Assembly: GCA_000387965.1 (NCBI GenBank)
Contig: APJZ01000003.1
Span: 1-32,000 of the forward strand
Length of the DNA: 32,000 bases
Direction of reading: 5' to 3'
Origin: Candidatus Nanobsidianus stetteri
GTDB lineage: Archaea > Nanobdellota > Nanobdellia > Nanobdellales > Nanobdellaceae
Below are positions 1 through 32,000 of this stretch, piece by piece. The position numbers were made by a program, and so were the translations under genes. The notes under the pieces are model-generated. The model worked only from the letters and a program-made list of their open reading frames with translations, made no database searches and was not told where the DNA came from. Position 1 is the stretch's first letter. Each line of letters starts with the position of its first letter.

Positions 1-37
1 TCTTTATTTAAAATAAATTTATTATTAAATTCCCTAA

Positions 38-463
38 CTACAATTTTTTCCATCTTATTTCCAGAAATCTATAATTATTATCCTTTACACAATATAAAAT
101 TCTTTTTTTGGTACTATGTGCAACTCTATTTTTTGCTAAAAAATCATATATATCTATTTTTTCATTAATATTTATTGGAATAGCAACCCATTTTGAATGT
201 TGATTAATATCTTCATATATTCTAAATATACCACCAAATTTTAATCCTGTACCCAAATAATAACCTTTCTCTCTAAAATATTTATATATATCATAATATA
301 ACTTAATTTTTTCATCTTTTAGGAAATAATTTATATCTAATTTATTATTTTTCTCATCATAAACTTCAATTTCGTTTTTTTCTAATAAATATATGACTTC
401 ATAGAAATATAAAATCTTATCTTCTGATAAAAATACATTATCTTTATATAATACTCTTTTCAT
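38..463 (-). CDS. endA: tRNA-splicing endonuclease, catalytic subunit
   Basis: 141 aa. The C-terminal domain carries GLKFGGIFRIYE...HSKWVA...RVAHSTKKR, matching the Tyr/His/Lys catalytic pattern of archaeal EndA. ATG start at 461-463. Confidence 0.85.
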   Translation of the reverse strand: MKRVLYKDNVFLSEDKILYFYEVIYLLEKNEIEVYDEKNNKLDINYFLKDEKIKLYYDIYKYFREKGYYLGTGLKFGGIFRIYEDINQHSKWVAIPININEKIDIYDFLAKNRVAHSTKKRILYCVKDNNYRFLEIRWKKL

Positions 464-490
464 CTAAATCTTAAATTATAAAAAATACAT

Positions 491-495
491 AAAAA
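491..495 (-). terminator. oligo-T run after tRNA-Thr
   Basis: TTTTT on the minus strand directly follows the discriminator base. Oligo-T is the usual archaeal termination signal. Confidence 0.4.
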
Positions 496-568
496 TGCCG
501 CCGGTGGGACTTGAACCCACGACCTGTGGATTACAAGTCCACCGCTCTACCAGCTGAGCTACGGCGGC
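496..568 (-). tRNA. tRNA-Thr (anticodon UGU)
   Basis: The reverse complement folds as a 73-nt cloverleaf: GCCGCCG/TA/GCTC-AGCTGGTA-GAGC/G/GTGGA-CTTGTAA-TCCAC/AGGTC/GTGGG-TTCAAGT-CCCAC/CGGCGGC/A. No intron and no encoded CCA. It is a GC-rich island in AT-rich DNA. Confidence 0.95.
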
Positions 569-604
569 AATAAAATATAAGATAATAGAAAAAAGTTAAA
601 ATCT

Positions 605-1456
605 TTAACTTCCTCCTAGAGAAACCACTGATTGAGATAAAACAGCTGGTATAGCTCCACCATATTGTGATGTATATCCATTTACCGGTGTTATTTGTAT
701 ATTATAATTTTCATTTACTGATAATCCATTAGGTAGATAATACATTATTTCATATAATTCTCCAGTTGTTAGATATACACTTTCCTGACTTACTGATAAT
801 CCAATTATTGCATATGGGTTTTGAATTCCAGCTTCATTCATTGATTGCAATATTTGGAATAATTGATTTACACTTAATGGATATCCAATTATTGAAGAAT
901 TTAATCCTACTGTACATGAAACTAAAGTTCCATTTACATATGTAAAGTTTGTATATATATATTGATTTGTAAAATTATTTAATGTAGAACATACCTGTGA
1001 ATTATCTATTGTTACATTTTGTACATTTACTTGATTATTAAACATAAATCCAGTTATTATAAAACTTCCTCCCTGCAATACACCATATATTGCTGTAGGC
1101 TCATATTGAGAAGGTGCATAAGAATATACATCTCCATTACTATCTGTAATCAAAGTACTTACATATTCAAAATTAATTGGATTAGAACCTGGCATTAGTG
1201 ATACAACGGGTCCTAAGACAGTTACTTTTTGTAGATAATTATTTAATTGACCACTTGATGGATCATATTGATATCCAAATACTTGTGTAATTTGCATACC
1301 TGTTGTTATTCTTTGTTCTGCTTGTGCACCTGTTTGTAATGCCTTTGATTGTAAAGAACTTGCAGTATATATTATTACACCGGCTGCTACTGCTGCCGTT
1401 ACTATTATTGCTATTAATATAATTAATGTTGACAAACCAAACTGTGCCCTTACCAT
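605..1456 (-). CDS. arlB: archaellin (archaeal flagellin FlaB/ArlB-like) with class III signal peptide
   Basis: 283 aa. The N-terminus MVRAQFG|LSTLIILIAIIVTAAVAAGVIIYTASSLQSKALQTGAQAEQRITTGMQI parallels the conserved archaellin N-terminus ([33 protein letters not shown]...). The mature part is rich in N/S/T/Q/Y/G with many N-x-S/T sequons. Confidence 0.75.
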   Translation of the reverse strand: MVRAQFGLSTLIILIAIIVTAAVAAGVIIYTASSLQSKALQTGAQAEQRITTGMQITQVFGYQYDPSSGQLNNYLQKVTVLGPVVSLMPGSNPINFEYVSTLITDSNGDVYSYAPSQYEPTAIYGVLQGGSFIITGFMFNNQVNVQNVTIDNSQVCSTLNNFTNQYIYTNFTYVNGTLVSCTVGLNSSIIGYPLSVNQLFQILQSMNEAGIQNPYAIIGLSVSQESVYLTTGELYEIMYYLPNGLSVNENYNIQITPVNGYTSQYGGAIPAVLSQSVVSLGGS

Positions 1457-1504
1457 AATGAATTAAAAGATTTTAAACATTATAAATTTTTACCTAAAAG
1501 GTAG

Positions 1505-2614
1505 TTATTTACTTAATAAAGCAATTGTTTCCATATGATATGTATGAGGAAATTGATCAACCAAAATTATGTTTTCCAATTTATAATTTCCTTTATTTAT
1601 TAAAATATCTATATCTCTCTTCTGAGTTTCTGGATAACAAGAAACATATACTATTTTCTTTGCATTTGATTCTAATATTTTTCTTATTACTTTTTTATTT
1701 ATTCCTGGTCTTGGGGGATCTACAATTATTTTATCCGCATTTATTTTTTCTAAATTTTCTACATTAGATAATAAAAATTTCACACTTTTTACATTATTTA
1801 TTTCTTTATTCAAATTAAACATTTCAAAATTTTCCTTATTATTATCTACAGCATATACATAATTAGAATATTTTCCAATTTCTATTGCATAAAAACCAGA
1901 ACCAGAATATAAATCATAAATTATATCATTTTCATTTGGATCAGTAAATTCTCTTACATATTTTAATAATATCTCTGCAGTATAACTATTTGGTTGATAA
2001 AAACTATTTGTTGAAATATAATAAAAATTATCTAAAGCTTTTTCTTTAATATATTTTTCTCCATATAATAAATAATTTATATTTCCATATGAAACATCAG
2101 AAATAGTATCATTTATTGTCCAATAAAATGAATTAATATAATTTTTAATCTCGTTATAAAATTCAAAAAATATATTTTTATAATATTCTAAATTATCTGT
2201 TTTATAAGTTATTATATTTACTATTCTCTCATTTGTAAATTTTCCCTCTCTTATTACAATATATCTTATAAAACCTGTATAATTTTTTGTATCCCATGGT
2301 TTTAAATTTTTATTTATTATAAATTCCCTAAACTTATTTCTTATTATATTTGATTCTGGAGATTGTAAAAAACATTCATCAATATTTACATATGAATACC
2401 ATTTTCCATATTCTTTTAGCCCTACTTCATAATTAGGACCAACAACATAATCCATTCTATTTCTATAATAAATTATTTTTGGTGATTTTATAACTTCATC
2501 AGGTTCTCTTTTAAATATATCAATAAATCTATTTATTTTATATTCTATTTGTTTGTCATATAATAAATTTTGAATTTGACAACCACCGCACTTTGGAAAA
2601 TGCTTACATAGCAT
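1505..2614 (-). CDS. RNA (uracil-5-)-methyltransferase, RumA/TrmA family, without TRAM domain
   Basis: 369 aa. It starts directly at the Fe-S cysteine cluster CKHFPKCGGCQIQ, with a later Cys in IDECFLQ. It has the SAM-MTase motif DLYSGSGF and DPPRPG, and a C-terminal VSCYP. Confidence 0.85.
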   Translation of the reverse strand: MLCKHFPKCGGCQIQNLLYDKQIEYKINRFIDIFKREPDEVIKSPKIIYYRNRMDYVVGPNYEVGLKEYGKWYSYVNIDECFLQSPESNIIRNKFREFIINKNLKPWDTKNYTGFIRYIVIREGKFTNERIVNIITYKTDNLEYYKNIFFEFYNEIKNYINSFYWTINDTISDVSYGNINYLLYGEKYIKEKALDNFYYISTNSFYQPNSYTAEILLKYVREFTDPNENDIIYDLYSGSGFYAIEIGKYSNYVYAVDNNKENFEMFNLNKEINNVKSVKFLLSNVENLEKINADKIIVDPPRPGINKKVIRKILESNAKKIVYVSCYPETQKRDIDILINKGNYKLENIILVDQFPHTYHMETIALLSK

Positions 2615-2652
2615 TAAGAATATTTAAAAATAAAATTTTAAAGATCAAAAAT

Positions 2653-3270
2653 CTATTGATATGCTTGATAGCCCAAAGAACTACATGATGAATAACCTGT
2701 ATTTGGGTTTACAGAACACTGCATTATATCATAATATTGAGTTGGTGGAATTATTACTCTAAATCCCATTTGTAAATTACTTACAGAATAATTTATTGTT
2801 GCATTTAAACATGGTCCTCCAATAATTGTTAAATTAACATTTGCTACCGAATGTGCTGGTATTGCTTGTCCATAAGTTAATGTTTCATTATATGTTGCAT
2901 CATATACAGATTCTGCTATACCAATATTTGCAGCATCAGCTATACTTTCAAATATTGGAGTTGTACATATTATATCACCATTTGGAGTTGTAAAGTCAAT
3001 AAACCATCCATTTAATGGTATATCTGTTGGTCCTAAATTATATAATGTAAATGAAACTGTTGCTACACTTCCATATTCAGAATATTCAACATCATGAATT
3101 GTAAATTGTGGTACTGCAGATTGTTGTTGATTTAATTGCAATTTTGTAATTGAATATCCAGCACTTTTTAAATAAACATCAACAATTATATAAGTACTTA
3201 TTGCAGCTAATGCAACCAAAAATATAAAGAAAAAAAGTGATTGAAAGGCTTGTCCTTTCATTTTAGCCAT
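2653..3270 (-). CDS. pilin/archaellin-like membrane protein (possible ArlF/ArlG-type)
   Basis: 205 aa. MAKMKGQAFQSLFFFIFLVALAAISTYII is a class-III-like signal/anchor, followed by a K/R-poor beta-rich domain. An alternative ATG at 3261 gives MKGQAFQ..., mirroring the upstream gene's MKGQGG. It overlaps the upstream gene by 8 nt if the start is 3270. Confidence 0.5.
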   Translation of the reverse strand: MAKMKGQAFQSLFFFIFLVALAAISTYIIVDVYLKSAGYSITKLQLNQQQSAVPQFTIHDVEYSEYGSVATVSFTLYNLGPTDIPLNGWFIDFTTPNGDIICTTPIFESIADAANIGIAESVYDATYNETLTYGQAIPAHSVANVNLTIIGGPCLNATINYSVSNLQMGFRVIIPPTQYYDIMQCSVNPNTGYSSCSSLGYQAYQ

Positions 3271-3856
3271 ATAATATTACTGTTGGATATATCATTGCTG
3301 CTGGAGTTACACCCGATAGATCATATGGTTGTCCGTTTGGTGGTATTATAGAGAATTCCCATGTTTGTGATGTTCCTAATGATACATTAGCATATATTAA
3401 TAATGCTGCTAAATCATTTGGTCCCAATACTCCATTATATAATAATCCTGAATTATCTACTGAATCCTTTTGATCTATATAATAATATCCTGTATATCCT
3501 GTTACTAATGAAGAGTTTGCTACAGCTCCTCCATATGCAAATATTTCTCTACCAGCTGGGGTATATAATATTACTGCTGTTTGATTGAATAATATTGGCT
3601 GTGATCCTGGTGCTAATCTTGTATATACTAAGAACTCTTGTACTGTTTGTGATGTTGTATTAACATTTATACCCTCTACTCTTACAATTTCTACAGTTGT
3701 ACCAGATGTTTGTACTGTTTGTTGTGCTGCAGCTGCTGCATGTCCTTGTGCACTAGTTGTTGCTCCAATAATAACTAATGCTGCTATTGCTGCTGTCAAT
3801 GCTGCTGCTATAAATAATACCATTGCTGAAAAACCAGATCCTCCCTGACCTTTCAT
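3263..3856 (-). CDS. archaellin-like protein with class III signal peptide
   Basis: 197 aa. MKGQGGSGFSAMVLFIAAALTAAIAALVIIGATTSAQGHAAAAAQQTVQTSGTTVEIVRVEG has the archaellin-type hydrophobic N-terminus and the following ...V.V.G segment. The composition is K/R-poor. Confidence 0.7.
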   Translation of the reverse strand: MKGQGGSGFSAMVLFIAAALTAAIAALVIIGATTSAQGHAAAAAQQTVQTSGTTVEIVRVEGINVNTTSQTVQEFLVYTRLAPGSQPILFNQTAVILYTPAGREIFAYGGAVANSSLVTGYTGYYYIDQKDSVDNSGLLYNGVLGPNDLAALLIYANVSLGTSQTWEFSIIPPNGQPYDLSGVTPAAMIYPTVILYG

Positions 3857-3913
3857 ACCTTATTAAACACTTTTCCCATTTATATGAATTTGTTAATCAA
3901 TAATGATAATTTC

Positions 3914-3988
3914 TGCCCCCGCCGGGATTTGAACCCGGGTCATAGGGACGAAAACCCTATATCCTAGACCAGACTAGACGACGGGGGC
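3914..3988 (-). tRNA. tRNA-Glu (anticodon UUC)
   Basis: 75-nt cloverleaf on the minus strand: GCCCCCG/TC/GTCT-AGTCTGGTCTA-GGAT/A/TAGGG-TTTTCGT-CCCTA/TGAC/CCGGG-TTCAAAT-CCCGG/CGGGGGC/A. Contiguous, no intron, no CCA. Confidence 0.95.
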
Positions 3989-4086
3989 GTATTTTATTTT
4001 ACTTGTAAATAATATTATATAAAGTTTTATTTAAATTTTATAACAATGTTATGAATTTAAAAATATAATATATAATTTTAGATAAT

Positions 4087-5430
4087 ATGCAAGAGATAAC
4101 TATACGAGGTCCTTTGAATGAGGAAAAAATCAAAAAAATATCTGAAATATTGAACGAACCCGATTGGATGACAAACATAAGATTAAAAGGATTAGATTAT
4201 TTTAATAAATTAGATTTACCAAAATTTGGACCAGAAATAAAAAATATTGATTTTGATAATATGATATATTATAGAAGTATAACTAAAGAAAATAAACCAA
4301 AGAGATGGGAAGATTTACCAGAGGATATAAAAAATAGAATAGAAAAATTGGGATTAAGAAAAGAATTTGAAAGGGAATTTTTGTCAGGATTATTATATCA
4401 ACACGATTCTTCTTCAATATATAAGGAAATAAAAAAATATCTAGATCAAGAAGGTATTATTTTTATGCCCTTATCACAAGCAGTAAAAGATTATCCAGAA
4501 ATTGTAAAAGAATATTTTGGAAAAGTTATCTCTTTTGGAGATAATAAATTTGCAGCATTAAATACAGCAGTTTGGAGTGGGGGTGTATTTATTTATGTAC
4601 CAGAAAATGTTAAAGTAGACTTCCCATTGCAGGCATATTTTTGGATAGGAACAGAAAATCTTGGACAATTTGAAAGAACTTTGATAATAGCAGATAAAAA
4701 TTCCAAAGTAACTTATATAGAAGGATGTACTGCTCCAATATATAATGTATCTTCATTACATGCAGCGGTAGTAGAAGTCTTTGCAAAAGAAAATTCAGAA
4801 GTTACTTATGCTACAATACAAAACTGGTCTAAAAATATATATAACCTAGTAACAAAAAGGGCAAAGGTATATAAAAACGCTAAAATTAAATGGATATCTG
4901 CTGAATTTGGAAGTAAAGTAACAATGTTATATCCTGGATTAATTTTAGAAGAAAATTCTACAGGAGAAATTTATACAATGTCAATTGCAAATGAAAATCA
5001 AATAATAGATACTGGCGGAAGAATATTAGTAAATGGAAAAAATTCCAGAGGATATATTGTAACAAAATCTATATCAATAAATGGAAGGGCAATAAATAGA
5101 ATAGACATAAAAATATTTAGTAATTCCGAAAATTCAAAAGTTATATCTAAATGCGACTCTTTAATAGAAGGAAATGGAACAGCAGAATCAATACCAAGAA
5201 TGGAAATTTACAATAATAAAAATTATTATAATCATGAAGCAAAAACTGAAAAAATAGATGATCAAAAAATACTTTATTTACAAAGTTTGGGTATAGATAA
5301 AAAGAAAGCTAAAAGATTAATATATATGGGATTTGCAGATGATATTCTAAAAAACTTTCCACCCTCTTATCAAATGAGAATTAAAAAACTTCTAGAAATA
5401 GAATTAGAAGAAATTGGAGGATTTGGCTAA
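4087..5430 (+). CDS. sufB: Fe-S cluster assembly protein SufB
   Basis: 447 aa. The N-terminal ISEILNEPDWMTNIRLKGLDYFNKLDLPKFGP matches the SufB N-terminal signature. The core has YIEGCTAPIY...LHAAVVEVF. Confidence 0.85.
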   Translation: MQEITIRGPLNEEKIKKISEILNEPDWMTNIRLKGLDYFNKLDLPKFGPEIKNIDFDNMIYYRSITKENKPKRWEDLPEDIKNRIEKLGLRKEFEREFLSGLLYQHDSSSIYKEIKKYLDQEGIIFMPLSQAVKDYPEIVKEYFGKVISFGDNKFAALNTAVWSGGVFIYVPENVKVDFPLQAYFWIGTENLGQFERTLIIADKNSKVTYIEGCTAPIYNVSSLHAAVVEVFAKENSEVTYATIQNWSKNIYNLVTKRAKVYKNAKIKWISAEFGSKVTMLYPGLILEENSTGEIYTMSIANENQIIDTGGRILVNGKNSRGYIVTKSISINGRAINRIDIKIFSNSENSKVISKCDSLIEGNGTAESIPRMEIYNNKNYYNHEAKTEKIDDQKILYLQSLGIDKKKAKRLIYMGFADDILKNFPPSYQMRIKKLLEIELEEIGGFG

Positions 5431-7743
5431 TTACTTAAATAGCCAATTATATATTATTTTTATATCTCTCTTTATTAATTTTCTAGCCTCAAGCTTCTTT
5501 ATTTTAAAATGATCAGATATTTTTGCAAAACTCCATGATAATAAAAATTTTCCAATTAATAATTCTTCTTTATCTATCTTTGGTTTATCCTTTTCAGTAT
5601 ATAATAAATAATAGATATATAATAATTTTACTACATCTGCAGCAGCTTCATATGTCATAGGTGAAGATAAATAACCTTCCAATCTTTCTATTTGATTATC
5701 TGTCAAATTTAATTTATAATGTGGTTTAAACTTATATGGAGTTTCTAACATTTTTAATATTAGTTCTGGAGATAAATCAAAATATACATCTGATATTTGA
5801 TTTATTAATCTCCATCTAAATTCATAATTTAACTTTTTAACTATTTTTTCTGATCCCTCATTTATTGGTTTTATTACTATACCAGAATATTCCCCAGAAA
5901 CCTTATTTTTTTCTGGAGATAAATGAACTAATACAAAATTATTTTTTTGCCAGAAATTTAATAATTCATAAGTTATTCCAAAACTAGAACCAATCCAATC
6001 ATAATTATTTTTCTTAGCCCAATCATATAGTTTATCTAGTGATAAAGATCCCAGACCCATACCTTGAATTTCTGGTATTGTAGCAATTCTAACAATTCTT
6101 AACCCCTTTAATTTAGCAAATTCTCTTATTCTATAATGTTTAACTATTATATCTGGTATTATATTTCCCTTTGGTTTATAATCTTTTAACATTTTATTAA
6201 TTGTATCATCATCTATACCACCTTCATATGCTATATGTATTCCATTTACAATTTTTCCATTTGATAATTCTAAAACAAAAGCATCATGGTGTGGTGCATC
6301 AGCAAGCATTGCTATATCATTCGGTTTATTTTGATAATGTGCTAAAATATATATTCCAACAAAATTCTTTAATTTTGGATCATCATTGTAAAACCATTCT
6401 TTCATTGGTATTTTATAAAATCTTACATCCTTATTTTTTATTAACTCTTTATCTCTCTCATCAATTTCTGAAGATTCGGAATCTAATAATAAGGTATCAT
6501 ATAGCCATTTTTCAATTGGATCTTGTTCATTATATCTAATTGGCTCAATCATATTATATTTGTATATCTTAAAATCCTTCAGAGAATTTAAATATTTCAA
6601 AAATTTGACAGAAAAGGATCTCCCAGCCCCCTCATATCCATGAATCGTAGAAGAAAATACAATTTTATCATATTTCTTTGTATATTCCAATAATATATTT
6701 ATACCAATACCTGCAGCTTCATCAACAAATAATATATCATATTTTTTTCCCAATATTTCAGATGGTTTTCTATATTCAATATATATTTTATTATTTATTA
6801 CTATTTTTCTCTCACTTATTTCTTTATATTTTATATTATTCTTATTTAATCCTAACTTTAGAAATTCGAATAATGTCTCTACATTATTAAATTCTGGTGA
6901 TGTTATACCTATATCATATACTTTTTTACTATTTAATAATATTTCAGAAATTCCAGAAATTGCTAAACCGAGAGATGCGCTTTTTCCTCTCCCTCTATCT
7001 GCAATAATTAAATATATTGATTTTTCATCGCTTAACAAATTTTCTAAAAGAGAAAGAACATTTACTTGATCTTGTGTTAAACATAATTTATATACTCTAT
7101 CTGAAAATTTTCTATTATCTGGCAATAATATTTTCTTTCTTCCTGGTGGATATGCTTCTTCTAATATACATTCATCATTTATTCCTTTTATTAATCCTTT
7201 CTCTATATCATATATAATTATATTATCATATTGAAGTAATTTACCTTTGAATCTATATTCAAAATATTTTTTTACATCTTCTAACTTATATGGAGGAGTT
7301 AATAAATGTTCATGGAAGGTTGTATAATTTTCTTCAAAATGTTCAAAATCTTTAATTAAGAAAAATGCAATACCAATTCCAGATAGAGTTTCAATAATTC
7401 TACCTATATAATCTGGAGTTAATGATTTATACATATCTAAAATCAATACATCATATGTTTTTCCTAAAATTTTTTTAGAATCTTTATATTTAATTCTTTC
7501 TATATCTAGAAAATCTATCCTTTCTTTTAATTTCTCAAACCTATATAAATAGTCTCCATTAAAATCTTCAGATATATATAAAATCCTTATTCTATCTTTA
7601 AAGTTCTTAACTTTTTCATAATATATTTTTATCAAATTTGTTAAAATATCGAAATAATCCTTACCAGATAAGACAACAACTCCTCTGTGATTATTTCTAA
7701 TTATTTTACATAATAATTTATTATAATCATTTAATATATCCAT
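5431..7743 (-). CDS. tmcA: tRNA(Met) cytidine acetyltransferase TmcA (NAT10/Kre33 homologue)
   Basis: The helicase module has ADRGRGKSASLG (Walker A), FVDEAA and TIHGYEGAGRSFSVKF. The GNAT module has RIVRIATIPEIQGMGLGS. The track ORF extends to a TTG at 7761. I prefer the first ATG at 7741-7743 (MDILNDYNK...) because an ATTATAAG TATA-like box lies 22-29 nt upstream of it. The start is uncertain by 18 nt. Confidence 0.9.
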   Translation of the reverse strand: MDILNDYNKLLCKIIRNNHRGVVVLSGKDYFDILTNLIKIYYEKVKNFKDRIRILYISEDFNGDYLYRFEKLKERIDFLDIERIKYKDSKKILGKTYDVLILDMYKSLTPDYIGRIIETLSGIGIAFFLIKDFEHFEENYTTFHEHLLTPPYKLEDVKKYFEYRFKGKLLQYDNIIIYDIEKGLIKGINDECILEEAYPPGRKKILLPDNRKFSDRVYKLCLTQDQVNVLSLLENLLSDEKSIYLIIADRGRGKSASLGLAISGISEILLNSKKVYDIGITSPEFNNVETLFEFLKLGLNKNNIKYKEISERKIVINNKIYIEYRKPSEILGKKYDILFVDEAAGIGINILLEYTKKYDKIVFSSTIHGYEGAGRSFSVKFLKYLNSLKDFKIYKYNMIEPIRYNEQDPIEKWLYDTLLLDSESSEIDERDKELIKNKDVRFYKIPMKEWFYNDDPKLKNFVGIYILAHYQNKPNDIAMLADAPHHDAFVLELSNGKIVNGIHIAYEGGIDDDTINKMLKDYKPKGNIIPDIIVKHYRIREFAKLKGLRIVRIATIPEIQGMGLGSLSLDKLYDWAKKNNYDWIGSSFGITYELLNFWQKNNFVLVHLSPEKNKVSGEYSGIVIKPINEGSEKIVKKLNYEFRWRLINQISDVYFDLSPELILKMLETPYKFKPHYKLNLTDNQIERLEGYLSSPMTYEAAADVVKLLYIYYLLYTEKDKPKIDKEELLIGKFLLSWSFAKISDHFKIKKLEARKLIKRDIKIIYNWLFK

Positions 7744-7775
7744 ATATAAATTATCAAGCAATTACTTATAATCGT

Positions 7776-7918
7776 TTAATAAAATGTTAACCTTTTGTTA
7801 AAATTGTATTAAACTATGTTAAAACATTAAAATATTTCGTTAATGAAATATTAAATAATAGATATACACTAGTTAAATGGTGTTAAATTGTTAATAGAAT
7901 ATGTTAAATATATGTTAA
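7776..7918 (+). repeat. helically phased TTAA / (T)GTTAA direct-repeat array
   Basis: There are 13 TTAA cores, starting at 7776, 7787, 7798, 7809, 7819, 7827, 7840, 7851, 7873, 7883, 7891, 7904 and 7915. The mean step is about 10.7 bp. Nine are GTTAA and seven TGTTAA, all in one orientation. The array fills the intergenic gap between the rgy-N stop and the tmcA start. Confidence 0.8.
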
Positions 7919-7919
7919 A

Positions 7920-9692
7920 CTAAAGTAAATAATATCTTAATTTCATATCAAGTGATTTCAATAATTTTTCATCATCTACAAAAACTATTGATAATCCCTT
8001 TGATATTCCGCCAGAATATAATCTAGAAGTTCTTCCAGAAGCCTGTAAATATGTTTTAAGATCTACAATATTTAGATATATATTTTTATTTTCATCTACT
8101 TCTATAGAAACGTCCGGATTTTCCTTTAATTTATCCAATATTTCTGTATTATCAATGTAAATTTTCAAAATATTATATAATGTTAATATATCATTAGCAA
8201 AGAATTTTAAATATCCAACCAGTTCTACCTTATTTCCATTTAAAAAATCAGAGATTAATTTTAAATCTCCAGAAGACAATTTTTTCATATTTTTTCTTAA
8301 TCTTGTAAGAATTTTTGTTATTCTATCTTTCTCTATCTCAGGTATATATGGTAAAATTAAATTAGATAAAATTATTATATTCATTATATTTTTCTCAAGA
8401 TTTCTAATATTTATTTTTATCTTTGGTATACCTAAAAATATCGCATATTTTATTCTTTCTGGCATATTAACTCCTCTAGTTAATATTCCATATGGATCTG
8501 TAATACTAATTAAGAAATTTATTTTTCCTTCATAAAAATCATTTAATATACTTTCGATTTCTTTTGTTTTTGTTTTTGAATATATTAAACCAACTTTTAT
8601 ATTATTTGATACTAAATAATTATAAATTTCCTTCATATATTCTATTCCTCTCTCTTTTGGAACAAATATTAATCCTCCATCTTCCAACTCTTTTAATAGA
8701 TTTAATAATTCTTCCTTTATATCTTTCTTAGGAACATAATATACATCTATAACATTTCTAATCTTTGAACTTCCAGTTCCAATAGTAAAATTAGCCAATT
8801 CTTTATATAATCTAACTCTTTTTCCTCTTAAACTACCAGTAGCTGAAGATAGAACAATTAATCCATGGTTTTTATTTTTAATTTCTAAAAATCTTTTATA
8901 TAAATCACTATTAAAATCCAATTTACCATTTAATTTTAGATCTATTACTTTTTTAGCAATATTTATGTCATCTTCACTATAACCAATTAAAATAAACAGT
9001 TTCTCAATATTTTTTGATCCTTTAAAAAAAGAATCTACATCATCTACAAAAGCAATATCAAATTTTTTACCTTTTAATATATCAAAATTTTTAGTTAAAA
9101 ATTGGTTTGAAATAATTAATATATTAAAATCTTCATTCTTTATTTTTTCTTTAATTTCTTTTTTATTACTACCATAATATGCTATAAACTTTATATTTAG
9201 ATTTAAACTACTTATAAATTTATCAAATAAATCATTAAATTGTTTTACAAGTAATCTTGTAGGTAATATTATTAATATCTTTTTATTATATTTACTAGAA
9301 AAATAAATAGATGAAACTATAATAAATGTTGATTTTCCAACACCTGTTGGTGCTATCATAGAAAAACTATTATTTTTATATAATCTAATAAACCACATTA
9401 TTTGTACTTTCCATGGATTAGAATTTAATACCTTTTTAAAAAATTCAGAAAATTTATTAACTTCTTTATATAAATTGTAAATATTTGAATAATCTTTTAA
9501 TTTTCCTTTTTCAGATAATTTTTTATATAAAAGCTCTCTAAAAGTATTTTCATCCTTTATATTTAATAATTCTACTATTTCATTATCATCTAAATCATTT
9601 TCACAGGGAAGACCTTGTGAGAGTCTATAAGAAGAAATTGTGTTATTACAATTAAAACATAAATTTTTTATATATAAAGGAATGTAATCCAT
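7920..9692 (-). CDS. rgy: reverse gyrase, N-terminal helicase-like subunit (split gene, no topoisomerase domain)
   Basis: 590 aa. It has an N-terminal Zn-finger (CFNCNN...C) and FFKKVLNSNPWKVQIMWFIRLYKNNSFSMIAPTGVGKSTF...ILPTRLLVKQ. It also has FVDDVDSFFKGSKNIEKL and the motif VI-like QASGRTSRLYSGGISKGLSIVFVDD. The ORF stops right after the helicase module. Confidence 0.85.
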   Translation of the reverse strand: MDYIPLYIKNLCFNCNNTISSYRLSQGLPCENDLDDNEIVELLNIKDENTFRELLYKKLSEKGKLKDYSNIYNLYKEVNKFSEFFKKVLNSNPWKVQIMWFIRLYKNNSFSMIAPTGVGKSTFIIVSSIYFSSKYNKKILIILPTRLLVKQFNDLFDKFISSLNLNIKFIAYYGSNKKEIKEKIKNEDFNILIISNQFLTKNFDILKGKKFDIAFVDDVDSFFKGSKNIEKLFILIGYSEDDINIAKKVIDLKLNGKLDFNSDLYKRFLEIKNKNHGLIVLSSATGSLRGKRVRLYKELANFTIGTGSSKIRNVIDVYYVPKKDIKEELLNLLKELEDGGLIFVPKERGIEYMKEIYNYLVSNNIKVGLIYSKTKTKEIESILNDFYEGKINFLISITDPYGILTRGVNMPERIKYAIFLGIPKIKINIRNLEKNIMNIIILSNLILPYIPEIEKDRITKILTRLRKNMKKLSSGDLKLISDFLNGNKVELVGYLKFFANDILTLYNILKIYIDNTEILDKLKENPDVSIEVDENKNIYLNIVDLKTYLQASGRTSRLYSGGISKGLSIVFVDDEKLLKSLDMKLRYYLL

Positions 9693-9733
9693 ATTTTCTT
9701 TTATTTTAAAAATTAATTTAAAAATATTCTATT

Positions 9734-10333
9734 ATGGATATATCGGACATAATTACTTACTTACAAAAAGAAAAAGAGAGAAAAACATTACAAAATTTAC
9801 AAAAGGATTTTTATGTTAAAGTATCGGAATTATTAAAAAAATATAAAAAACAATTAGAAGCATACAAATCTGATAGTAAAGAATATAGAGAAGTTATTGC
9901 AACAATAGATAGATTAAAAGAATCATTATCAGAATTAATTAATATAAGGATTAGCAAAATAATAAATAATACGGTCTTAGAAGTTAAAGAAGATTTAAAT
10001 ATAATATCAGAAGATTTTTTAGAGGAGGAAGAAAAGTTACTATATACCCTTATAAAGAAGATATTAAAATCATATAAAGAAAATATACAAAACAAGATTA
10101 TTAATGGGGAGGAAATTGATATTAACAAATTCTTTTCAGATATAAATATGAATATTTCATTATACCAAAATAAAATAGATAAAAAGATTGTTATTATTAA
10201 AAATCAACTACCAAAGATTGTTGGTCCAAATGGGAAAATATATGGACCCTTTAAGGTTGGAGATATAATAATATTAAATAATAACTTTGCTGAAAAATTA
10301 GAAAATACTGGAATAGGAAAAATAGTTAATTAA
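9734..10333 (+). CDS. GINS subunit (Gins51/Gins15-like)
   Basis: 199 aa. The N-terminal helical domain has L..EKERKTLQNLQKDFYVKV...INIRISKI. The C-terminal B-domain-like IVGPNGKIYGPFKVGDIIILNNNFAEKLENTGIGKIV follows the archaeal Gins51 pattern. Confidence 0.65.
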   Translation: MDISDIITYLQKEKERKTLQNLQKDFYVKVSELLKKYKKQLEAYKSDSKEYREVIATIDRLKESLSELINIRISKIINNTVLEVKEDLNIISEDFLEEEEKLLYTLIKKILKSYKENIQNKIINGEEIDINKFFSDINMNISLYQNKIDKKIVIIKNQLPKIVGPNGKIYGPFKVGDIIILNNNFAEKLENTGIGKIVN

Positions 10334-10365
10334 ACTTATAAAATTATTTAATATAATTATCTTTA

Positions 10366-10680
10366 ATGAAATTGCCAAAGACTGTTAACAAATATTGTCC
10401 ATATTGTAGAAAAGTTACTGAACATAAAGTATTCATTATAAAAAGTGTAAAAGCTAGGACTGGTTTGGTTTGGGGCTCTAGAAGAGCTAGAGAAGGAAAA
10501 AAGGGTAGGGGAAATAAAGGAAAATATAGTAAGAGACCTCTATCACAAAGAAAAAGAGGTAATATAAAATCATCTAAAGGAGTTGATATAAGATTGGAAT
10601 GCAATATATGTAAAAAACAAACCATATGGAAAATAGAAGGTAGATACAAGAAAGTAGAATTATCAACTGCTATAAAATGA
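10366..10680 (+). CDS. rpl44e: 50S ribosomal protein L44e (eL42)
   Basis: 104 aa. MKLPKTVNKYCPYCRKVTEHKV...LECNICKK is a C4 zinc ribbon with a basic core typical of L44e. Confidence 0.9.
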   Translation: MKLPKTVNKYCPYCRKVTEHKVFIIKSVKARTGLVWGSRRAREGKKGRGNKGKYSKRPLSQRKRGNIKSSKGVDIRLECNICKKQTIWKIEGRYKKVELSTAIK

Positions 10681-11147
10681 AGTCAAAACTATATTTTGAG
10701 GCATTTTCTAATGATAAAGATAAATTAATAGAAATTTTAAATAAAACATTTGAAGAAGTATCGAAATTCAAGAATTTTCAAATAATAGATAAAAAAATTG
10801 CGGATCCCATAACAAGAGATATAAAAACCCCTGATGGAAAAACTATAAATGTATGGTCTTCTTATTTAGAAATATATGCAGATTTTAAAGACTTTGATTC
10901 ATTGATAGATTTTGTACTATTTTATACTCCATCGAGAATTGATATAGAAGATATAAAAGAAATGAAAATTATAACAAAAGATAAAGAAATAAAATATAAC
11001 AAAGAACAAATTAATTTATTATTAAATCGAATACCTCAAGCTATAAATACGAAAATATCTGCATTATTGAGTATATATCTTGCTCAAATTAAAAAGAATT
11101 CTAAAGGACCAGATAATCAGTCATTAACAAATTTAAAAATAAAATGA
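10677..11147 (+). CDS. hypothetical protein, translationally coupled to L44e
   Basis: 156 aa. Its ATG overlaps the L44e TGA (ATGA at 10677-10680). Composition is typical of cytosolic proteins here. No confident family assignment (see finding). Confidence 0.6.
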   Translation: MKSKLYFEAFSNDKDKLIEILNKTFEEVSKFKNFQIIDKKIADPITRDIKTPDGKTINVWSSYLEIYADFKDFDSLIDFVLFYTPSRIDIEDIKEMKIITKDKEIKYNKEQINLLLNRIPQAINTKISALLSIYLAQIKKNSKGPDNQSLTNLKIK

Positions 11148-11151
11148 AATT

Positions 11152-11949
11152 TTATCCATAATAATATCCAGAACTTTTTTCCCTCTTCTTATTTTCTTCT
11201 TCTAATTTCTTAATCATATTCAAATCTTTTTCTATTCTCTCTTTTAATTTCTTGCCCTTTTCTTTTAAATCATTTGTATCAACTTGGAAATCATATAACT
11301 TTCCTAAAATTTCTAATGCCTTTGAAGCACCAAAATATCCATTAATTTGATTTGATAAATATGTTTCGACTAACAATAAATAAGCTGGTTTTTTGAATAG
11401 TTGAGAATAATATAAAAATAACCCACTCATTCCAATAACATTATTTGATTTATATAAGTTTAGCTCTCCCAATTTTTCTTTTATCTTATTTATATCATAA
11501 TATTTATTTAATGCAAATAGATAGTTTGGATTTTCAGGTTCCAATTGATGTGAACCTATCCCACCAATTATACTTATTTCTAATAAATTAAATTTACTTA
11601 TTATTCTAAATAGTCTATTCATGAATTTATATCTAAAGTATAAAGACAATCCTGGATCTTCTAGAATCATTATCTGGAAATCTCCATATAATACTAGAAA
11701 ATTATAATTACCAATTGGAACAGAATATAATTTATAACTTATATTATCAGATATATATCCATCTTTATTTATTTTAACTACATCAGGAAAGAAATCTGTA
11801 ATTATTCTTCCAACAACTTTTCCTTTATAAGTTTCTATTAACTTTTTTCCAACTATTTTTGACAAATTTCCATATCCTCCGCCTATTGAATAAAGAAAAA
11901 CTATGTTATTCATATTTTTTATTTTTTCTTTATCAATTATGAATTCCAT
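11152..11949 (-). CDS. PAC2-family proteasome assembly chaperone/activator (PbaA/PbaB-like)
   Basis: 265 aa. The N-terminal NIVFLYSIGGGYGNLSKIVGKKLIE...GRIITDFFPDVVKINKDGYIS fits the PAC2/COG1938 pattern. It has a charged coiled C-terminal tail ending ...GYYYG, an HbYX-like motif. It sits in the conserved aIF2alpha-Nop10-PAC2 gene order. Confidence 0.65.
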   Translation of the reverse strand: MEFIIDKEKIKNMNNIVFLYSIGGGYGNLSKIVGKKLIETYKGKVVGRIITDFFPDVVKINKDGYISDNISYKLYSVPIGNYNFLVLYGDFQIMILEDPGLSLYFRYKFMNRLFRIISKFNLLEISIIGGIGSHQLEPENPNYLFALNKYYDINKIKEKLGELNLYKSNNVIGMSGLFLYYSQLFKKPAYLLLVETYLSNQINGYFGASKALEILGKLYDFQVDTNDLKEKGKKLKERIEKDLNMIKKLEEENKKREKSSGYYYG

Positions 11950-11955
11950 AATATA

Positions 11956-12132
11956 TTATAATATATTATTTTTATATAAGGTTTCTTTTTTCATCTTTCT
12001 TCTATAATCACCCCACTTATCATCTGGAGAAAATTTAGGAGGTATTATTCTAGATGTTTTATTACCACAAATTGGACATATTTCTTTAAATGTATATATT
12101 TTACAATTTTTACATTTTCTAATCTCTTTCAT
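11956..12132 (-). CDS. nop10: H/ACA RNP protein Nop10 (58 aa, not in the ORF track)
   Basis: My own translation: MKEIRKCKNCKIYTFKEICPICGNKTSRIIPPKFSPDDKWGDYRRKMKKETLYKNNIL*. It has a CxxC...CxxC zinc ribbon plus the PPKFSPDD....YRR Nop10 signature. It overlaps the aIF2-alpha 3' end by 14 nt and ends 6 nt before the next gene's start. Confidence 0.85.
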   Translation of the reverse strand: MKEIRKCKNCKIYTFKEICPICGNKTSRIIPPKFSPDDKWGDYRRKMKKETLYKNNIL

Positions 12133-12895
12133 ATTTATTTATTTCATAAACTATATTATAATTTTTAGCTTCTTTATCTATTAATTCTAACATTTCTTTT
12201 TCCTTTTTTTGTAAATCAGATGGACTTGTAGTAACATATTTTAACATATATGTAGGTGATCCCAAATATTTAATCATTATATTTAGATCCTTTATTTTTT
12301 TAAGAAATTCCTTTATTTTATATATTCCATCTCCATCTAAACAATATGCTTGCATTATATATGTAAATTCATATTTTGGTGGGTTTAAATAATCAATTAT
12401 ATATTTATATAGTAACTCAGAATATTTTTTACTTATTTTATATTTATCTAGAACACTTTTTCCATTTATATAAGTTTCTAAAAATACATTATAAAGTTTA
12501 TTTTCTGGAACAATTTTAAATATTATATCTTTTTCCAATTTATTCATATCTATATTTTCCTTCTCACTCATTATTTTCAATATATTATAAGCAACCATCT
12601 CCCTTTTATATTCAAAAATCTTTGCTTTTTGTTTATTTTTATCAACTCTCTTTAAAGATAAAGTAACCAATCTATTTTGCTCATCCACATCAAGTACCAA
12701 ACATACGATCTTTTTACCTTCTCTAACTAGAATTCTCGGATTTGTAATTCTTTTATTTGATAATTCATCTATTGGAATTATTCCATTAAAATTTTCATAT
12801 TCATCTAAGCTAACTTTTACATCTACATCTGATATATTTTTTACAGTACATATGACATAATCATTCACCTTTGGAGAATCTTTTCTCTTATACAT
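12119..12895 (-). CDS. eif2a: translation initiation factor aIF2 alpha subunit
   Basis: 258 aa. The N-terminal S1 domain is PKVNDYVICTVKNISDVDVKVSLDEYENFNGIIPIDELS...GKKIVCLVLDVDEQNRLVTLSLKRV, followed by the helical and alpha-beta domains. Confidence 0.9.
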   Translation of the reverse strand: MYKRKDSPKVNDYVICTVKNISDVDVKVSLDEYENFNGIIPIDELSNKRITNPRILVREGKKIVCLVLDVDEQNRLVTLSLKRVDKNKQKAKIFEYKREMVAYNILKIMSEKENIDMNKLEKDIIFKIVPENKLYNVFLETYINGKSVLDKYKISKKYSELLYKYIIDYLNPPKYEFTYIMQAYCLDGDGIYKIKEFLKKIKDLNIMIKYLGSPTYMLKYVTTSPSDLQKKEKEMLELIDKEAKNYNIVYEINKYERD

Positions 12896-12939
12896 TTTTT
12901 AAAATATATTAAAAATACTTATTAAATTTATATAATGCT

Positions 12940-13914
12940 CTAGGTTTGTGTTACTGGAATATTATATATATCTTCTTCATAACAATTGTACGAAAGATTC
13001 ATTAAAACATATGCTTGTAATACTAAATTTGAATTTAATAGATTTTTAATTTCTGGATTATTTTGTGCTAATTGTTGCATATTTATACTACAAGATATTG
13101 TAGATGAATTTATTGGAACATTTTGTGTTGGTGTACATGAGAAACCTTCCTCTCCATTTGGTATATCTATTTGATTTGCTGCAATAATATCTAATTCGGC
13201 ATTTAGATTAAAAGTGGCCTGATTACTGGAATATACATTATTAAAGCATCCAACAGAATCCTGGAAAGCTATTGAAAAATATACATTTCCATTAGTTTCA
13301 TTCACATTAATACTAGAATATTCTGGTGTTATTGGAGATGATGAATAATATACGGGTTCACTTAATGTTATCTGACTATTAGAATAATTTAATTGTAATG
13401 GAATTAATATATTGGTAATAACATTCGATATATTATATTCTACAACTATTGGTATTTGAGTAGGTACTGCTTGAAGACCTGGACCCAGAGAAACTTCTAT
13501 ATTTCCAATTGTAGAATTCGAAGGAACAAGTTGGTTAGAAGATGAATTATAAACTGCCGGTTCTGCATTAAAGTTACCAGAGTAAGGAGAAGATAAAGCA
13601 TAACTATAAATATAATAAGAAACTTCCAGTTGAGAATTTGACATTGTATAAATATTGTTAACATAAATAACAGGTAAATTATAATTTAAACCATTTGATT
13701 CACTATAATTTAATGATGAGGGGGCTTGAATATATAAATATATATTTCCAGGTTGATTTAATGCCCATGAGGGTTGATATAAATTGGAATTTCCACTATT
13801 AAAGAATCCAGAATTTCCAGATCCAATATTACCAATTGGACATGTAGAAAAATAAAATAGAGTGGTACCTGCAAATAATATTGGTAACATATATATAAAT
13901 TTACCAGACCTCAT
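12940..13914 (-). CDS. secreted / surface protein, N/S/Y-rich, unknown function
   Basis: 324 aa. It has a hydrophobic N-terminal signal (MRSGKFIYMLPILFAGTTLFYFSTC). I count only 2 Lys and 1 Arg in the whole protein, with many N-x-S/T sequons and paired cysteines. Confidence 0.7.
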   Translation of the reverse strand: MRSGKFIYMLPILFAGTTLFYFSTCPIGNIGSGNSGFFNSGNSNLYQPSWALNQPGNIYLYIQAPSSLNYSESNGLNYNLPVIYVNNIYTMSNSQLEVSYYIYSYALSSPYSGNFNAEPAVYNSSSNQLVPSNSTIGNIEVSLGPGLQAVPTQIPIVVEYNISNVITNILIPLQLNYSNSQITLSEPVYYSSSPITPEYSSINVNETNGNVYFSIAFQDSVGCFNNVYSSNQATFNLNAELDIIAANQIDIPNGEEGFSCTPTQNVPINSSTISCSINMQQLAQNNPEIKNLLNSNLVLQAYVLMNLSYNCYEEDIYNIPVTQT

Positions 13915-13957
13915 TAAATATATAATTATTTTATTAATTAAAAATTTTATTATAATA

Positions 13958-14233
13958 TTAACTTGAAGTATTTGTATTATTTTGATTATTGGATGTATAT
14001 GTACTAGTTAAGTTATTAATATTTCCATTTAATGCATTTTGAACAGTATTATAAGCTTGCTGACTTTCGTTAATAAATTGCATTGTACTATTTTTTATAT
14101 TCTGGAAAATTGTATTATTTCCCAAATATCCAAGGATTTGATTGTGATATAAATAAACTGCTATTACTAAAATTATTAGAATTAGTAAAAAGATTAATCC
14201 ACTACTGGATCTTTTGGCTCTTCCCCTCTTCAT
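13958..14233 (-). CDS. small pilin-like membrane/secreted protein
   Basis: 91 aa. It has a basic N-terminus and a hydrophobic helix (MKRGRAKRSSSG|LIFLLILIILVIAVYLY), resembling a class III signal peptide. The tail is rich in N/Q/T/S. Confidence 0.55.
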   Translation of the reverse strand: MKRGRAKRSSSGLIFLLILIILVIAVYLYHNQILGYLGNNTIFQNIKNSTMQFINESQQAYNTVQNALNGNINNLTSTYTSNNQNNTNTSS

Positions 14234-14266
14234 ACAGTAACTTATAACTTTCTTTGTTTATAAATT

Positions 14267-15319
14267 TTAAGATATCTGTAAATAATCTATCTTAAGATAA
14301 TTATTTGTCTTTATTTCTAATAAATTTTCTGGTAATAGACAATTATATATATTTATTGCATAAGCTCCAACAGATGAACTTATATTATATATGCAATTAT
14401 TATTTAGTATAACTTCTCCAGATCCTTGACCAACTATAATATCTAATATATAATTTGTTAAATTATCTGGAAATGCTATATAAAATATGTTACTCTCTGA
14501 TTCTATATATAAATTATTTATATTAACTGGATATGATGATATTAAACTAATACTATTTTCTCCAACATTTAAATATGGAGTTAAGTAAAATAAATTAGAA
14601 CAAGAAGATAAAGGAATTGATAATCCATTTACAATTAATTCTACATTCTGAGGAGAATATGGACAAAAATCATAAAACATATATACATCTCCAGATATAT
14701 AATAATAATTAAAATTTAATGATGAAAACTTTAGATAATTTATATTTATATTATTCAATACACCATTCCCATTAAATATTATACTAGATGGTGAAAATTC
14801 TATTTTTAACTCATTATCTCCATTATATAGATAATTTGGAGGGACAAAGATACTTATATCACCATTTTGACATCCGGAATATAATTCATAATTATTTACA
14901 TATATATTAAAGTTTCCATTATTACATGTAGAATAAGCAGTAATATTTATTCCATTATAATTATTGGAATAATAAAAATATAGACTCTTACTAACTGTTC
15001 CATAAAATATGTTTGTTTCAAAATTTAAAGTTCCTAAATTAATATAATATACTGGTGTATAGCTCCCTATTGTATAATTACTTGCTATGTAATAATAATT
15101 TTGACTTTTTGATAATTGTATATTTTGAAAAACATATTGATTACTTATATTTGTATATGATGAATTTGAAGAAGAATATAATGTTATATTAGTTCCATTA
15201 ATTAATTGTTGCAATAGATATTGTTTATATTGATATGGAAGAATTGCCCAGTATACAAAAATTACTATACCCAATAATATGAAGAATATACCTAAACCTG
15301 TTGTTTGCAATTTTTTCAT
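14267..15319 (-). CDS. surface protein with pilin-like N-terminal anchor, N/Y/S-rich
   Basis: 350 aa. MKKLQTTG|LGIFFILLGIVIFVYWAIL is followed by a low-charge, sequon-dense domain (NGT, NIT, NSS, NIS, NYT...) with several Cys. Confidence 0.7.
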   Translation of the reverse strand: MKKLQTTGLGIFFILLGIVIFVYWAILPYQYKQYLLQQLINGTNITLYSSSNSSYTNISNQYVFQNIQLSKSQNYYYIASNYTIGSYTPVYYINLGTLNFETNIFYGTVSKSLYFYYSNNYNGINITAYSTCNNGNFNIYVNNYELYSGCQNGDISIFVPPNYLYNGDNELKIEFSPSSIIFNGNGVLNNININYLKFSSLNFNYYYISGDVYMFYDFCPYSPQNVELIVNGLSIPLSSCSNLFYLTPYLNVGENSISLISSYPVNINNLYIESESNIFYIAFPDNLTNYILDIIVGQGSGEVILNNNCIYNISSSVGAYAINIYNCLLPENLLEIKTNNYLKIDYLQIS

Positions 15320-15344
15320 ATTTTAATAAAATATTCCTTAATAT

Positions 15345-16361
15345 TTATATTTTATACCTTAATTTTCCGACAATACAAAATCTATCAATTAATTCAAAAT
15401 TATTGACATTATTATTTACAAAATATATTTCTGCATCTATTTTATCAAGAATATTAAATAAATTTATAATTTTATCAATATTATTTTCTTCTTTCATTTT
15501 TTTAAAACATTCTTCAGAAATTAAAACATATTCTATATTATTATACATCGCATTATTATATACTTCATCATATCCAAATGCTACCATGTTTTTTTGCATT
15601 AAATATAATATTTCTTCAATTAATTTATTTATTTCCAAAATTTCTAAACTTTTTAACGTTTCATAATATTCAGTTCTCCTAACAAATTCATATATACCAT
15701 TTATACCCCCGTTAGACACTTTATATATTTTTATATTTTTTATATTTAATTTATTCTTTACATAATCATAAAATTCTTCAGGATAAAATAATGGGCCAAT
15801 TATGCATAAAAATTTAATATTATAATCTTTTAATGCATTTAAAAATTCTGAAAATATTTTATGTAATTTTGCTTTTTCCTCCGGATCCCCTTTATTTATC
15901 TTGTAATATTCTTCCTTTATAATTTTTATCCCACTATTTATTATACCCAAAGCTATTTCATTACCATCTATAGATATTACAAAAATTTCTTCCTTTTTTC
16001 TAGAAGATTTTTCCAATATTTTTTCTTCATATTTCTTTATTTCTTCCTTTTTATATAATGTGAATTCTGTAGATATTCTTACATCAAATGTGTGATAATG
16101 CCCAATAGAATCTTTATCATTTGAATCAATTATTTTTCCAGAAATCCTTAGTGAATCTTTATATTCGGAAAATTTAATATTTTCAACTTCTATTTTTATC
16201 TTTATTTTTTTCTTTTCTTTCTCATTCTCAAATTTTAATGTTCTATAATCATATCCTTCTACTATATCCCCAACATTAACTATTTTATATAAATATAATA
16301 AATCTACCTCATCTTCTACCCTAATTTTTATTGTTTTCTTATCTATTATTTCATATTTCAT
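15345..16361 (-). CDS. pelA: Pelota (Dom34-type mRNA surveillance / ribosome rescue factor)
   Basis: 338 aa. The N-terminus IKIRVEDEVDLLYLYKIVNVGDIVEGYDYRTLKF...LRISGKII matches the Pelota N-domain. The central and C-terminal domains are eRF1-like. Confidence 0.85.
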   Translation of the reverse strand: MKYEIIDKKTIKIRVEDEVDLLYLYKIVNVGDIVEGYDYRTLKFENEKEKKKIKIKIEVENIKFSEYKDSLRISGKIIDSNDKDSIGHYHTFDVRISTEFTLYKKEEIKKYEEKILEKSSRKKEEIFVISIDGNEIALGIINSGIKIIKEEYYKINKGDPEEKAKLHKIFSEFLNALKDYNIKFLCIIGPLFYPEEFYDYVKNKLNIKNIKIYKVSNGGINGIYEFVRRTEYYETLKSLEILEINKLIEEILYLMQKNMVAFGYDEVYNNAMYNNIEYVLISEECFKKMKEENNIDKIINLFNILDKIDAEIYFVNNNVNNFELIDRFCIVGKLRYKI

Positions 16362-17341
16362 ATTAATAATAATATTAAAGAAAGAAATATCGGAGGAATA
16401 AATGGAGCCCCTTCCTTTACTTTTACTTTTATATCATTATATTCTCCCAATTTTTTTAATATATTTATTTCTTCTTTTGAAAGACCAAATCTTCCGATAA
16501 ACAATTTATTCTGAAATATATGATAAAATATTATAATAAGTATCACAGAATAATAAAAGAAAATTTCATTTAAAAAATAAAATATTAATGGTATAATTAT
16601 AATAAATAAGATAATAATAGAATTTATTAATTTATTATTTCTCTTAAATTTCAATATATACTTATTTTCATTTTCATAAATATCAAAATATTTTACCAAT
16701 ATCTCCTTATCTTCCTTCTTTATATTATTAACTTCTATCCCATCTTCTATCCAATCTCCTTCAACTAATTCGTTTACATTTCTAATAAATGTTAGTTTTT
16801 CTTCCATATCTTTTGATATATATCTAAATAGAAAATATGGTATATATACAAAAATTAGAGAAATTAATAGATAATAAATATTAAAATATAATATGAAAAG
16901 GTTGATAAAATATATAGAGATCAATATTAAGATAATGTTAATGATTGAAATATAATATTTTTTTCTATTTTCTCTATATATTTTGATAGCCTCTATATTG
17001 TGAAATATAAATCCAAATAATACTAAATAAAATAAAAATAATAACATCTTATATAGAGAAAAGAATGATAATAGAAAGAATATTGAAAAGAAAATATACA
17101 AATCTCCAATGGCTAATAATCTAAATAAATATAGTAATACAAAAAATAAAAGGATAAAATATGAAAATATAAGGTTTTCTGGGTAAATATTCTGAATGAT
17201 TAAGTATAAAAAGTAAAATACATTAAATATTAATAAAATATATATTATTATATCATCTACAGATTTATATTTTATATCCTGATATGATGAATATAGTAAT
17301 ATTATCATGTCAAATATCAATAAAGGGAGTATTTCATTCAT
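16358..17341 (-). CDS. polytopic membrane protein, A24-family prepilin/preflagellin peptidase-like (FlaK/PibD-like)
   Basis: 327 aa with many TM helices. The first candidate catalytic Asp is in YSSYQDIKYKSVDD (compare FlaK ASVQDFRSREIED). The second is in LLAIGDLYIF (GxGD-type). The C-terminal KEGAPFIPPIFLSLILLLI resembles the last FlaK/PilD helix. Its stop overlaps the Pelota ATG (ATGA). Confidence 0.6.
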   Translation of the reverse strand: MNEILPLLIFDMIILLYSSYQDIKYKSVDDIIIYILLIFNVFYFLYLIIQNIYPENLIFSYFILLFFVLLYLFRLLAIGDLYIFFSIFFLLSFFSLYKMLLFLFYLVLFGFIFHNIEAIKIYRENRKKYYISIINIILILISIYFINLFILYFNIYYLLISLIFVYIPYFLFRYISKDMEEKLTFIRNVNELVEGDWIEDGIEVNNIKKEDKEILVKYFDIYENENKYILKFKRNNKLINSIIILFIIIIPLIFYFLNEIFFYYSVILIIIFYHIFQNKLFIGRFGLSKEEINILKKLGEYNDIKVKVKEGAPFIPPIFLSLILLLI

Positions 17342-17379
17342 ATAAAAAATAAAAAATAGAATTCTTATAAATAATTATT

Positions 17380-17429
17380 ATGATGATGTGGACACAATCT
17401 GAATTAATGATGAAAGGAGTAGCTACTGA
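17380..17429 (+). ncRNA. C/D-box sRNA (2'-O-methylation guide), canonical double-guide architecture
   Basis: C AUGAUGA 17380-17386; 12-nt guide UGUGGACACAAU; D' CUGA 17399-17402; 4-nt spacer; C' AUGAUGA 17407-17413; 12-nt guide AAGGAGUAGCUA; D CUGA 17426-17429; then TTTTT. It is intergenic and overlaps no ORF. Confidence 0.8.
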
Positions 17430-17434
17430 TTTTT
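17430..17434 (+). terminator. oligo-T after the C/D sRNA
   Basis: TTTTT immediately follows box D. The same T/A run (TTTTTAAA) lies about 23-30 nt upstream of the 17460 ATG, so it may double as that gene's TATA box. Confidence 0.4.
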
Positions 17435-17459
17435 AAATTTCTATATATTAATATTTATT

Positions 17460-17816
17460 ATGCCATTAATAATACCCTCTCCAGAATATGCTAAGAGAAG
17501 AAAAATATTACAGATTGATAATAAAATTAAAAAATTGGAAAAAGAGAGAGCTGGAAAGATAACTTTAGTATTAAAAAAGGAAATAGATCTAAATAATCTC
17601 AATGAATCATTAAAATTTATATCAATGTTAAAAGAATTGGAGGAAAGAAATTTCTTTGAAGAATTATATATTGTTAAATCCGATAAAGTATTAGATTACT
17701 TAGATATAGAAAAAGGATTAGACCAAAAAAATATAGAAAAGGAAAAGTTAATAAAATTGTATGATATAATAAGTAGACTTACAAATATAATAGATAAAAT
17801 TAAAAAAATCTATTAG
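17460..17816 (+). CDS. hypothetical protein (helical, charged)
   Basis: 118 aa with an ATG start and typical cytosolic K/E/I/L composition. It overlaps the convergent coiled-coil gene by 4 nt. No family recognised. Confidence 0.5.
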   Translation: MPLIIPSPEYAKRRKILQIDNKIKKLEKERAGKITLVLKKEIDLNNLNESLKFISMLKELEERNFFEELYIVKSDKVLDYLDIEKGLDQKNIEKEKLIKLYDIISRLTNIIDKIKKIY

Positions 17817-18976
17817 TATTTATATTCTTCTTCTACTTTTATATTTTTAGATAACAATAATCTCTTTATATTCTCTATATCATTCTCTATTATTTTTATT
17901 TTTTCTATTTCATTTATTATATATTCAAAATTGGTCAAATCAATAAAATTCTCTATTTTCTTTATTCTATTCATTAAATTTTCATAATCTGATAATACAG
18001 ATTCTAATATATCTTTAGAATCATATAATTCTGCTTTTATCTTTCTAATTTCTTCTTTAATATTGTTTAGACCTTCCTCCAATTTGTTATATTTTTCATT
18101 AATCTCTTCTATTTTATCTATATCATTTACTTTTGATCTTAAATCTACAACCAAATTATTTAATTCTTCAAATAATGCATATATACTATTTAATCTATTT
18201 TCGAAATTTACATATTTGTTATATAATTCTTCATAAGCTTTAAATTGTTTTATATTTTTAATATCGTCATTTGTTAATTGTAATAAGTAATTCATATTAC
18301 TTATTTTATTATTAATTTCTGAATATTTTTCTTCATATTTCTTTTCTATCTCTTCCAATTTACTATTAACATTATATAGATCCTTTTCCTTTATCTCACT
18401 TATCATTTCAGATATTTTATTGTACTGTAATAGATCTTTAGATAAATTATCTAGTGTTTTGGATAATAAATTTGTTAGATTACTTACTTTTAGTTTTAAA
18501 TCATTAAAATCATTGATATTTGTATATGAATCTTCTATTTTATTTAACTTATCGTTTAAATCTTCTATTTTATTTCTTAAATCTTTTACACTATTTATAA
18601 CATCTTCATATTTTGTTATTTTATTACTTAAAGAATTTATATCAAATTCTAATTTATTTATTTTTGATTTTATATTTACTATAGCAGAATAATCAACAAA
18701 ATTTTTCTGATTATTTTCTAATACATCTACTCTTAGTTTTAAATCATTTAAATATCTTACTTTATCCAACAAATCTTCATTTAATATTTCTTTATAATTA
18801 TTTAATATTTTTTCTACATTTTCTAATTCTTCTTTCAAAGCTCTTAATTGATTATTAAATTCTTCCCTACTTACAAAATTATTCAAGTTTCTTTTTATTT
18901 CCAATAACCTATTGTTAAAATTTTTTACATATGAAAAAAATTCATCAATTATATCTATATCTTTATTTAAATCCAT
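17813..18976 (-). CDS. long coiled-coil protein, unknown function
   Basis: 387 aa of almost continuous heptad-like N/K/E/L/I sequence. It has no signal peptide, no NTPase motifs and no TM segments. Confidence 0.7.
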   Translation of the reverse strand: MDLNKDIDIIDEFFSYVKNFNNRLLEIKRNLNNFVSREEFNNQLRALKEELENVEKILNNYKEILNEDLLDKVRYLNDLKLRVDVLENNQKNFVDYSAIVNIKSKINKLEFDINSLSNKITKYEDVINSVKDLRNKIEDLNDKLNKIEDSYTNINDFNDLKLKVSNLTNLLSKTLDNLSKDLLQYNKISEMISEIKEKDLYNVNSKLEEIEKKYEEKYSEINNKISNMNYLLQLTNDDIKNIKQFKAYEELYNKYVNFENRLNSIYALFEELNNLVVDLRSKVNDIDKIEEINEKYNKLEEGLNNIKEEIRKIKAELYDSKDILESVLSDYENLMNRIKKIENFIDLTNFEYIINEIEKIKIIENDIENIKRLLLSKNIKVEEEYKY

Positions 18977-19007
18977 AAACTATTATTTATAGTAAATTTT
19001 ATTAAGC

Positions 19008-19328
19008 TTACCAAATACTTTTTAATAATTCTTTTCTTATTTCATCAATTTCTTTCTTTATCATATCATATTTTAATTCTAAATTATATAATCTTTTTTT
19101 AATATCATCTATGTCTTTAAGTTTTAAGTTTATTTCTAGTAAAATTATTTTTAATTCATCTAATAATTTATTGTATTCATTATTTTTATCAAAAATATTT
19201 TTTAATTTTAAATATTTATCATAAATTTCATCTTTTATTTTCTTATTTTTTTCCAATTCTTCTTTTAAATTTTTAATTTTATTTTCTAGATCTTCTATAA
19301 TTTTTTCATATTCATTTATTTCATCCAT
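19008..19328 (-). CDS. small coiled-coil protein, translationally coupled to PolB
   Basis: 106 aa, all-helical and charged. Its ATG (19326-19328) lies 8 nt inside the 3' end of polB. Confidence 0.6.
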   Translation of the reverse strand: MDEINEYEKIIEDLENKIKNLKEELEKNKKIKDEIYDKYLKLKNIFDKNNEYNKLLDELKIILLEINLKLKDIDDIKKRLYNLELKYDMIKKEIDEIRKELLKSIW

Positions 19329-21741
19329 TTTTAAAAAATGATAATATATCCTTTTGAACTTTTCCTATATTTTCTATAGATATATTTAGTGCTTTTAATA
19401 TTGGTTCTATAGCAGGTAAGACTTGTTTATATATATAATATTCCGGATCATATTCATTATCCTTAACTTCATCTAATATCCTAACTTTATCAGAAATTTT
19501 TTCCCCACCTTTTACTATAATATATTCAACTATAAATCCTTTTCTAACATCATAACCTCTCTCCTTATATTTCTTCGCTGCTATAATATGTGGAGCCTTA
19601 ACTTCATATTCTGATGGATCTTTTCTTAATTGTTCTCTTAATATAAATTTCTCTTTGGGATAAACATGATATCTTATATTTTTAATAACTTCTGACAAAT
19701 AATCATTTATTTCCTTTATTTTTCCTTCTAATGCTAACTTAATTACATTTTCCTGAACCTCTCCAGCAATTTCTGACCAATCCCTTCTAACAACCTCAAA
19801 ACCTCTCAATTTAATATTTTTATTTTCAGATAATAATGCATATTTTTTTCTAGCACCACCTTCTCCAGATCTTTTTTCCACAAATATTCCAGATATATAA
19901 TAATCTTCAAATTCCATTTCCAATGGTTTAGGTAAAATACTATTTATCTTATTTAATAAATTTAGAGCATTTTCTTTATTATCTACAATAACAAATATGG
20001 AATCTGTATCTCCATATAATATTTTATATCCGCTTTTTTCAATAAAATCTTTTACTTCCAGTATATGTTTTCTACCTAGAGCAGTTACTGAAGCTGCACA
20101 TTCTAAACAATACCATCTAGAATTTGGAAATCCCAAATAACCATATGTAGAATTTATTATATATTTTAATGCTGTTTGTCTACTATCAATTATTTTATAT
20201 TCCTCAGAATTCTTATCTAAACCTTTTAAAGTTTTCTTTAAGTTTGCCCTTTCTTCAAATACTTTTTCTAATACTGTGGATATAAATCCTTTTTTCTTTT
20301 TACAAAACCATACTTCAGATTTTCCCAAACTTGTTTCAATATTTATTTTATCTTTCATACATTCCTCATGTTCGCATTTCAATGTATCTGGAGAAATATT
20401 ATACCTAATTATTATTGATGGATATAGAGATCTAAAATCAAAAACCGCAATATTTTTATACAAACCAGGTTTTGGTTCTAATACAATAGCACCAGTATAT
20501 GTTACTCTTTTTCTCTTATCTACTTCATTTAGATCTGGCCTGTTTGGTATTATTTCATTAAATTCTTTTGTCCTTTTTATTAGATAATTTTCTACAAGAA
20601 TTCCATATGTACTTCCAGATAATTCATATAAAGTAATTCCAACCAACCTTGCCAACTCCAATAAAATTCCTTCAAAATGTTTATATAATTTATATGTTAA
20701 TTCTACATCTTTTCTATTATATTCTATTAGATAATTAAAATCTTTTTTATTATAAATTATATCTGACATTTTATCCAAATTCATATCCAATTTTCCTTCT
20801 CCCAATATTTCCATAGCAACTTCATCTAAAGAATATGTTTCGGAATTTAATTGAGGTGCAAATATTGTTGTAACAATATCATATAAATCAACATTTTGTA
20901 TTCCAACTATTCTATATTTTTTATCTTCTTCTCTTTTTTTAGTATATATTATTCCTTTTCCGTCCCATCCAAAATCAAAATTAAATCCCAATCTTTTTGC
21001 TTTCTCATATAAAAAATATAAATCAAAATTATTAGAATTATATCCAACAATCACATCTGGATCTAAACTTTTAACTATTTCATTAAATTTTTTTAATAAT
21101 TCTAATTCATTATTTACTTTTATTCCATCATTTGCTTCCCCTCCCCAATATATTGAATAATATTTTTCCCCATCATATATTGAAATAATATAAATATATG
21201 CCTTTTCCGGCGATATTATAGATTTATTAGAGGCTGTTTCTATATCAAATGATATAACCTTTAATTTATATTTATTTTCAACAATTCCATTATTTTTCTT
21301 TAATTTATAGTAATCTATATTATCCCCTTTCTTTATTAATTCTAATTCAAAATCATATGTATGTAATGGATATATATCATTATCAATTTGAAATTTTTTT
21401 ATTATACCAATATCTCCCTCTTTTTTTCCAATTATTTTTCCTTCTTCTTTTAATTTATCAGCAAAGTTTTTTATTTTATCATAATCATCTTGATTCAAAT
21501 AAACTTTTATTACAGTATATTCTTTTCCTATATAATTTTTCTTCAAAATTTCAAAATTTTTTACATATTTTTCATCTTTCAATTTATTCTTTATATCTTC
21601 TAAATATTTTTCATCTTTTAATATTAAATATACGTAAAATGGTTGATCATATTCTATTCTTACTTTTTTTCCATTTTCATCCCTTCCATAAATATAAATT
21701 TTTTCTTTATCATGATCAAAATCTAATACAAATATTTTCAT
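19321..21741 (-). CDS. polB: family-B DNA polymerase (contiguous, intein-free)
   Basis: 806 aa. Exonuclease motifs are FDIET, NSNNFDLYFL and YNRKDVELT. Polymerase motifs are DFRSLYPSII, INSTYGY and ILYGDTDSIFV. Confidence 0.95.
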   Translation of the reverse strand: MKIFVLDFDHDKEKIYIYGRDENGKKVRIEYDQPFYVYLILKDEKYLEDIKNKLKDEKYVKNFEILKKNYIGKEYTVIKVYLNQDDYDKIKNFADKLKEEGKIIGKKEGDIGIIKKFQIDNDIYPLHTYDFELELIKKGDNIDYYKLKKNNGIVENKYKLKVISFDIETASNKSIISPEKAYIYIISIYDGEKYYSIYWGGEANDGIKVNNELELLKKFNEIVKSLDPDVIVGYNSNNFDLYFLYEKAKRLGFNFDFGWDGKGIIYTKKREEDKKYRIVGIQNVDLYDIVTTIFAPQLNSETYSLDEVAMEILGEGKLDMNLDKMSDIIYNKKDFNYLIEYNRKDVELTYKLYKHFEGILLELARLVGITLYELSGSTYGILVENYLIKRTKEFNEIIPNRPDLNEVDKRKRVTYTGAIVLEPKPGLYKNIAVFDFRSLYPSIIIRYNISPDTLKCEHEECMKDKINIETSLGKSEVWFCKKKKGFISTVLEKVFEERANLKKTLKGLDKNSEEYKIIDSRQTALKYIINSTYGYLGFPNSRWYCLECAASVTALGRKHILEVKDFIEKSGYKILYGDTDSIFVIVDNKENALNLLNKINSILPKPLEMEFEDYYISGIFVEKRSGEGGARKKYALLSENKNIKLRGFEVVRRDWSEIAGEVQENVIKLALEGKIKEINDYLSEVIKNIRYHVYPKEKFILREQLRKDPSEYEVKAPHIIAAKKYKERGYDVRKGFIVEYIIVKGGEKISDKVRILDEVKDNEYDPEYYIYKQVLPAIEPILKALNISIENIGKVQKDILSFFKNG

Positions 21742-21771
21742 AAAAAATTATTATAAAATATTAATTAAAGT

Positions 21772-23214
21772 TTAACCTTTTATAACAGCTATTGGTCTTA
21801 ATCTTACAATCATTTTAGATATACCCAACTCATCAGTTACTTTTACAACTTCATCGACATTTTTATAAGCTTCAGGTACTTCTTCAACTACACCTTCTTT
21901 TGTTGTAGATTTTACATATATTCCCTTTTCTTCTAAATTTTTAATTATTTCATTATAATTAAATGATCTTCTTGCAGCAGCCCTTGACATATTTCTCCCA
22001 GCACCATGTGCAGAAGATCCAAAAGATAATTCCATAGATTTTTCAGATCCTATTAATACATATGATGCAGTCCCCATTGAACCTGGAATTAATACTGGTT
22101 GTCCAATATTTTTATAATCTTCAACTAATTCCTCTGAACCTGGTGGAAATGCTCTAGTAGCACCTTTTCTATGAACAACCAATTTTTTCTTTTTACCATC
22201 AACCTTATGTTCTTCAATTTTTGCAATATTATGAGCAACATCATATATAACATTTAATCCAATATCTTCTACGGGATGATTATATACCTTTTGGAAAGAT
22301 TTTCTGATAAAATATGTTATTATTTGTCTATTATTCCATGCAAAATTTGCCGCGGCACTCATTGATTTCCAATAATTATTTCCATCTTCGGATTGAAATG
22401 GTAAATATACCAATTCTTTATCTGGTAATTTATTTATTTCTTCTCTATATTTCTTCAATCCTAGATCTATATAATCCGATGCAATTTGATGTCCAAAACC
22501 CCTAGAACCTGTATGAATTAATATTGTTACTTGTCCTTCTTCATATATTCCCAATTTATTTGCTATATCTTTATCAAATATTTTATCAACTATCTGTATC
22601 TCTATAAAATGATTTCCTGATCCTATAGTTCCCAATTGATCTATTCCTCTTCTAATTGCTAAATCTGATACATGTTCTATTGAAGCATCTTTTAATCTAC
22701 CATAAGATTCTACATGTTCTAAATCCTCTTTCCATGCGTAACCTTCCCTATAACTCCATTCTAAACCTTCTTCTACTGCATCTTTAAATTGTCCTGGAGA
22801 TAAAACAATTTTTCCAGTTTCTCCAACTCCAGCAGGTACATTTCTAAATATTTCGTTCACAATTTCCCTTAATTTTGGTTTTATTTCCTCATATTTTAAA
22901 TTTGTTCTTAATAACCTTACCCCACAATTTATATCATATCCTATTCCACCCGGAGAAATTATTCCTTCATTTATATCAAATGCTGCAACTCCACCAACTG
23001 GAAATCCATAACCTTCGTGCCCATCTGGCATTACAATAGAATATTTTTGTATTCCTGGCAAACTAGCAACATTTTTTCCTTGTATTAATGTTTTATCTTC
23101 TTTCATCTTTTCTATTAACTTATCATTTGCATATACTCTAACTGGAACATTCATTCCTTTTTCTTGTGGTATTTCATATATATTTTCAGATACTTTTCTT
23201 AACTTTATATCCAT
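21772..23214 (-). CDS. rtcB: RNA-splicing ligase RtcB
   Basis: 480 aa. It has PDGHEGYGFPVGGVAAF, GGIGYDINCGVRLL, GSGNHFIEIQ, HTGSRGFGHQ and SSAHGAGR. No intein. Confidence 0.95.
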   Translation of the reverse strand: MDIKLRKVSENIYEIPQEKGMNVPVRVYANDKLIEKMKEDKTLIQGKNVASLPGIQKYSIVMPDGHEGYGFPVGGVAAFDINEGIISPGGIGYDINCGVRLLRTNLKYEEIKPKLREIVNEIFRNVPAGVGETGKIVLSPGQFKDAVEEGLEWSYREGYAWKEDLEHVESYGRLKDASIEHVSDLAIRRGIDQLGTIGSGNHFIEIQIVDKIFDKDIANKLGIYEEGQVTILIHTGSRGFGHQIASDYIDLGLKKYREEINKLPDKELVYLPFQSEDGNNYWKSMSAAANFAWNNRQIITYFIRKSFQKVYNHPVEDIGLNVIYDVAHNIAKIEEHKVDGKKKKLVVHRKGATRAFPPGSEELVEDYKNIGQPVLIPGSMGTASYVLIGSEKSMELSFGSSAHGAGRNMSRAAARRSFNYNEIIKNLEEKGIYVKSTTKEGVVEEVPEAYKNVDEVVKVTDELGISKMIVRLRPIAVIKG

Positions 23215-23220
23215 AAAATA

Positions 23221-24390
23221 TTATAGATTATAATTCTTTAAAACGTAATTTAAGAAAAAGAAAGAAATTCCTAAAATAATAAATGATAAAAATAAACCAT
23301 ATTGAACTGAAATATAATAAAGTAATAGAGATCCTATTGCACCACCCAAATTTCTAAATAAGTATATATTTCCAAATTTTTGTGGATAATTTAATATTAT
23401 ATAATTATCAAAGAAATATTGGAACATTGTCCATGAAAATGCAGCTAATATAAATAATATTAATAATATTATAGCATTATATATTTTCGATAGAGATAAT
23501 ATAAGAGATAATAATATTATAATACCAATTAAAAATCTAGAAAGTATTCCTATTTTTATTTTTCTAAAATCAATTTCTCTTTTATATATCTTATATAATA
23601 TTGATGTATATAATCCATTTATAAATAATAAAAATGGAAAAATTATAGATAAAGAAAATATATTTACAGAATAAACTAAAGATGTCCAAACTAAAGAAAA
23701 TCCAATCAAGACAAATAAATTATATAATTCTAGATATCCTATTCTCAACTTTTTTATATTCAGTGGAAATATTAAACCTTCGAATATTGGATATATAGCT
23801 CCGAATTTATCTATATTATTTTCCGCAACCGAAAACATTTTATCAATTCTTTCTAATAAATTTAGTTCATATGCTGATGAGAATAAAAATAAATATAATT
23901 TCCTATACATTATAACTATTATTGATAATAATAAAATGATAGAAACTATATATATGTTATAAATTATGGAAAGAAAAAGAAGAGAAATTTGTGGTATTAC
24001 TTCTCCAAAAGTCCAATAAATATTAAAATGAAAATTTAAACTTACATCTTTATAATATAATAAAAATGAAAAGTATGTAGATGAATATGTAATAGTAAAT
24101 AATAAAAAAGATAATATTAATAAATAAATATTAGGATAAATTAATAATAAAGATGATAAAAGAGGTCCTATTACACCAATCATGGCAATATTAATATAAT
24201 TTTTCTCATTTATTTTAATATTTCCAAATATTGCAGAACTTATTATTGATCCTATATAAGATATAGAAACTAAAGAATAATATACATTAGATGGAAAATT
24301 AAAATAATATGGGTAAACAAAAAATAAACTGTTTAGCATTCCTCCAACTAAATTATTACTAATTATAATAATTTTTTCTTTATAGTTCAT
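23221..24390 (-). CDS. polytopic membrane protein (transporter-like, possibly MFS-type)
   Basis: 389 aa with about 10-12 predicted hydrophobic helices. No catalytic motifs recognised. It overlaps the upstream gene at an ATGA junction. Confidence 0.65.
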   Translation of the reverse strand: MNYKEKIIIISNNLVGGMLNSLFFVYPYYFNFPSNVYYSLVSISYIGSIISSAIFGNIKINEKNYINIAMIGVIGPLLSSLLLIYPNIYLLILSFLLFTITYSSTYFSFLLYYKDVSLNFHFNIYWTFGEVIPQISLLFLSIIYNIYIVSIILLLSIIVIMYRKLYLFLFSSAYELNLLERIDKMFSVAENNIDKFGAIYPIFEGLIFPLNIKKLRIGYLELYNLFVLIGFSLVWTSLVYSVNIFSLSIIFPFLLFINGLYTSILYKIYKREIDFRKIKIGILSRFLIGIIILLSLILSLSKIYNAIILLILFILAAFSWTMFQYFFDNYIILNYPQKFGNIYLFRNLGGAIGSLLLYYISVQYGLFLSFIILGISFFFLNYVLKNYNL

Positions 24391-25007
24391 TTTATTATAT
24401 CTCTAATTTTTTCTTTTAATATATCTCCCAATGCTATGCCTATAGCAATTGAAATAGAAATAACTATTCCGCCAAAAAGTATTATAAACATATAGAGAAG
24501 AACTGGAGATAGCATATTTAAATAACTAAGCGTTAAAACTAATATGAAAAATAAAACAATAAATCTTATTGAACCCAATATAAAGTTTACATACTTAAAA
24601 TTCTGGATTGCTGGATATAAAAAGGATCTTAATATAAATTCCATCATTGCATATGAAATTATTATTACTATTATTATTATTAATAGGCTATTTAATATAT
24701 CAAAAATTAATATTCCAATATTACTAACATATGGAATTATGTAAAATGAAAATCCGATAAAATAAAAATATATAAAGAACTTAGTTATATTTACTATTAG
24801 ATCTGTAAGAGAATATGTTGTCATGATCTGTTTATCATGCAACCATTTATCAAGACCAAGAACTTTTTTCAATATTATCTTAAGTATTAATGCTATAAGT
24901 TTTCCTATAAAGTACCCGATTATTATAATAGAAACAGAAATTAATATTATTTTTAACATATCATAGTTAAATATTTGTAGTATCTGATTGATAATGTTTT
25001 CCAGCAT
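24387..25007 (-). CDS. membrane protein (conserved-TM-helix / MscS-N-terminal-like)
   Basis: 206 aa with 5-6 hydrophobic helices. The first helix plus basic stretch, IIIGYFIGKLIALILKIILKKVLGLDKWL, resembles the TM-helix repeat of small mechanosensitive-channel-like proteins. The functional assignment is weak. A TTTATAA box lies about 24-31 nt upstream of the ATG. Confidence 0.55.
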   Translation of the reverse strand: MLENIINQILQIFNYDMLKIILISVSIIIIGYFIGKLIALILKIILKKVLGLDKWLHDKQIMTTYSLTDLIVNITKFFIYFYFIGFSFYIIPYVSNIGILIFDILNSLLIIIIVIIISYAMMEFILRSFLYPAIQNFKYVNFILGSIRFIVLFFILVLTLSYLNMLSPVLLYMFIILFGGIVISISIAIGIALGDILKEKIRDIIK

Positions 25008-25207
25008 AATATTATCTAAAAAAATGGTAATTTATAAATACATGGTTCTACTAAAATTGGCATAACTTACTAATAGTAAGATAACTTTACTACTAAGGAG
25101 ATTCTTAAAATATTTTTATATTTGAGTTTATTAGAAATTACATTTAAATAATAATAATTTTTATATAATATTTCTAGAAATTGAAATTTTTATTTAATAA
25201 ATTAAAA

Positions 25208-25280
25208 TAGCCCCGCGGGGATTCGAACCCCGGTCTCAGGGACCAAAACCCTGAATCCTAGACCACTAGACGACGGGGCT
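25208..25280 (-). tRNA. tRNA-Gln (anticodon UUG)
   Basis: 73-nt cloverleaf: AGCCCCG/TC/GTCT-AGTGGTCTA-GGAT/T/CAGGG-TTTTGGT-CCCTG/AGAC/CGGGG-TTCGAAT-CCCCG/CGGGGCT/A. It is followed by TTTT. No intron, no CCA. Confidence 0.95.
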
Positions 25281-25334
25281 ATATAGCATATCATATTCTT
25301 TAAATTTAATAATATTTTTATTAAACAATTTTAT

Positions 25335-26351
25335 ATGAATGATATTGAAATGCTTAATTTTTTTAAATTAAAAGACAATCCTTTTAAATTAGAGGTGATT
25401 TTAGAAACTTTTGTTGGATATAATTTAGAAAGAACAAAATTATTAAATTCAATAAATAATAAAGAAAAGATTATTTTAGTTTCTGGTCCTACAGGAGCAG
25501 GAAAAACAACATTATTATTATGGATATATAATAATCTTAAAACAAAGAATAAAGTATATATTTATAGACCTTTTGAAAAAATGGAAGAATTTGAAAAATA
25601 TTTTATTGAAAAATTATCCTTTTTTGAAAGAATAATATATAAATTTAAGAAATTCAACATAGTAGAATATTTAAATAAGAAAAATCTAATAATATTTTTA
25701 GATGAAGCCACATTTTGTGATGATAATATTTTAGAATGGATAAAAGTAATATCTGATCAAACAAATTGTACATTTATATTAGCTGGCTTACCAGAACTTG
25801 AAGAAAGATTACTAAAACAACATAGAACATTATATGAAAGAATTATAACAAAAATATATTTAAAATCTCTTGATCCTGAAAGTGGTAAATTATTAATTAA
25901 AAAAAGATTAGAACTTGCAGGTAATCCCAATTTATTTACAGAAGATGCAATAGAAGAAATATACAATTTATCTGGAGGCTTACCAAGGGAAATATTAAAA
26001 TATTCTTATGAGGCATTATTAATTGCATATAGAGAAAAGAAAAATATTGTTGATAAAGATATTGTTGAAAAAATATATGAAGCAAAGAAACCTCCAACAG
26101 ATTTATTAAAATTAACAGAAAAACAAAGATATATAGTAGAATTAATAACAAAATATGGCCCAAAAACAGTAAATGAATTATTAAAATTATTCAAAGAAAG
26201 ATATTCTGACACAACAATTCATGCAATATCAAATATATTAAAAAGAATGACCGAAAGTAAAATATTGATCAGGACAAAGGTAAAAGGTAAATTTATATAT
26301 GATGTTGTACCCGCAATAAAGGATTATTTCATAAGAGAAATAAATAAATGA
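25335..26351 (+). CDS. AAA+ ATPase with C-terminal winged-helix domain (ExeA/Orc1-Cdc6-like)
   Basis: 338 aa. It has Walker A LVSGPTGAGKTTLL, Walker B LIIFLDEA and a sensor-2-like SGGLPREIL. The C-terminal LTEKQRYIVELITKYGPKTVNELLKLF...ILKRMTESKILIR looks like a wHTH. Confidence 0.7.
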   Translation: MNDIEMLNFFKLKDNPFKLEVILETFVGYNLERTKLLNSINNKEKIILVSGPTGAGKTTLLLWIYNNLKTKNKVYIYRPFEKMEEFEKYFIEKLSFFERIIYKFKKFNIVEYLNKKNLIIFLDEATFCDDNILEWIKVISDQTNCTFILAGLPELEERLLKQHRTLYERIITKIYLKSLDPESGKLLIKKRLELAGNPNLFTEDAIEEIYNLSGGLPREILKYSYEALLIAYREKKNIVDKDIVEKIYEAKKPPTDLLKLTEKQRYIVELITKYGPKTVNELLKLFKERYSDTTIHAISNILKRMTESKILIRTKVKGKFIYDVVPAIKDYFIREINK

Positions 26352-27268
26352 AGTGTAATTTTTGTAATAATAATGCAGTATATAAAGATATTGATGGAAA
26401 TTTTTATTGTAGGGATCATTTTATAAAATATTTTGAAGAAAAAACAATAGATACAATTGAGAAATATAAATTGATAAAATCTGGAGAAAGAGTTGGTGTT
26501 GGAGTTTCTGGAGGAAAAGATTCAAACGCATTATTATTTTTCTTAAATAAATATAAAGAATATTTTAACATTGAAGTTTTTGGAATTCATATTGATGAAG
26601 GAATAAAAGGTTATAGGGATAAGGATACAGAAAAGTTATTGGAAATTTCAAAGAAATATAATTTAAATGTAAAAATATATAGATTCTCTGAATATTTTAA
26701 TATTAGATTAGATGAGGCAGTAAAAATATCGAAAGAATATAAATCATGTACAATTTGTGGCGTATGGAGAAGGTGGTTAATGTGGAAAGCTGCAAAAGAT
26801 TTAAATTTGGATAAATTTGCAACTGCACATAATTTAAATGATGAAGTGCAAACAATTCTAATGAATATTTTTGAGGGAAATTTAAAGGATTTATTAAAGG
26901 AAGGTCCATATGTAGGAATAGTTGAAGGAGATTTTATTCCCAGAATTAAACCTTTCTATTTCAATACAGAAAAAGAAAATCTACTTTATTCAATATTAAA
27001 TAATTTAGAACCACCTTTTGGAGAATGTCCTTTCATTGTTGGAGAATTTAGAGATATAATTAGATCAAAATTATATAAGTTAGAAGATAAATATCCTGGA
27101 TTTCATAAAAATTTCTTGAGAAATATTTTAGAAATAATATATAAAGCTAAAAACGATTATAAAATGAGGAATAAAATAAGATTAAGAAAATGTAAAATTT
27201 GTGGATATCCAACTACTAGAGAAATATGTAGAGCATGTGAAATAAAATTAAGAATAAACAATATTTAA
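26348..27268 (+). CDS. PP-loop tRNA 2-thiolation enzyme (TtuA / Ncs6-NcsA family)
   Basis: 306 aa. It has an N-terminal Zn finger (CNFC...CRDH), the PP-loop VSGGKDS, the cluster cysteines CTICGVWRR and GECPF, and a C-terminal Zn finger (CKICG...CRAC). Its ATG overlaps the upstream stop (ATGA). Confidence 0.85.
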   Translation: MKCNFCNNNAVYKDIDGNFYCRDHFIKYFEEKTIDTIEKYKLIKSGERVGVGVSGGKDSNALLFFLNKYKEYFNIEVFGIHIDEGIKGYRDKDTEKLLEISKKYNLNVKIYRFSEYFNIRLDEAVKISKEYKSCTICGVWRRWLMWKAAKDLNLDKFATAHNLNDEVQTILMNIFEGNLKDLLKEGPYVGIVEGDFIPRIKPFYFNTEKENLLYSILNNLEPPFGECPFIVGEFRDIIRSKLYKLEDKYPGFHKNFLRNILEIIYKAKNDYKMRNKIRLRKCKICGYPTTREICRACEIKLRINNI

Positions 27269-27341
27269 AAATATTTTATAGTAATTTTATTATGATTATA
27301 ATTATAGAAATATTTAAAAATATTTAATTCTTTTTATATCC

Positions 27342-28601
27342 ATGAGTAATTATATGTCTTGTCTAGATGAAAAAAGTTATTATGATTATTTTCAATGTAT
27401 TAGAAATTATGTAAATTCTAAGAATTCATTTAAAGGAGCTTCTTATATTATAAAAACAAATTCAGGAACTGAAACAATATCAAAATATTTAATATTTTAT
27501 AAAATTTATGGACATGCAATATTAGGACATCATAATTTACTAGATTTACCAGAAAATTCATATCTTATAGTATTATTAGAGAAGGAAGATGATGTTATAG
27601 AATATATTAAAGAGATTGGAAAAAGGAGACAAGATATATATGTTTTTGATTACTATTTGAGAACAAAAATTCCCGAATCTATTTTGTTAAGAAATTCAAA
27701 AAATCCTGAAGATATTAAAAAATTGATAGAAGCCAGACCATATGGTTTTAAAACAAAAAGAGATATAGAAAAATTAAAGAAGAGCTTAGATAAAAGACTT
27801 GTAGATATTTTTTATGTTCCATTATCTCTATCACTCATACTATTACTTAAAAATCCAGAATATTTTCCAAATATATATTATATAAGTAAACTTTATACTA
27901 TAAATACTCCTTATGTATTTAAAATATTATTAGGAACTTCTGATATTATCAAAGAACCTGTAAAGTTATTTAATGATAATTTAAATTTTCTTTCAATTAT
28001 AGAATTTGAAAAATATCCTACAATAGAACCTTATTCATTAGGTCTAAATTATAATTTTGAATTAAATTATGAAAATCTCAATAAATTTGAAATACAAATA
28101 AAGTTTGATGAGTTTAGACATAGATTTTATGATTCTATCATAAAAACATCAAAAGCAATTTCAACTTTAAAGTTTTCTCCAGCAGATATAGAACCATACC
28201 AAATTGTAATGAAGAATGGTAAGGTTATATTTATAGATATTGCATCTGGAAACATAGTACCAATAAGTCAAAAAGGATTGGAGAAAATTATAGTTAGGGC
28301 TATTAAAGATATGATAGAAGGAATTAAAGAATCTCCATTATTAAAACATTGTACAAAAAAAGAAAATTATGTTATTTGTAATGAAAAAATAAAAGATTCC
28401 GAATTACATAAAATATTTGTGAATGATATAGAAAGATACTTATTTTATAATAATAGAACTGATAATTTAATTAGAAATATTAAAATTGGTGCTCAGAGAT
28501 TGGATGATATAATTATACAATATAAAGATGATGAGTTTGAAGAAAATAGAGAAATCTTATTAGGGACAACAGGCTTATACTTAGGAAGTCTTACTAATTA
28601 G
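27342..28601 (+). CDS. hypothetical protein
   Basis: 419 aa with an ATG start and cytosolic composition. No motifs recognised. Confidence 0.6.
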   Translation: MSNYMSCLDEKSYYDYFQCIRNYVNSKNSFKGASYIIKTNSGTETISKYLIFYKIYGHAILGHHNLLDLPENSYLIVLLEKEDDVIEYIKEIGKRRQDIYVFDYYLRTKIPESILLRNSKNPEDIKKLIEARPYGFKTKRDIEKLKKSLDKRLVDIFYVPLSLSLILLLKNPEYFPNIYYISKLYTINTPYVFKILLGTSDIIKEPVKLFNDNLNFLSIIEFEKYPTIEPYSLGLNYNFELNYENLNKFEIQIKFDEFRHRFYDSIIKTSKAISTLKFSPADIEPYQIVMKNGKVIFIDIASGNIVPISQKGLEKIIVRAIKDMIEGIKESPLLKHCTKKENYVICNEKIKDSELHKIFVNDIERYLFYNNRTDNLIRNIKIGAQRLDDIIIQYKDDEFEENREILLGTTGLYLGSLTN

Positions 28602-28631
28602 TTTTTAAAATTTTCTATAATTCAAAAAAAT

Positions 28632-29048
28632 ATGAATAATATAGATATAATAAAGGAATTTTTGTATACTCTTTTAATATTATTTTCTGTAGAAACATTT
28701 TTAGACTTAATATCATTCATTATATATCCATCAATTTTTCCAAATTATATTAATATTTCTGTTGAAATTTTCTTATTTATAATTTTTCTATTATCAATAT
28801 TTTCAATTTATTTAATAAGAAAGGATAATTTATATGGTTATATAATTTCATTATTTATATCAATATTAATTCTTTTTTCAGCTTTTACATTAAATTCTAA
28901 TGATATAATAGATATAGCGGTGAGAAATGTAGCATCTAATTACGGTATATATCCAAATCCGATAATATTGTTTTTTGGCATTTCAATATTTTTAATAAGT
29001 ATAAGAAAAATTATTCAATTAAGAAAAACTAAAATTTCTTCAACTTAG
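28632..29048 (+). CDS. small membrane protein, unknown function
   Basis: 138 aa with about 4 hydrophobic helices. Its 3' end overlaps the convergent rpo10 gene by 20 nt. Confidence 0.55.
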
Positions 29049-29226
29049 CAATTATTTCTATTTGTTGAACGTGTCCTAGAAATATTTGTCTACAACAAGC
29101 TCTTTCCAATCCTAGTTCATCTAAAGCTTCCTTCATTGTTTTACCTTCATTTAATAATTTAATATATCTTTCATATAAATGTCCAATTGGTTTTCCACAT
29201 GTAAAACATCTAATAGGTATTATCAT
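29029..29226 (-). CDS. rpo10: DNA-directed RNA polymerase subunit N (Rpo10)
   Basis: 65 aa. [21 protein letters not shown]...[20 protein letters not shown] is the classic RpoN/Rpb10 zinc-bundle signature. Confidence 0.9.
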
Positions 29227-29258
29227 AGTATTAGAATTTTCACAACATTTTTATAAAT

Positions 29259-30461
29259 CTATGCATTTGCGACTATCTGAATCACATCTCTATGTTTTAA
29301 TATATAATCCTTTCCTAAGAATTTTCTTGTCCTTACATCTATAGCTCTTACAAAATTCTTTGCCAAATCAGAATGTATTTTATTTGCAAAATCTATTACA
29401 GTACTCTCTGGAGGCATTAAAAAACAATCTGGCAATATTCTTCCTTCCTTATCTGCTAAGGAATCCACACCTCCAGGAAATACTGCTACATATTTTAAAA
29501 CATCAAATACAGTTATATCTAAAATATTTTGAACACCAGTACTTCCAAATTCTTTAAATATATAATTTTCAATAAATTCTAAAGCTTTCTTTTCTTTATC
29601 ATTTAAATCTCCCTTAATTTCAAAATAATTTTCCCCAGGTATATAAAATATCTTTCCCTGTTTATCCAATTCTTTTAATATTAATTCTGCATAACCTGAT
29701 GTAGGTATTATAACTTTATCTGGATATTCTTTCTTTAATCTTTCCAGATTTTTCTTTGCAATATCTATATTTATATCTACCCTATTTGCGGCAATAACAA
29801 TTGGTTTTGCTATTTTTCTAATTTTAGATGCAAGCTCGAATAATCTTTTATCATCATTTATTATATCATAATCTTCTTGACTAATTTTTAATTCATTAAA
29901 TGCTTTTGACACATGTTCTTCTTTAACATTTAATCCAGAAATTAATTTTGCCAATTCTTTATCTAATTGTAAATGTTCATTTTTTATTTTTCTTATATTC
30001 TTTTCCAGATTTTTCTTTATTATACCATAAAACCACCAATCTATTTCTTCTTCATACCATTTTACATCCTTTATCGGATCATAATTTCCAGGACCAATAT
30101 ATTGTCCCTCCTCATTTGTTGAACCTGAAATATCTATTACATGTATCAATGCATCTGCCTGTCTTACATCATCTAAAAATTTATTACCTAAACCTCTACC
30201 TTCATGTGCACCAGGAACTAATCCTGCTATATCTAATATTTCTATTGGAACAAACCTATATTTTCCCTTTATAAAACCATACCTTGGGTTTGATTTAACA
30301 TTAAATTCTGGTCCTACATCTTCTACTCTAACATACCCATAACCTTTATTTGGTTCTATTGTAGTAAATGGATAATTTGCAATTGCAACATCTTGTAATG
30401 TCATTGCTTTAAACATAGTAGACTTTCCAACATTTGGTTTTCCAGTAATACCTATTTGCAT
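29259..30461 (-). CDS. Obg-like GTPase/ATPase, YchF/Ygr210 subfamily with C-terminal TGS-like domain
   Basis: 400 aa. It has G1 GITGKPNVGKST, YPFTTIEPNKG, G3 DIAGLV and G4-like AANRVD. The C-terminal LKHRDVIQIV is TGS-like. Confidence 0.85.
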   Translation of the reverse strand: MQIGITGKPNVGKSTMFKAMTLQDVAIANYPFTTIEPNKGYGYVRVEDVGPEFNVKSNPRYGFIKGKYRFVPIEILDIAGLVPGAHEGRGLGNKFLDDVRQADALIHVIDISGSTNEEGQYIGPGNYDPIKDVKWYEEEIDWWFYGIIKKNLEKNIRKIKNEHLQLDKELAKLISGLNVKEEHVSKAFNELKISQEDYDIINDDKRLFELASKIRKIAKPIVIAANRVDINIDIAKKNLERLKKEYPDKVIIPTSGYAELILKELDKQGKIFYIPGENYFEIKGDLNDKEKKALEFIENYIFKEFGSTGVQNILDITVFDVLKYVAVFPGGVDSLADKEGRILPDCFLMPPESTVIDFANKIHSDLAKNFVRAIDVRTRKFLGKDYILKHRDVIQIVANA

Positions 30462-30495
30462 TATAATTTAATAACTAGAATCTTTTTAAAATAAA

Positions 30496-30570
30496 TAGCG
30501 GGGGGAGGATTTGAACCTCCGACCTGGGGGTTATGAGCCCCCCGGGCACTCCTGGCTGCCCTACCCCGCT
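30496..30570 (-). tRNA. tRNA-Met (anticodon CAU), initiator type
   Basis: 75-nt cloverleaf: AGCGGGG/TA/GGGC-AGCCAGGAGT-GCCC/G/GGGGG-CTCATAA-CCCCC/AGGTC/GGAGG-TTCAAAT-CCTCC/CCCCGCT/A. The A1:U72 pair and all-G:C anticodon stem are archaeal initiator hallmarks. Contiguous, no CCA. Confidence 0.9.
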
Positions 30571-30607
30571 ATATTAAATAAATAATTATCAAAAAATATA
30601 AAAAAGG

Positions 30608-30898
30608 TTACTGTTTTTTAACAAGTACAATTTCTATACTTGATATTCTTCTCTTTTTACCAGTTTGATCTACTTGTCTTTCTTCAGAATCTATACTTAT
30701 ACTTTTTATATCAACTTGTCCAGCCATAAATTTCTTTCTTACTACTTCTGCTACATCTACTGCTCTAGATATATATCTTCCCCTTGCCTTTATTACAACT
30801 TCTTTTGCATCCTGGCTTGTAAATTGCATTGCTACAGCTGTTACATAGTTCATAAATGGCTTATTTCCTATATATATTATTGTTTGTTCTGCCATCAT
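30608..30898 (-). CDS. albA: Alba (Sac10b) DNA/RNA-binding chromatin protein
   Basis: 96 aa. IYIGNKPFMNYVTAVAMQF....AKEVVIKARGRYISRAVDVAEVVRKKF matches the Alba fold signature. Confidence 0.9.
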   Translation of the reverse strand: MMAEQTIIYIGNKPFMNYVTAVAMQFTSQDAKEVVIKARGRYISRAVDVAEVVRKKFMAGQVDIKSISIDSEERQVDQTGKKRRISSIEIVLVKKQ

Positions 30899-31089
30899 GA
30901 GCTTTGTAATTTTTTAATTTGCCTTGTTATATATCCAGCCAACATATTTCTTAATCTTTTTGATGGAACTTCAGCCACAACTTCTAATATTTTTACATTT
31001 TTCTTATAATCTGTAGTAAATAGATTGGAATATTTTTCTAATATTTTATTAGCTTCTCTTCTAAATTTACCATGAAGGATTCTACCCAT
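30895..31089 (-). CDS. rps17e: 30S ribosomal protein S17e (eS17)
   Basis: 64 aa. MGRILHGKFRREANKILEKY...SKRLRNMLAGYITRQIKK fits the S17e pattern. Its stop overlaps the Alba start (ATGA). Confidence 0.85.
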   Translation of the reverse strand: MGRILHGKFRREANKILEKYSNLFTTDYKKNVKILEVVAEVPSKRLRNMLAGYITRQIKKLQSS

Positions 31090-31142
31090 AATTCTTTATT
31101 ATAAAAAATAAATTTATAAAAAGATAGTAAACTATAATAAAA

Positions 31143-31658
31143 ATGAAGGCAGGAAAACAGCCTCCAGAGGATATAAATGTATTCATAGAAATACCAAAGG
31201 GTAGTAATATAAAGTATGAATTCGATGAAGAAGAGAAAGTAATAAAAGTAGATAGAATATTATATACCGCAATGTTTTATCCATTTAATTATGGATTTAT
31301 ACCAGAAACTTTAGAAGAGGATGGAGATCCATTAGATGCTTTAGTTATTACATATGAATCATTCATTCCTGGAGTATTAATAAGGGCAAGACCAATTGGT
31401 GTATTGGTAACAGAAGATGAGGAAGGAGTTGATAGAAAAATAATTGCAGTACCACATGAAAAAATAGATCCAAGATTTTCAAATATAAAAGATATAAAAG
31501 ATTTACCAGAAGCAATATTAAATCAAATAAAACATTTCTATGAACATTATAAAGAATTGGAACCTGGAAAATTTGTTAAAGTTAAAGAATTTAAAGGAAA
31601 GGAAGAAGCATTAAAGATAATTAATGAGGCTATAGGTAGATTTAAAAATAAGAAATAA
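31143..31658 (+). CDS. ppa: inorganic pyrophosphatase (family I)
   Basis: 171 aa. It has [48 protein letters not shown] and DRKIIAVP. Confidence 0.95.
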
Positions 31659-31664
31659 TAAATA

Positions 31665-31670
31665 TTTTTT
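31665..31670 (+). terminator. oligo-T after ppa
   Basis: A TTTTTT run starts 7 nt after the ppa stop codon. Confidence 0.4.
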
Positions 31671-31671
31671 A

Positions 31672-31720
31672 GTGAAGAAGCATTACGCTTCTGAAAGATG
31701 ATGAAAAAATATTTTTCTGA
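31672..31720 (+). ncRNA. candidate C/D-box sRNA with one variant C box
   Basis: C-like GUGAAGA 31672-31678; 12-nt guide AGCAUUACGCUU; D' CUGA 31691-31694; spacer AAG; C' AUGAUGA 31698-31704; 12-nt guide AAAAAUAUUUUU; D CUGA 31717-31720. The box spacing is exactly canonical. The second guide is low-complexity. Confidence 0.55.
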
Positions 31721-32000
31721 TGATAATTAAAAAGAGTTTTGAAGAACATTTTAAAGAATTATTAGGAGATAAATATGAATTGTTTTTGGAATGGTCTTTT
31801 AAATTATTAAAGAAATCTATAAGAATTAATACAATAAAAGTAAAAGATAATATAAATTTTGAAAACTTAAAAGAAATATTATTATCAAAACAGGATCATT
31901 TAAAAGAAAAAGAATTAAAAGAAATATTCGAAAAAATTGATAATTTATATAATTTAAAGCAAAATCCTTTTAATTTAAATATAAATGCAAAAGAAGTATT
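31720..32000 (+). CDS. NOL1/NOP2/Sun-family RNA m5C methyltransferase (aTrm4-like), N-terminal part, truncated by window end
   Basis: The open frame from ATG 31720 runs off the window and is not in the track: MIIKKSFEEHFKELLGDKYELFLEWSFKLLKKSIRINTIKVKD.... The F..ELLG..YE.FLE......SIR(V/I)NT(L/I)K signature is typical of the N-terminus of archaeal NSUN/Trm4 proteins. Confidence 0.6.
   Translation, partial: MIIKKSFEEHFKELLGDKYELFLEWSFKLLKKSIRINTIKVKDNINFENLKEILLSKQDHLKEKELKEIFEKIDNLYNLKQNPFNLNINAKEV

Follow-up and report, generated by a model that had tools for sequence, protein, structure and literature searches.

The window analyzed here, the whole 32,000-nucleotide stretch from Candidatus Nanobsidianus stetteri, a hot-spring nanoarchaeon, carries on its reverse strand rgy-N (7920–9692), encoding the helicase half of a split reverse gyrase with zf_Rg, DEAD and Helicase_C domains and no topoisomerase domain, and tmcA (5431–7743), encoding a Nat10-type RNA cytidine acetyltransferase with TmcA_N, helicase and GNAT_acetyltr_2 domains. 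Pfam searches confirmed the labels that the original prediction had given to rgy-N, tmcA and Alba. Upstream of tmcA, in the spacer that separates it from rgy-N, lies a row of 13 TTAA-core boxes (7776–7918, one box per 10.65 bp), recognizable by its positions, enrichment, phase and conservation in orthologs. This row is real and strongly conserved.

The spacer had been described as 158 bp long and as unusually long for the genome. The tmcA start codon is the ATG at 7741–7743, which is kept in all orthologs, and not the TTG at 7761, so the true spacer measures 176 bp. Other long gaps do exist in the window, but they contain tRNAs, Nop10, rpoN or divergent promoters; this is the longest feature-free spacer between same-strand genes, the remaining same-strand intergenic gaps being 0–73 bp. 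As had been claimed, the spacer holds no ORF, and the RNA folds of the array on the two strands are not significant (z = −1.04 and −1.39).

At its upstream end the first box directly adjoins the rgy-N stop codon (7920–7922). At the other end lies the tmcA TATA box TTATAAGT (7764–7771, reverse strand), which starts at −28 from the ATG and is invariant in 8 genomes, next to a BRE-like AAACGA (7772–7777) that overlaps the last box of the array. The array lattice extends onto this TATA box (−36 + 10.65), with which it is in register. In this genome, TATA elements occur at roughly −30 to −26 relative to the ATG, which suggests that transcripts are likely leaderless; with its own TATA box at −28, the tmcA transcript is probably leaderless as well.

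Layout and phasing of the boxes

The TTAA cores start at 7776, 7787, 7798, 7809, 7819, 7827, 7840, 7851, 7873, 7883, 7891, 7904 and 7915, with successive gaps of 11, 11, 11, 10, 8, 13, 11, 22, 10, 8, 13 and 11 nt; these positions and gaps, and the counts of GTTAA (9 of 13 cores) and TGTTAA (7 of 13) on the forward strand, are exactly those first reported. The box reads TGTTAA(A) on the forward strand and T-TTAA-C-A on the gene-sense strand. In Nanopusillus 12 of the 13 boxes are co-oriented; TTAAC, the reverse orientation, is found a single time in the spacer.

The density and phasing of the array are beyond anything else in the window, in line with the original claim that no other spacer is comparable. 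The 13 TTAA per 158 bp compare with a mean of 2.44 (sd 1.63) for the window, in which the next-densest stretch has 8. The composition-shuffle check that had been proposed was run as 20,000 dinucleotide-preserving shuffles of the spacer; 13 TTAA were matched or exceeded in 3/20000, 9 GTTAA in 0/20000 and 7 TGTTAA in 0/20000. The spacer makes up 0.5% of the window, yet contains 9 of its 43 GTTAA. Two further TTAA-dense spots, at 25295 and 13914, were inspected and rejected as ordinary AT-rich promoter or coding DNA, unphased and without the G flank.

The predicted helical phasing was borne out, with a best period of 10.65 bp and a resultant length R of 0.84. When the cores were placed at random, none of 20000 trials attained this value at a minimum gap of 4, and 167 of 20000 did so at a minimum gap of 8. 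Both pairs of 8 + 13 gaps amount to two turns each, so that the helical register is restored after each departure. The ‘skipped’ turn in the 22-bp gap holds ATATA at the expected lattice position (7862–7866), which places an in-phase TpA step there too; the alternating T.T.T pattern of this site is kept in orthologs, where columns T80, T82, T84, T86 and T89 are invariant.

The boxes are also organized on a longer scale. Adjoining the rgy-N stop codon is a quartet module (7882–7918, reverse strand) of the form TTAAY-N6-TTAAY-N8-TTAAY-N3-TTAAY, with cores at 0, 11, 24 and 32; the pattern is matched exactly, has a shuffle expectation of 0.01 per window and is present in all orthologs. A second quartet with the same core spacing (7818–7854, reverse strand) lies exactly 64 bp, or six turns, from the first, and the non-core identity of the two modules (0.38 against 0.31 expected) is not significant. 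The promoter-proximal boxes (7776–7812, reverse strand) form a regular 11-bp run at −36, −47, −58 and −69 from the tmcA ATG, and with this run a third 64-bp unit begins, which is ended early by the core promoter.

The spacing 11-13-8-10-22 repeats to give a 64-bp super-period, identical in all 8 Nanopusillus genomes. The 11-13-8 quartet is found again after 63/64 or 106 bp (6 or 10 turns) in Nanopusillus, KM4331-16, YN1 and a JGI lineage, with unrelated sequence between the cores, and this combination implies that the constraint is on geometry. We considered recent duplication as the source of the Nanopusillus super-period and rejected it, since inter-core similarity is not above chance; more recent duplications of about 106 bp are visible in L229 and YN1.

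Conservation among the Nanopusillaceae

Alignment of the orthologous spacers, another check proposed with the original prediction, shows that the array is present in relatives. In 8 Nanopusillus genomes 49 of 52 core columns are invariant, and the core-to-core distances are identical across all Nanopusillus. Pairwise divergence in these genomes is 0.019 for the cores, against 0.253 for base-matched non-core A/T columns and 0.193 for the 4-fold sites of tmcA, and TTAA is kept in all 8 genomes at 12 of 13 array positions compared with 13 of 38 in the tmcA coding sequence. On these comparisons the array cores are under purifying selection; mutational bias as the cause of core invariance is ruled out by the base-matched control columns.

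All syntenic Nanopusillaceae lineages that were examined have phased arrays of 9–30 boxes in the rgy-N/tmcA spacer; in 9 further lineages, each taken separately, both enrichment and phasing are far above chance. The position of the array is constant, in that it fills the interval from the rgy-N stop codon to the tmcA core promoter with the TATA box on the lattice. The number of boxes varies by lineage (RSNS15 has one extra 13-nt unit), and the array persists among lineages whose TmcA proteins are only 61% identical. L232 and L236, in which the rgy-N/tmcA synteny is broken, have neither the array nor a long spacer.

Searches for the quartet pattern in metagenomes returned, among the matches listed, L105 as the only further orthologous locus and otherwise single chance matches in unrelated AT-rich DNA; a viral collection gave single chance matches only. 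BLAST of the array against plasmids and phages found only marginal AT-rich matches, and the best of these, in an Enterococcus plasmid, had no phased array on inspection. Scans for sigma-70 promoters and intrinsic terminators, uninformative for an archaeon, gave counts equal to shuffles. Our literature search found no paper on a cis-regulatory element, origin or segregation site in the thermophilic Nanoarchaeota clade.

Box identity and a possible protein platform

Two properties of the box bear on what may recognize it. TTAAC/GTTAA accounts for 65% of 113 array units against 22% in the background (p = 3e-22), and the box is asymmetric and includes a G/C pair. Relative to the genes, the boxes of L235 point the opposite way and those of L230 and L231 are of mixed orientation, with the phasing retained, which indicates recognition of duplex DNA and not of an RNA motif. 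The second property is its distinctness from the promoter element. The archaeal TATA box, here T-TTAA-A at about −28, shares with the array the TTTAA core and the helical register, but this consensus form is avoided inside the array (2/113 units against 16.5%, p = 7e-7), where units carry C in the position at which TATA boxes have A. The box is thus a distinct site, and the array is not a stack of promoters.

An invariant palindromic tetranucleotide, drifting sequence between copies and locally dense, same-face spacing are also features of the SeqA-bound GATC clusters of E. coli oriC and the dnaA promoter. In contrast to those clusters, the array box extends asymmetrically past the palindrome, and TTAA is neither avoided nor enriched elsewhere in the window. 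We found no restriction-avoidance signature for TTAA in the window, where its observed/expected ratio is 0.95 under a second-order Markov model, like that of other AT tetramers.

The reading that we tentatively favor, at somewhat short of an even chance, is that the array is a cooperative platform on which a site-specific protein assembles along one face of the DNA, controlling the tmcA promoter, insulating it from rgy-N, or both. The protein would recognize a 6–7 bp box, TGTTAA(A/C), which on the gene strand is T-TTAA-C-A. With a box at each helical turn, its copies would be aligned along one face of the duplex over about 14 turns, probably binding cooperatively as a filament or gently wrapped complex organized in 64-bp, six-turn sub-assemblies. 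The platform would span the interval from the rgy-N stop codon to the BRE/TATA of tmcA; as it reaches these elements in register, its likeliest job would be to set tmcA promoter activity through recruitment or occlusion of TBP/TFB, and it may also act as a barrier that uncouples tmcA from read-through transcription of rgy-N. Of the readings offered in the original prediction, the cooperative DNA-binding-protein platform is the one favored by our data, through selection on the cores, strict spacing, the register into the tmcA TATA box and the flipping of the asymmetric flank; protein binding, its cooperativity and tmcA transcription as the target are inferred.

Like an operator or UAS, the array consists of sites that overlap or adjoin the BRE/TATA in helical register, in a layout kept in all lineages, and that are under purifying selection (0.019 against 0.253 and 0.193). 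The closest archaeal parallels are the UAS and operators of the Lrp family (M. jannaschii Ptr2 UAS, FL11, Ss-LrpB), in which cooperative binding of multimers recruits or blocks TBP/TFB; the array likewise lies directly upstream of BRE/TATA and is phased by integral helical turns. Lrp-family systems use 2–5 palindromic sites of 13–15 bp, whereas the array has 13–30 boxes of 6–7 bp, mostly as direct repeats, and no Lrp-type gene was seen near it. To our knowledge, 13–30 sites is far above any known archaeal operator or UAS.

No candidate for an array-binding protein was found among the neighboring genes, and small ORFs near the array had no DNA-binding domain matches. Smaller, paired-box sites did not turn up at any further promoter in the roughly 200 kb of nanoarchaeal sequence searched (about 5–9% of any one genome). 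Such a lack of smaller sites elsewhere is unusual for the regulon of a transcription factor, and a regulator with a single target is possible.

Alternative roles and implications

L235 has a second, 102-bp copy of the array, 100% identical to the first. It lies downstream of trm1, opposite the 3′ end of a convergent gene, in surroundings with no evident promoter-type context. This shows that the array can occur apart from the tmcA promoter, and autonomous roles, as a centromere, origin or chromatin anchor, remain candidates on that account. An autonomous chromosomal element of the Nanopusillaceae in place of a gene-specific operator, either an iteron-type origin away from orc1/cdc6 or a centromere or anchoring site, is in our view a doubtful explanation taken as a whole. 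A dedicated protein would polymerize on one box per turn, in a 10.65-bp register tuned to the DNA helical repeat at about 80 °C, and the exact L235 duplicate would be a second such site.

The more specific proposal that the array is a chromosome-organizing site independent of tmcA, a centromere-like or condensin/partition loading array that lies in this spacer by chance, we consider unlikely. The resemblance in architecture to type II/Ib centromeres is close. Those centromeres comprise about 10–13 direct repeats of 11 bp, split into two blocks around a central gap and set beside a promoter, and parC-type centromeres are bound cooperatively on one face to form a higher-order complex that also regulates transcription. 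Like plasmid R1 parC (ParR/ParM, type II), pSK41 parC and TP228 parH, the array has about 10 or more short direct repeats about one turn apart (13 boxes; 9–30 in other lineages), and the 11-bp units, two blocks, central interruption and neighboring promoter of R1 parC-type centromeres are seen in it as well. Across the sequences sampled, the array also appears to be rare or confined to one locus, and its exact second copy in L235 is in a non-promoter context. Centromeres are, however, normally linked in cis to their partition genes, and no ParA/ParM/SegA-type or RHH gene is adjacent to the array in any lineage (Pfam, ±10 kb, 10 lineages); the array is also phase-locked to the tmcA TATA box. 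Compared with parC-type systems the array has an unrelated box sequence, an archaeal chromosomal setting, no adjacent partition ATPase or RHH gene and an additional 64-bp super-period with its 11-13-8 irregularity.

Another explanation dispenses with a dedicated binder and attributes the array to the mechanics of the DNA itself. Through phased, kinkable TpA steps, about 150 bp would gain anisotropic flexibility; upstream of tmcA this would position chromatin of archaeal histones or of Alba, or give rise to a loop, and the effect might depend on temperature. We judge this to be rather unlikely. A TpA step is present at each of the 14 turns, including the ATATA at the skipped site, and Alba is encoded in the window (30608–30898). 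The 10.65-bp period comes close to the helical repeat that relaxed DNA would have near 80 °C, given its thermal unwinding, and the sub-period of 64 bp is similar to the length of DNA on a histone tetramer, roughly 60 bp. The array also resembles Widom 601 and archaeal-histone SELEX clones in having TpA once per turn over roughly 150 bp. Mechanics would, however, be served equally by TATA, TAAA or AATT, yet TTAA is essentially invariant with a selected C/G flank, and this conservation of exact bases in TTAA+C differs from the dinucleotide preference of nucleosome-positioning sequences. Such sequences have a period of about 10.2 bp, that of left-handed histone wrapping, whereas the array has 10.65–10.95 bp and lacks their alternating GC-rich and AT-rich phases.

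Static curvature, which the original prediction had offered as an intrinsically curved upstream element, was unsupported. With two wedge models, predicted curvature is unremarkable, placing the array only in the top 4–14% of 140-bp windows, with an end-to-end/contour ratio of 0.905–0.918 against a genome mean of 0.948–0.963. T(n)A(n) tracts, which Hagerman studied, are reportedly classically straight.

That the array is a replication origin, or part of one, appears quite improbable; the boxes would then be initiator sites of iteron or mini-ORB-like type, in an AT-rich spacer near replication genes. The original prediction had offered an iteron-like replication/partition site. GINS51 lies 1.8 kb and PolB 11.5 kb away, and our literature search found no paper that maps a Nanoarchaeota origin. 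Direct short repeats at helical spacing are found in iteron origins and euryarchaeal mini-ORB arrays. Like the 11/12-mers of Vibrio oriCII, plasmid iterons and the mini-ORBs of Pyrococcus and Methanothermobacter, the array comprises many short, asymmetric, phased boxes in an unusually long AT-rich spacer, and in L230 and L231 the polarity inverts, two oppositely oriented half-arrays flanking a box-free center of 24–56 bp in a layout that resembles an origin. In contrast to these origins, no initiator gene is nearby, with no orc1/cdc6 within ±10 kb in 10 lineages, and the TGTTAA box has no relation to the longer ORB elements. The protein at 25335–26351, originally labeled a wHTH ATPase, is a generic AAA+ protein of 338 aa and not recognizably Orc1, with no Orc1/Cdc6 match in NCBIfam or PDB. 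In local tests, GC skew follows the gene strand with no inflection at the array, there is no switch in gene orientation, and GC3 skew (0.315 vs 0.286) does not differ in the expected direction. The boxes of Nanopusillus are moreover co-oriented (12/13), and no box-free, DUE-like gap is apparent.

It is very unlikely that the array binds TBP through a row of decoy TATA boxes and so serves the transcription machinery as an ‘antenna’ or sink. TTAA is indeed the TATA core in this genome, where in front of 32 of 91 genes TTAA starts peak at −30 to −26, with T..A flanks, and the array is in register with the true tmcA TATA box; but the array avoids the consensus T-TTAA-A and has C in place of A, and its 11-bp site spacing is too tight, given the dimensions of TBP, for its simultaneous binding. 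Still less probable is an element acting in RNA, a repeated UUUAAC bound by a protein in the rgy-N 3′UTR, the tmcA leader or an antisense RNA. Nearly all Nanopusillus boxes share one orientation relative to the genes, and both flanking genes encode nucleic-acid enzymes, but the box orientation changes in L235, L230 and L231, helical-turn spacing with compensating 8 + 13 gaps is meaningless for RNA, and tmcA has its own TATA box and hence probably no leader. No Rfam family matched the array at gathering score or at E<=1. A neutral origin, as functionless tandem-repeat debris or AT-rich mutational bias, is strongly disfavored and hardly credible: TRF reports weak 10–11 bp tandem repeats in the array and the unit number varies by lineage, but evolution of the cores is about 10-fold slower than that of synonymous sites and base-matched neighbors, the array persists at 61% TmcA identity, and the spacing is kept while the inter-core sequence is randomized.

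The Nanoarchaeota (Nanobdellota) live as obligate ectosymbionts, and their genomes, about 0.5–0.8 Mb in size, have almost no non-coding DNA and very few regulators. Against this background, a non-coding element of 150–300 bp is kept across the family with base-level selection on 13–30 phased boxes, which ranks it among the most clearly defined candidate protein-DNA assembly sites of these organisms, and the array could be used as pull-down bait for finding its binder. Were it an origin or a centromere, it would open the question of how chromosomes are replicated and segregated in these cells. The array sits between two hallmark genes of thermoadaptation, those for reverse gyrase and an ac4C RNA acetyltransferase, and given this location it may expose how a minimal hyperthermophile controls both.

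Organization of the spacer between rgy-N and tmcA

The DNA analyzed derives from an Obsidian Pool nanoarchaeon; the window has a G+C content of 23% and the proteins it encodes share about 95% identity with their counterparts in Candidatus Nanopusillus acidilobi 7A and Nanobsidianus stetteri. Pfam searches agree with the gene names of the original prediction: rgy-N (7920-9692, minus strand), the helicase half of a split reverse gyrase, has zf_Rg, DEAD and Helicase_C domains and no topoisomerase domain, and tmcA (5431-7743) is on the same strand, so that the spacer follows rgy-N and precedes tmcA in the direction of transcription. The reverse gyrase is split throughout the family, with rgy-N products of 569-592 aa made up of zinc finger and helicase domains only. 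The 158 bp first given for the spacer do hold 13 TTAA cores; the true spacer is 176 bp, as tmcA plausibly starts at the conserved ATG at 7743 (770 aa), with a TATA box (TTATAAGT, 7764-7771, minus strand; invariant in the alignment) 28 nt upstream. The alternative TTG at 7761, taken by mechanical ORF calling and by one JGI gene call (776 aa), would sit 3-4 nt from this TATA box and was rejected. The spacer is an outlier in length among same-strand gene pairs, the others being 0-73 bp apart, but not in the window as a whole, where gaps of 118-327 bp hold tRNAs, Nop10, rpoN or divergent promoters. The 327-bp gap in front of the gene at 25335-26351 contains tRNA-Gln and around 200 bp of unassigned AT-rich DNA (25008-25206), and an apparently empty convergent spacer of 210 bp is filled by a 65-aa ORF (29029-29226, minus strand; ...CCR) that, judged by its sequence motif, is presumably RNA polymerase subunit N (Rpb10).

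The positions, gaps and flanking bases reported for the 13 TTAA cores (7776-7918) proved exact on recount. The window averages 2.44 ± 1.63 TTAA per 158 bp. When the spacer was shuffled 20,000 times with dinucleotides preserved, at least 13 TTAA arose three times, and nine GTTAA or seven TGTTAA never; nine of the window's 43 copies of GTTAA sit in this 0.5% of its sequence. Over the window as a whole, TTAA stands at 0.95 of the Markov expectation, with no sign there of the avoidance or enrichment associated with restriction or methylation. The cores fit a lattice with a period of 10.65 bp (resultant length R=0.84). Random placement equalled this fit in none of 20,000 trials when gaps of at least 4 were required, and in 167 of 20,000 when gaps of at least 8 were. 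Each of the two irregular 8+13 gap pairs totals two turns, and ATATA at 7862-7866 occupies the turn that had appeared skipped, so that a TpA-centred AT tetramer is present at 14 of 14 turns. Thermal unwinding puts relaxed DNA near 80°C close to this period, which we regard as a consistency check only.

The lattice carries a super-period of 64 bp, or six turns, with cores at 0, 11, 24, 32, 42 / 64, 75, 88, 96, 106 / 128, 139, followed by the promoter. A quartet of cores, TTAAY-N6-TTAAY-N8-TTAAY-N3-TTAAY, recurs at 7882-7918 and 7818-7854 on the minus strand (two copies in the window against 0.01 expected) and is found nowhere else in the window, even with one mismatch allowed. The next-densest 158-bp stretch has 8 TTAA. 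There are two quartets at each Nanopusillus locus; KM4331-16, a more distant Nanopusillaceae MAG, has three, at offsets of 63/64 bp. From one 64-bp unit to the next the core positions recur while the inter-core sequences are unrelated (38% identity against 31% expected, not significant), and thus the geometry seems to be held by constraint rather than by recent duplication. Strain YN1 and one JGI lineage also show younger duplications, each about 106 bp or ten turns long.

Conservation and reach of the array

The same spacer is found in eight further Nanopusillus genomes, the closed N. acidilobi genome among them, and alignment of these orthologs indicates that the boxes are under selection. 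Of the 52 TTAA-core columns 49 are invariant, with a mean pairwise divergence of 0.019, against 0.285 for the 97 non-core columns, 0.253 for non-core columns with a majority base of A or T, and 0.193 for the four-fold degenerate tmcA sites of these genomes. On these estimates the inter-core sequence drifts at close to the neutral rate, with the cores evolving about ten times more slowly; the base-matched A/T columns rule out core invariance as a side effect of AT-biased mutation. Such conservation of cores relative to the surrounding non-coding DNA is what would be expected of a promoter-linked operator array. All eight genomes retain TTAA at 12 of 13 array positions, compared to 13 of 38 in the tmcA coding sequence, and from the rgy-N stop to tmcA the core-to-core distances are the same in all Nanopusillus (11, 13, 8, 10, 22, 11, 13, 8, 10, 11, 11, 11). 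The sole change in unit number among the nine close genomes is in RSNS15 (L003, 3940-3955), which has an additional 13-nt unit (ATAGGTTAACATC) near the promoter-proximal end and lacks the last TTAA.

Genomic contexts were then fetched through TmcA and rgy-N homologs. Every lineage examined in which rgy-N is still followed by tmcA has a long spacer (158-307 bp) filled with a phased TTAA array: 20 cores in Nanobdella aerobiophila, 30 within 307 bp in YN1, 19 in the JGI lineage, 16 in KM4331-16, 15 in a Nanopusillaceae MAG with 62% TmcA identity (six consecutive 11-bp steps; R=0.92), 9-10 in NZ13-N/Nanoclepta minutus (R=0.96) and 9 in the ENA lineage (L235), where rgy-N identity is 48%. All of these exceed dinucleotide shuffles and are phased at 10.3-10.95 bp. 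Spacer and array are both absent from two relatives with broken synteny: in L232 the spacer ahead of tmcA measures 29 bp, and in L236 the stop of rgy-N is overlapped by the following gene. The syntenic block eIF2alpha-Nop10-PAC2-MJ0538-L44e-GINS51-rgyN-tmcA holds down to 47-48% rgy-N identity. In the three closed genomes the array lies at about 356 kb of 606 kb (CP010514.1), 394 kb of 669 kb (AP019769.1) and 28.6 kb of 773 kb (AP031373.1); its relative position of 0.59 in the first two suggests that these are colinear and numbered from a common point. In YN1 the beginning of the record and the array are about 29 kb apart.

The box and its relation to the tmcA promoter

Pooling 117 units gives a gene-sense box of T-TTAA-[C 63%, T 33%]-A-T, or TGTTAA(A) on the other strand; outside the array C follows TTAA in 7.6% of cases. 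Across lineages, units flanked by G/C (TTAAC or GTTAA) make up 65% of the array against 22% of background (p=3e-22). In Nanopusillus, YN1, Nanobdella and their relatives nearly all boxes have one orientation with respect to the genes; in L230 the promoter-distal and proximal halves are of opposite orientation, in L231 most boxes are inverted, and in the ENA lineage almost all are (aTGTTAAc on the gene strand). Because the box can be inverted with no loss of phasing or of its palindromic core, it is read on duplex DNA and not on the transcript. In L230 (9804-10000) and L231 (7780-7954) the two opposed halves flank a box-free centre of 24-56 bp, and in-phase TTAA continue to -26, -15 and -4 from the tmcA ATG, the last overlapping the start codon (TTAAATG).

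Upstream of 91 genes of these genomes, the first base of TTAA falls most often between -30 and -26 relative to the ATG (32 of 91 genes), with T..A flanks; the local TATA box is therefore T-TTAA-A, and most transcripts are probably leaderless. Elements of the form T-TTAA-A(A/T), with their centre about 28 nt ahead of the ATG, occur for example in the upstream regions 9693-9733, 4056-4086 and 28602-28631. The array boxes share the TTAA core yet avoid this consensus (2 of 113 units against 16.5% of background, p=7e-7), which rules out a stack of promoters. The array terminates at a BRE-like AAACGA and the tmcA TATA box, the position expected of a promoter-linked operator array, and the TATA box itself falls on the lattice (-36 + 10.65, about -25). 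An in-phase TTAA is itself the presumptive TATA element at four other loci (L229, YN1, L230 and L231).

Candidate functions of the array

The array thus has a defined sequence architecture, selection on cores and spacing, recognition at the DNA level, register with the promoter and family-wide conservation. Three options had been offered for it, of which we tentatively favour, at somewhat less than even odds, a platform on which a sequence-specific protein is bound cooperatively and acts on the tmcA promoter, on read-through from rgy-N, or on both. Such a protein would recognize TGTTAA(A/C), and one box per helical turn would align its protomers on one face of the DNA for cooperative binding in six-turn sub-assemblies. 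The resulting filament or wrapped complex might span the whole stretch between the stop of rgy-N and the BRE/TATA of tmcA, where it could recruit or exclude TBP/TFB, and could block read-through from rgy-N. We infer the binder, its cooperativity and its transcriptional output. No box pairs at one-turn spacing, as a regulon would have, were found elsewhere in about 200 kb of nanoarchaeal DNA except in a second copy in the ENA lineage.

That copy bears on an unlikely alternative, an autonomous chromosome-organizing or centromere-like site. A 102-bp segment of the L235 array (8231-8332), with six TGTTAA boxes and a AGGATATCCT palindrome, is repeated at 100% identity 3.8 kb away (12062-12175), directly after the trm1 stop codon and toward the 3' end of a convergent gene, with no tRNA or Rfam RNA nearby. 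The module can therefore exist away from the tmcA promoter, in favour of an autonomous site, and both L235 copies lie shortly after the stop codon of a gene; no adjacent partition genes, as a centromere would have, were found within ±10 kb in 10 lineages. An independent NCBI MAG of the same lineage has a contig that ends 7 nt past the duplicated segment, the classic signature of a true genomic repeat, and in two Logan assemblies of another lineage the contig stops within the array, 41 nt past the end of rgy-N, in a run of four TTAAC at 11-bp spacing. These contig ends in three independent assemblies (L239, 8846; L240, 11751; L241, 4983) suggest that the genomes concerned have a repetitive array or one that resists assembly.

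It is also improbable that the array encodes anisotropic flexibility that positions histone or Alba chromatin. The second option of the original prediction, an intrinsically curved element, was not borne out: the array is only in the top 4-14% of windows for static curvature in two wedge models, in agreement with T(n)A(n) tracts being classically straight. A replication origin, part of the third option, is quite improbable. No member of the orc1/cdc6 family lies within ±10 kb in any lineage examined, and the putative wHTH ATPase at 25335-26351 (338 aa) turned out to be a generic AAA+ protein (best AAA_22, a PEP-CTERM-associated ATPase model and, weakly, TnsC) with no Orc1/Cdc6 signature, matching neither Orc1/Cdc6 NCBIfam models nor Orc1 structures. 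Locally, GC skew tracks gene strand, gene orientation is not divergent at the array, and third-position skews are not separated as expected of an origin. A decoy array for TBP is very doubtful given the depletion of T-TTAA-A. An RNA element is more doubtful still: orientation flips between lineages, predicted folding of the two strands does not surpass that of shuffled sequence (z = -1.0 and -1.4), in line with the original prediction, and an Rfam search of the array was empty. Neutral repeat debris is the least likely reading in view of the slow evolution of the cores.

Among known systems, the R1 parC centromere comes nearest in architecture: ten direct repeats of 11 bp form two blocks around a promoter and are cooperatively bound by an RHH protein. 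In position the closest analogue is the archaeal UAS/operator of the Lrp family, such as that of Ptr2, and the conservation pattern resembles that of GATC clusters in enterobacterial oriC. Partition and initiator genes are lacking beside the array and skew does not switch there, so that on the tests as run it falls outside the centromere and origin families, and while it shares position and selection with promoter-linked operator arrays it is far larger than any described. We therefore class it among phased protein-binding repeat arrays, with a putative binder. Our literature search returned no paper on the array, nor on an origin or regulatory element of thermophilic Nanoarchaeota. Taken together, our data identify a real, robust, conserved and structurally intricate cis-element, which is notable in a lineage with almost no non-coding DNA.

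Follow-up and report, generated by a model that had tools for sequence, protein, structure and literature searches.

A probable box C/D sRNA gene of Candidatus Nanobsidianus stetteri and its predicted targets in the A loop and helix 74 of 23S rRNA

Does a 118-bp intergenic spacer of Candidatus Nanobsidianus stetteri encode a methylation guide RNA and, if so, which ribosomal nucleotides would it address? The question is raised by a series of box-like motifs located in the window, i.e. the whole stretch of 32,000 nucleotides analysed here (contig C3:1-32000), which belongs to a genome of 594 kb distributed over seven contigs, with a GC content of 24% and a completeness of about 90%. A preliminary description, drawn up from the letters of this DNA, had read the motifs as an archaeal box C/D methylation guide sRNA. 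Canonical boxes, the presence of genes for the core proteins, conservation among relatives and covariation with 23S rRNA all supported this reading. We regard it as highly probable that positions 17380-17429 of the forward strand constitute a functional archaeal box C/D sRNA gene, with predicted transcript ends, whose product would guide methylation of the equivalents of Escherichia coli U2552 and U2438. The element is of a known kind and the locus is a previously unannotated RNA gene.

Architecture of the element and its genomic setting

Re-reading of the sequence confirmed every box coordinate and spacing given earlier (12 nt, 4 nt and 12 nt, followed by five T), for an RNA of 50 nt (Table 1). 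The terminal C and D boxes match the RUGAUGA/CUGA requirement for a k-turn, and both spacers are exactly 12 nt long, spacers of about 12 nt being the archaeal norm (PMC7229835). Across genomes, the loop between boxes D' and C' takes the forms ATTA(A), TTGA, TTAA and AAAA, while the boxes stay fixed. The guides had also been noted as richer in G+C than their surroundings, and they are: each contains 5 G or C out of 12 bases, as compared with about 19% in the surrounding 2 kb. With up to two mismatches allowed, the full box pattern had a single occurrence in the window, and 100 dinucleotide-preserving shuffles produced none. The predicted fold was free of self-structure (z = +0.86), and the ends of Nanoarchaeum equitans C/D sRNAs have been described as unpaired (PMC3491384).

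Table 1. Features of the sRNA locus (window coordinates) and of its predicted rRNA targets (LSU numbering)
Feature	Position	Strand	Observation
A/T-rich block, likeliest sRNA promoter	17341-17357	+	TAAAAA-type box about 27 nt before A17377; candidate
CTTATAAA, candidate box A of the divergent upstream gene	17364-17371	-	conserved; about 26-27 nt from the start codon; suggested by position only
C box AUGAUGA	17380-17386	+	read in the sequence; TGATGA unchanged across all orthologues
D' guide, 12 nt, TGTGGACACAAT	17387-17398	+	guide positions 4-11, counted upstream from D', pair with the A loop of 23S rRNA
D' box CUGA	17399-17402	+	read in the sequence; unchanged across orthologues
D'-C' loop (k-loop) ATTA, 4 nt	17403-17406	+	differs among relatives
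C' box AUGAUGA	17407-17413	+	read in the sequence; seen in orthologues
D guide, 12 nt, AAGGAGTAGCTA	17414-17425	+	positions 2-10 pair with 23S helix 74
D box CUGA	17426-17429	+	read in the sequence; unchanged across orthologues
T5 run, candidate archaeal oligo-T terminator of the sRNA	17430-17434	+	putative role
TTTAAA, candidate box A of the downstream gene	17432-17437	+	28 nt before the A of ATG 17460
118-aa ORF, no family assignment	17460-17816	+	syntenic with the sRNA across the family
D' guide target GUGUCCAC, 23S A loop	LSU 2608 (predicted methylated U)		8 contiguous pairs, guide positions 4-11
D guide target AGCUACUCC, 23S helix 74	LSU 2494 (predicted methylated U)		9 contiguous pairs, guide positions 2-10

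The machinery expected for such an RNA is encoded by the same genome. The Nop5 and fibrillarin genes lie side by side at C1:24309-25618 and an L7Ae gene is present as well; in a profile search of the genome, L7Ae, Nop5 and fibrillarin were all above cut-off (PF01248, PF01798 and PF01269, respectively). Two scans for further C/D sRNAs were performed genome-wide. A looser four-box scan returned six candidates in the 594 kb and none in 20 shuffles, and a scan with relaxed boxes returned 14, against zero or one in shuffles; most guides of these 14 candidates display a Watson-Crick match of 9-11 bp to 16S, 23S or tRNA. Several of the approximately 14 candidates (contigs C1, C2, C4 and C7) carry terminal boxes AUGAAGA and CAGA resembling those of N. 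equitans. Their targets are concentrated in 23S domains IV-V and in the 3' domain of 16S, and one guide pairs over 11 bp with tRNA-Leu(CAA) at position 35. A second box C/D candidate was observed within the window at 31672-31720 (+), with a C box of the UGAAGA type, 12-nt spacers and canonical sequences at boxes C', D' and D. A 10-bp pairing links its D' guide to LSU around nt 2005, and its D box overlaps the start (about 31720) of a gene for an m5C RNA methyltransferase of the NOL1/NOP2/Sun type.

A search of the window at Rfam gathering thresholds returned four tRNAs only. On the sRNA itself no Rfam family reached its gathering score, the best being sR2 with 23.1 against 42 bits, and the matches below threshold (sR2, sR11, sR20 and others) rest on the boxes only. 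This outcome is accounted for by the curated C/D families being defined by their guides.

Guide targets and their covariation with 23S rRNA

As targets, the preliminary description had predicted perfect complements of both 12-mers. This prediction failed, such sequences being absent from rRNA, tRNA and the whole genome except for the antisense strand of the gene itself. Matches to the 12-mers with one mismatch were rejected too, as they fell on scattered sites in a chance-like manner. Shorter uninterrupted pairings designate two sites in domain V of 23S rRNA, 114 nt apart. In the first, position 5 of the D' guide faces the U at LSU nt 2608 (contig C2:51839), the equivalent of E. coli U2552. 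In the second, position 5 of the D guide faces the U at LSU nt 2494, the equivalent of U2438 and the U of the AAAAG(G/C)UACUCC strand directly 5' of GGGGAUAAC in helix 74. Alignment of LSU sequences placed the D' target in the A loop and the D target immediately 5' of the GGGG(A/G)UAAC strand. E. coli numbering was taken from, or checked against, the E. coli row of a published alignment (PMC4644070). Record L035 (NZ_AP027616.1) served solely as a bacterial-type 23S reference, its sequence not being that of canonical E. coli. This 2.9-kb record, catalogued as a plasmid of E. coli, consists of little more than a single 23S rRNA gene, which departs from canonical E. coli in the peptidyl-transferase region, and it is probably an assembly artefact or a contaminant.

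According to Dennis et al., a target normally involves nine consecutive pairs (PMC4644070). The D guide conforms to this rule, with nine consecutive pairs at LSU 2491-2499 that cover position 5. The D' guide, with eight, falls below the strict 9-pair rule and inside the relaxed rule for double guides; the same authors describe such a 'double guide' geometry and consider that dual guides binding about 100 nt apart may stabilise one another (PMC4644070). In 1000 trials with shuffled guides, runs of 8 bp arose 140 times and runs of 9 bp 28 times, and the matches within this single genome are weakly significant. Two other sites considered for the D guide, SSU 704 (10 bp including two G-U pairs) and LSU 2778 (10 of 12 positions), were dropped since they were not conserved. 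A search for an alternative target that would engage the AAU end left unpaired in the D' guide gave nothing, AUUGUG being absent from 16S, 23S and all 41 tRNAs. It was also observed that LSU 2503 (contig C2, about 51734), the equivalent of E. coli A2448 in the GGGGAUAAC strand, is a G here and in N. equitans (GGGGGUAAC), a feature found family-wide.

Since the matches within a single genome are weak, covariation and conservation in relatives decide the case. The sRNA is identical or nearly so in all 12 genomes of the same genus, and one identical sequence is shared by Candidatus Nanopusillus acidilobi, Nanobsidianus stetteri and several Nanopusillus MAG records. Beyond the genus, orthologues were found in other genera of the family, in Woesearchaeota, in Undinarchaeota and in other small-genome archaea. 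Each guide was compared with the 23S rRNA of its own genome, the comparison leaving out the guide variants of two genomes, G005 (23S unassembled) and G011 (helix 74 part unassembled). Nucleotides 2554-2555 of the A loop are UU, UC, CC or CU depending on the genome, and are met in its D' guide by AA, GA, GG or AG, respectively. Likewise, a C/U change in helix 74 is met by G/A in the D guide, and a CCCUA variant of this helix by UAGGG. Only pairing between the guides and these sites in vivo would be expected to produce compensation of this kind.

The uridine predicted to be methylated in the A loop was homologous in 16 of the 16 genomes compared, and that of helix 74 in 13 of the 15 for which helix 74 was assembled. 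Both exceptions, Nanobdella and one Woesearchaeota MAG, carry on their A-loop sRNA a D spacer that has diverged from the site; in Nanobdella the helix-74 guide is found on a separate sRNA (L025). Pairing between the D' guide and the A loop extends over 8 bp here and over 10-11 bp in relatives. Two peculiarities of the A loop itself were seen in the region covered (C2:51830-51850, LSU 2600-2619, and the corresponding loci L027-L034 and L081-L090 of relatives). The closing pair C2551-G2557 known from other organisms is replaced by G and A in all examined Nanoarchaeota and other small-genome archaea, and the four states of 2554-2555 (UU, UC, CC and CU) coexist inside one family. These four A-loop variants and their matching guides form a clean natural covariation series against which target prediction could be calibrated where archaeal guides are short, a task in which the requirement for a perfect 12-mer would miss real targets.

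On this basis, the most likely role of the sRNA is to guide ribose methylation at two uridines close to the catalytic centre of the ribosome. Two copies of L7Ae would occupy the C/D k-turn and the C'/D' k-loop, with two fibrillarins recruited through a Nop5 dimer. Each 12-nt spacer would then pair with nascent 23S rRNA, a 2'-O-methyl group being added to the nucleotide that faces guide position 5, counted from D' or D. The D' guide would thereby modify the A-loop uridine (U2552) and the D guide the helix 74 uridine (U2438), located 114 nt further upstream, likewise in domain V. The double guide may additionally help to fold the peptidyl-transferase region.

Relation to known RNAs and activity of the short D' guide

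Its D guide and the site addressed by it make this sRNA the orthologue of N. equitans sR14, an RNA detected by RNA-seq with a coverage of 29,900 (Dennis et al. 2015, PMC4644070). The D guides of the two RNAs are identical at 11 of 12 bases, the last six bases of the D' spacer (CACAAU before CUGA) are common to both, and the N. equitans 23S rRNA carries an identical helix 74 motif. Both display the compact 12-nt/12-nt layout, a length of about 50 nt and unpaired ends. The published 23S alignment carries a label N14 in the block opening with the helix-74 stretch, a placement that holds for the block and not for a nucleotide (PMC4644070). The two RNAs differ, however, in several respects. In N. 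equitans sR14 the boxes are AUGAAGA and CAGA, the D' spacer has lost its match to the A loop, for which that organism has a guide on sR10 instead, and the gene adjoins that of tRNA-Gly (Randau 2012, PMC3491384) rather than a 118-aa gene.

Guided methylation of the U2552 equivalent has been predicted in five of seven archaea (Dennis et al., PMC4644070). With sR10 and other archaeal A-loop guides, the present sRNA shares a D' guide placing the methyl group on this nucleotide. However, sR10 pairs over 10-11 bp and its partner guide points to the C2606 equivalent, as opposed to 8 bp and U2438 here. Closer counterparts occur in Woesearchaeota, Undinarchaeota and small-genome MAGs labelled 'Methanosarcinales', which have the same guide order, both targets and the same box spacing. 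In these RNAs the D' pairing comprises 10 bp, an extra base brings some D spacers to 13 nt, and the flanks form a short terminal stem (e.g. with GC-rich ends) that is absent here. The MAGs concerned (L037, L038, L046, L048 and others), recorded as 'uncultured Methanosarcinales archaeon', are just 0.7-1.2 Mb in size and share their A-loop type and dual-guide sRNA with Woesearchaeota loci, which makes this label look doubtful. Nanobdella has the A-loop and helix-74 guides split onto two sRNAs, as has N. equitans. The combined form is probably ancestral, given that a single sRNA with both guides exists in Woesearchaeota, Undinarchaeota and other small-genome archaea. Outside the archaea, the same universally modified A-loop uridine is reached by other means: yeast snR52, a long eukaryotic snoRNA, guides Um2921, and in E. 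coli a stand-alone, protein-only enzyme, RlmE/FtsJ, makes Um2552.

Is the short D' guide active? Methylation of the U2552 equivalent by this guide is likely, and it is less certain than that of U2438 because the D' pairing comprises 8 bp, its AAU end is unpaired and a substrate of 8 bp was inactive in vitro. The guide bases adjoining D' are AAU and stand opposite GGG in the target, where two congeners have CCC at this end of the guide and pair with the A loop over 11 bp. Efficient methylation in vitro was reported with 9-10 bp and none with an 8-bp substrate (PMC7229835). A genuine C/D sRNA can thus be envisaged in which the D guide alone still directs methylation (U2438), the D' guide having decayed into a tether or chaperone contact, or into a functionless remnant. 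N. equitans sR14 offers a precedent of a kind, its homologous D' spacer having decayed further while the A-loop guide is found on sR10. We nevertheless consider such a decay improbable. The 8-nt core of the D' guide is unchanged across the genus, whereas the neighbouring loop and flanks vary; this core follows the A-loop substitutions through four states, and the pair at the methylation position is intact. Guide positions 1-3, those left unpaired here, vary freely among relatives, in agreement with the evolutionarily selected guide core described as positions 3-11 (PMC7229835), and mutual stabilisation, as proposed for dual guides about 100 nt apart, may also favour the D' pairing (PMC4644070). 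In addition, neither a second A-loop guide nor an RlmE homologue was found in the genome, in which, at a completeness of about 90%, an RlmE-type gene may be missed. The sole FtsJ-like match was rejected as RlmE, being actually an m5C methyltransferase of the NOL1/NOP2/Sun family (RsmB/NOP2-type).

Flanking signals and significance of the locus

Upstream, the sRNA is bordered by a minus-strand gene ending at 17341, with a weak, sub-threshold match to Peptidase_A24, and downstream by the 118-aa ORF, for which no Pfam or NCBIfam match was obtained. Homologues of the latter lie directly downstream of the sRNA in relatives. Further out, the flanks contain an eRF1/Pelota-like protein gene at 15345-16361 (-) and, at 17813-18976 (-), a gene for a 387-aa coiled-coil protein with many weak matches to coiled-coil families. 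A scan for promoters and terminators of the bacterial type was discarded as uninformative, the organism being an archaeon.

The sequence TTTTTAAA occupies positions 17430-17437, ahead of the next ATG at 17460. In nanoarchaea, box A has been described as TTTAAA located 26-27 nt before the start site, and T-stretch terminators have been described for N. equitans small RNAs (PMC3491384). The TTTAAA at 17432-17437 would place the start of transcription at about 17459-17460, on the A of the ATG, so that the downstream mRNA would be leaderless. An alignment of nine relatives showed this block to be conserved, the remainder of the spacer being variable, and in one relative an insertion of 5 nt moves TTTAAA away from the D box while leaving it 22-23 nt before the ATG. 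The preliminary description had proposed that the sRNA terminator doubles as the TATA box of the next gene. The TATA part of this proposal is sustained by the consensus and by the fixed distance to the ATG; the terminator part is plausible but weaker, for the run of five T is not conserved and relatives have T3-T5. The 3' flank (T5 and TTTAAA) is very likely the box A promoter of a leaderless downstream gene, and the T5 run is possibly the oligo-T terminator of the sRNA. The promoter of the sRNA itself is probably situated in the A-rich block at 17341-17357, a region too rich in A/T for specificity.

The same flank also lends itself to a different interpretation, in which the element would be the 5' leader of the mRNA of the 118-aa gene, its k-turns binding L7Ae for translational control, or would be processed from a common transcript. 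The spacing from D box to ATG is constant at 30 nt, and sRNA and gene are syntenic across the family. Moreover, in five of the 14 sRNAs of the genome the D box ends 29-35 nt before an ATG on the same strand, and most N. equitans C/D sRNAs are without clear promoters of their own and overlap mRNAs (Randau, PMC3491384). Such a leader is nevertheless quite unlikely. A consensus TTTAAA intervenes between D box and ATG at a leaderless distance and, as the indel reveals, is tied to the ATG and not to the D box, which is itself directly followed by the T5 run. Besides, the covariation of the guides with rRNA indicates selection for rRNA pairing whatever the origin of the transcript, and co-transcription would leave the guide function unchanged.

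For an independent sRNA followed by a leaderless gene, a more elaborate and rather doubtful proposal can be made, which combines two parts: the 3' flank would be a terminator/box A module shared by about five of the 14 loci, and the 8-bp A-loop guide would still make Um2552 without RlmE, aided by cooperative binding of the second guide. If this were true, termination of the sRNA and initiation of the downstream gene would be physically coupled. The five loci, at C1:130189, C2:151650, C3:17381, C4:31761 and C7:40976, have a TTTAAA- or TTTATA-like box right after the D box. As to a chance arrangement of functionless box-like motifs in A/T-rich spacer DNA, compatible with target matches that are individually non-significant within one genome and with the lack of an Rfam family above threshold, it is effectively refuted by conservation across genera and orders with compensatory guide changes, to which are added the absence of the box pattern from shuffles and the expression of the N. 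equitans orthologue, and its probability is negligible.

The finding leaves the current understanding of C/D RNPs unchanged. It adds to a minimal symbiont genome a well-supported RNA gene to which both targets can be assigned. With no RlmE-type enzyme found in Nanopusillus-like archaea, it suggests that the near-universal methylation of the A loop depends in these organisms on a single guide RNA, and the overlap with the promoter of the following gene is an example of the dense gene packing of a 0.6-Mb genome.
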